Of a stretch of DNA of 64,000 nt, positions 1-64,000 are shown in pieces. The stretch covers positions 18,331,787 to 18,395,786 of the forward strand of contig JAHRHZ010000025.1 in assembly GCA_024137785.1 (NCBI GenBank), written 5' to 3'. Each line of letters begins with the position of its first letter. The first letter of the stretch is position 1. Source of the DNA: Ginglymostoma cirratum (lineage: Eukaryota). The translations under genes and the position numbers were made by a program. A model generated the notes under the pieces. It searched no databases. It saw only the letters and a list, made by a program, of their open reading frames with translations, and had not been told where the DNA came from.

Positions 1-26
1 CAGCATCTGCAGTACCTTTTATCTCT
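1..26. mobile_element. End of Penelope-like pLTR repeat, same family as 15535-15709
   Basis: cagcatctgcagtaccttttatctct is the reverse complement of agagataaaaggtactgcagatgctg at about 15535-15560. Confidence 0.7.
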
Positions 27-1289
27 GTTTCAGTATGATATGTTACTCATGATAACACAACTCAGTCTACATCAATCACACACTGGCCAAAGCTCATGCT
101 CTGGAGAGTTTGATGTGCTCTTCAATGAGAATGTAACAAATCACATTGTAGTTTTGCCACTGACTGTATGATGATTTATGAGGTAAGATAAATGTCTGTA
201 ATAGCTGATTAAAAGCTGAACTTATACCACAAGAGAATTTTGCATGTGATCCATGCTAACATGATAATGTCTATGATTAGAAATAAATTAGTCTGTCCAA
301 GATTATTGACTGTGATTTTTGAAAGTCCTTGGAGGAGGATTTGGCTTAGATAAAAATATTTCAGACCAGCAGTTCTGAATGTTCTGAAATGCATTGTAAC
401 TATTTCATACATCAACAAATTCTGACCTCTAGGGCTGGATTTTAAGACATCTGGACTGAAGCACTGTCTCAGACAAAATCAGGAGAGTCCTTGTGAAGTG
501 TCTGATAATCTGGTGGTACCCTGTTCACATGGAAGACAAATTCCTGTAAAATATTCCATTTTAATACAAAATGGAGGTTATTTGACAGAGAAAATATGAC
601 GAGAATTCTTCTCTGAGTCACTAATTCTTCACTGGAATATTGTTCCATGTGTACTGAGTAACACCTAATGTTTTACATTTATGTTTGAGAACCAATAATA
701 AGACTAAATGGCAGCAGACGGGTAAGGACAAGAAGTTAAAGATAAGTGATCATGTGCTATTCCCATCTCGCAGGAGATCTATACATATGCGTTTTATTCA
801 TTGGTGGGATTTGAACATCATTGGTGTTGTAATATTGCACAGATCTCAGAAAGGCGTGACACCTTTATAACAAATGACATCACAACCTGTGACACACTAG
901 AATGAGGTCCCCACCTTATTCTCTGTGCAGACAGCCAGTCTGTTATCAGTCAGCAGATAAGCAGTCAGTGTGTTAGTCAGTGAATTAGTCCGCAATAAGC
1001 TATGTATGTAATATTATAGTAATTTAAATAAGCATAGCGCCCAGATTCAACAATCCCTCCAATTTGTTTACCGGCTGCATGGGCCTCTGAAGTCCATGTG
1101 CAGCAGCAACTTCGGCAACCAGAAGACAATGCCGCGAGTGGCAATGCTGTGCTTAGAATCTCAACGTGGCTGCGCAGGCTTAGAGGGAATGTTGCACAGA
1201 CTGTAAGTCTGATATGTCATGTTGGTCTGCAAATAGCTGTTGTTAATAAACTTTTGGATTTCTGTCTCAATAAGAACACAACTCTGCAG

Positions 1290-1945
1290 TTTATGTGATG
1301 TGGGGCTTCATTGCCCTTAAGAAGGTGATGGTCAACCACCTTCTTGGATGACTGCAGTCCACCTGATGTAGGTACAGTAACAGTGCTATTAGAGAGGGAA
1401 TTCTAGGCTTTGGACCAGCAAAGAAATGACAATATAGTTCCAAATTGAGATGGTGTGTGATTTGGAGGGGAGCATGCAAGTGGTGGTGTTCCTAAATATT
1501 TAATGCCCTTGTCCATCCTGATGGTAGCAATCATAAGTTACCGGGTGCTGTCTAAAGAAGTTTTAATGAGTTGCTGCTGTGCATCCTTTCGATGGTATAC
1601 TCACCTACTGTGTGTCACTGTGCATTGGTGGTGGAAGGAGGGAATGTTGAAAGTCTTAGATGGGGTTTTCCGTCCTAGATGGGGTTGAATTCTTGAGTGT
1701 TGTTGAAGCTGTAATAACCAGGCAAGTGGGGAGCATTCCAGACGCTAGACTTGCGACTTGTAGAGGATGGATAGGCTTTGGAGAGTTAGAAGATGAGTTA
1801 CCCACCACAGAATTCCCAGAATCTGACTTGCTCTTGTAGCCACTGTATTTACAGGCTCTTTCAGTCCAGTTTCTGATCAATTGTAACCCCATAATATTGA
1901 TGGTGGGAGATTTAGTAATGCTTATGACTAGTATTGTTTTCATTG
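1290..1945 (-). mobile_element. LINE 3' ORF2 fragment (L2/CR1-group family with a GGGCAATAAATGC-type tail)
   Basis: Reverse-complement similarity to 2535-2890 and 38300-38570; decayed YKxQV-S-xEySPLAW-like coding remnants. Confidence 0.65.
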
Positions 1946-1954
1946 GAAAGACGG

Positions 1955-2520
1955 TGGCTGAGAGGAGACCAGATAGAGGTTTACAAAATTATGAGAGGCA
2001 TCGATAGGGTGGATAGAGGATTTTTCCCAGGGTTGAAGTTTCAATTACAAGTGGGCACCGGTTCAAGGTGAGAGGGCAAAAGTTTAAGGGAAATATGCGA
2101 GGGAAGCTTTTCACACAGAGAGCCTGGAATGCAGTGCCAGAGGAGATGGTGGAAGCAGGCATGTTGGTGACATTTATAATAAAGTTTCTCTAAATTGTCA
2201 TATATATACCATTTTTTTATTTTTGCGTAATAAACTTATGTTCTTTTGTTAAAAGTACATAGGCAGCGTTATGTGAATATGTTCAGTGATTGACACCGAT
2301 GATATTCAAACTGCAATAATAGATGTCAAGCCAGGTTTCACACTGAGATCTATAATACATCTGGATCGTTACATGAATAAGGAGGGAATAGAAGGATACA
2401 GACCAAATACGGGCAGAAGGTTTGTTAGTTTAGTCAGAGCATGATGATTAGCACAGGCTAGGAGGGCCGAAGGGCCTATTCCTGTTCCATACTTCTCAAT
2501 TGTTCTCTATGTTCTTCTAT
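1955..2520 (+). mobile_element. CR1-type LINE 3' fragment, interrupted by a 179-bp insert
   Basis: ggctgagaggagacc..atagaggtttacaaaattatgagaggc...ttcacacagag...tggaatgc CR1 ORF2 end; continues after 2352 to gggccgaagggcct and a short tail. Confidence 0.8.
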
Positions 2521-2534
2521 CTTTTTGATTGACA

Positions 2535-2890
2535 TCCCATTCTCCCCACCACCGATGCTCAGTAGCAGCAGTTCATAAAATCTTATAAGATGCACTGCAA
2601 AAATTCACCAAAGATCCTCAGGCAGCACCTTCCAAGCCCATAGACACTTCCAGCTACAAGGGCAAGGATAGCAGATACATGGGAACACCACCATCTTCAA
2701 GTTCCACTCCAAGCCACTCACCAACCTGAGTTGAAAATATATCACTGTTCTTTCATTGTGGCTGGGCCAAAATCCTGGAATTCTCTCCCTGATGGTATTA
2801 TGGGTCAACCCATAGCAGCTCACCACTACCTTCTCAATGGCAACAAGGGATGGTCAGTGAAGCCCATGTTCCACAAACGAACAAAAAACA
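2535..2890 (+). mobile_element. LINE 3' fragment (same family as 1290-1945)
   Basis: agatgcactgc...gggaacaccaccat...aaatcctggaattctctccct...gcagctcaccactaccttctc. Confidence 0.7.
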
Positions 2891-3059
2891 GTGATAGGTT
2901 CTCTTGCAAGTACTTTCCAAAATAAGATGAGCCATTCTTCTCTGTTACCGCTGATGCCTGATGTCTGTTTCTTGCTGACTGACTGAGGGAATGATAAGAA
3001 TGTACTATTTTTAGTGCATATGGTCTTGGTATACATGCCCTGTTTTTGAACATGAAAAC

Positions 3060-4397
3060 TGTTATAATCCTATTTGATGGTAATACTGGACTAGACAGAT
3101 CTCAGTGCGAAACCTGGCTTGACGCCTATTATTGCAGTTTGAACATCATCGGTGTCAATCACTGAACATATTCACATAAGGTTCCCTATGTACTTTTAAC
3201 AAAAGAACACAAGTTTATTACACAAAAATTAAGAAATGGTATGTATATGACAACTTAGAGAAACTTTATTATAAAGAGCGAAAAAAGATTCAACTCCTTT
3301 CTCACCAATAATCTCGATAGTCATTCAACACTGTTGCAGTATAACTCCTCTTTTCACTCTTTAATTCCTTAAACAAATTGCTCTTTCCGGCCCTTCCCTT
3401 TGATTGCTTAAGCAGCTTTAAACTTCTTTTCAGCTCTGACAACTGAAAAACTTCTTTCCAGTTCAGATGGCCTCAATACTTCTTCCCAATTCTGGAGATT
3501 CTACAAACTTGTCCATCTGCTCAGATAATGATCTTCTGAACACAACTTACCAGTGGTCCTTGATCTTTTATCTCTGCGTCGTAAAACTCAGCCTTGTAAA
3601 CATTCAGCAATCAACCTCAGGTAGCTGATCAAGCCATTTCAATTAGGTCACATGTTTTCTTGGAAAAATTGTCCTTAATTCACTGCTTTAAAAAGCTTTC
3701 TGACCTCTGTTTGAGAAAGCTCAGGAAAGGTGTACAAAATGATCAGAGGTATAGATAGAGTAGACAGCCAAAGACTTTTTCCTTGGTGGAGGTAGCTATT
3801 ACAAGGGGGCATAGATTTAATGTTAGTGGAGGTAGATATAGGGGGGACGTCAGAGGTAGGTTCTTTACTCAGAGAATGGTCGGGGCATGGAATGCACTGC
3901 CGGAGACTGTAGTGGATATGACCTCATTAGGGGCATTTAAGCGGCTATTAGATAGGCATATGGATGATAGTATTAGGTAGGGGTGGAGGTTAGATAGACC
4001 TTAGGATTAGGGTAAAAGTTTGGTACCACATCGTGGACCGAAGGGCCTGTACTGTGCTGTACTGTCCTATGTTCTATGTTCTATGTTCTATGTTCTATGT
4101 TCTAAAGGTCATCTTAACAGAACTGAAAACTAAAATCTATTTTATCTTCAGTTTTGAATCCAATTCCCAAATAGTAATATACCAGAAACCTACATTCCAG
4201 CACATTAAGGATTTATTCTGTCAACCTCTTTAATCATCTTTAAAGCATTAACTTCAGATTTACTTTTGATGAAAATAAAGGTTACCTCCACAAATGAGGT
4301 ATGTATACTGTACACAGACATAACATTTTAAAATTGATGATATCCTTAAAATGAAATAATTCAAAAAGTCCAGAGGAACAGTACAGTGCTTATAATA
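3060..4397. mobile_element. Possible solo-LTR-like element hosting a CR1 insertion
   Basis: Starts TGTTATAA and ends TTATAATA (imperfect terminal inverted repeat); no target-site duplication found. Confidence 0.35.
3732..4103 (+). mobile_element. 5'-truncated CR1 LINE with (TTCTATG)n tail and AAAGGT target-site duplication
   Basis: ORF 3783..3980 TRGHRF...RGDVRGRFFTQRMVGAWNALP is the CR1 ORF2 C-terminus; heptamer tail at 4067-4104; aaaggt at 3726-3731 and 4104-4109. Confidence 0.9.
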
Positions 4398-5253
4398 TTG
4401 TATGGTTTGAAGATGCCTTGGATAAAACATTGAAAAACCAAAGTATCCTCTCAAATGAATGGGAAAGGTCACACTGCAACATTTCAAGCAATATTATTTG
4501 CAATATAAATCTCTCAAGCAAAAATAAAAACAGATTATCTAGTCATTATCACATTGTTGTTTCTGGAAACTTGCTATACACAAGTTGGCTGCCACATTTC
4601 TGACGAATGCAAAAGCAGTGCGATGGGACTTGCTTAGCAGTTGTTAATGTGCTTTAGGCTGCCCTGAGGTTATGAGAGGTGCTATAAATTTAGGCCTTTC
4701 TTCTTTCTCTGCAACACTTTCATGTCAATGTGTCTGGATTAAAACCCTGGTGGCCTTTGATCAGAAGTTAATCAAGATATAGGGTACCTGAAGGTCATAT
4801 CGTGGTCTCATTTCAGCAGTACTAATGGAATTGTGTTTCCCAAATCCTGTCAAGTTGAAAGAATTATGATAACTGTGGAAGTGCAAAAGTTATTGAGGTT
4901 CATTTCCTGAATCAGCAGCGGATATTTTTCTGCTACATTTATGCGTTAAAGTGGACTCTTCAACACTGTTTCTCAACAGCAGGACAGGCCCAGCAGTAGT
5001 GACAGCACAGCGGTATACAGTCAGAAGGGAGTTGTTTTGGGAGTTCTCAACATTACTTCTGGACTCTATGCATCTCATGACGTTAGGCCAAACGTGGGAA
5101 TGGAAAACTCTTGCTGGTTATTGCTCTCACCCCCTCTCACAAAATATAGAGTTGCACCTCCAAGAGGACCAAGATATGCTGTTTACAAACCCAATTGATA
5201 TTTGACAAAAAGGGAGCAGTTAATGGATGAATGGCATGATTTAGCACATATTG

Positions 5254-5740
5254 ATAGGTCAGTACTGCTCCATGTTGAACACCATTTGGAGAAAGTACTC
5301 ACAGTGGCAAGGGCACAGAATGTACTCTGGGTGAGGTACTTCAATGTCCATCACCAAGAGTAGCTCGGCAGCAGCACCACTGATTGAGCTGTTCAAGTTC
5401 TAATGGATGTAACAGCTATACTGCAGCAAGCAGTAAAGGAGCCAACAAGCAAGTAAAACATATTTGATCTCATCCTCACTAATCTGCCTGCCACCGATGC
5501 ATCTGTCCATGACAGTATCAATGAAAATGAGTACTGCACCATCCTTGTGCATACAAGGTCCCATCTTCACACTGTGAATACCCTACATCATGTTGTGTGG
5601 CACTCTGACTGTACCAAATGCAATAGACTTCAAACAGATCGAGCAATTCAAGGCTGAACACCTCCACTCTCCCAGGGGAAACTTGGAATGGGCAATAAAT
5701 GCTGACATGGACATGATGCTCACGTCCCAGGAATGAATAC
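5254..5740 (+). mobile_element. Internally deleted LINE: APE endonuclease remnant joined to the 3' tail
   Basis: Decayed GDFNVHH-like motif (tacttcaatgtccatcac) and LDLILTN-like motif (ttgatctcatcctcactaat), then gggcaataaatgctg...gaatgaata tail. Confidence 0.7.
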
Positions 5741-6029
5741 AAAATATAGAGTTGCACCTCCAAGAGGAAAAAGATACGTTGTTTACAAACCCAATTGGCA
5801 TTTGACAAAAAGGGAGCAGTTTATGGATGAATGGCAAGATTTAGCACACATTGGGAAGGACTGCTTACGACTAAAATGCACAAAGTGAAAGTGGTCAACA
5901 TGGAGTGCAACATCTGAGCAACAAGGAACACTGAAAACAATGCAGGGGAGGAAGGATAAGTTGGGTGAGACTGTACATCATTCAATACCAGGGATTTGGA
6001 CTCAATTCATTCCAGAGGGAGGTTAACTC

Positions 6030-6235
6030 CATTTATTCTAGGGGGAGCTGGGCTTCAATCTGGGGGTGGGCTCAAGTCAGTCTGGGGCTGTGCTTCAGTT
6101 AGTCCACAGGGAGCTGGGCTCCTATCAGTAGGGTGGGTGAGGTGGCAGTTGGAGCAGCTGAGCGCCAGTCAGGGCAGGGGGAGCTGAGCTCTAATTATTC
6201 TGGGGGTGGGAGCTGGGCTCCACTCAGTCCATCAC
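6030..6235. repeat. Degenerate G-rich minisatellite
   Basis: Recurrent GGGAGCTG(G/A)GCT and TCAGTC units near 6043, 6109, 6179 and 6208. Confidence 0.55.
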
Positions 6236-6329
6236 AGACCATCAGTGTTCTCAGCAGTTGGATGATGCTTGCTTCTCCACAGACAAGGAGGCAGTCCCAT
6301 TCCATTTGTCTTGAAGGTGACAGCAGCCA

Positions 6330-7060
6330 TCAATTTCTACACTGGCAACACCGCCGCAAAATCTCATAGTCATCTGCTCTTAAATGTATCCAGATATCTT
6401 TGATGCTCTGCTTGCTAAAGCTCATGAATTTATCAATTTCTTGTTAGATGCAGGCAGTCTGGCAGCCAAGCCTATGGGTTTTGCTGCCATTACAGGGTTT
6501 CCGCAGTTGCAGCTGGTCATCAGCCCAATCAGCAAACAGCTCAATACATAGATCGGAAAGGCTTCCACCTCCATCAGTGTGCATATTATCTGTGTCCACG
6601 GCAGCTGGATAATGCAGGTCTACACATGTTACAGAGTGAGCTGTCATAACATCTACTACATAGGACACTTGCAAGACCCTGTATCTTTTAGCCCTTTATC
6701 TAGGTACATACAGGGAAGGTGTTTGGCAAAGAGGCCTTGAACGTCCTCATACCCCAACTTACGACACATGCCAGGAGTCCACAGACTGACACCAAGCACA
6801 GGTACAGATTTCAACAAGGGCCATTGTAGAGCAGCACATAGGGCTCCTGAAATGAGACTCAGATGCCTGGACTGATCAGGCAATGCAATGCAGTGTACCC
6901 TGGCAGTGCTCTGTATCATTGTTGTTTGTTGTGCTCTCCACAACCCGACTTGACAGAAGGATGTCTTTGGACAAGATGAGATTGAACAGCAGGAGGTGTC
7001 CTCTGAGGAGGAAGGTGAAGCTGAGGATGCTGCCATCATGGCTATGATCCAATGAGCTAG
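6330..7060 (+). pseudogene. Decayed PIF/Harbinger DDE transposase
   Basis: Frameshifted motifs in the expected order: GF-AI-GFPQ (about 6476-6510), RKGFH-S (about 6555), MRLRCLD*SGNAMQ (6852-6893), IIVVCCALHN (6915-6944), then an acidic tail. Confidence 0.8.
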
Positions 7061-7214
7061 AGAGCCAAAAAGACATCTCCCTTCATGGGGACTGAATGAT
7101 ATGAACATGTTTCCTTTACTGTTCTGCCTATCATGGAGCAGGTTGCTGTGAGGCTGCTGCCTCAACATACGTCATTGACTAAGAAGTTTGAGGACTGAGC
7201 CTGAAGAATGGGAG

Positions 7215-8617
7215 TGGGAGGATCCTGCAATACGATTAGGGTTAGGGTCTATGTTGGAACCAACAACATAGACAAGAGTAGGCAAGAGGTCCTGTTCGGG
7301 GAATATCAGGAATTATGAACAAAATTAGTGCGTAAATGTGAGGTGATGCACTTGGGCAGCCACACAAGGCAAGGGAATACATGGTGAATGGTAGGACCTG
7401 GGGACGCACTGAGGATGAGAGGGACCTTGATGTAAATGTCCATCGGTCCATCAAGTTAGCGGGACAAATAGATAAAGTGGCTCAGAAAGCATATGAGTTG
7501 TTCGTCTATATTAGCTGAGGGATGGAGTTCAAGATGCTGGAACTGTATAAAATGTTAATTAGGCCACCACTTGAGTACTGTGTGCAGTTCTGGAATTCAC
7601 ATAATAGGAGGGATGTGATTGCACTGGAGAGGACATAAAGGATATTTATGTTGCTTGGGTTGGGGAGTTTTAGTTATGAACAGAGATTGGATAGACTGGG
7701 GTTGTTTCCCTTGGAGCAGAGGAGACTGAAGGAGGACATGATTGAGATGAATAAAATTATGTGGGACATACATAAGATAAACATCAACAGGGAAGGAAAG
7801 TTTCCCCCTTTAATGAAGGATTCAATGACTGGGCATTTAGATTTAAGGTATGGGCAGGAAGTTTAGAGGGGATGCGGGGAAAACTTTTCTCATTCAGAGG
7901 GTGGTAGGAATCTGGAACTCACTGACTGTAAGGGTGATGCAGACAGAAACCCTCATAACATTTAAGAAGTAAATAAATAAATAGTAAGTAAACCCTCATA
8001 ACATTTAAGGATATAATTAAACTGGAGAGGGTTCAAAAAAGATTTACCAGGATGTTGCTGGAAATGAAAGGTTTGAGGTATAAAAATAGACTGGAAGATG
8101 GGCCTGGTGACCTTACTGAGATTTATAAAATCATGAAGGGCAGAGAATGTCAAGGGTCTTTTCCCTACAGTAGGAGAGTTCAAAACTAGGGGGCATATTT
8201 TTAAGGTGAGAGGAGAAAAATTTAAAAAGGACATGAGGGGCAACCTTTTTACATAGAGAGTCGTTCATGTGTGGAATGAACTGCCAGAGGTAGTGTTGGA
8301 TACAGGTACAGTTACAACATTTAAAAGATATTTGGATATGTACATGGAAAGGAAAGGTTAAGAGGGATAGGGCCAAATGCAAGCAAGTGGGATTAGTTTA
8401 GTTTGGGAACGTGGTCAGTGTGGACTGGTTGGACGGAAGGGTCTGTTTCCGTACTGTATGACTGTATGACTATGACTTTATGCACTCATGACGCCAAGGC
8501 ATACAAGGCTGTGGCTCAAGTGCTGGAAAATGCGATTGGAATAGTAAGGTGGTTGTTTCTGGCCAGCACAAACTTGGTGGGTCTGTGCTGCAGTCCTTTA
8601 TGACTCTTATGACTCTA
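7215..8617 (+). mobile_element. CR1 3' fragment with a second CR1 fragment nested at about 8010-8478
   Basis: C-V-HLG, VRP-LEYCVQFW and SYEQRLDRLGLFPLEQRRL motifs; inner copy ends in a (CTGTATGA)-like tail; host resumes at about 8480 and ends with a TATGACTC tail. Confidence 0.85.
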
Positions 8618-8639
8618 ATTAAAGGGTCTCATGGATTAT

Positions 8640-11600
8640 AATCTTTTGTTTATTACCCGAGCCACATTCAAACTGGCATGGACATAAGAAAATTAGGGAA
8701 GTAAACACATGGCTTAGCGGTGATGGGAGGTCAAAGGGTTTCACTTTGTGGGCACAACATTAGTATCAGGTCAGGAAGATGCCATACGGTCAGGATGGGC
8801 TCCACTTGACCTGATCTGGGAGAAGTGTCTTAGTGGGAAGGGTAAATAGGATAGTCACATGAACTTGCAAATGGATGGGGGCTCAGGGAAGTCAATACAG
8901 TTTCAAAAGTAACGTGACAGAGAATAAAGAAACAGTTTGGAATCCTATTTCTGGTACAGCAGGGATTTGGGAAACTATAAGGAGTGCACTGATTAAACCA
9001 AAAGAGAGAAATAATAAACAGGTGAATAAAGCATCAGTGCTGAGGGACAGGTTCTAGTATATGGCCCACATAAAAGTTCTATATGCAAATACATGGAGTA
9101 TAAGGAATAAGTTAATTGAGCTGCAGGTACAAATTCAAATTGGAGGCTCTGATATAGTAGTATTCCTAAGATATGGCTGCAGGATGGTCAGGACTAGGAA
9201 CTAAATATACCAGGTTATGAGGTTTACAGGATGATCAGGAAAAATGGCAGAGGAGGTTGAGTAGCCTTACTGATTAGAAACGGAATTACTTCAATAGTGG
9301 TGAGAGAAAGTGTTACTCAAAGCCAGAGTAGCATTAATAGGGGATTTTAACTTGAACATAGTTTGGGAGAGGTGAACAAGCACTTATCAGAATGGTCGTG
9401 AATTTCTGAAGTATGTCTAGAATAGTTTCCTATACCAATATGTCCTGGATACAACAAGGGAACAAGAAATATTGGATTTAGCAAAGAGCAAGGTTTAATT
9501 AGTAACCTAATTGTGCATGAACATTTATCAAATAATGATCTGAATATGATCCATTTTACTGTAGCATTTCAAAGCAAAAAGCATGAATCAGTTTTAGATT
9601 TAGGTATGGCCAACATTAACGAGATGAAACAGAAACTCTCCACAGTAGACTGGGGAAATCCGCTAATGTGTAAAACAACTGAAGAACAGTGAAGGATGTT
9701 AAAGAAACGTTTAACACAACACAAAACCAGTTTATAACCCTGAGAGGAAAAAGGTCCACTTCATAGAAAAAAATAAGCTATGGACAACTAAGGAGATAAG
9801 TGACAGCATAAAACTAAAAGAAAGGGCTTTAAATAAATACAAGAATCAGCACAGATCCTGCTAAATGGGAAGGATACAAAGACCAGCAAAGAGCCACTAA
9901 GCAGCTTATAACAGCAATTAAAAGGGATTCTGAAAGGAAATTTACTAGAGACATCAAAATCCAAAAAAGAAATATTATAGTTATGTAAAGGGAAAGCAGG
10001 TGATCAGGATCAGTGTTGGCCCAGGAAAGGCTGAAAGTGGGGAGATTATCAATGACAATAGGGAAATGGCTCACATGTTGAATCATTACGTTGCCTGAGT
10101 ATTTATCATAGAAAAGGAGAATAGCTCGTCCGAAGTTCCATAGAAATTAATAGTAGATTGGGAACAAGGACTGAATAAAATTAACACAAGTAAAACATTG
10201 GTAAAGAGGAACTTAGTGGAATTAGAAGTAACAAATCCCCAGGATGTGACGGTTTCCAGCCAAGGGCTTTAAAGGAAGTTGGGGAGCACACTGCAGATGC
10301 CCTAAGTGTAATCTGTCAGGGTCCCCCAGATACAGGAGTCATCCCTCTGGACTGGAAAATTGCACATGTCACTCTGCATTTTCAGAAGGGTGAAAGAGGA
10401 ACACCAGGGAATTACAGACCAGTTACCCTAACATCTGTGGTGAAGGATTTGTTGGGAATCTATAATCAAAGATGGGGTAATGGGACACATTGAAAAATTT
10501 CAGTTTATCAGGGAGACTCAGAATGGATTCATGATACATAGGTTATGCCCAACAGATCTATTGAGTTTTTTGGAGAAGTGACTAAGGTAACAGAAAGGGA
10601 AATATCAATGGATGTTGTTTATATAGACTTCCAGAAGGTATTTGACAAAGTCCCATATAAGAGATTGTTAAATAAGATAGAAGCTCATGGAATTGAGGCT
10701 AAATTGCTGAAAGGGAATGGTAATTGTTGACTGGCAGGTGACAGAAAGCAGGGATAATCGGTAGGTGCTGAAACTAGTGGGATGTGACCAGTGGTGTCTC
10801 ACAAGGATCTGCTTGAGGGCCTCCATTACTGACATTATTTATTAATGTCTTGGATAATGGCATAGAACGTCATATATCCAAATTTGCTGATGACACAAAA
10901 CTGGGCAGCATTACTATAGATCATGCAGATGATAGCATAAAATTACAAAGGTATATTGATAGACCAAGTAAATAGGCAAAATTGTGACAGATGGAGTTCA
11001 GTGTAAGCATGTGTGAGGTTGTCCATTTTAGACCAAGAAAGGATAGATCAGGGCACTTTCTAGATGGTATGAGATTAATTACAGTGGATGTCCAAGGAGA
11101 TTTGGGGATTCAGGTGCTAGATCTTTAAAATGTCACGAACAGGTGCAGAAAATAATCAAGGAAGCGAACAGAATGCCAGCCTTTGCATCTACAGACTGGA
11201 GCACAAGGGTGTAGAAGTTATGCTGCAATTAAAACCCTGGTTAGACCCCATTTGGAGTACTGTCAGCAGATCTAGGCGTTATATCTTAGGAAGGATACAT
11301 TGGCCTTGGAGGGAGAACAACGTAAGTTTATAAGAATGATACCCGGACTTCAGAGATTACATTATAAGGAGAGATTACACAAATTAGGCCTACTTTCTCT
11401 AGAATTTAGAAGGTTAAGGGGTGATCTAATCAAAGTATTCAATATGTTAGCAGAAAATTACAGGGTAGATAGAGATAAACTATTTCCATTGCTTGGCGAT
11501 TCTAGGACTAGGGGAGCATAGACTGAGAATTAGGTCCAGAAGCACTCCTGCACATAAAGGTTGATAGATGTTTGGAACTCTCTTCCACAAACACTAGTGA

Positions 11601-11745
11601 ATACAGGATCAGTTGTTAATTTTAAATCTGAGATAGATAATTTTTTGTCAAGTTATTGAGAGATATATCATGTGGCCACAGATCAGCCATGATCTTATTG
11701 AATGGTGCAACAGGATAAAGGGGCCCATTCTTGTTCCTAAGTGTT
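8640..11745 (+). mobile_element. Near full-length degenerate CR1 LINE (ORF1 esterase end, ORF2 endonuclease and RT)
   Basis: DGLHL motif (about 8793), GDFN (about 9341), PGNYRPV-LTS (about 10404), MDVVYIDFQKVFDKVP, SKFADDTK (about 10877-10900), LHKLGLLSLEFRRLRGDLIKVF; many stops and frameshifts. Confidence 0.92.
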
Positions 11746-14451
11746 TCATTTTGGACAAATATTTGGAATGAAAGCATGCGATGTGATAACTTTGAAACTG
11801 GAAGCTTAGCTGACAGACCTCAGGGCTCAATGTTAACTGCATGTATTTGTAGCTGCTGCACAGTGGGTACTACTCCCATGAAGAGGAGTTCATGAGGTGG
11901 TAGTGAGGGGGTTAGTGGTGGTGGTGTATTATTCCTGTCCACATCTCCATTAAAAAGAAAAGCCATTTTGGAGCACTCAACCTGGAGAAAACTTCCCAGC
12001 CATATGTTATCCAATTTGATATCATTCATTCCATTCTAGCCTCTCTATTACACAGTCCAGGACAACGTTAGGATTGTACACAGTAATGGCTGCATTTTCT
12101 TAGTGAGTGACTGTCTAATGTCACAAGATGCACAAATGCCAACACTTCCAACAGTGTCTCCCACTAATGAACGGTGAAAGCCACCTCTCAGGCATGCTAT
12201 GCCCACCCCATATACTGAGAATGGCTATGAAGTACCCCGCCATGAGAAAAGCCTTTGCACCCCTGTAGAGGCTTAGTGACCTCTCCACACGGCTTTCATG
12301 TATTGCCTATGCAGCTCCCACTGTAATTGCCCCAGGCCCAGTATCTTAGTGTTGAATTGTTGGGACGAATTGTGAGTCACTGGAATGCACTGCCCAAATG
12401 CTAGGATCATGGTTAGCTGAGAACCACGAGCGAATGTAAGCACATCTGTTGTTGATGCAGTGAGACAATACTGGGAGAAGATACTGCAACACTTTCACTT
12501 CAGACAACAATTTAGGCAGTTAGCAGAGAAATCAGGCTACATAAACAGTAGAGCCGTGAAATCTGAAGATATAGTGCACATATAAAATTTCTGTACATTA
12601 ATGAAACATCCACGCCACCAAGTGCCTTCCAAAGTACTTCTTCCCCCTTTCTCTATCACCATGTCAAGATATGGGCCTGGCAGTGGCCACTAGGGATGGA
12701 GGGAACCTGATGATTGTGAAGACTTTGGTGAGTATCCTCTGCGGTTAGGGAGTTAGTAGCTCATTGACGAGTGAGAGTTTCCTACATAAATGCAAGGGGC
12801 ACCATTCTTGGCATGTGGGCTCCAACTGGTAGAAGCATTGCTTTGGACACTGCACAACACCAGTTAATGACGACTGACAGTTAGCTGCCAAGCTTTGCTT
12901 AAATTTTAACTTGCTAGCTCTGCTTGGGAAATCAGGCTAGGTAACTACTTGCCCCATACTGCCCGGTCGCATCACAATTAATAACTGTGCTATTGGAGCA
13001 ACACTGTTGCTGAATATTTTCTCAAATGCTACGAATACAAGGGAAAGAAAAGTAACTGGCTAATCATGATGGGCTCCCATTTTGCCAGAAAGGAAATTGG
13101 TTACAAGCCAGTGAGAAAAAGTCATGCCATAATTCACACTCCATTCAAAATTGGTCATCCAACTTCACTCCACAACGTACACTAGGTCATGACTCCACAA
13201 ACTATCTTGTGAAACTGAATGGCTGTATTCTAGTAAGATTAGAAATGGAGAAACTTGAATTTCTGATGGGTATAATCTTTAACCTAGAAGGTCAATGAAA
13301 ACAGGATCCTGTCTTTTTAAACATATTTTCAGGAAATCATTATCTAATGTTCTGTGGGATAAGAATTTCCTACAGACAACCAGGCATGATGCCAGGACAC
13401 TGGAGAATAGACTCATGGTTAACAGCTGAAAAAATGCAAGCTTCTGCGAGTTGCAAACTGCCAGATATTCACCTCACACATGGCAACACAGTGTCCAAAT
13501 TAACTCCATAGTCCTCATGGAAAGAGTGACACCACTGCAGTGGAGAGCTAACAGGCAGTTTACGGAAAACGTTGGGCTCCGCTCCATTTGTATGCATGTT
13601 AGTTGGGGAGGGGGAGATATTATAGTGCCTCCCATAACAAAAGAAATATAGCCACCCCATGTCCCCAGTTTCAAAAATCTGTATCGCACCCAACCCCCGA
13701 CCCTCTGCCCCACCACCAAGCTTCTAAACTTGGTATGTTCTATGTGTGGATCTCAGTGTCAGATGTACTGGTGTTTATGACGAGTTAAGAACTTATGACG
13801 TATATAGTGCAAAATTATTTTTCTTGTTGAATGAATTCCAGAACAAGAGGGGACATCATTCTAAAATTAGTGTCATGCCTTTCATGGTTGATATCATGAA
13901 GCACTTTTTGAAACAATGGGAAATCTCGAACTAGGTTCTCCCAAAAGCTGTTGAGTTTGTTGGAAGGGTGGGCTGAGGATGTGTGGGAGGTCAGGAAGTG
14001 GGAATTGGGGAGTGCAGTTCTAGGGGGTCGGTGGAATATTCCCAAGCTGCAATTGACATATTTTTGTTTGGCTAGGAACCAAAGATATTGTAAAAATACA
14101 TGTCAAGCAACGGCAGATAAGAAACTGAAATGTTTATTTGTGTTTCTACGCCCCACACTCCTGAGTAAGGTTTAGTCTGGTGAGATGAATTTCTACTTTG
14201 CCTCAATGTATGTGATTGACTCCAACTATATCAGAGTAACCTCTGTCTGTCAGTAGAACATTGTTTCATTGTTCAAACTGACCCATGGCCTTTTGAGGAA
14301 GAATTCAGTGATGTGTGAATTTGGTATGTGGAACTGCATCACTTCATTGGCCCCTGCAGTACAGCGAGCACATGGAGAGAACTTTTATCTCAACAAATTA
14401 GGAAGGGGTTGCCAAATCATTATGCCTCAATGTTTAATCAGATGTCCTTTT

Positions 14452-14790
14452 GGGCAGCACGGTGGCTCAGTGGTTAGCACTGCTGCCTCACAGTGTCAGG
14501 GACCTAGCTTTGATTCCAGCCTCAGCCAACAGGCTGTGTAAAGTTTGCACATTCTCCCTGTGTCTGCATGGGTGCTCCAACTTCCTTCTACAGTCCAAAG
14601 ATGTGCAGGTTAGGTGGATTGGCCATGTTGAACTGCCCATAGTGTCCAGGGGTATGCAGGCTAGGTGGATTAGCGATGGGAAATACAAGGTTATGGGGGG
14701 TTCTGGGTTGATTGTTCTTCGGGAGGGTCAGTATGGACTCGATGGAGCAAGTGGTCTGCTTCCAAACTGTAGAGATTCTATGATTCTCTA
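14452..14790 (+). mobile_element. HE1-type tRNA-derived V-SINE
   Basis: A box TGGCTCAGTGG at 14463-14473, degenerate B box at 14506-14516, V-domain gtttgcacattctccctgtgtctgc...tccaaagatgtgcaggttagg, GATTCTAT tail. Confidence 0.88.
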
Positions 14791-15084
14791 AGCCTTCAAC
14801 CACGCCCCCTGGTTAAACAGTATTTGCCTCCAATTCAAAGTGTTCGATATCTAATAAACATGTGTTCAAAGGATCCTTAAATAAAACCATCTTATCTTTT
14901 TATTGCGCATAGAAGTGTCCTGGCGCTTAACCTTTTATTCTCAAAGGTTCCAGTACTATCTTTTGAGGTTGTGAGAGTTTGACTCAAATTTGACTGAATT
15001 TGATTCATTAAATGATGATACTATCTTGGCACTGGAAATGTCGGAAGATTAAGAGAAACATTAACGTGGGATAAGTATGAGAAT

Positions 15085-15420
15085 GAGGAGATGGTGGTGT
15101 AGTTGTAACATTACTGGACTAGTAACTCAGAATCCCTGACTAAGTTTGAACCTCAACATGACAGATGACGAAAGTTCAATTCAATAAAAAGCTGGAATTT
15201 AAAGCTAGCCTAATGGTGACTATATAATCACTGGTGATCGTTGTAAAAACCTATGTGGTTTGTTAACTTTGTTTAGGCAAGGAAATCTGCTAATCCTTAC
15301 CTGGTCATGTGATTCAAGATACACAGCAAGACTCTGAATCACCCTCTGGACAATTAGGGATGGGCAATAAATGCGGTCCAGCTGATATCATGCGGGTCCC
15401 ACAAGCAAATAATAAAAATA
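15085..15420 (+). mobile_element. tRNA-derived SINE sharing the GGGCAATAAATGC LINE tail
   Basis: Homologous along its length to 23105-23460; ends ggacaattagggatgggcaataaatgc. Confidence 0.75.
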
Positions 15421-15534
15421 ATTTCATCACTTAGCCTTCCTCCTTCAAAAGCACCTAGCTAAATAGTCTTTATCTTTGTTGCTACGAAGAAAAAAAATGG
15501 AGTTAAATTAAAAATAGCACACTTTGTCTGAATG

Positions 15535-15715
15535 AGAGATAAAAGGTACTGCAGATGCTGGAGAATCCGAGATAACAAGCATGGGGCTGGATGAACACAG
15601 CAGGTCAAGCAGCATCATAGGAGCAGGAAAACTTGACGTTTCGGGCCTAAACCCTTCATCAGAAATTGCTCCTATGATGCTGCTTGACCTGCTGTGTTCA
15701 TCCAGCCCCTCACTT
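15535..15715. mobile_element. Penelope-like pLTR hairpin element
   Basis: Perfect 43-bp inverted arms at 15583-15625 and 15667-15709; starts with aaaaggtactgcagatgctggagaatc, typical of fish and shark PLE termini. Confidence 0.8.
15631..15666 (-). ncRNA. Minimal type I hammerhead ribozyme motif
   Basis: AUUU-CUGAUGA-A-GGGU-UUAG-GCCC-GAAA-CG-UC^AAGU: conserved core boxes, stem II, palindromic ACGU stem III and stem I all present. Confidence 0.75.
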
Positions 15716-17848
15716 TGTCTGAATGTTGAGTTGATTATTCTTCCATGTTTGCATACAGCAGTGACGATGAGATTATCTTTAATTCCTGGAGACAGCAGGA
15801 CAATGTTGGTGAGTTGGTAACCTGAGAACAGAATAAAATTCAAGACTCCAGAAAGGCCTCTGATGTTTCACCTGCAGTGGTGGCTTCAGTCATGGGAACC
15901 TGGACAATTTGTGTTGTCAGACCTTATTGACCATAGGGTGGGGGTAAATCCTTGTCAGGCCCCTATTCTCCTTCCTCTGCCAGTCCTTTGGAAGTGCTTT
16001 CCAACTGGCCCCACACACCTTCTCCTTCTTTGTAGCCTGGCGAGTGTTTGCTTTTCAAGTAAATATGTAACTGCCTTTTGCAGGGCACTGTTGAATCTCC
16101 TTTCACAGCTCTTTCAGGCGATGTATTCCTGATTATAACAACGTACCGCATTAAAAAAAATCTCAGCTCCTCTGACATGATGAGCACTCTTTGTGTGAAG
16201 AATTTCCTGACTTGGATCCAAAATACTGCTAAGATCTGTTGGCAAAAGACAGAAATTTTCTAAATATTTAATATTCATGTATAAATTCTGCTGATAATAA
16301 GGAAATCCAAATAATTCTGGGTCCATTTCATTCAACAATTTAGTTCTTTTATCTTGATCTGGCGAGGGCAAAAGATTTTCAGATATGTAGCATAGAGCAC
16401 AGGCCATGAGAATGGGTTACTTTCTCAAATTATGTCTAGGAAACCATCATCTGACACTTGACTGATAACACTAAGTTGCAGACACCCAGGCGTACTGCCA
16501 GTGAATTGAATTGAAACCATAGAATTTTGCATGAACCTTCAGTTTTCAATATAATACAAAACGCACAGGCAGTGGGGGATCTGAAAAAGATGGAGTGACT
16601 GGCAGACAGTTTGGTTACTGAGTCAACGTATGGAAGATGTCAATGTAGGACAGAGTCAGCAATGTGTGAGAGTTTGTTGTCAAGGCTGCAGCTCTACTTG
16701 TTGCTTGATTTTACTCTATTGGATTCTAGCTGGAAAAGGCCCTGTTTTCACTGTCTTTAGTTACCTTACCCTAGTGACTTGCAGGTGCAGGGTATGTTTA
16801 ATTGCAGCCAAGATGTAAATATTCAAAACATTATGAGAGGTGAATCCCCACTTACAACTCACATGAAAACAGAAGGATCTTTGCATTTCATACCATGTCT
16901 TTCACAATCTCCAGAGATCTCAAAGCAGTTTACAATAAATGCAGTGCTTTTGAATATGCAGTCCCTATTATAAATTAGGGAAAGAGACACAGCACAGCAA
17001 GATTCTACAGTCAGCAATGTGCTACTGACCAGATACTCTGACATAGTGATGTCCTCTGCTCCTTTTTGAATTGACCCACATCACTGTGCTGTTATTCCAT
17101 ATGGCCTATGTCACAGTGCTATTATGGCAATAATACCAGGATTTGCTCATGTTACGGGGCATTGCATTTTGCAAAATTCTACAAAGTAAATTTCCAATCA
17201 CTGAAACTGCGTGACAAACTGGGGAAAGGAAGAAAAGTTCGAAACGCCCACTTGTGACAATAAAGTGATGCAACTTGAGTGAAGACATAGAATTTGAAAA
17301 CTATACTCATAATGTCCCTGAAAAGTTGTGATATTCAGCCTGCAATGTATGCTGCTCTTGATTGTAGCTCAGATTTACTCTGATGGGAAAGCTGAACCAT
17401 TCCGAAGTTTGAACTCAAATTACTGCCAACATATAAGAAGATTTTTCAAACCAAACTAAATGCTCAGCAAACCATGCCTGTGGACAGTAAAGACTGAGCC
17501 AGGGGAGTGGGGCACAGAGTTTCTCTCTGTCTCTCTGCGCACACAATAGGGCTGACACAAAATTCTTTTTTCCTCATAATTCCCAATATTGCATTATCTA
17601 TCATGAGTATTCCTAGAAAGCAATGCACCTTTTGAATACATTTAGCTGATGTGGAAAGTGGGAACTCTGCATTGTTTTGAAGAAGGAATTGAACTGAATC
17701 GTGACTGGAGCAGAGATCACATCATACAGAAAGTACATACCTTTACACATAACATTTAGTTTATCTGATCTTCTCGAATGGTCTGATTGACTGAAGGGGC
17801 CAAAGAAGAATTTTCTGGAGTATTTGTCCCTTTGTTCAACTGGAACTA

Positions 17849-18090
17849 GGGCAGCATGGTGGCACAATGGTTCGCATTACTGCCTTACAGTGCCAGGGAC
17901 CTAGGTTTGATTCCAGCCTTGGGTGAGTGCCTGCGTGGAGTTTGCACAATGTTTGCATGGGTTTCTGTTGTGTGCTCTCGGTTCCTCCCAAAGACAAACA
18001 GATGTGCAGGTCAGGTAGGCTGGCCATGCTAAATGTTGTGTTATGGGATGGAGTGGGTCTGGGTGGAATGCTCTTCAGATTTTATGACTT
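17849..18090 (+). mobile_element. HE1-type V-SINE (older copy)
   Basis: gggcagcatggtggcacaatggtt...ggtttgattcc...gtggagtttgcac...gatgtgcaggtcagg. Confidence 0.85.
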
Positions 18091-18377
18091 CCTTTCTGTT
18101 TGTTTCTTTTTACCTGTTCCCTAGGAGATAATGTGGCTGTGTAAAGTGGTGGAATGGGTTAGCGGGTTCGGGAGATGTGGTGGGGGTGATGCATGCAGCA
18201 TGGAGAACAATCAAAGGAATGAGCAGGGGACCAGCAAGAGATGAAATTGGGAGAGAGGGAGAATCCATTCATAATGATATAGCTATATACCTGATGGATC
18301 AGCAGAGCTTTCTCTGCCTGTCAGTTTCATATGTTCATGCCAATATAGTTAATGTTAAATAACAGGAAACACAGGGG

Positions 18378-18597
18378 CAAAAACAGAAGTTGCTGGAAAA
18401 GCTCAGCTGATCTGGCAGCATCTGTGAAGAAAAAATCAGAGTTAACGCTTTGGGTCCGGGTCTGAGGAAGGGTCACCGGACCCGAAGCGTTAACTCTGAC
18501 TTTTTCTTCACAGATGCTGCCAGACCTGCTGAGCTTTTCCAGCAACTTCTGTTTTTGTTTCTGATTTCCAGCAACACAGTTCTTTCAGTTTTTTTAA
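18378..18597. mobile_element. Penelope-like pLTR hairpin element (second family)
   Basis: 82-bp inverted arms at 18378-18459 and 18476-18557 with a few mismatches; hammerhead-like core at the apex. Confidence 0.8.
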
Positions 18598-21500
18598 AAA
18601 ACACAGGGGAATGCTTAACATCTGGGAGAAATAGCATATAACGTTTATGAATCTCAAATTCCTGTTAGTTACTCTGCTTTATGACTTGCTGAGTAAGAGC
18701 CTTTGGACACACTCCTTTGGATCTCCTTTCCGGTCTATAGATGAAAATCTCCTCATTTGGCTTCCTGTCTACCCACATCCCTTCCCCCAAGTTTATTATC
18801 AGGTTGTGCTATTTAAATGAATGAAACAGTAGGTGGCGCTGAGTGACTGTTCGTCATTCATAGTCATATCCTTGAGATAACCAGTTTCACAACGGAAGGC
18901 CTTGAGCAGTTTATAATGACCTGTTACATTGCAAATAAATTATTGTTCTTAACTGCCATAGATGCAGATGGTTAAAGGCAATTGGAACATGCATCTCATT
19001 CTGCGGCAGCTGACAGATTGGTGTTATGACACTCACTGCATCAGTAGCAAGTTTGTTACTAAAATAATTTCGAATGGCAACATGATCGAGAGGTGAGAAT
19101 AACAATGAGTGAATAATACATAGCAACTCGTGAGAGTTCGGACACCAGTCAGTGGAATGTTACATGTCACTCCAAAATCACGGAGAGGTTTTCAGCTTGT
19201 ATGAAATACTTCTTGGCCTTGTTTTATTTGCCCTGTGAAGAATGTCTGTGGGTGACTGGAATTTTACTCCGTCCTCTTCCTTCGCAGCCATTCAAGGAAT
19301 CAAGCACCCTCCCAGGCTAAAAATAAATGTGTTGTCCAAATTTGAGACCTCAGTACTTTCACATGACATGTCTGCTGCAGTTATTTTAGCGGGAACTGTA
19401 CAAATCTCCAGGCTGTCAGGATTGGAAACAATTATCCAGACCATCAAACCCAGAAAAAGATCACAGCGTTTCTCCATTTATTCATTCCTCATTTTCTTTC
19501 TTTGCCTTCCTTTCCTATTCTTGCACTCTTACACTTTCTTTCAGGTTTCCTTCATTTCCAACTCTGTCTCTGCCCCTCCGTTTCTCACTTCCTTGATAAA
19601 AGAGATAGACTGTTTCTCTGTGCTGACTCACGCATTTTACATTATGCTACATCTGTCACTTTGGAATTGATACCTGTATTAAATTAGCTGGTTGTAAGGG
19701 TCAGAAATGGCTCAGTTGGTGCACTCCCATATCTCAGTTGCTAGGTTCAAAATGGAGAGTGCTTTCATAGAACTAACACTTATGTGATGGGCAGAATAGA
19801 CTCTTCCACTGCTCCATCATGAACCGTAGAGTGTAAGAGGGGAAGCAGTTAAGTTGGCAATTTCTCGTTCTTCCCGAAAGTTTGGTCTCTTTCACTGGCT
19901 GTCCTGGAGAGCTGAACGGCTGACGGCGCAGGCAGGTCCCAGGCATTTTGGTAACTTTCCAGCTTCAATGTAAGGCCACGCAACACCCATTCCCAAGTGG
20001 CAGATGAAAGGCACTTGAATGAATACTGGAAAGGCTTGTGCTCAGTGGAGAGCTGTCATTTTGGTAAATGAGCAGAGAAATTTGGGTTAAAAGCCAAGTT
20101 GACTCTTGGAAAAAAGCTGCCATTGAACATTAGCTGTGAGAACTGTCAAACAGTTATTAGTGAGGCTTTCCTGCTCTGTTAGAATCCAAAGGCTCCTTGT
20201 CACTAAGAGGAAACTAATAGGGCTTGTTTGTGTATAGAATACCATACCAATGAACTGGAAAATTGGTCTTTAGCCCAAACCACTGGGTGATGAGGCCATG
20301 ATTATGTAAAGGGTGGTGACAAGGTCTTCAGTTAATAGCCTGTGGGGGGTGGAGGGGGCGGATACACACTGAGGGACAGATGCTCGGAAGAGGCCGCTTG
20401 CTATCCAAGCACAGCTGCTGCTGTTTTCCTCTTCTTAATAGCATTGTCTGTTGGACTATTAATGAAAACTTGGCAGGATTCTATCATTCATTTGGAATCA
20501 TATAATGATACAGGACAGAAAGCGGCTATTTGGTCCATCATGCCTGTGTCAAATCTTTGGAAAAACTGTGCATTAATCCCCCAATCTTGCACTTACCTTG
20601 TTGTCTGACAAACGTTTCCTTGTTTCCAGTAATTATCCAATTCTGTTTGCTTCCAGCCAACAGAAAGTAAAACTTAAATACAGAATGGCCCACTTGCGTT
20701 CATATAACACATATAATTCATTAGTTTGAAATGACCATTGTTACACAGGTAAATTCTGCAACTATATTGGTAAGTGCAATGCAGTAAAATCGTCAACTTT
20801 AAAGTAACTGTAGAGTAAATGCAACATTCAGTGCTGGTCCACATTTTTCAAAGTTTGTACTAACTGTAATCAAAAAAAAAACATCTTATCTAGTAAAGAT
20901 ATCCAAAAAATGAGACATACATTGATTAGTAAAAAAAAAATCATCTAGTGATTACAAAACTAACTTTGATCATTAACAGATCTTTTTTCTGTAAGGGAGT
21001 CTGTTCTCCCTTTCACAACCCCAGCTTGAAGCACTGCAGCAGTACAGTTCACAGATACGATGGAATCTGTAAGAACCTCTCCTAACAGCCACAATGATCA
21101 CACGTTCCAGCCCTGCCTTACCAATCTCATTGGGGTTGGCTCAAACTCATCAGCTCTTACCTAGTGTGCCAACTGACAGCTGTTTCCATTACCCACCCTC
21201 AATACCATCCCTCCACTGACACTGCCATCACCTCACAGAGCAGAATAACAGCTTGCATCAGCTTACCGTAGACTGAACAGAGACCGCCATTCATTGACTG
21301 CTAAAGGGATGGATAGAGAGAGAGAAAGACAGCGACAGACATGCGTCAAGAAGAAGCTTGCAACTCTTTCACCTGAACAGCAATGGACACCAACAACAGT
21401 TGCAATGATAGAGAGTTATATTTGATCATTTAGTTGAGATGTTCTGAGTCGAAATAAAACAAAATCAACACACATTTTATTCCTGAGTATTACTAGAGCT

Positions 21501-22669
21501 TCATAATATTCAAACCATTTTTGGCCATTCCTAGAATTTCCACTTGAACGAACAGCGGTACAGCTGAACTTTTGGATGTCAGGTTTAAAGTGATTAATTG
21601 ATATTGCACCCTATTACTTTTGCTGGCAGAAAATTAAACACTTCTCCTATCCTTTACATGAGCCATTTCCTAACTTCTTCCTGAATTGCAATTCTAATTT
21701 TAGGGTTATGTCCTCTGGTCCTGGTCTTGACCACAAGCATCAAAACCCTGAAAGCCCTAGTGTTAACATTAACCCTTACTCTAACCCTAGCCTCAGTCCT
21801 AACCCTAACCTAACCACTTAATCTTCCGTAGCCCAAGTAAAACAAGGCTTGTTTGTGTAATTCCTTATATAAACACAACTCAAATCATACTCCTTCCTCC
21901 AACTCAGCAAGACAGAGGCCTCTGCCTATCAGCCAATATGGACACAGCATCTTGTGACATCCCAATTACCTGCATCTCTCCACCACACACACCCCTCTCC
22001 TGCCCCACCATGTACTGTCCCATCAATTCCTAACACGCCAAATTCAATGCTTCTCCTCAAAGATTGCTTTGGACAACTCTTAGTAATGAGGCAAAGGGGC
22101 AAACTTACAAATACAAACACTTGCTCGATTAATCAAAAGATTAAGTCCTGAAGCACATTCAGCCCATCTAGCCTGTGCCAAGATTCTGATAAAGAGGCCA
22201 GCTGGTCTCATTACCCTGCACGTTTGCCAAAACCTGGAAAATGATTTCCTTTTTAGGTAGAAAACCACTACCCTTTTGAAAACTATTTTTGAATCTTTTC
22301 CACCACCTTTTCAGGCAGTGCATTCCAGATTATAACAGCTTGCAGCAAAAAACAATTTCTCCTTATCTCCCGCTTGTTGCCAATCATCTTAAACCGGCAA
22401 CTACTGGTTACCAACCCTTCTGCTATGGAAACAGTTTGTCCCTGTCTACCAAATCAAAACCTGTGTGGTTTTGAATGCAATTCAAAATTATTTTCCTTAA
22501 GGCCTACTTCATCAATGGATTTCCTTAAAGAGAAAATGAATAACCAACATTTCAAGATGTCTATTGAGACAATTGTTTATGACGATAATGTGAAGTGAAA
22601 AAATGCCAATTAACCCATGAAGTCTTTTCCTCCTCATGATCTGATACAATTACTGTCCCATCAGTCTCC

Positions 22670-22905
22670 CTGCCTATTTAAATGCCAGAGCCAATAAGTT
22701 CTCCCTAGTGCTCTGATTAAAATTCATCCTAAACCAAAACCAGGCTACCCAGTCACATTCATGCATTCCTTCTTCTGGCTTTGGACAAATTGATTCCCCT
22801 TTTGCTATATCGTAGCAGTGGCTGCACTTCAAAATAACTTCATTGGCTGTAAAATAACTTTCGTGTCTTTGTGCAAGTGTTAAGCAAATGCAAGTATTTC
22901 CTTTC
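22670..22905 (+). mobile_element. Deu-domain (SacSINE1/AmnSINE-like) SINE fragment
   Basis: gttctccctagtg...gtggctgcacttcaaaataacttcattggctgtaaa...aaatgcaagt; homologous to 51770-52170. Confidence 0.6.
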
Positions 22906-23104
22906 AGGTGAGTAGCCATTCGTCAAGCTTGAGTGCGAGACTCGGAATGTATTATACGTTTCTTTTTCAATTCTGAAACTCTTTCCAATTTAGCCCATCG
23001 AAACCCACCTCTTTGGGAAAATAGCTCTCCAATCCTTTGCCTTTGTGTTTTATTTTCCACCTTGTTTAGTGTCTCATATTCTATTAGGTATTTTGAGCAT
23101 TTCA

Positions 23105-23460
23105 GGGAGGTGATGGCTATGGGATTATCACACGGCTATTAATGCAGACACCCAGGTAATGTTCTGAGGACCTGGTTTGAATCTTGCTATGGCAGATAGT
23201 GGAAATCGAATTTAATAAAAATCCAGAATTAAAGGTCTAATGATGACTATGAAAATGTTCTTGGTTGTTGGAAATGTCAATCAGGTTCACTGATGTTCTT
23301 TAGGGAAGGAAACTCGACATCCTTATCTGATCTGCCTTACATGTGACTCCAGATCCACAGCAATGTGGTTGACTCTTAACTGCCCTCTGAGCAATTAATG
23401 ATGGACAATAAATGCTGGACTAGCCAATGACGCCCTCATCTTCTGAGTGAATTAGAGAAA
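23105..23460 (+). mobile_element. tRNA-derived SINE, full length
   Basis: ggtttgaatc B-box-like motif; ggttcactgatgttctttagggaaggaaa; tail ggacaataaatgctgg...gagtgaat. Confidence 0.8.
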
Positions 23461-26400
23461 GGTTTCTTGTTGCATGAGATTAATTCAGAGTTTACGTCCT
23501 TTAACTCACTGCAAGCATGAAGTTGACAGAGAACCTGTCTGAGGGAATTCAACCCATTAGTCAGCACATAACTTTGGATGTTGATGAGAAGGCAGAAACA
23601 TTCTGAGTGCTCCACAGTGTATATATGTTGATAGGCAGTTCACCTTGGTTTAAGAGCCTAAAAACTTGGGGTCACAATGTCAAAATAGGAGATTGGCCAT
23701 TTAGGTGCTAGATGAGGAGAAAGGATTGCGGATCTTTAGATATCTCTCTTCCAGGGAGGATCTTCAAAACTCAGATCAATGGATTTTCAATACAAAGGGA
23801 CTGATTGTGTGGAAGGTGGATGGAGGTGGAAGATTAAAAACAATCTTAGTGAATTGTAGAGTATACGTGAGGATCCTTATGACTTATTCCTATTCCTCCT
23901 CCTACGTTGAATGCTTTGTGTACTTAGTTCCAGTGTCTGATGTGGAACTCTCCATAATGAGAGAGTTTGCTGTAAGCTAGACCTAATGGTTTGGAGAAAA
24001 GGTGTGGGTCTGAGGGGGTGGGGCAGTACTGTTAGGTAGAGCAGAGAATTCACTCACTTGTTTTCCCTACTCATCAGGCTGCCATTTTAAATTGCAGGGG
24101 GCCTTACCACCCAGCTCCCCAAGTCATTGAAGTCCTCTTTAACATCCAGATTAGATTTTAATGATATAATTTATGATCAATCTGCTATTTTAACTGGAAG
24201 TCTGATGTGGAAGAGCAGTGAAAATGTATGGTCAAACTTACTGTAAGTAGGATTCTGGGCGAGAAACATTCCCACAATTTTAGGGCTCCACATCGGAGCG
24301 TAGAGAAGGGTTTGTTCTCCGAGCCCCAGATGAAAACCTGGTGACTCCTTTTGGTGCCTATCATCCTGTTATTAGCATCACTTCCCAATCATTCGGCTTG
24401 TCTTCCTACTACAAACCAGACTTACAGGGACTACTTCTCTGGGCCTCTGGCAGCAGCCTCTGACACCTAAATGCCTCCTTCCACATGTTCCCTGTAGCCT
24501 TGATTTTTTTTTCAGATAATTTTCTTTGAAAGCCCCAAATGAAAATACCTTCACCACATGCCGAGGCTCAGATGAGTAAGGGATCTGAACATGGAAATGA
24601 CACCCTGGAGTTAACATCTCTCTGGGCTTTGACCTGAAAGATTGTTAGCCCTCGGTCCCTTGCCCAGAATGATTCTATCCTGCGATAAAACCAGTGTTTG
24701 AATTTGCAGATATACTATAGCCACTTGGTTGTGGTAGCAAAGTTACCAGGCCCTCATAATCTAATAAAGATCAGTGATCTTTCCAAAGGACTCAAGGGAA
24801 ACAGCTTCAAATGCAAGGGTGTTCTTCCAAGTGTCCTAGTCAACTTATACCTTGAGCATCCCTGAATTAGATTACCTGGTCTTCTGTTGTTAGCAGAACA
24901 TTTCTATTCTGCAATATTATCCTCCTTCATTCTCTGCCTGGAGGTTCTCCCAATACTCAATGCCACAACCTCCACTGGTAAGGCAAGGAGCTATAGACTC
25001 TATTCAACCTACCCACAATGGAGACTGGTGTCAACAACATGGTGTTCAGTCTGATCCATACTGGCCAGTCAGCTACATGACATTGCTGCCCTCCCCACTT
25101 AGACTGCTCGGGGTGTGTACTAGAAGTTTTTGCAAGTTGATATAAAACCTGTTTGACATAGTGTGACCACCCCTTCATTGGCTACAATTCCCTACATTAC
25201 TGCACTGACTAGACTGCAAGAATGTTGTATACATTTTAAAGTATTTGGGGAATCCTGAGGTTGTGAAAGTTGCTATACAAGTACTTATTTGTTCAACCAT
25301 CTGAGAAAGTAAAGAAGTTTCTATCCGGAAACCTGAATGATTGAACTTATAGTCAAGGTCACTATAAACAACTGGAATAATTGATACGATTACATGGGTC
25401 CTTATGTGTGTGAAAGTAACAGTCGACTTTGAAAAGCTGTATTTGTGCTTGCCGCAGTCTGGCTAGAAGGGTTCATTGCTTTCATCAAAAAATCTCTTAG
25501 ATTCACTTGGATTGTAATGTCGTGTGCCCTGCCTGTGTATCACTTTGCTGTCCGTTGTTAATGTAGCTCTAGCCAGCTGTTCTGATTTGTTTTAGAACTA
25601 CAGAATGGTCACATCACTGGAGGCTATTCATCCCATCTTGTCTGCCCACAATCTCTCCAAAAACAATTCAACTAATCCACTTATGCACACGTTCCCTGTA
25701 GCCGTGATATTTTTTCAGATAATTCTCTTTTGAAAGCCTCAATTGAAAATACCTTCAACACATGCCAAAGCAGTGTATTCTGGTTCCTAATCACTCGCTG
25801 TGTAAAAATGACTTTCCTTATGTTGCTGTTGCTTCCTTTATCAATCACCTTAAGTGGACCCTCTGGTTCCTGATCATCCTGCCAATGGAAACCATCGCTC
25901 CTTACCTCGTTTGTCCAGGCCCCTCATAAATTTCAATACATCCATCAAATCTCCTTTCTATCTTTTTTTTGCTCCTAGGAAGACTATCCCACTTGCTCAT
26001 TATCTTCTTTTTGATAGTGTTTAGAGTGGTGGGCAACTCAAAATACACCTCCCAGGCAGATATTTTGGCATTTCCTTAATACTGGGGCGGGGTTTGCTGA
26101 AGGTCACTTCTCTGGATTGGAACATGTCCCTTCATTACATTTTTTTCTTAGATAGTCAGGGTGGGGCAGGAAGTGGATGGAACTGCACCAACACTTGATA
26201 CTCAACTGCGAAAGGCTTTGTTACATCTTGAAGCTATGAAAGGGACGATGTAAATACAAGCCAGTTCTCTATGCTGCAGATACTGGGCCTTGGTTGCTTG
26301 GGTGGTGAGTGAGGAGGCACGGGGGAAGCTGGACCTTTCTGTAAGCTGACCCAGGAGGCACCTTGCTAACTGATCATTGAGAGCTCAGGCACAATCTTTG

Positions 26401-27049
26401 CACTGCTCAGCATCCCGTCCAAATCATCTGCATGTGGGTACATGATCAGAATATTTGTTGAAGAGTGTTGTTAGCACCAGTCCTCCAGGAAAGGTCCATG
26501 TAGAGCAGATAAGAACTCTATCTTAGTGGTAGTGGGGACAGAACAAGTTATGGGTGGGAAGTCATTTCACACTGACATCCATGGAGAATCTGTGGGGTCT
26601 GGAGTTGGTTGCATTGGTTGGAACAATAATCAGACCCTTGCAGAGGGGATTGGGCAGCTTGGAGACCTCCTTTGTCCATCATACGCATGCGCTGATTGAA
26701 GCAAGTGCTCCCTGCAGGGCTGTATAACCTTTTAACAGAACTTAGAGGGGAGGTAGTGGCATGGTGGTAATGTCACTGGGCTAGGATGAACAGCCTCAAG
26801 GTAATCTGCTCGGGGTCAGTTGGCTGGAAAGTTGGTTTGCAATGCAGAATGATGCCAACAGCATTGGTTCAATTCCCACACCAGCTCAGCTTACCACAAA
26901 AGTCCCTCTTTCTCAAACTCATCGTATTGCCTAGACATGGTGGCCCTAATGAGAGAGTGGGACTTCGGGGACTTTTCTTTATCTAATACAACTGAGCATT
27001 GACTTTGAGTCATTGTGGTAGGTAAACAACCAGCTTTCTATACCAAAAG

Positions 27050-27390
27050 GAAGACTTGCATTTATGTATCACCTTTGCATGACCTCAGGACATCCCATAG
27101 TGGTTTATAGCTATCACTGAATTACTTTTTTGTTTCAAAGCTTAGAAACTGTAGTAATGTCAGAAACATAGCAGCCAAAACTGCAATGTCTGAAACAGAA
27201 ACATGGTAATAATCAGATAGTCTGTTTTTCGTGTCAGTTGAGGAACAAATGGTAGTTGGGGCACGTCAATGGGAAGTTTTTTTTTTGAATAATACCATGG
27301 ATTTTTCCACGATCACCTCAGAGGAGAGTTGAGATCATGATTTAGTGGCATCTTCAACAGTGCAGTATCGAAGGAACTCTGCACTCACTG
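27050..27390 (-). mobile_element. Deu-domain SINE
   Basis: gacttgcatttatgtatcaccttt...acctcaggacatccc is the reverse complement of the family 3' end. Confidence 0.6.
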
Positions 27391-27819
27391 ATAATAATGG
27401 ACTCTGTTGGTAAAGTAGCAAAGATGCTTTGGGCTTTTATTTCATCAATTTGTAGATCTAATGGGGCCTGTCCTAGTGACCACAACAGTGACATTCTACA
27501 AAGCAGTTTAAGTTATGCACATTTCTTTCCTCAGGACGCCTAGGTTTTTGTCTCCTCCTCTGGATGTGTTCAGCCACACTGCCCCAGTGAATGTCACACA
27601 GTCTCATTACCAGCTGGCCTCACCATTTACAAATTGGGAAAGGGGGTGGGGGTGGGGACATTTACAGATTTTTAACCGATAATCATTCAAGAATTTCCGT
27701 GAAGCTACAAAAATGGTCAGGATATACCTTCAAAGTATTCTAATACGCTTAAAAAAAAGCCTGGCATCAGAGGATTAAACAAGCAACACCCGAGGCAAGG
27801 GCAATGAGACAACCCTGGA

Positions 27820-30556
27820 AACGCATCGAGTTTGTAAAATTTATTCCAACATGCTTTTTAAAAAATATGCCCAACTTCTTTACCGACTTTGAACAGTGGT
27901 AAAGACAAATAGAATACCTGTGAAAAACATTTCCATTAACAGTACAGATGTGTAGGTGTACAATAGGGATCACAGACATCAAATACTGACCTCCAGGTCT
28001 TTTGTTTTTTTCTTCCTTTTTTTTTCTTTTTTTTAAAATTTATTTTCTTTTATTTTACAATGATCTCTGTGCTTTTGTTACCTGCATTTATATATGGTTT
28101 CACCCCATACAAGTGTTGCAAGGTGCAGTACTAGAAATTGGTGTTTCAAAATAATTACAGGCAATTTTACCAATTACATAGTATACCTATACGTATTTAC
28201 AGTTGTCTTTTGGAATGTATTGCCTTTTTTAACAAAAAATGTATATAAACTTTTCCTTTTAAACAGACAACATTATTACACATAATCTCTGAAAAGGAGA
28301 ACAATTAATATTCTTGAAAAGTATCAAATTTAACAAGACAGGTTTCACGTTAACACTACAGGAATTAAAGTGGGATTAAGTGCCAAACTGCTGATATCAT
28401 GCAAGTGTACAACCCAAGATCTTCCTTTTTCTTTCATTAAAAAGTCTTCAAGACTGCCAAATATTTTGGCATCAATTTTTTTTTTAATATATAAAAAAAA
28501 AGAGACAGTGCCCCTTTTCACTGGCCCATTGCAGGCTTGGTTCTGAGGCTTATTTAAGTGAAAATACTGCTAATTTAATAATGCACCCATTTTGTTTGTC
28601 TTAAGAAAAGTAACAGTCAGTGATATGTTACGTAAATTCATTCAGAAAATCAGTCAGCTGGCCTTAAACAGTAACATTACGCTACAATGATCAAACTTGC
28701 ATCAAAGCCCGAATGAGACAGCACGGAAACTCCGTAATTCTGAAACAAGAACTCTGTCTCTTTGAATTCATCACGCACAGTGGAATAAGGTTTCCCTGGC
28801 TGTAAACAGAGCATTTTCCAAGTAGAAACATTATAATTATAAAGGAATAGTATATTTCAATGCCAAAAGCAATTATTTTCATAAAAATGGGCAACATTTT
28901 TGAAGTGAAAAGGGGCATTAATTGGAGAAAAGGGATTATAAGATTTGATAATAGAACAAAGGACGCAGGTAAACCTTCAGACCACTGCAGTAATAGGGAA
29001 TTTCTAATTTTGCATTAGCTAGCTAAATTTAAAATAATACTATGCATAAGCATTTGAGTGCAGCCAAAATGATGGAATGTCAAGAGAGCAAATATAAAAC
29101 TTAAGAACTCTTTCACATCACCTATATTCCACTTGAAAGTGTCTGAAATGCTTTTAAGTGCATTTTATGTACATTACATTTATATCTAAAATTACATTCA
29201 ATAGAACTGACAAAGTATTGCAGACTGTGGACAAAATCTTTTTCAATTAAGTCAAGGTACTAAAAAGACACTATTGAAAAGACAGCCCACCAGTAACTGT
29301 CCTCAGCTTTTCTCTCCCTATCCCCACCCAAAAGGCCACAACAAACATCAAAAATAAGTAAAAATAGGAGGTTCTCCAAAAGCATCTTTGGACTTGGGAA
29401 CTGTGCATCCTTCAATTCATTATTTAAAAGTTCTGCATCTCAAAGTTGTTAACATTGCTGGATAAAGAAGAGAAATGACAGTCCAACTAGTTTACCTACC
29501 ACCATCCTGGTAGTCACATGGCAAATGACTAATTATGGCAATTAATCTCTTATCACTTAGTCTACGACAGACCCAGACATGATACAAATAAAGCCCTCTG
29601 TAGTGGACAGCTTTGGGAACTGTAGGACTAACAGTTCCTCTTGAGCATTAAATAGCAGATTGTTCACAGGGTACTGACATGATTTGTAGTTCAGGATGCA
29701 ACCGGTTGATCTTTTGGGTCAGTGTTTTATTACAAAGCTATATTCCAAAACAAAATGGACCCCCACAGTCTGGAATCTGTGATACTGACCCTGGTGCAAC
29801 TTTGCTGCACACTGATTTTCCTTGTTGTTTTCAAATGTTTGAAATTCTGTTTTCTCTAGACTAATAGAAGGTGTTAAATGTGAAAGAATCCTTATCAGGA
29901 TAGCCTAAGTGCCGAGAGTCAATCATTGCAAAAGGGTAAACAAAACCATGGTCAAAATCAAGCAATTTTTTTGTAATCATTTCTGCTTAAGAAGCTATAA
30001 AAAGCGCACAGAAAGACCACCAAGATGCTGAGAAAATGTAGCCATTTATAAACAATTAAATACAGAATACAATAAATATGCTTCATAGAATTATTTCTGT
30101 ACACAAGCAGTTTACATTTTATCAATATAAAAATAAGTCTTCAGTGCATCATCACACCAATGTTTTAATCCCTTTTGTTTCACGTCATTTGACTCAAAGT
30201 AATTCCAAATGAAAAAACAGACAGCTACTCTGAATCAATTACATTGCTTTTAAAAATATTCACAGCCTCAAATCATTTTCTCTTCGCCCTTTCCCCCCCT
30301 CCCTCCCTTCCCATCCTATACATCTGTAGCCACAAAATAAAAGAGAAAGGCACAAGTAACTGTGTACATTTAAATAATACTGGACTTGGACAATTTTAAA
30401 CAGGAATTTTCTGATGATTTTGGTCATGTTTACAATATATATATATATATGCGAATGTTTTGTTCGAACAACATTCATGAGTATGAGGAAGGAAAATAGT
30501 GTTGACAAATGCCCATTGCATCTTCTTCAAAAGGTGAATTTGCATGGCTGTGGATG
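27820..30556 (-). other. HIVEP3: Probable HIVEP3 3' UTR (about 2.7 kb)
   Basis: Directly follows the stop codon; AU-rich, no recognisable TE in an otherwise TE-dense window; ends at a cluster of minus-strand AATAAA hexamers. Confidence 0.65.
27840..28054 (-). terminator. Candidate polyadenylation signals
   Basis: Minus-strand AATAAA at 28049-28054, 28039-28044 and 27840-27845; the last is followed by a GU/U-rich stretch (GGGTTGTCTC...GGGTGTTGCTTGTTT). Confidence 0.55.
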
Positions 30557-31534
30557 CTATGAACTTCCTGTCTTATTGTCCTTTTGCATATCAAGGTGCA
30601 CAAAGCCTTCATCTTTATACTCCGGGCTGCTTCCGCTTTGCGTTCTAACTGGGTGACATTGTCCACTTGAAGCAGTCCTGCCAGTACTGGTTTGGAAAGA
30701 GCGGGAAGGATTTGAAGACTCTGATGAACTACTGCTGCTTCCCTGTAAAGGATGTGCAGGTTGCGTGGTGGCTAAAGTGCGGGCTGACTCATAGTAGGTG
30801 CCTGAACACCCAAACTGCTTCTTGCTCAGATCCTTTGAAGATCCTTCTCCACTTGTCGAAGGCTTTGGAGAGTGCTCGTGGCTGGTGCTGGGGCTGTCCA
30901 GTCTGGCTGAGCCAGCATCTTGCCCCGAGTGGCTCAGAGCAGCGATAGTGCTGGGTTCAGAATAAATGGGTACCCTGTATTCCTCCTGTTTGTATGCTGC
31001 TGCTGCTTCTTCTAGCTCAACAGTCTCTGTCCTCTGTAAAGTAACGCTTGGTTTACTACTTCTAGCAAGAGAAGGTACTGTCACAACAGGGGCTGTGGGA
31101 ACTGAAAGCTGCGGCAAAGGCAAAGATTTTGAAGTCATTGCTTCGGCTGATTTGGGTCTCAGCAAAACCCCTTCTTCGAAATGTACTGTGGTCTCTGTCC
31201 TAGTTGCACTAAAGGGATCAAGTGCAGTTGGATTCACAGGAATGCCTGACTGTAGAGAGACTATTGCAGAAGGCACCAAGCCTAAATGACAGCCTGGCCT
31301 TGACTGAACCATTTGAATTCCACCGATTGGAATCATGGGGTAGGGTGTCCTGACCAGCTGCTGAGAGTGCAGGGGAAGATGACTGAAAACATAATCTTGT
31401 GCGGTCCCAGTCAGCCCACTGTAACTTTGTCCTTCCAGTGCAGTTTGAGTATTTCTTGAAGAAAGAAAATGCAAGGCGTGGGATGGTGTACTTGGCTCTT
31501 CGTGTATACTGCGATAGCCCATTCTAGACATCTT
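30557..31534 (-). CDS. HIVEP3: HIVEP3 last coding exon (to TAG stop)
   Basis: ORF 30557..31531 plus one Lys codon after acceptor TTTCTCTACTGTACAG|AAG, phase 0 matching the previous exon. DYVFSHLPLHSQQLVRTPYPMIPIGGIQMVQSRPG and SPKPSTSGE resemble HIVEP3 C-terminal motifs. Confidence 0.9.
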   Translation of the reverse strand, partial: KMSRMGYRSIHEEPSTPSHALHFLSSRNTQTALEGQSYSGLTGTAQDYVFSHLPLHSQQLVRTPYPMIPIGGIQMVQSRPGCHLGLVPSAIVSLQSGIPVNPTALDPFSATRTETTVHFEEGVLLRPKSAEAMTSKSLPLPQLSVPTAPVVTVPSLARSSKPSVTLQRTETVELEEAAAAYKQEEYRVPIYSEPSTIAALSHSGQDAGSARLDSPSTSHEHSPKPSTSGEGSSKDLSKKQFGCSGTYYESARTLATTQPAHPLQGSSSSSSESSNPSRSFQTSTGRTASSGQCHPVRTQSGSSPEYKDEGFVHLDMQKDNKTGSS

Positions 31535-31629
31535 CTGTACAGTAGAGAAAGAATAGAAGATTAATTACATCCTTCTGACAATGAAGTTATTTCTTATTAT
31601 CCTTTTATTACTGATCTCTAGACTCCCTA

Positions 31630-31880
31630 AATTCTGAACTTCTACATATCACAATTTTATTCACTTCACCATTTACATTTGTGTATCAGCTGCCTAAATC
31701 TTAAACTCTGGGATTCCCTCCATTTCTCTCTCTGCCTCTTGACTCTCATTAAAAATGTTCCTTAAAATGCACCCCTTTGACCAAGCTTTTAATCACTGGT
31801 CCAATATCTGCTTCATCAATTCACTGTCAAATTATTGTTTGATAATATTTCTGTGAAGTCCCTTGGAATATTTCACATGA
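31630..31880 (+). mobile_element. L2-type LINE 3' end fragment
   Basis: ctctgggattccctcc...ccttaaaa...tttgaccaagctttt; related copies at about 40820-41170, 43390-43570 and 52670-52920. Confidence 0.55.
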
Positions 31881-32459
31881 TAATGGTCGGCTGTTGGAAT
31901 TTTTCCCTAAGCAAATATATTCACAGAACTCCAGACCAATGCAAAATATTATTAATGGTGCCTTCTAATGTACACTTCTTGTGCTGGAATTTTAAACCCT
32001 CACAGCCCTACCCTTGCACTTCTCTGTAAATTTCTCATTGTGCATTCACGTCCCTCTCATTCTTTGAAGATCCTACGTAAATTTCACCCCCTCTTAACAT
32101 CCTCATGTTGCCCACTTTTTCTTTGCACCTCTGAAGCACCTTTAGATGGTTTCTCCATTAAGGCATTGTAAAAATGCTAACTGAGTAGTCATTACAGGTG
32201 ATAAAGTTGGTGTAAGCTCAGTTTCACTTGTGGGAAAAACAAGAACTGAGAGACATAGATACAAAATCAGTCGCTAACAATCCAATATGGAATTTAGGAG
32301 AATCTGTTTTAACCAGAGACTGGTTCCGAATGTGGAAACTGCTACCAAGTGGGAGTAGTTGAGATGTATAGTATGTATAGTTCTCACATTGTGAATCGGG
32401 ACCCTCAATGCGGTCACAGAGGTAACATTTGGTGTTGAGTGTCCCCCCACCAAACACCA

Positions 32460-33322
32460 ATGATAGAGATAGCAGGATGTAGATTAGTTGCAGATATGGG
32501 CGGAGAAATGGCAGATAGAGTATAATCCGGGTAAGCGTGAGGTGCCGCTCTTTGGGAGATCAAACGTTAAGGAAAATTACACAGTCAATGTCAGAACCTT
32601 GAACAGCATTGATGTACAGAGGTTCTTAGGGTTCAAGTCCACAGCTCCCTGAAAGCTGCCATGCAAGTAAGTAGGTGGTGAAGAAAGCATATGGCATGCT
32701 TGCCTTTATTTTGGGGAAATGAGTCCAAGAGTCAGGATGTCATATTCCAGCTTTATAAGACTTTGGTCAGGCCCCACTTAGGGTATTGCATTCAGGAAGG
32801 ATGTGGAAGATAATGGTAAGGCTGCAGAAGAGGTTTATCAGGATGCTGCCTGGATTGGAGGGCATGAGTTGTAAGGAGAGGCTAGAAAAACTCAGGTAGT
32901 TTTCTCTGGAGCAGCAGAGGCTCAGGGGAGACTTGATAGAAGTCTATAAAATTATGAGATGCCAAGATAGCATTGCCAGTTAGAATCTTTTCCCCCTCAA
33001 GAGTTGAAATGTCTAAAACTAGGGGTACATGCATTTAAGGTGAGAGAGGAAAAGTTCAAAGGAGATGTAAGGGGTAAGTTTTTTTTTTAAACAGAGTAAG
33101 TAGGAGTCATCTGGAATGTGTTGCCAGGGGTGATGGTGGAGGCATATACGATAGGGGTGTTTCAGGGACTTTTAGATAAGCACATGAATATGCAAAGAAT
33201 GGAGGGATATGGACCAAGGCCAGGCAGAAAGGATTAGTCTAAATTGGCGTCACATTCAGCCCAACATTGTGGGCTGAAGGGCCCGTTCCTGTGCTGTACA
33301 GTTCTATGTTCCATGTTCTATG
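32460..33322 (+). mobile_element. CR1 LINE 3' fragment (intronic, antisense to HIVEP3)
   Basis: W-EKWQ-E-N--K-EV, LYKTLVRP and LFSLE-RLRGDLIEVYK remnants; TTCTATG tail at about 33301-33322. Confidence 0.88.
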
Positions 33323-34454
33323 ACTGTGGAGAGGAAGCATTCCTGTCTGGAGGTAGTGACAGGGTTAGCCTTGAAACATTGGATCAATGCTCTCCAACAG
33401 CATTGCGTGGATGGCGAATTCAAAATGTTCCTCAATTTCAAAAGACAATTTTAGTGGTCAGTGTTGACTGAGCTCAGGATGCCTGCACACTAACTTGGCA
33501 CTGTTAGAAGCTGGCAAGTGTAATTTGGTCACGGGTGGAGAGTAAGAATAAATGGAAGGTCATGCAGCTGAGCTGTGAAGGTGAGTGATGGCTTCAGATC
33601 TGGACCTGTTCTGCTCCAGTCTGTCTGTTGTACAGGCTAGGCTAGCAACTCTACTTCATAGACATTGGCAGCTAGATCAAAGGAGTGAAGGTGGGAGAGG
33701 ATTAGAATGTATGTTTGGGGTGGAGAGGAACTGGGAAGAGAGGCAGCTGAGTAAATAAGTGATGGGGAAGGGAATTGGAAAGAGATGTTGGTCTGTATGT
33801 GCAAGAAGAGGGCTTTGGAAAGCTTTGTATGCATGTGTTTTCACTGTAAACAGTTTGTAACACTGAGCATTGTTAGGGGAGGAAGCTTTTTTTGTTCGAA
33901 TCAACCAAAGTCATACTCATGACACATGGATCAAATTGAGTGCTTCTAGATACAGAGTAAAGCTCTCTCAGAACGCTCCCAATTATGTACTGCTGCCCAT
34001 GCTGATAGCAGCATTGTGGATGCACTTGTGGTAATTACATTATGGTGGTCTGAGTTATATTGTATCTAAGGCCAATTCACAGAAATGTTGTTAAAGTAAA
34101 AGGGAGCAGAAACAGAAGACGCCAAAGGGAAAAAAGTGAAAGGGAAATGTGTGCAAACACATGTTTATGCAAAAACATAGCTAAGGAATAAACTGCAATT
34201 TGCAGAATTGCAGTAAAATGTGCCTCAGAATGATAGCTATCATCAGCTGACTCAGCATTAAACTTGCAAAATGCTCAGAAAGGTAAAAATCAGCATCTGA
34301 TTCCAACGCAGACAAGGGAAAGCAGAAAAAACAATTTAACAAAAAAAAGGCTTGTCTGCTGCCAGAAAGTGAATGCTGGTCACTACTTATCTGGACTCTC
34401 GAGAAAACAGTCCACATCACAGTCTGGAAAATTCAGCATGGTTGTAGCTAACAA

Positions 34455-35270
34455 AAGGCATGGTGGCATTGTGGTTATGTTACTGGACTATTAAACCATA
34501 GGCTGAGAGCTTAAATTCCAAAGTTTGAGAACATCGTAGAATCATACAGCACAGAAGAGGCCTTTCAGCCCATTGAGTTCGTACCACCAAAATATTCTAC
34601 TACCTACACTAGCTCCACTTTCCCACACTAGGCCCACAACCTGGAATGTGAAATCAAAAAAAGTGAGTACAAAACTGTTGGAAAGTTATGAATGGTCAAC
34701 TTGTTTGCTGATATCCTTTAGGAAGGAACCCTTATGGCCTTCAGTTCCATTACAACATGGTTGCCTCTTAACTGCCTGATGAGATGCCCAGCATGCCACA
34801 AGTCAAAGTGCAAGACAGCAACTAAAGTGGGGCAATAAATGCTGGCCTTGCCACTGATGCCCACATTGCAAGAGTGATCAGACAAAAGATCATTCCGTAG
34901 GTTTTTATCTTTGAGACCGGTCCTTACTGCGCATCTCTGGTTGGCTCTGATAAAGAGAATGCAGTTAATGGGCTTTTTAGGCCATTTCAGGGGAGGTGAA
35001 GAGTCAACCATATTACTGTGGATCTGGAGTAATATAGAGGACATAACAGATAAGGATGACTGATTTGCTTCTCTCAGGAGGGTCAGTGAATCAGGTGGGC
35101 TCTCACAACAACCCAGCATGCTCATGCTTACTATTACCGATACTAGCTTTTTAATTCCAGATTTAGTTAGTTAACTGAATTTAAATTCCACAGTTGCAGT
35201 AGTGAGATTTGAACTTGTGTTCCTGGATTTTTAGTCCAGACTTCAGAGTTACCCCATAACCACTTGCTAC
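34455..35270. mobile_element. Cluster of tRNA-SINE pieces: plus copy about 34455-34880 with a CR1 tail inserted, minus copy about 34960-35270
   Basis: ggtggcattgtggttatgttactggacta head; tttaggaaggaa and gggcaataaatgctggcc tail; reverse-complement copy downstream. Confidence 0.6.
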
Positions 35271-35398
35271 TGAGCCTTGATTGTCTGGAAGGCAGAAGAG
35301 GAATTGCAGAGCTGAACTAGATGTGCCTAGTACCAGTAATGGTTAAGCCGTTCTTCACCACTGGGGAGAACTTTATGAAGTACCTTTATCTTTCTTAC

Positions 35399-36528
35399 CA
35401 GTTTAGATTCAGATTGTTCCAGCTCTTTGCTAGATATCCTTGGAGGTAGACCCAATGAAGATGAGCCACTGTGCTTTGCAGGAAAAGAAGAGACTTGGGC
35501 ACTCTGCCAACTTGATGTCAGGCATTTACTTGGCAATTCATCTTTTACTGGGGACAAGTGTCTTATAGATGATTCTTTCTGTACTGGTGACGGTTGTGTC
35601 CTTGGAGAGATCTCTCTTGCTGGAGAAAGGTACCTTGAAGGCAACATTTTCATACCTGGTGACAAAGTTCTCCCAGGTGACACATCTCTTTCTGGTGACA
35701 AACGTGTTTGAGGCGACACTCTCCCAGACGACACTTCGATCCTCGGTGATAGACATCTCTTCGGTGACACTTCTCTGCCTGGAGAGAGACGTCTCCTTGG
35801 TGACATACCTCTCCCTGGTGATGGGCAGCTCCTGGATGATAATTCTCTGCCTGGTGAAAAATGTCTCCGAGGGGACATCTCTTTTGGTGGGGACAAGTGC
35901 TCTTGAACCGATGCCTCTCTTTCTGGCGATGAGTGTCTCCCAGGTGGGATGTCCCCTCCTGGATATAAAAGGCTACTAGGTGATGATTCCCTTTTTGGAG
36001 ACCACGGCCTTCTAGGTGATGTATCTCTTGATGGTGAAACATCTGGACTTAGCACTGTCTGCCTTTTCATCAGAGGATCTCCTTGCATCGGTAAAAATTG
36101 TTCAGCAGATGTCAATGGTGGCATTGAAATACTTCCTTCAGGTTTTGCCTGTGAGACACCATGACACACAGGAACCATGCCTGACTCTGAGGATTTCACT
36201 GGCTTTGCTGTATGAAGTTGAGGTGGTGACATGGGGTAACCTGTCAATGAATAGTGACTGGTTAAACTAGATCCCTGCTTTGAAGTGGTCTCTAGTGACA
36301 GGACGGTAGTTTCCCCTCTGTATGACGTTGATGCAGTCCCAGCTGTTTGTGGACTGGTACTTGCAATCTCTGAAGACTTCACAAACTGTTCCTCTTCCTC
36401 CTCCTCTTCATCATCATCATCATTGTCATCATCATCATCTGACTCCTCAACATCTGAAAACTGATGCTCTTCGGCTGGGTCTGTGCCCTCGATTTCTTCT
36501 GATTTCTTCAACTTTTCTTCACTGGTTC
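35399..36528 (-). CDS. HIVEP3: HIVEP3 penultimate coding exon: acidic tract and S-P-x-R/K repeat region
   Basis: Inside ORF 35327..36559. Acceptor TCTGATTTAG|GA, donor CTG|GTAAGA; 1130 bp = 2+376 codons. Contains EEHQFSDVEESDDDD...EEEE, characteristic of HIVEP2/3. Confidence 0.9.
35540..36040 (-). repeat. Coding 18-nt tandem repeat (28 hexapeptide units, xSPxRx)
   Basis: VSPSRD TSPRRP WSPKRE ... LSPGRE VSPKRC ... LSPVKD; 167 aa with one unit shortened to 5 aa. Confidence 0.9.
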
Positions 36529-38919
36529 CTAAATCAGAGATATGGGAAAAACGCAGCATTAAAAAAAGTTAACATTTCATCGTATTGTCTGACATGGGGA
36601 CAAATTAATGCACTCACCATCTCATTAAAATAACAAGTGAAAGTACACCAACCACCCAGAAATCTTTCATTTTAGAGGGAGCCAAATCCAAGGTTTGACT
36701 CGTCTTATATAGCATCAGTTTTTTAGAAACATGCATTCCAATACTTACAGGAGGTCCCTCAGGACTGTCTATATTCACAAAGGATTCCTTCCCTTTGCTA
36801 TTGACAGAGGCTTGAAAAACAGCACTCTTTATATAAATAACTAGGATGCAGTGGACATAGCTAAAATGAAAATATTATAAACGTTTCAGAAACCTGGCAC
36901 CAAATTTAGTCCCATTCTCTATCTGTTCTACCAAATGAGTCATTTGTGTCTGTAAAATGGCTGTTTTTATTTTACTTCGATGTGGTATTCTGAACCACAA
37001 CCTGAAATTCACTGCTGCTCCTTCGAGTGAGAACAGGCAAGGATTTTACAATGCGGATCTTCTGACAGATAGCACTTCCTGCCTCTAAGTGGCCTCCTCT
37101 GGCCAGACATGACACCTCATTGGCAGAGAGAGAGCTTTGCAATTCATCCAAACCCAAGCTGCTTCTGGAAGAACACTACCCCGCCCCGCCTCAAATGTAA
37201 CCAAAAGTCCTCCAAACATAACTAATAGAAGGCAGAAGCTTCAGTCTAGTGAAGGTCGAGTTCAAGAGGAGATGAGGAGGAACTTCAGCAAAATACATGT
37301 CCAGGTTCTTGCTCCTTTGTGAGATTGCCAGATGCAGGCTCAGTATCAGGAGAGGCTATCCACTTGGTAGGCCAGGTAGCTAAACTGAATGACAAGCCCA
37401 TTTGAGTGGACTAATTCAATTACTCAGGATGTCCCCACTGTGGGGAAATTGAGCAGGTGCCTGGAGGTGGCTTGCTCGTGGCTGGTCATGGGAGAGAAGG
37501 CCAAAAAGCCTCCTGTTTCAACATCTCCCAGCCGCCCTCCTTACTGATGCTGCGGCCAACCTTCTGAAAGATTCTCCCCATCTCAGTGGCTCTGCAGAGG
37601 TGCTCCTCCCATCTTCTTAATTGGATTTAACTTCTTCAGAGGGGCCCTCAAAATCAGGCCTGTAACCGCAGGAACCAACTTGTCCGTCCCCCCCATCCCC
37701 TCACTACAAATTGGATCCAGAGGTGGGCTCTTAATTGGCTGCCTCTCATAAAATCTCAAATGGACTTTTGACATTCAGGAGTGGAGAACTGATACTGAGT
37801 CTCTCTCACATTCTAAACAGAAGATTCTGGCCATTGTTTCAAATCAGAGTCTTTTCCTCACACTGGCTTCATTGTTTGTTCAGTCCAGCATTTACAGTAG
37901 ACACCAACAGAAAGCAGAACAGTTCAGGAAGAGCCACATAAATTCCAAAGCCGTGATGTTTGTCCAAAAGCAACAAACCTTTTTATTCTGTCAGGGTCAT
38001 GAATCAGTGTCCTTTGAAGCCCTCTTTTCAGCTGTCAAACGCACAATAGGAAACTCGCAGACAGTCTCAGACGATCCCTGTGTTTACAATTGTCTATTTA
38101 TAACTTTCAATGTCGCAGCACATCCCCTGAATCTTTAGGCTGGTGCTGCTGATATTTTTAATGTGGGATGCTTGGAGCTATTCGGAACAAGGCAGCCCAT
38201 TTGACCAGCAGCCCCTTCCACCACCTTTGAAGCTCCCTCCCCCATTACAGAGGCAGCCGTGTGTGCTATCTATGAGATGCCCTGCAGTAATTCAGCAAGG
38301 CTCATTTGACAGGACTCTTCTCCAACGAAGCGGTGGCATCTATCATCTGGGAAAACACTGGAAACCATCATCTGAAAGTTTGCCTCTTTTAAGCCACATG
38401 CCATCCTGACTTGGAGCTAGAACTCAGTTGGATCAAAATCGTAGAACTCACCTTCCTAACAGCACCCAGACTCCAGATTCAAGAAAGCAGCTCACCACCA
38501 TCACCTTCACCAGCATAATTAAAGGATGGGCAATGAATGCTGTTCTAGTCAACAACACCCACATTTAATTTGTTCACTGAACAACAAAATTACATAGATT
38601 AAAGCATTCTGTTCCTGTATTGTTGATTCTAATAGGTTTGTGTACCACCTGGGAATCCTCCCACCTTGTTAGGGATTCCTTTTATTCCTTTATCACTCGA
38701 GCATTTAGGTAACGTTTTCTGAAAGGAACCTATTCTTTTTGCCCCAGACGCCACTTCTAGTAATGAATTCTATATTATAATCATATTCCGAAGTAAAAAC
38801 ACGTTTCTTCTGAATTCTGCTATGGATTTATTAATAATTACCTTATTAGTTATGGCCATAAATATTATGGTTTTTCATAACTTTCAATAAGCATGGAATA
38901 ATAGTTGTATTATTGCGAA

Positions 38920-39600
38920 ACAGAAACATTGGAGCAGGAGGAGCATATTTAGGCACTGGACTCCATTCAATTAAATCACAGCCGATTTGAACCTGAACCT
39001 CACTCCCTGCCTTTGCTGCAGATCCCAATAAATGTTTAGGTAATGAAAATCTGCTGATCTCGTTCTTGAATTTTTCAACGCTTTTAAGTTTTCTACAGAT
39101 GAGAATTCCAGACTCCATTTACTCTTTGTGCAAAGGTCCATCTCACACCTGAATGGTCTAGTTCTAATTTTAAGATCACACCTCCCAGTTATGGAACTCT
39201 TCACCAAAGGAGGGGGCTCATTCGTGTCTTCCCTGTTGAATCCTTTTAATAGTTCAAACATGTCAGTAAGCTCCCACTTCTTCTACATGAAACACAAGCC
39301 AAGATTACACAATCATAAAGCTTGCAAATCTACTCTGTAACCGATCCAAGGTCAACATGGTCCCTTCGGATTGGTGTATTCTAGATCGGGTCTGAGTAAT
39401 GCTCTGCCTGACTGGAGAATAGCTTTGTCCTCTCTGTTCCAGCCCCTTTAAGATAAAGGCCAACATTCATTTAACTTCTTTGATCACTTTTTCTCCCCCA
39501 TACATAATAGCTCGAATTCTTTAACTCCTCCACAGTTCCCAGACTTCTGACCATGATGATATTTTTGTTTCATGTTCTTAGATCAAAGTGAATGACCCTG
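38920..39600 (-). mobile_element. CR1 LINE 3' fragment
   Basis: ORF 38971..39261 (MFELLKGFNRED...ITGR-DLKIR-RPFR) resembles the CR1 ORF2 end. Confidence 0.7.
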
Positions 39601-40465
39601 CACGTCCAAACCCCTTTATGTACCCTTTTAACAAAATCTGAACTAACTGCATTATATTAGTGTATGAGGGAACTTTACCCAATTTCTTGCACTGCCAGAG
39701 GAAAACAACTGCAACCATGATAACTAAATTCATTTCAGAAACTCCTCCAAATTATTACAGCAGTCCTCAGAGTGACACGGATCTTTACTGCCTGCTGGCA
39801 CCCAACACTGACTCAATGATTTCTTGAACTCTTTCACCACCCGCACAACACGCCCCTACCACTCCTCATGATGGACGAGCCTATGTTTCCCGGAACAGTG
39901 GTGCCCTCTGGCCCTGAGTCCTGTGTCTCAACACAATCAAGTTCAGAAACAAAAAGAAACTTTTATTTTTGCCATCTATCTAGAAATGCAAGCCTACTTA
40001 CAATTCGCTATGACGCAGGACGGGTGGCCCAGTAAACCATCTCACTGGACTGTTTCCCGCTTGGGCTGAGTTTTAGAAACCAAACTATTATTACGTTTGA
40101 GTTATTAATCCACAAAAATGACAAGACATAAGATAGATTGCCTCCTTGAACTGTTGTTTTGCTAATATTTCTCAGGTCTGCGATCACTGTTGTATTGGAG
40201 ATCAAATAGCTTCCTCGGAATGCCAAAACCCAGGGAGTGGTTAGAATGTGGAACTGTCACATGGAATGCCTGAGGTGAATAATATACAGGCCTTTAACGG
40301 GAAACGAAACAAGAACACACAACACATGGAATCGAAAACTAAAATAACAGAATTAGATGAAACATTAATGTAGGCACAGACAATTTGGACAAAATGGTAT
40401 GTTTCTGTGCTGTAATTCTATGATATCACTGGCCAGTCTGTAAGTGATCAGAAATGACCAACTGC

Positions 40466-40484
40466 CACACACACACACACACAC
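40466..40484. repeat. (CA)n microsatellite
   Basis: cacacacacacacacacac. Confidence 0.9.
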
Positions 40485-43087
40485 CACTGGAAACTCTGCT
40501 TCCATTGCACTGGCTAACAAAAGGCTTCATTTATTCTTGCCCCTTCAGTAATAGCAGGGGCCATTGAGCAAAAACTACTCGATGTTTTCAACATACGAGC
40601 CTCCAGCTTAGACAAACTCCTCTTGGATTCCCACAGACGATCACTGCAGTCATTCCAGGTGTGAGCTATCAATTCTTTCTATTCCCATTCACAGATGAAA
40701 ACAATTAAAAGCAAAATGCTAACCTTATGCAAACAGTACTCCTGTTTGTGGACCCGATACACCCCAGGTAGCTAAAGTCTTTTGTAATTAAATCAACACG
40801 GTTTAACCTTGCATTTCCTATCTTTGCAATCTCCTCCAGCCCTAAAATCCTTCAAGAAATGTGTCCCTTAGATTCTGGTCGATTATTTGTCCTGACTACA
40901 TTTGTGCTAGGATTGGTGGGTGTGCCTGGTCCTAAACTCAGGATCACACACCTTTCCTTTAACCTGGCTGCTTCACTTTTCTCTTTTTAGACCCACCTTT
41001 AGATCCATCTATTTTGATTTTGTTTAGATTTTATTGTCACATGTACTATTTCTGTCGCTTATACTCGTGTTTGCTCATGAGCTTCTGTGAAATTTTGTTT
41101 AGTAACATTACTAGGAAGCACCTTGGGAAGTTGTTACATTTAAGGTGCTTTACAATTGCAAGTTATTGTCGTTGATCTAAACTCACTAATGGCCTTTTTA
41201 AAGTCACTGCCTTCACTCAATTTTTTCCCAGTTCTTCCAAAAGCACACATCCTGCTGGGATTACTCCAGCCTTCAGCCCCTCTCGTAACTTATCCCAGCA
41301 CAGGTGGTCTAGCTATTCGACTATGGGATGTATCACAGCCAAGCTGACCCTGTCTACAGAAGTAGCACTTTACATCCTAGCCCAAATAGGCAATGAAGCA
41401 AAGAGCAATAGCTTCTGTTCACCCTGCTATCAGCATAGGTCATGCTATTTCAGGGGCTGTCTAACTGATTGCAATGCGACAGGCTCCATCACACACGCGA
41501 CTAGTCAGAGAGCTGCAGAAGCAACCTCACTCTTTATAAAACTCTTTCAGGACAGTGGAGTATATAGACGAGTACGTCTGCATCAGTGTTTACTGAATTG
41601 TTATCTTTAACATGAACAGCTGCTAACTATATCAGGTATCAGCTCTGGCACCTTCACGATGTTCCAATGTGCTCTGTGGGCAATCAAGTACTTTTCTGAA
41701 GTGCCACTGCTGTTGCAATGATAGGAAACAATGTACGCACAGTACGATCCCATAAGCAGCGATGCGATAAAGACCAGTTAACACATTTCAGTCTTGTCGG
41801 TCAAGGGTTAAATACTGACCACGATGCAGGGGAGTTCCTGTCCTTTGAAGTACTGACAGCAGCAGTTTTATGTCCTCTTGAGGGGGCAGACGGGTCCTTT
41901 GTCTGACACGGTATTTCAAAGGTGGCACCTGAAAGCAATATTCTCTCTGTACCACACTGATATGTCAGCCTAGTTTCTACACTCATAATTCTGGATTGGG
42001 ATTCCCAAAGCCTGAACTGGGAAACTAAAGATTTTGCTCATTCTTTTGATATATCTGCCTCAGGTGCATGTTTTTAAATAATTCACAAAAAACCAACTTG
42101 CCTCAGTCATTCTGATCAAAAATCTCACCTCAAGCACTTCTGAATAACGATACATCTAAACTTCACTGCAGAGCACATCTGATAACAGAAGGTTCTGGGC
42201 CTGTAGGTAGAACTCTGAATTCCTCATAAGAACATTATGTTCTTTACTCTAAATAGACTTTGTTTACTGTAGAATAAATACTGCTCTAAATCCTGCCATC
42301 AGTCCCTCCTCAACTCTGGTTCTTTGACAGGGATAATGATGTCAATGCATATCGTTGATTTAATTTGCTCTGGACCTGGGAGTGCGGCAGATTCTCTGGA
42401 TGCAGATTACAGGGTATTAGGACAGTGAGAATTGAAGTTCCCAATGGAGCCAGTCTGCTATTCCTCTATCCATTGGTCATCCATGAACTCTGGTGCAGGA
42501 ACCTGAAATTCTACACAGTGACTAACCTCAGAGGGACCTCGATCTCTCTGGGAACTAAATGTGACAGCCATTCCATTTCAATACAAATTTTAAAAATTTG
42601 ATAATGTCAAATGCATCCTTAAAATGTTAGTTCTTCACCTTTAGGCTCACCTAAGTGAACAGCAGCTAACCTTTGATTACAGGTAAAGTTTCATGCTCAG
42701 ATATTGTGACTGTAATCTTCACTAATGACAAGGGTTATCACGTCAACCAACACTGGCATCAGTTCAAAAAGTAACGGAGATTAATCTGGTCGACTTGGGA
42801 ACCTCGGAGCCGTCCATCAGGTACTTTTCTTTCAGCGCAAAGCTCACTCAGCTGATGATTCACATGACGGAACAGGGTCTGGAACCCGATCGTGCTGTGA
42901 GATTATTTCCTGGGCAGGTGGCCTCTGATGGAATTGTAGGCAGATCTCCAAATGACTTGAGGAATACTGAAGGCCAATGGTAAGTGTCAAGCGTTACTTC
43001 AGATGGGTTGATATCAGCACAGATTTTTCTGCATATAAATCAACCATCTCATTCACAGGGCAATCATTAACTAGTTCCACAATCTTA

Positions 43088-43255
43088 AATAAAACAAAGA
43101 ACTGTTGTTGCTGGAAATCTGAAACAAAAACAGAAATTGCTGGAGAAACTCAATACGTCTGGCACAAATGAAGAAAAAAAAAGTTAATGTTTTGAGTCCA
43201 GTGACCTTGCTGATGTTGCCAGACCTGCCAAGTTTCTCCTGCAATTTCTGTTTTC
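43088..43255. mobile_element. Degenerate Penelope-like hairpin related to 18378-18597
   Basis: aaaacagaaattgctggagaaact ... agtttctcctgcaatttctgtttt inverted arms. Confidence 0.7.
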
Positions 43256-44309
43256 ACCACAGTCTTAAGTGCCTGGATGGATCAGATTAAACAACAAACA
43301 ACTTTCAGTCATATAGTGGCTTCAGCCTGGTAAAACATTGCAAGGTGCTTCACAGGAGCACAGTCAGAAGTTCAAAGAGGTTGGTCTACCCGTACCTCTC
43401 TCTCTCTCTCCTCTAAGAAGATGTCCCTTAAAACTTACCTCTTTGCCCATACTGTTGGTCACCTGTCCTAATATCGCCCAGTGTGGCTCTGAATCAGATT
43501 ACTGTCTTTGTGAATTACCTTGGGATATTCTACTATGTTAACGAGGTTAAATAAACCCAAGTTATTGGTCAACAATGTGCGTCGCATTTAATTTTCTCCA
43601 GCAACAGTACAGGTTGCTCTTCCAACGTGGCACACAACCCAAAAGACGAACCAGAACATCCCACTAAAACCCCCAAAAGGAGAGAATAGTGGAAAATTTT
43701 GTAAACACTTTTGTACTGCGTAAGGACTCCCTTGGCTTCTCCCTGACATATACACTGGATCATGTTCTACGAACTGCAAGCTCCCAGCCTGCATTTAATT
43801 TTCTTTTCCCTCTTTGGGCAATAGATGAGAAGTGTTCACAAACTAATGATTAATCTGTTGAACCACATGAAAATTGCACCCTCCGTGATTAATGAGTCCC
43901 AGATTTTCTGACTCAGAGGCAGAGACACTACTAACTGGGCAACAGAAACTGCCCCCCACCTTCCTGTTTAATGTTAATGGAGTAGGAGGTTGTAAATTTG
44001 CAATGTGCATTTGTGGCACATGTCAATGAGAGCACTTTAACTCACAGCCACGACAGAGTGACAGTACAGATAGGCCCTTTGCTACTATTCCCATAGATTG
44101 TGAACCCAATGGAAATAACCTTCAGTCCTTTGAGATTGAACCTTTGAAATGACCTATGAATGCGTTCAAATCAACTGATTGCTTTCTTGTTTCTGGCAGA
44201 AAATTGTAAACCCTGTTGTTAGGGTGAAGGCCACAGTGAAGCAGCAGTTCAAAATACAAATCATTAAACATTCCCATCGGGATTAATTGATGCAACATGC
44301 CCAAGGTAC

Positions 44310-44408
44310 CTTCTTCAGATTCCACGTCTTCCATTAATGCAACAGCCACTCCCATCTCCTGGCACTTCTTACTGTGAGCCTTTGACTTCATGTGCTTTGT
44401 CAAGTTCC
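44310..44408 (-). CDS. HIVEP3: HIVEP3 coding exon completing the second finger
   Basis: (G)[32 protein letters not shown](G). Acceptor TTCTTCAG|GG, donor AAG|GTACCT; 99 bp, phase joins the previous exon. AHSKKCQE matches HIVEP3 as I recall it (HIVEP2 AHMKKCLE, HIVEP1 AHSKKCVD). Confidence 0.93.
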
Positions 44409-44979
44409 CTGAAGAACACAAACAGTGAGGAGTTTAGCTGGTTTGAGGCAGTAAATCACATTCGGCTGCTACTTGGCTGAATGGCCAGTCTCTGCTCAAT
44501 TAATGTCTCAATGAGGCTAATCTGCTTCCTCAGGCAATCTCCTTCCAAAGCTTCATAAATCAGCCTAACGACACTGTGCTGTAATGTTGCTCAGCATTGG
44601 CTGGGTGAAGAGGCGAAGCTGATCTATCACCTAGTGACAGCAAGGTTGTGATCTAAATGAGTCAAATGCTCAAATATGTTCCCCCCTCTGCTTGTCCATT
44701 TTATCGCCTCTCATCGACTGTTGAGGTTCCTGCAATCAGTTTCTAGCAATACAGCATCTGTGACAGCACAACATTCAGAATTGATACATCGTGTGTTTTA
44801 TGTACAATTAAACGCCTACATTTTGGCAATGTGAGGCACAAGCCTCCCTCACCCCAGCACACAGGGACGGAGGGTTAACAAATGTACCGTCACAATGGTC
44901 CACTGAGGCTGAAAGATCAAGGTTCACTTCCCATTCTGTACTTCAATTACTTCATGTTCATGCCACAAAAGGAAGAGCC

Positions 44980-45410
44980 AGCATTTACATAGCACCTTTC
45001 TCAACCTCAGGCTGCCCCAAAGCATTTTACAACCGAAATCTTTTTGAAGAGTAGTCACTGCAGCAGTGGTGCAGCTAAATTACATACAGGAAGAGTCAAA
45101 TTGCACACACAAAAATCCCACAACCAGCATCGAGTTAGTGACCAGATTGTCGGTTTTTACTGACATCAGTTAAGGAATAAATACAGCACAGTGAAGAGTA
45201 CTCCACTGCTCTTCTTTCAAACTGTACCATAGGATTTTTCACTTCAGAGGGCAACGAGGAACTTGGTTTAATATGGCGTCTGAAAAACAGACCATTCAAC
45301 AGCATTGGGAGCGTCAGATTGGATTTGTATTCAGGTTGTTGAAGGGAGACTCAAACTAACTATCATCTAATTCAGAGGGGAGAATACCTGGCACTGAGCC
45401 ACAGCTGACA
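44980..45410 (-). mobile_element. Deu-domain SINE; related copies at about 41690-42050, 46295-46620 and 53840-54110
   Basis: gcatttacatagcacctttctcaacctcagg...aaagcattttaca 3' end through to cactgagccacagctgacac head. Confidence 0.65.
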
Positions 45411-48142
45411 CATCAGTCAATGTTAGTTTTGTGCCAGAGAATGTTAGCAGGAAATATCATGAACATGCATACAGCAAGGCAACAATCTTTGTTGCAGTCC
45501 TGATCGAGGGAGATTATACATTTTCAACGCGTATAGTTAGAATATACTGAGCATGGATCAAGACAAGGGGTGGGGGTAGTGCCTGAGGAGAGATCACTTG
45601 CAAGTATTACTGAAAGTTTCTCCGTCATGTAAACCAAAGCTTAAACTCAGTTTTCATTTTTCCATCCTTTAGGACAGTGACATCCAGTTCCTATTCTTTA
45701 CAAAACATCTTAGGACAAAGTATCTCCCAATGATGGTGCTGTTGATAATTTAACTTTATTGGAGGCTGTCGAAATGCTGGTGCCAATACCTGCTAATGAA
45801 ACTCTACTGCTATGCCCAATAAAGCAACTATTGAAGGTTGAAGTATCAGTGGCTTTAATCATCAACATGGTTAACCAAATTTGCATAAAACAGCACATGT
45901 GTTATTGCACCATCTCAACAGCACCTCGGTAGTTGCAAGCAAAGGAAACAAATCTTGACTGTTTTTCTCTGCACATATGCTGCCAAACCTGCTCAGTATA
46001 TCCTGATGTAGGAGCAAATTATTGCAGATGCTGTTTTCTGTACAGAGAATGACAAATGCTGGAGATCACAGTGGGTCAGCTGTCTGACCTGCTGTTATCT
46101 CCAGCAATTGTTGTGTTCAGTATATTCTGATGATCCCTCACATCAGTCCAGTGGTTGGGCCAGCAGCGCAACTCTCACGCTGCTAAAAGCTATGACATCT
46201 GCCTTACATTAGGGGATGTCTAAAGTTGCAAAGGTAAAGATGGTGACTTTGAAATTCACTGCAGGTGTAAAACTGGAGACACAAGGAAAGGACAGACTTG
46301 TATTTATTTAGCACCCTTTCTAACCACAGGCCTTCCCAAAGCACATTAACTATAATGAAGTACATTGTCAAGTTCAGTCACTGTCATAACATGGCAACCA
46401 ATTCACGCACAGCAAGTTCCCACAAACAGCAATATGGCACTTATCAGACAGATATGGGCTGAGAGATTAAAAACTGACCCATGACAAAGAGGAGAACGCC
46501 CATGCCCTTCTAGTGTGATAGAGATGGGGGAATCTTTTACATACGTATGGTTGTCCTGCAGGCAGCACAGAAGGAAGACACTGGCCTGTCTTATGCAGCA
46601 TCCCATTTGAAAGCTGTGGGAAAAGACTCCGAGCGAGTCATGATTGTTCCAATTCAGCTGACTGGGTTCAGAATTCCCCCTTCCATTTTCAGCAGAGCTG
46701 GTGTCGGGAGTACTGGTCATTTTTTAAATCAATTGCAGTCTTCCAACAGAAGACCATTGTGTTTCAACCAGAACGCTGCCAGGGGTGCAGGGTGTCTATG
46801 GAATGATTACAGAGACTGGGGCTTTTCTCTCCAGAGCAGACAAAGAGGAGATTTAATAGTGTCATTTAAAATCATGAACAATATTAGCAGAATTGTTAAA
46901 GATATTGTGTTTAAGTGGCAGAAGGGTAGATTAATAGAAAACAAAGATTGAAGGAATTGAAACAAAGATTGAAGAATTGACAAAAGAACCAGAAGGGAGT
47001 GAGGGGGGAAAGCTTTGTTTGCAAAACATAGTGAGCTGCTGTGGTTTGGAAAACATGGTCAGAAAGAGAGCTGAAAGCAGATTCAAAAATAAATGAATAA
47101 CTTTCAAAAGAGAATCGGATGAATACATGAAGTGCAGAGGTTGCAGGGCTACAGGGTAAGGACAGAAGAGTGTGGCTAATTGCGTAGTCTTTAAACAGCT
47201 GGCGCAGGATCAAAGACTGAATGACTTGTGTTTCTGCTGCTTCATTCTGATTTTCCTACCAGCTCTGCATTGCATTGCCTTCGCAAGGATTGACAGATGT
47301 TCAACAAAATGCTACAACAAATCCCCCTTTCAAGTTGCCCTGTCTTAAGTTAACATTGCAAATATAATGAGGTTGATATGTGCAATTAGTGTCAGGATTT
47401 CGGTTTTAGCATCAACATGTACTAGGCTCATGTAGAATCACGTGACTCAATTAGTGTTATTTTGGAGCCACTTTTCCCAGTTGCCGTCTTTCCCACTTGC
47501 TTCCCACTCCCTATCCTGAGTCCTCACACTCGCTTCTGTTTCCCAAGCCCTTGCTCCCAGCAGGTATTTGGGAAAAGGAAGCAGATGGTAAGAATAAGCA
47601 GGAAAGGGAGAGAAAAACAGGGATTGGGAAGGCTGGTGATTGGAAGGGCTGACAAGTGGGAAATGCTCTGTGCAGAAATGGAAGTAAAAAAAGAGTTTGC
47701 ACATTTCTTTTGTATAACTTTAAACTTACTTCATTTTTAACACGGCTGTATTTATGAACATGGTATGTGTTATGGAGCAGCAGTCCACAAAGAACCTGAG
47801 GCATCTCTTTCCATTAGAGAGACACAGTAGATGATATGATGTATTTCTCTGAAGAGTAAGGTTCTATGAGACAAACAAGTGATTTTGCAATACCTGTAAA
47901 CAAGAAAACCCGATTTGCTCAAATGTTTCTTTTAAAGTTGTGTTTTTCGGGAATGTGGCCACTATAAGAAAAAGCAGCAGAGTTAGGCCATTTGAGCAAC
48001 TGAGCCTGTTCTGCCATTCGATCACGGCTGATATGTTTCCAAACCCCATTCTCCTGCTTTCTCCCTGTAACCCTTGATCCCTTTACCAACAAGAACCTGT
48101 CTATTTCTGCCTTAAATACAATAGTAAGCAAAGGATTACTGT

Positions 48143-48246
48143 AGATAACAAGCATGGGGCTGGATGAACACAGCAGGTCAAGCAGCATCATAGGAGCAGG
48201 AAAACTTGACATTTCGGGCCTAAACCCTTCATCAGAAATCTGTACA
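48143..48246. mobile_element. Young Penelope-like pLTR fragment with hammerhead motif and 10-bp flanking duplication
   Basis: 48143-48239 matches 15570-15666 at 96 of 97 nt; GATTACTGTA at 48134-48143 and 48247-48256. Confidence 0.85.
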
Positions 48247-50589
48247 GATTACTGTACTTATCTTTCACGTGTAGACATCACTGCATACCCTCGGGCCAAC
48301 TATAGCACAGTTTAAGTACCAGTTTAAAAAATAAGTGAAATACAAGGTCATCGAACTGAAATGCTAACTGAATTCCTCCTTCCTGCTGGTATTATTTTTA
48401 ACACGTTCCCTTTTTATTTCAGACAAGAGGGTCACCCTAAGAACACATGGAGGAAAGAACAACCCTAACAGGCAGCTATGACATCGCCATCTCTCGACAG
48501 TCCCTCTGACACAGGCCATCTCAATGACCAAAGTTGTCAAATTAGCACTCAATTTGAGCCTGTTCTTCTGCTGTAATTGTGGCCTTCAGCTCATAAGAAA
48601 CCTAATTTGAGACTGTCAGAACTAATTTAACTTGTGACCATGACCAGCGTTATGAAGGAAAACATCCTCTCATCCTGTATTTGCATTGAGTAGAAGCCAG
48701 TCTTTGTGCTGAACAATCATGTCAGTTTCCCCAGCCCTGCTTCAGGACAATAGGGAAAAGATGCAAGTGTGTTTTCCAGTGATAAATTAGCCTCAGACTC
48801 AAAATCCTCTTGAAATGTAATTATGACCAATACTACAAGAAAGAATGTGAATGCGAGAGACCCGAAATACAAAATTTCTACTTTTGAAATGTGGCAAAGA
48901 TATGAATTGTTTTAACACTGTACCAGCAGCAATTTTAAAAGTTATTTACTCCAAATAAGATCACAGTGGATGTTTAAAAGCTCAAAACCCTGCCAAAAAT
49001 ACGAGCCAAATTATCGATATTTTCAGTCAATCTATTCAGACGTTCCTCTGAAGCAGATGGGATTTGAACACAGCCCAAAAGGTAAAATTGCTATCATTAC
49101 ACCGTGAATTATATTTATTTCCTAATCAACCTGTTCAGAGAAGTTATTACACCCTTCTGGAGCAGGTGGAACATGAGATTTAAGCCCTCCTGGTCCAGAG
49201 GTAGGGACATCACCACTAGCACGAGTCCTACCATGAATTACACATTGAGTATAAAATATGAACCTCCAGTATTCGTGTAGCTGATTGCTATGTTGAAATG
49301 CAAAACAAAACATAACAGTGATTCAATTTAAATCAATGTGACACTTTTTGTGAATGAAGTAACTCTTCAAAGATGTTTTTAACCTCAATCAGAATGTTTT
49401 AAAAACTATCAAATTCATTTTCTTTGAATTCCTTGCATTAAATGCCAAAGTCATTCAACTGACATTGATTTTTTTTTGCAGTCTTTGAGCAATCTTGATC
49501 TTCTGCTGCAACATTACGCTGTTTCATTCCACTACAACTAACTGTTTCTTGGAGATCTTTGGTGGGTTCAACGTTTTATTTGTACTCCTCAAGGGTGCAT
49601 ATACCTGCGGTACTTCTGGTGATAATGTAAGCATTCGGATGGTATTCGTTCTATCACTTGCTTCTTGAGACCAGGTCCCTGTTCTCATGGTGCATTTGGC
49701 CCTGGGCAAATTATTCAAGACACATTCTCTCTTCTTCCATTCCTGCACCAGGTATTGATAGACACCAAATGCCCTTGCTGCCACCTCGTAAAGTGAAGGC
49801 TTAGCAAATCTTATGGCTTTTAGCTTGAAACCAATCTTGCATCTTAAGCTTTTTGTAGGAATGTCTATTTCTGTTCACAGCTCACCCGAGCCTGGTCTGT
49901 GTGGATGTGCCTAAAGCTCCAACCCATCGTCTTGGCAATGCATCCCATACCACCTGCTTGATTCCACGAGAGGGATAAAATGTGCATCTCCAAGGCGAAT
50001 GATTTTGAAGCTGACTCCAAATGCAAGTGAAGTATTTCTAAGCAGAACTGGGGGTTGACTTGTACATTGCCAAGTGTAGCCCTTGATGTTAATTTCAGCA
50101 GCAAAAAGATTTTGAGCTGTTATATAACCCGGCCCAACGTATACACCATGATCTACGGTACTTATTGAGGTGTGGCTTTTTGCAATCGCGCAGGCCTTCA
50201 GCACTGCACCCAACAGGCCAAACATCAAGTACGCCATGGGGCCATTTGACTACCTTGGGAGGAAAGAGGCATGAGCTACATTACAGATGGAGTACTGTAT
50301 GCATTTCTGAGAACAACACCTTAAGAAAGTCATACCTGAGACAAATTAAGCTTTACCAAAATGATACATGAATATCAATGGTTAGATTTTGAAGAGAAAT
50401 TACCCAAACTATGGTTGTATTCTCTTGTAGTGAGAAGATTAATGGGAGATTTGATCAAAGTCAAGTGGAGTAGATACAGTAAGAAACTATACCCACTGTT
50501 TACAGATTCTAAGACCTGGAGTTACAGTCTGCAAATTAGAGCCATTTTGCCCACAGTTTCACTGTTGGATAGTATTTAATGTTGCATTG

Positions 50590-51010
50590 GTAGTCAGGCT
50601 CCTTTAAGCCAGCAATTTATGGGTGTAAACCTGCTCCTGAGTTTGGAACCCATAATCTAGATGGGCATACTTACTGCAGAACTAAGGGAGTGCCATGCTT
50701 TTAGAGATGCCGTCTTTTGGACGAGCTGTTGAACCAAGGTCCTCTCAGTCCTCGCGGCTGGTTCCCAAATAGTCCCATAGTGCAATGCGAAGAAAAGACA
50801 AGTTCTCTGCAATCTCATCAATATTTTACCCCTCAAGCAACATCACTAAAACATTATCATCACATTGCCATTTGAGAAAGATTGCTGTGTGCAACTTGGA
50901 TGCTGCTTTTCTGATATTACAAGACTCTAAAGCAATTGGAAATTTGAGAAGCACTTCTGGGATGTCTTGATGTCATGGAAGGTGCTATAATTAATGCAAG
51001 TCTTTCTCTC
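50590..51010 (+). mobile_element. Deu-domain SINE
   Basis: agggagtgc...gatgccgtcttttggacgag..gttgaaccaagg...agcacttctgggatgtc..gtcatggaaggtgctata...atgcaagtcttt. Confidence 0.7.
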
Positions 51011-51764
51011 TTTTCTGTCGTCACCAGAACCACAACTGTGCAACTTGTTTGTTCAGCTTCTGACACCTATACAGCAAAAGACATTGACTGGTGGAAAAAA
51101 CATGGCAATGACACAATCATTTATGAAAGTAGGGGAAAATTCTCTGCAGCAACCAAGATGGAAGCCTCGGGTTATGAGAGAGTACACCGAACTAATAGTT
51201 TGTGCTAATATCTGAGAATGCACAGATCAACAGAAGCCGGCAGTACCCCTGCGTGTACCACCCACATGACAGACAAAACTGCCAAAGAAAATTATTTCTC
51301 TAGAAAGGGCAGGTGGGCCTCTCAGTTAACAAAACAGTACAAAATACCTTTTATTAGAACAGCAAGTGCCTTCAGATTAAAGGCCAAACTTCCTGAAACA
51401 GCTGTTTGGATTTTGCTTCCAGTCTGCTGAGTGTTCCAAAAAAGACCATCAGCTGGAAACTTTCTATTTACTTTTCAAAATATGTTCCGACATTTTCAAT
51501 TCATCGCTTTACGGCATGATACTGTACCCCCTGTGATGGGTTAGTTACGCAAACCTCAGATTCAAAGCAACGCCACTCACACACCAGGAGGGAATGGATC
51601 TGACTTGTACGAACAGGAATCGCCCAGTTAGCCCTCTTTCAGCAAAGTCATGGTTGTTCTGTATCTTAAATCAGCCAAACTGCCTTAGGCTCTGGGATCA
51701 AAACCAGAGATGCCCAAGTCACTGCACGGGACTTAGAATTATTTGGGAGGAGCAGCAGCTTGTC

Positions 51765-52172
51765 AGTAAGACACAGTGGGCAGCACACTTGCCTCTGAAT
51801 CGGAAGGTTGTAGGTTCAAGTCAGGCTGACACTCTGGTGCAGCAGCAAGATGGTGCTGCATCATTTATTGTCCATTAGAATGAAACATTAAACTGAAGTG
51901 GGGACTGCCACCTCAGGCAGATGAATACAGGAAACTATTTTGAAGAAGCATACCTTTGTCTTGACCGATGTTTATTCCCCAAACCATATCACGGATACAG
52001 ATTATCTGTTTATTAATACACAGCTCTTTACTGAACTCTGCTGTGGTCAAATTGGCTGCCACCTTTCCCACATTACAACAGGGACTACACTTCAAAGCTA
52101 CTTCATTGGTTGTAAGCCATTTTCGATATTTTGAATTTGTGAAAAGCACTGTACAAATGCAAGTCCTTTCTT
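51765..52172 (+). mobile_element. Deu-domain SINE
   Basis: cagtgggcagcacacttgcctctgaatcggaaggttgtaggttcaagtc tRNA-like head; gactacacttcaaag..acttcattggttgtaag; aaatgcaagtccttt tail. Confidence 0.75.
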
Positions 52173-53224
52173 TAGAGAAATTCCCACTGACTGTCCTTAT
52201 TCTGCTCCTGTCTCATTTTCTCCAACCTCAGAAATATATGTAGTTCCTTTCTGAAGGAGTTAATGGACACACCTTCAACATCACATGCTCCACCAACATC
52301 CTTTAAATTATCCATCCCACATCTGCCAAACTGTTAGCTCAGGAGACTGAAGCAAAACAAATTATAATTAAGTAGTGTTATGAATGATTTTCGTTGAATC
52401 CAATTTCCGGTCACAGTGAGAAACAGCTGATAGATCCTCCTGTTTAGTCCTCTTCCTTGCATGCTCAAAATGATATAGGGGATGCAATCCTGGGCTGTGA
52501 AGGTTGCTCAACAATTTACAAAGTATGCCCAGTTGAGTTGCTTTTGTAGAAGGTCAGTACAGACACAATGGGCCTAATGGTCTCTTTCTGAGCTATAACC
52601 ATTCTGCTGTTCTATTATCAACCTGAATTTTGTTCTTACACATTTTCTTTACTTTCTAGCTAGACAGGGAAATCTCTGCACTCTTCAGTTCTAGCCTCTC
52701 ATGCATCCTCAATTTCTACCTAAGTTGGGTCTTAACTTCTGGAATTCCCTCTCTAATCTGGTCTCTGTCTCTCAGCTCACTTAAAATGCTCAAAAACACC
52801 TACTTCTTTGACTAAATGGTCGGATATCTGTCTTAAAATCCTTCTTTATATTGCTTGGAATGGTTTGAAAATGATGCTGTGACACTTTACAACATTAATT
52901 ATGCCATAAATGTTGTTGTGAACCACAGCAAAACTAAGCTTCCACTGAAACAACCTCTCATCTAGCCACTCTGCCATTTTCAGCATTTCCCTTTCCCCCA
53001 TAGTAGTGGAGGTCAGATGTCTAAGCAGATGTAGTCTAGGCCTAGACCGCAATGCCATGTATGACAGGGTTTCCCATCAGCTGTTCCCATGGTGATGGTC
53101 ACCAAGGATCAGGCATGTTGTGGCATCTCTCAGGGCTTGGCTTTGGAGAGGTATGGAAATGGGCGGAGGGTGTGGGGTGTGACTGCAAACTTTGAGGCGC
53201 AAGAAAGAGAAAAGACTTTCTCAC

Positions 53225-53400
53225 CTTTGGTTTTGAACGCAAAGTTACAATAGTTGCAGACGTATGGCCGGAGGTCTGTGTGTGTGCGAATGTGTTTCTT
53301 CAGCATGCTGGGTTTCTTACAGCGAATCCCACATTCCTCGCACACATACTTTCCCCTTCCTCGCCCTCGCACATAAACATAATCTTCATTGGACTTATAC
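53225..53400 (-). CDS. HIVEP3: HIVEP3 (Schnurri-3) internal coding exon: first C2H2 finger of the C-terminal pair and most of the second
   Basis: Translates (G)[58 protein letters not shown](G), the near-invariant HIVEP ZAS2 fingers. Acceptor TTTTTGTAG|G at 53401/53400, donor AAAG|GTGAG at 53225/53224; 176 bp = 1+174+1. Confidence 0.95.
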
Positions 53401-56299
53401 CTACAAAAACAATAAACAAAATAACAACAGTTAATGAATCTTCCTAAAAAAAAATCTCAAATAAAAAGGCTAAGTGGCAGTCGATGAGGGGGATGGGGCA
53501 GAGACAGAGCAGGGGGCAGGACAGAAAAAAAAATAGGCTCACATTGCACGCTTAGAATCTTCAGGAAGTACCACCAGACCAAGGGTGACAATGGCTAAAG
53601 GCAGGCTGTGGTGGACCTTAAAGAACATTTGATGCAAATGTGTTAGAACTTCTGTTATAAAAATAGTAAGGTGCTAAGGACCCAGATTTGAATTATACTG
53701 GCTGTACACTGGGTAGGTTGTTCAGTTCATTTAAAAAGAGAAATCAAAGCTGCACTTGAAGCCAATACAAGACTAATGTCCAATGTAATCTCTGGCAGGA
53801 CTTTCCCTCCTCTTGAAGGAACAACACTAGTGTTAAGGAAGACTGACATTTACAAAGTGCTTTTCGTGACAATTGGATGGTTCAAACTTTACAGACATTG
53901 GCATAGTTTGAAGTGTAGTCAATGTTCTAATGTAGGAAATGACAATTTTCACACTGCGAACTCCCACAAGTTATGTAATAACAGTAAAATTATCTGTTTT
54001 GGTGCTTGCAGTCGAGGATTAAATATGAGCCAGAGATAAATTCCTCTGCTCTTCTTCAAAACAGTGCCACAGGATCTTGTTACACTTAGTAGATCAGGTG
54101 GAGCAGGCCTCGGTCACATCCAAGATTGAATCCTTTTTTTTGTGTGGAAGACAATTTCAAACTTCTATCACCTTTGAGTGAAGAAATGGTTCCTAGTTTC
54201 AAACATGAAAGATTCTGGATCCTACTTTCAGATTAAATCTTCCAGTTTTAGGTCCCCGAAGCAGCAAAAAACAAACAATCAAACAATCATTTTGCTCGAT
54301 CTGCTCCCAGATCCATTCCTCTAAATAACTTAAAAACCTTAAATCAAATCAAACATTCATATTTTTCCATTCTAAGGCATACACCTGCCTCAGAGAAACG
54401 TGTACGTGCTCCTCATTGGTCTTTCCTGGCATTAGTATGTCATCTAGACAAATTAATCTTGACAATATAGACAAAGCAGAGGTCGACAGCACCCCCTCCC
54501 CCCCGATAACTAAAACTGAAGCACCTAGAGAGGCTCGTTTCGATATGTAATCCATTAAAAGAAGTGTGAAATTTTGTATAACCTGCCTCTCACACCCCAC
54601 ATCTGTTTATGATGGAGTGGGTAAATGAAATAAACTCCTGACAGTCACTCTATAAGCAACAAGTAACAAGTTATTTATTTAGCCCTAACAGTGAACATAT
54701 TAACTGAACTATTAACCAAACTCCACTAGCCTCTTTGAACTTCCATTTATTCAAGTTTTCAACATTTAGAAAATACTATACTTCATCATGCTTAGGCCCA
54801 AAGAGCAGGACCTCACATTTTTTTGCATTGAAATATATTTGTCAAAGCATTTCCATTCAATCCATTCATTAATCTCTCTTAGTTCAATGCTCCCATTTAT
54901 ACCAATTAGTGTTGCCTTTCTTTGTGCTTCCTCCAAATATGAACATGTAGCTTTCTATCCCATCAGTTAAGTCGTTATAAACATGGTGAGTCGTTGTAAC
55001 CCTAACACAGATCCTTGTGGGACATTGAGTCACGTTGAGCTGGTTAGCGCACCTGCCCATTATCACTTCTGTCTCCTCCCACTTAGCCAACTTCCTAAAT
55101 TTGTCAACAATGTGTCCATACTGCCAAAAGTGAACTTGCCCCCCACAACCCACACCAACACCCAGTCCACAAACTCTCACACACACACCTCTCATCCCAC
55201 ACTTAACAGCCAGGCACACCTCAGACGAAGACACATAGAATTGTTCCTGAGCTGTATGCTATTTGGTAGGACATAAATCTTTTCAAAAGAATCCAAATGA
55301 CTTAAACCGACTGTGGTTGGAATGGGAGTGTGCTGATGTTGGGAGTTGGTGCAATGACCACTTAACCCAGCTTTAAGTGTATCATACTATGACATTAACC
55401 ACTGCACAGGGGTAGCACATGCCATTAATTTAACAACCCTTGAACTAAAGCACCAGGCACTAAATCGCCCTGTGATTTAGGTGTTGAAAATGGCATGACC
55501 CTGGTAAAAATAATGGGCTCTCCAGCAGCTTGGTTGGATTATGTTTGGCTGGATGCAAAGCCCAGATGCCAACTTTCTCTTCGAGTCTATTTTGACTTTA
55601 TTCATCTCATAAACTTTTACAAGTCCCTGCAAAAGAAATTCTGTTTCTTCCGATTTTGCTCTCTTGCTGGTACCACAACATAGACCCATACACTGGATGA
55701 CAAGATAGAGCCATACTAGTGACACATTTCTCCCCGACCCCATCTCCAAGAATATCAGCTGGTGAGGGAGGGGTTTAAACAAACCTGGCACTCTCCACTC
55801 AAACAGTTATAATGCAAACAGAAGCACTGCCTGTGAAACTACTGAATACTTCCCCTGAAACATTTCCCTTTCTGTTTGGGCTTTGAGCCAGTCTTTGGTA
55901 TAACCGTAAGTACCAAACTCTTTCTTGAATGAGATCTTACTGCTCACAAGGGTAACAGATGCAACTGTGAAGCTATTTTTTCTTAGGTTGCAGTTCTAAT
56001 ATTTTCATATCATTTGCATCAGGCAAACAAATGCAATGACACAAGGTTCTTTATTTAAGCTCTGGATTGCACAAAGGGGGTTTACAGTACGGCACACCAT
56101 CTGTATCAGTGCTCTGCTTTTGAGTCAGCAAATTATATATGCATCGGCAGACAGTGACTGTTTTAACTGGCAACAGAGTGAGCATTGTCAAGTAATCTCT
56201 ACGCATTTTCACCATACTTCGCCCTGAACTGTTTTGTCAGGGGCTCCTGACCTCTGTGAAAGTGGAATTTTCTTACAGAGGAATATTTTTTCCCTATTC

Positions 56300-56620
56300 A
56301 TTCATGGGACGCAGCCTTGGCTGGCAAGGCATAGATTTATTACCCATCCCTAAATTGCCCGTAAAAGGTGGTGGTGGTGATCTGCCTTCTTGAACCACGG
56401 CAGTCCATGTGGCATGGGTACACAGAGTGCTAGTAGGGAGGAGATTTCTGAATTTTACTTCATCAGTGATAGTGAAGGGACTGCAATGTAGTCCTGAGTC
56501 AGGGTGATGTGTGAATTAATTGGAGGGTAACTTGCAGGCAGCAGTGTGTCTATGGGTGTGTCCTCCTTGTCTTTCTCAATGATAGTTGTTGTGGGTTTGC
56601 CTGGAGAGTATGTGTCTGGA
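56300..56620 (-). mobile_element. LINE 3' end (GGGCAATAAATGC family)
   Basis: ttcattcatggga...atttattacccatccctaaattgccc...aaggtggtggtg...gccttcttgaacc. Confidence 0.7.
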
Positions 56621-57329
56621 GTATTTACATATTTGTGGGAGGGGGAGAGGCAGGCAGCTGGAAGGTGTGACGGAATAACATTTTCCTTACTTATGCAAGC
56701 TCATAAATTAATCAGTTTTGTTTCCCAACTGTCCCTTTTACTTCCTGAAAATGTCAAGACACAATCCACTGATGCTTAAAGCCTTGCTCTACTTTGCCTG
56801 CTATTCACAACAGGAGTCCATGCAACTGTTAGTAGATCCAGAAATCACTGACCTACTTAGAGCAGGTCAGCTGCAGCAATTGAACTGGGAAAGCGGAGGG
56901 GGTAGCTTATTTATTTGTTTCAATTCCCCCAACCTTCAGGGTGATGGACAGTTTCAGAGGGTCACCTTCTGATCCAAACACTGTTAAACAGGAAGCACAA
57001 ACTATCATTTGCAGTCAGTAAGGCAATCAGACCAAAAAAAGATGTTATTCAGCACAGTATGATGCCGCAAATAGTAATGAAGTGGATGACCAAATCAGTC
57101 AGCTGGGCTAGAACAAGTTTATTCACTTCTCAAATAAACAGCCATCTGAACCATTGGAACAGGAGGATGAGGCCACTTTAAGGCTCATTGAAAGAATGGG
57201 ACCCATCCCCGCCCACAGCTGATTAATTCTCGAGTATTATTCAAGGATCAGAGTCTACTCTGAAGAGTAAGATACTTAGAGGGTAGATAGCCACAAACTG
57301 ACACCACTAGCAGACAAAGTAAAGGGGAG

Positions 57330-57692
57330 GTAGACAAATGAGAGGCTGGAAGATCACAGCAAGCCAGGCAGCATCTGGAGAAAAGGAGCAATCAGCATTT
57401 CGTGTATTACCCTTCTTCAGGACTCTAAAGAGCGGAAAGGTTGAAGAGATCATAGCACTGTGGCAGTGAGAAAGGGACTCACTGAGTTCATGTCTGAGGG
57501 AGGCAGAGAACATCTTCAAAGTGGCCATCCTTTGAAGATACTTTGCAGCCGTAAAAGTTGGTCAGAGTCAGAAAAACTGCAAATGCTGGAATCCATGGTA
57601 GACAAACAGGAGGCGGGAAGAACACAGCAAGCCATGCAGCATCTGGAGGAAAGGAGCAGTCAACATTTTGGGTATCAGCCTTCTTTAGGACT
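57330..57692 (-). mobile_element. Penelope-like partial tandem repeat with two decayed hammerhead motifs
   Basis: About 95-bp direct repeat (57331-57424 vs 57599-57692) separated by about 175 bp; CTGAAGA..GAAA and CTAAAGA..AAAA cores on the minus strand. Confidence 0.7.
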
Positions 57693-58699
57693 CAGGATTT
57701 TCTATGCCAATTTTCTATAGTGTGAGGTCACACAAGAACACAACTATCATGTTATAGGAGAACTACCTGTACGTACATCTCCTCTCTACAGCAGAGTGGC
57801 TGGATGAGGGAAAATCTCCTTTGTGTCTAGAACTGCCTTCTGACACTCAGCTCTTTGAAAAGAAAGATTTTCTTTTTATTTTTCAATTCCTACAGGGAAG
57901 CAAGGGGGAGATGTGTGGAGAAGGTAATGTGAATGATTAAATGTCACATCATTCTGCCAATATGCATATTGCTGTACCACTGCACTGTCTCCATAAACAA
58001 TGCTAACTGACTGACATTCATCTAGAGTAAATTTTCAGTGCAATCCCCATTAAGTACATGTCTGGGCTATGGTCTCAAAACCAATTAAACTTACACCAAC
58101 GACTAAACATTTTGCACCTTGTATAATCCTAAATTGGCAACAGAGTTCCACCCTTGACTAGTTTCAAGTGTGGATCTCAAGTTCATTAGCTGGAGACTGT
58201 GTTACAAACAATCTTTAATAGTCTGCATGCTCAGGGCTACAATTTTCTTCACTGTACTATACAATCACCAACTTTACAGCAATGTTTCATCCTGATTATG
58301 TGCTTATAGTCTTCATTCCAATTTAATATCAACCTCCCTCCCCTGCTGAATAACTACAAACTCTGAATCAATGCGAGAACACTGACAGATATTTTTTGGG
58401 GTGCGGTTTTTGGTGGCAATGGTCTCGGAGCACTATTAGAAAACGCTGATTGTTCTCATTTTCAACATTTGCTGTACGAAGTCTCACAGACACCTGTAAT
58501 GGCTGCAGCAGTCATGCAAATAAAAAGGTTCAACTCTCAAGTATTGCTCTCAGGATTCACATCGGATGTCATTTCTGTGATATGAGCTTCAGAAAGTTTG
58601 TTGTGGTATGTTGTCTGTTTGGCTATCCAGATGAGAAAGTTGTATGTTGTTGCAAGTGACATGATGTAAGTAACCCTTTATATGTAGTGATGTCCATTG

Positions 58700-59195
58700 C
58701 TCACAATATATGGTCCTCCGTTCTGGAAGACCAAACACAGGTAAGATGATCATTTTGCTTAATACCTCCCATTCCCACTTGGACCTCTCTGACCTTGACC
58801 TCCTACATTGCCCCAAACTCAATTATGAGTTTAATAACTTTACACCTTGACTGCAAGGTAATGATTGTGCAGCTGCCACTTATACCTCTTTTAGGCTCAA
58901 TTTTAGTTTATTCTTTTGTCCCACATACTGCCTTTTTTCCTCATTCAATAATCTCTTCTGTTATTTAATAATTTCTGTTCTTCACCTCTATTACATGCTT
59001 TCATCTGTGTTCTTTCCTTCTCTCCCTGTCTTTTCTCTATCTCTGGACTTATTAAAATTATTTAACTTCTAATTTTTTGAGTTCTGATCCAAATCATTGG
59101 CCTAAAAGGCTAATTCTGTTTCCTTCTCCACAGATGCTGCTTTACTGGCTGAGTATTTCCACTATTTCTGTTTTATTACAGATTTCCAGTATCTA
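58700..59195 (+). mobile_element. Penelope-like element 3' remnant (possible GIY-YIG end plus pLTR)
   Basis: gaagaccaaacacag...cccattcccacttggacctctctg...ctcctacattg...gagtttaataacttta, then ctccacagatgctgc...gagtatttcca...cagatttccag terminus. Confidence 0.5.
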
Positions 59196-59214
59196 GGTCA
59201 GAAATAATTGTGCA

Positions 59215-61075
59215 AACTTACACAAGGGTAATTACAAAGGAGTGTGAACAGAATTGGCTAGAGTGAACTGGGAAAGTAGTTTAGTTGAAAACAAATGTCT
59301 GACATTGTTCATCACTAAGAAAACAGCTCATGTCCAAGCAAAGATATATCTTAGTGAGAAGGAGGATTCTCAAAAGGGGCTAAACCAACCATGGTTAAAC
59401 AAGGAAGTTAATGATAGCATCAAATTGAAAGAGAAGACGTACAATATAGAAAAGATTAATGGTAAGCCAGAGATTTTGGCAAGTTTATTTGAAAAAAAAC
59501 AAAAGATGACTAAAAACAATAAAAAGCAAAGAGAGAGAAAATAAACTTTGAGGGTAAACTAGCAAGCAACATCAAAATGGACAGGAAAAACTTCTTAAGA
59601 AGGAAGTTATAGGCCAAAGTGAACATGGGCCCCTTACAGAATAAGTTTGGAGAAATAATAATAGCAGAAGAGTTGAATAAATACGTTGCATCAGTCTTCA
59701 TGGTAGAAGACACTAACTGCATTCCAAAAACACTAAATAATCAACAGATAAAAAAGGAGAAGAAAAGACTAAATACAATAACTATCACTAGAGATAAAGT
59801 ACCACGGAAAATTAAGGGGCTAAAGGCTGATAAGACTCCTTGACTTGATGTTAAAATTCTTTGAGGGACGAACAAGCAGGATAGGTAATAGAAACCAGTA
59901 GATGTAATATATTTGGAATTCCAAAAGATGTTTGATAAGGTACTGCACAGAAAGCTACTTAACCAGATAAGAACACATGTTTTTTTGAGATAATATATTA
60001 TCACGAACAGTTGATTGGACAATGATCAGAAGACAGTGTTGGGATAAGGGGGCATTTTCAGGATGGCAATCTGTAACTCAATGCCACAGGTTTCAGTGCT
60101 GGGGCCACAATTCTTTACAACGTTTATTGATGACGTAGATGAGCGAAGTGAATATACCATCGCCAGGTTTGCAAACGACACAGAAGTAGGCGGAAGGGCA
60201 AGTCATGAGGGTGACACAATCTACGGAGAGATGTAAACATGTTAAGCGAGTGGGCAAAAAAGAAAGAGTGTGTTCCGGATGGAATACAAAGTGGGAAAAG
60301 TGTGAGGTTATACACTTTGGCACGACAGATAGAGAAGCTGAATGGGGGCGGGGGGAACACTACAGAAAGCTGCAGCATAGAGGTATTTGGGGGGGGGTGG
60401 GTTCTTTGTGCATGAATTACCAAACCTAGTATACAAGCTGAGTAGGAAAGACCAATGGGATGTTGGCCTTCAGCTCAAAGAGAACGGAGTGTGAAAATCG
60501 GGCATGTCTTGCTAGAATTACGTAAAACATTCAAGTTAGACCATACTTAGAATACTGTGAACAGTTCAGTCTCCTTATCTAGGGAAAGATATACTAACAT
60601 TGGGTGCAGTCTAGAGAAGGTACACTGGGTTGATCCTGTGAATGGAGGGAATTTCCCATCAGGACAGACAGAGTAGGTTGGAGCTGTACTCATTAAAATT
60701 TAGAAGAATGAGAGGCAACCTTATTGAAACATAAGATTCTTAGGGGGTGTGGCAAGGTAGATTTGGAAAAGTTGTTTCCCCTTGAAGCACAGTCCAGGAC
60801 CAGAGAAAATATTCTCTCCCAAAAAGGGCTTCCAGTTAAGATAGAGATGAAAGTGATTTCTTCTCTCAGAAGGGAACTGAATCTATGGATTTTTATTTTA
60901 CCTCAGGATTTCTGAAGTTCATTCAAGACTGAGACACAAAGGTTTCTAATCAATAAGGGTTATGGGGAAAAGACAGGAAAGTAGAGTTGTAGAATATCAG
61001 ATCTGTCATGATCTCATTGCATGGCAGAATAGACTTGATGGGTCGAATGGCCTACTTACGTTCTTATGCTTTACA
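59215..61075 (+). mobile_element. Degenerate CR1 LINE ORF2 with internal deletion
   Basis: NQPWLNKEV, AEELNKY-ASVF, LKADKTP, VDVIYLEFQK-FDKV, SVLGPQ-F, RFANDT and KCEVIHFG motifs; 3' UTR gatgggtcgaatggcctact..ttcttatg. Confidence 0.9.
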
Positions 61076-64000
61076 GTTTGAAGCATTTTGCTGTGTCCTC
61101 ACCAACGTTTCCTCTAAGCTACGTGGCTGCACAGCCACATGAAGGGTGTGGACGCACAGATATACGTGCCACACATCGACTTCCAGTACCACAAGCTACT
61201 GCTGTGCGTGGACCTCAGAGGTTTGCACAATGGCAGAAAAGGTGAGAGGGAACATCGCTCACCCCACATCCACATACAGGTATTCCACAGCAGAATAGCA
61301 AACAGACAGCCAAAGGGGCAATTCTAACCTAATTTACCAAGTGTGAACACTGTCCAATATTGCCTTCACCAAATTCAACAGAAGTGTGGACTGGTTTAGA
61401 TGTAAAGCAATGCTTCACCTGATCCTGTTAGGTTATCTGTGGGTGGTCTGGGTTAAAACTGCCCCCAGTGTCAAATCCCTAATGTTAAAGCAAGATGATC
61501 ACAGTTGACAAGTTTAATATATTCTTATTTTTAAAGCAGTGTTAACTTACATATACTGTGGCAGATACAGGAAGAGTTTTATTTAGGAGATGAGGATTTC
61601 TTTCGAAGATATTTTGTTCCCTTTTGGTTTTGCATCTTCCAACAATGAAAGTTGGTCAGAAGGATTCTGGAACTACTCTCTTTCCCCATCAGTCACACTG
61701 AAATTGCTAAATGGTGTGGGCATATTCTTCTGTATCACGGCATCATGGTGTCGAGGATTGCTAGCCCCATCCCTTCTTACAACTTCCTAACCTGATAATG
61801 TTACTTCATATTAGGGTTTTAGCAAAAAACAGTGGAGCTGGCTCTCACACTGCCACAGGCTTGCAACATGCTTCGATCATTCAGTATCGGTGTCAAAAAC
61901 ACATCTGGTGAAGTTTACAAAAGGTCTTGGTGAACCAAACAACTTGCAGGTTAAAATGCTGCATTAACCCTGTATTCTAAACTACTATCTAAACTGGCAT
62001 TTCAAGTCTGAGGAAGAGGAGTATGTGATACTGTAATTCTAAAACATTTACTGCACATATTAACAATTAAAACCATACACTGATTAGTAGCACACTAAGA
62101 GGGAACATAAGGAGCAGGGGGCAGCGATCCAGTCATCCCAAGCTAACTCTACTGTTTAGTTATTTACGGCTGAACAATATGTAAACTCAATTATCTACAA
62201 TAAACTCCATGTCCCTTGATATCTTTTAAAAACAATAAAAGTATCAGTCCTGTCAGCTTCAAATATAGGAGCAATCAAAACTTTTCTTTTGTGGCGGGGC
62301 GGGGGGAGCATTCTGCATTTTGACTGCCCTCTGAAAACTCAACCCATGCAATGGTCAAATTCTTTACTTAATTGTGAGACGCATGAAGAAAGTTCTTGCT
62401 CATTGTGCACGGCTGCAAAACTAACCTGAAAAATTCTTCATTCAGCTCCGCAGTGTAAAACACAATTTAATCTCAGATTGGAGATGAAATAGCAGCTCAA
62501 AGGATTGAGAAACCATAGAACAAAACTTCTCCACAACTGGCATTAGTTCAGGAATTCCCAAGCCCAATTAGCCAAGTGCTGTAAACAGCAGCACAGCAGA
62601 CAAAATGGTGCTAGACACGTTAGAGTCTGCAGTCACAGCAAAATGACAGCAACTTGGTGCTGGTGAAGATTTGGAACAATTATTGAATGGAAAATTGGAA
62701 CTTGCTGCATTATACTCGGGAGTTGTCTTTGAATAGAAAAATCAGATCACGCACGAAAAAAAATCTGATAGTCATTCTCTAATGTAACAACCTAAAGTAG
62801 GAAAAGCCATCTTTGGACTACGGTCAGGCTGAAAATTAGTCTTCACATACAGAGCCAATGCAGGGGAATTGCATTGGTTGGCAGGGTTACCAGCCTGGAA
62901 AACAAAAAGTGTGTACATTGAAATAATAATAAATAAAAAAGGACTTCTAAGGTGTTAAACTGCCAAAAAAAAATGCAGCTCATGGAGAGAAGTTGTAGGT
63001 TTTAGTGCCTTAGATTGTTGCACCCTGAATCAGAGGATCATGAATTCCAGCCCCAGTCCATTCACATTACATAGGGCCAGCGCTCTCCAAAGCTTATTCT
63101 TGTGATGCCTCAGTGAAATCTAAGAGAGCAGAAGCCTATCAAGGATAATGCACAGTTGTTATAACTTGGTCAGAGTCCACAACAGCCATTGCTGCCTCAG
63201 ATTATAACCAATGTTTCAGCTTGCAATGAGACAAGTGCACAGCCTCACTTTAGCATACCTGATCTTGGCTATCTTTTGGATGTGATGCTAAATTGAGACA
63301 CTGTCAGCCAGAAAGAGGTTTGTCAGACTATTCATTCTTATGGTACTCATATCAGCTGCTTTGTTTCACTATATTACACTGTCATATTACTGCATTGCAA
63401 AATTACTGGCATGGAACTGCTCCGAGACTTTTGAGTTAGAGAAACATGTGAGAAAAATAAAAAACTTTCACTTCATACCTATACATTTTGTGGCTTGATT
63501 TAACAACACTAAAAGAGAACATAAAACAACCTCACAATCAACAGTGAAAGCTAAACCCAGACATGTTTTTCTCCAGATTAACTCCAGCTTGGCAGAATTA
63601 AAAATCATTGTCACAGTGTAAACTATCCAATTACAGAAGAATAATACATCTATCACAAAGTATCATGACACTAAAAAGAACTTTTTAAAATTACATAGAC
63701 AATTTGTATTTAGATGCCCCTTTAAGACGTAGAGATATAAGCATTGAGGCAAATCCAGAGAAGGACATTTTTAAGAGCTACGACTAAATGCTTAGGGCAA
63801 AGGGGTGAGCTTGAGATGGGGTGGCCTCCTCAAAGATGATGCAGGAGGTGTATGGATTAGGGAGACAAAATCAGATCAGACCTTGGTGGCTAAAGGCAGG
63901 GCATCCTGCAGCAACAGAAGAGGGGATTGTTAATTCCCAATTCACAGTTCACAGCCAAGCAACAGTCAGATTGGTGGCAAGATAGTGATGGGATAGTGGA

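Follow-up and report, generated by a model that had tools for sequence, protein, structure and literature searches.

The hairpin in the analysed window (the whole 64,000-nucleotide stretch of Ginglymostoma cirratum DNA given above) is real but ordinary, being built of two short fragments from the end of a young and very abundant Penelope-type element, placed head to head. The insert holds two 5′-truncated ends of this Penelope-like element (PLE) within one 15-bp target-site duplication (TSD), and it probably stems from one insertion event primed by both ends of the cut DNA. It is young, real and of a known kind, and by itself the locus carries little weight, as the genome holds tens of thousands of such stubs. 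Of greater weight is the family, whose young and abundant copies permit the ends of insertions to be mapped at base resolution.

Structure of the insert

The insert spans 176 bp (15535-15710) and is flanked by 15-bp TSDs (Table 1). Read on the minus strand, it opens with an inverted piece of 43 nt, which shares 2 nt with the 134-nt piece that comes next. Positions along the 134-nt piece are numbered nt 1-134, which places the predicted hammerhead cut between nt 34 and 35 and identifies the inverted piece as nt 44-86 of the longer one. The arms are 100% complementary without a single mismatch and are separated by 41 nt, and the fold of 15570-15720 is far more stable than expected (z = -16.0, with 0 of 200 shuffles equally stable), in agreement with the mismatch-free 43-bp inverted arms reported in the initial annotation. 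The unit had been delimited there as 15583-15709, which captured the hairpin correctly but left out the tail side (15535-15582) and the 15-bp TSD. Its description of the hairpin as young also holds, given that 39 of the 40 best-scored family copies are 99-100% identical, and the perfection of the arms is explained by the youth of the family.

Table 1. Features of the insert and its flanks, in window positions
Feature	Position	Strand	Evidence
TSD, left copy, 15 bp	15520..15534	+	same 15-mer as 15711-15725
134-nt 5′-truncated PLE end piece (nt 1-134: hammerhead, downstream pLTR, tail)	15535..15668	-	near-identical copies; longer copies join RT and GIY-YIG coding sequence
Optional tail, about 36 nt (element nt 99-134)	15535..15570	-	3′-end classes of 100 copies
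Arm within main copy (element nt 44-86)	15583..15625	-	complementarity of arms
5-nt bulge (element nt 39-43), missing from inverted copy	15626..15630	-	sequence
Minimal type I hammerhead (predicted cut 15635/15634)	15631..15666	-	stem I, CUGAUGA, extra A, stem II, GAAA, palindromic ACGU, GUC
Microhomology, 2 nt, at head-to-head junction	15667..15668		junction overlap
Second copy: inverted, tail-less, 5′-truncated (element nt 44-86)	15667..15709	+	arm match
Single base fitting neither element continuation nor TSD	15710		sequence
TSD, right copy	15711..15725	+	same 15-mer as left

The inverted arm is most improbably an assembly artefact at a high-copy repeat. Many pairs in the assembly do carry N runs at the junction, and among the pieces listed for four sequencing runs (assembled contigs) none spans the locus; however, the 64-kb window contains no N, the 15-bp TSD encloses both copies and falls within the 12-19 bp range of other pairs, and at 18378-18557 the window holds an older hairpin from a different PLE family, whose arms match at 95% and whose TSD is 11 bp. 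In the contigs of the four runs the repeat is covered and its unique flanks are almost bare, which makes them uninformative on expression or an empty site.

The parent element

A genome search returned 658 candidates. Among the best 40, which were scored, one besides this locus matches across the junction region, at 90%, and the others match the 134-nt piece only, at 99-100%. Exact matches in the 4.36-Gb genome amounted to 26,131 for the hammerhead 40-mer, 57,400 for the downstream 35-mer and 854 for the tail running into the element body, with 0 for the reversed-pattern controls. In those 854 matches the tail continues into shared body sequence, so that the end sequence also precedes the body, as in a pLTR.

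Longer copies extend upstream into a pyrimidine-rich region and into GIY-YIG and RT coding sequence. The RT was found in one locus (L171), continuous with the same end (PF00078, E 7e-7, 29.5 bits, 0.1 bit under the cut-off of 29.6), and the GIY-YIG domain (PF01541) in two others, L172 and L169 (23.2 and 21.2 bits against a cut-off of 22.6; E 9e-5 for the match above it). The RT pieces are 97% identical; no intact full-length ORF was seen in the copies examined, and a PDB search with the RT piece gave 0 matches. An RT plus a C-terminal endonuclease of the GIY-YIG type linked to the end, an optional 30-40 bp tail, an inverted truncated copy and a TSD are thus all present, and judged from sequence the element of origin is a young endonuclease-bearing (EN+) Penelope-like retrotransposon. 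Translations of L169 and L172 also contain a C-x4-C-x2-C linker before the endonuclease, of the form CX2-5CxxC between RT and endonuclease that the accessible part of PMC8557442 gives as a trait of Neptune and Nematis, which points to one of these two clades.

Two further observations concern the family. At three loci (L175, L177 and L173, on contigs C1, C2 and C289) a second end piece begins at nt 3-5 immediately after internal element sequence, and these composites suggest template jumps at the common 5′ point. At four others (L003, L020, L080 and L142) young copies sit inside other PLE ends, possibly reflecting a target preference.

Anatomy and origin of head-to-head insertions

To describe such insertions we took the downstream 35-mer as a 3′ anchor and used its first 100 exact matches on one contig (C1). 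Their 3′ ends form two classes, at nt 87-110 (49 copies) and at nt 125 and beyond (51 copies). Of these matches, 38 lie in 28 head-to-head pairs, which are over-sampled since either arm can match the anchor, and 62 are single. A tailed copy is combined with a tail-less one in 26 of the 28 pairs, the remaining two being tail/tail. The singles comprise 33 tailed and 29 tail-less copies, so that mixed pairs should make up 50% if copies paired at random, against which the 26/28 observed have P = 1.4e-6. A TSD of 12-19 bp encloses 23 of the 28 pairs and none was detected in the other five; an N run between the arms hides the junction in 16/28.

A second sample was drawn from the narrow-loop hairpin pattern, which occurs 159 times genome-wide. 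The first 30 of these plus this locus were taken and one was dropped for want of an alignment, leaving 30, of which 22 combine a tailed with a tail-less arm, seven have an arm scored short (some being cut by N runs) and one has two tail-less arms; a TSD of 7-17 bp was found in 20. The outer ends of the tail-less arms cluster near nt 95-100 rather than being scattered. At this locus the tail is on the 5′-longer copy, and the outer end of the other arm, nt 86, lies just below the 87-110 range of the C1 sample.

The layout itself, an inverted truncated copy with a one-sided tail, is described for PLEs in the available sections of PMC8557442 and PMC3846280, and PMC11167929 reports, in its accessible text, that a PLE protein cuts and extends the two strands of the target, starting at two sites on the RNA between which the tail lies. 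Inverted pLTRs, tails and minimal hammerheads are likewise already published PLE features. Given the tail asymmetry of the pairs and the published two-strand extension, two-ended priming is the best inference. One cut end would have primed at the distal start (nt 134, with the tail) and run to the region of the RNA just before the hammerhead (nt 1-3), while the other would have primed near the proximal start (about nt 86-100, without the tail) and halted at nt 44, and the cDNAs would then have been joined end to end through the 2-nt microhomology. The hammerhead would be a passenger of the pLTR.

It is rather unlikely that the second arm was instead produced by the first cDNA, or by an antisense template of the kind proposed for rotifer PLEs, folding back and priming its own copying. 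Antisense-template self-priming is the explanation offered for head-to-head PLE repeats in the portion of PMC3846280 at hand, the arm here lies wholly inside the longer copy with 0 mismatches, many hairpins show junction overlaps of 1-3 nt, and the position of the tail on the longer copy makes this locus compatible with it. However, the junction here contains no palindrome, and the clustered outer ends of the tail-less arms also speak against fold-back. The tail, moreover, is on the 5′-shorter arm, and absent from the longer copy, in 15 of the 22 tail/no-tail hairpin pairs and in 5 of the 12 gap-free C1 pairs; fold-back of one cDNA can account for neither set.

The initial annotation had viewed the hairpin as a retrozyme- or MITE-like derivative. 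A MITE has inverted repeats at its termini, a short TSD and many copies of the same unit. The copy count that it proposed as a check places the junction 29-mer of this hairpin exactly once in the 4.36-Gb genome, against the 26,131 hammerhead 40-mers, and many different junctions occur among 100 listed of the 159 narrow-loop hairpins. Such hairpins are therefore rebuilt at each insertion and do not spread as a MITE or retrozyme. Moreover, the repeats are not terminal, 48 bp of element sequence, including the tail, lying outside the left arm and within the 15-bp TSD, and the locus has a single hammerhead motif in place of tandem, head-to-tail units that each contain one; in the available parts of PMC7229834 and bioRxiv 10.64898/2026.07.22.740005, non-LTR retrozymes are described as tandemly repeated. 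Intact core boxes, perfect arms and a TSD of its own would suit a mobile, non-autonomous unit that is transcribed, self-cleaving and spreading as such, and a few junction strings do recur among the 100 listed hairpins; these strings are short and lie at common end points, where they may have originated independently. We regard such a unit as highly improbable, and two-ended priming of a PLE insertion remains the preferred account.

Hammerhead motif and its predicted activity

On the minus strand, the core comprises the 5′ strand of stem I (15666-15663), CUGAUGA (15662-15656), an extra A (15655), stem II with its loop (15654-15643), GAAA (15642-15639), C17 (15635) and the 3′ strand of stem I (15634-15631). 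The complete core boxes, stem II, GUC and cut site had been recognised previously and are confirmed by the sequence. The assignment to PLE-type minimal hammerheads, predicted to depend on dimers, with a palindromic ACGU stem III and an extra A after A9, holds as well. This A is present in 214 of 219 motifs within the fetched DNA, most loci of which were fetched for this PLE family. An Rfam search, also proposed with the initial annotation, gave 0 matches in the window at the gathering score, and no hammerhead was among the 18 matches that 15400-15900 gave at E<=10, so the call rests on the motif and on the description of minimal hammerheads in the accessible part of PMC4209133. The miRNA models among the Rfam matches were set aside as generic hairpin matches far below gathering scores.

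Pair probabilities within the hairpin are 0.90-1.00 for stem II and below 0.08 for stem I, so that folding does not favour the suggested extension of stem I by the arms. A loop-less stem III cannot form in a monomer, and a double hammerhead requires intermolecular pairing of both stem I and the arms. The calculated energies, which ignore tertiary contacts and protein help, are -191.1 kcal/mol for the double hammerhead and -211.8 for a misfolded dimer; two separate monomer hairpins come to -201.6, which is 10.5 kcal/mol below the double hammerhead. On this modelling, trapping of the RNA by the arms is more likely than activation of the hammerhead, and the motif in this copy is predicted to be inactive, the lone hairpin RNA being unable to close stem III and trapped as a monomer. 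The available text of PMC4209133 describes motifs with such a loop-less stem III as having no monomer cleavage and low dimer cleavage, and that of PMC11167929 states that a PLE hammerhead needs protein help to cut. In the best fold of the 134-nt piece the tail pairs at long range with the 5′ core box; with z = -1.16 this pairing was not used.

The 3′ boxes carry 0 changes at 324 sites, against 21 at 2106 other non-CpG sites (P = 0.10; 81 of the 100 copies used, the 5′ box being confounded by truncation). Dead-on-arrival copies are expected to decay neutrally, which makes box conservation, proposed earlier as a test, a weak one. Other hammerhead families among the fetched loci keep the core, the extra A and a palindromic stem III (ACGU or AGCU) and differ in stem II sequence; on few copies, this suggests selection between families.

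5′ ends of copies around the predicted cut

In the C1 sample, 62 copies have no N beside the 5′ end; the start lies immediately ahead of the hammerhead, at nt 3-5, in 14 of them and at nt 35 in 0, indicating that most copies in this sample derive from uncut RNA. A splice acceptor at the common start was rejected, as no AG precedes nt 3-5 in longer copies. A second cluster in the same sample, at nt 10-15 (10/62), often falls where the self-complementary stretch of the 5′ core box lets the arms overlap.

Genome-wide, exact matches beginning at a given base were counted, and samples of them were classed as truncated or point-mutated (Table 2).

Table 2. 5′ ends of copies around the predicted cut (nt 34/35), scaled for eligible flank bases with an assumed 29% A/T and 21% C/G
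Start (nt)	Matches	Truncated in sample	Dropped	Scaled
33 (C/T flank only)	168	13/29	1 (N-adjacent)	151
34	283	18/49	2	146
35	821	47/67	3	729
36 (C/T only)	341	19/27	3	480
37	757	6/26	4	246
40	946	23/30	0	1022

The 95% ranges are separate for starts 34 (93-206) and 35 (600-839). At the predicted cut, 5′ ends are about five times as common as 1-2 nt upstream but only as common as 5 nt downstream, the rate at start 40, whose pattern is shorter and admits more subfamilies, being as high as that at start 35 or higher. An A precedes 24 of the 47 truncated copies at start 35, so that microhomology to A-runs contributes, and a pause of the RT at the structured core could yield a similar step. The step corresponds to about 576 copies, near 1% of the 57,400, and as a sign of cleavage it is a lead, not a result. 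We advance only tentatively, and with some doubt, the reading that these insertions record the germline mechanism of the PLE: that cut ends are primed coordinately at two RNA starts (26/28 pairs), and that the roughly fivefold step at the scissile bond marks in vivo hammerhead cleavage, with about 1% of copies derived from cut RNA.

Genomic context

A HIVEP-type gene lies upstream of the insert on the minus strand, with a zinc-finger exon near 53.4 kb, ORFs at 35327-36568 and 30557-31564 (0 Pfam families for either) and AATAAA at 27436 and 27840, which upholds the previously noted distance of about 12 kb between the predicted end of the gene and the insert on the same strand. The exact hammerhead occurs about every 170 kb in the genome and a second copy of the family lies within the gene span, so the position of the insert needs no special explanation. 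That copy (48143-48239), on the strand of the gene, is single, tail-less and 99% identical, with a 10-bp TSD, and one change breaks its ACGU palindrome.

The window holds other repeats as well. The older hairpin at 18378-18557 has 82-nt arms, TSD copies at 18367 and 18599 and a plus-strand hammerhead in which GAAA has become GAAG. Two older PLE end fragments lie as direct repeats about 270 bp apart at 57341-57643, and a tail fragment is found at the window start (1-26). Two SINE-like copies (14452-14683 and 17849-18033), 80% alike over 100 nt, presumably resemble the shark HE1/V-SINE type.

Comparison with known systems

The copy ends of this family may bear on the role of PLE hammerheads. In the accessible text of PMC11167929, cleavage by the hammerhead is unnecessary for insertion in vitro and no RNA-seq reads end at the cut. 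With 57,400 exact copies of the 35-mer, copy ends can be mapped to the single base, and two-ended priming and in vivo cleavage can be tested without new experiments. A literature search, with most subscription papers outside its reach, returned no paper on PLE hammerheads of cartilaginous fish or on copy ends at the cut site.

The insertions resemble those of EN+ PLEs, as far as these are described in the available parts of PMC8557442 and PMC3846280, in the head-to-head inverted and truncated 5′ copy, the one-sided tail of 30-40 bp, the TSD around the whole unit and a parent with RT and C-terminal GIY-YIG. At this locus, by contrast, the two copies are stubs of 134 and 43 nt lacking any ORF, and the TSDs of the family measure 12-19 bp against 8-10 bp in the rotifer examples of the same sources.

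The motif shares with the minimal type I hammerheads of metazoan PLEs, in the sections of PMC4209133 at hand, CUGANGA and GAAA, the extra base between 9 and 10.1, the G10.1-C11.1 pair, a 4-bp stem I, a palindromic 15.2-16.2 and the absence of loop 3. The stem II of the present motif, at 4 bp, is shorter than the 7-8 bp of the Schistosoma families, and the 26,131 identical motifs contrast with about 4,000-9,000 varied ones in coelacanth and Xenopus. The metazoan motifs occur mostly singly, with opposite-strand pairs 100-700 bp apart, and cartilaginous fish are unnamed in those sections of the survey.

Poseidon of Anolis carolinensis, in the available portion of PMC11167929, likewise has 3′ ends in two classes, separated by about 35 nt, downstream of the hammerhead, and inserted copies that mostly derive from uncut RNA, and it extends both target strands in vitro. 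Unlike Poseidon, the family here has the C-x4-C-x2-C linker before the endonuclease, and its first in-frame ATG seen lies after the tail and not in stem II. Finally, non-LTR retrozymes, according to the accessible parts of PMC7229834 and bioRxiv 10.64898/2026.07.22.740005, are also non-coding, carry type I hammerheads and are related to PLE pLTRs; they form head-to-tail tandem arrays with mostly canonical hammerheads and are expressed as circles, whereas the present locus is one head-to-head insert with one minimal motif.
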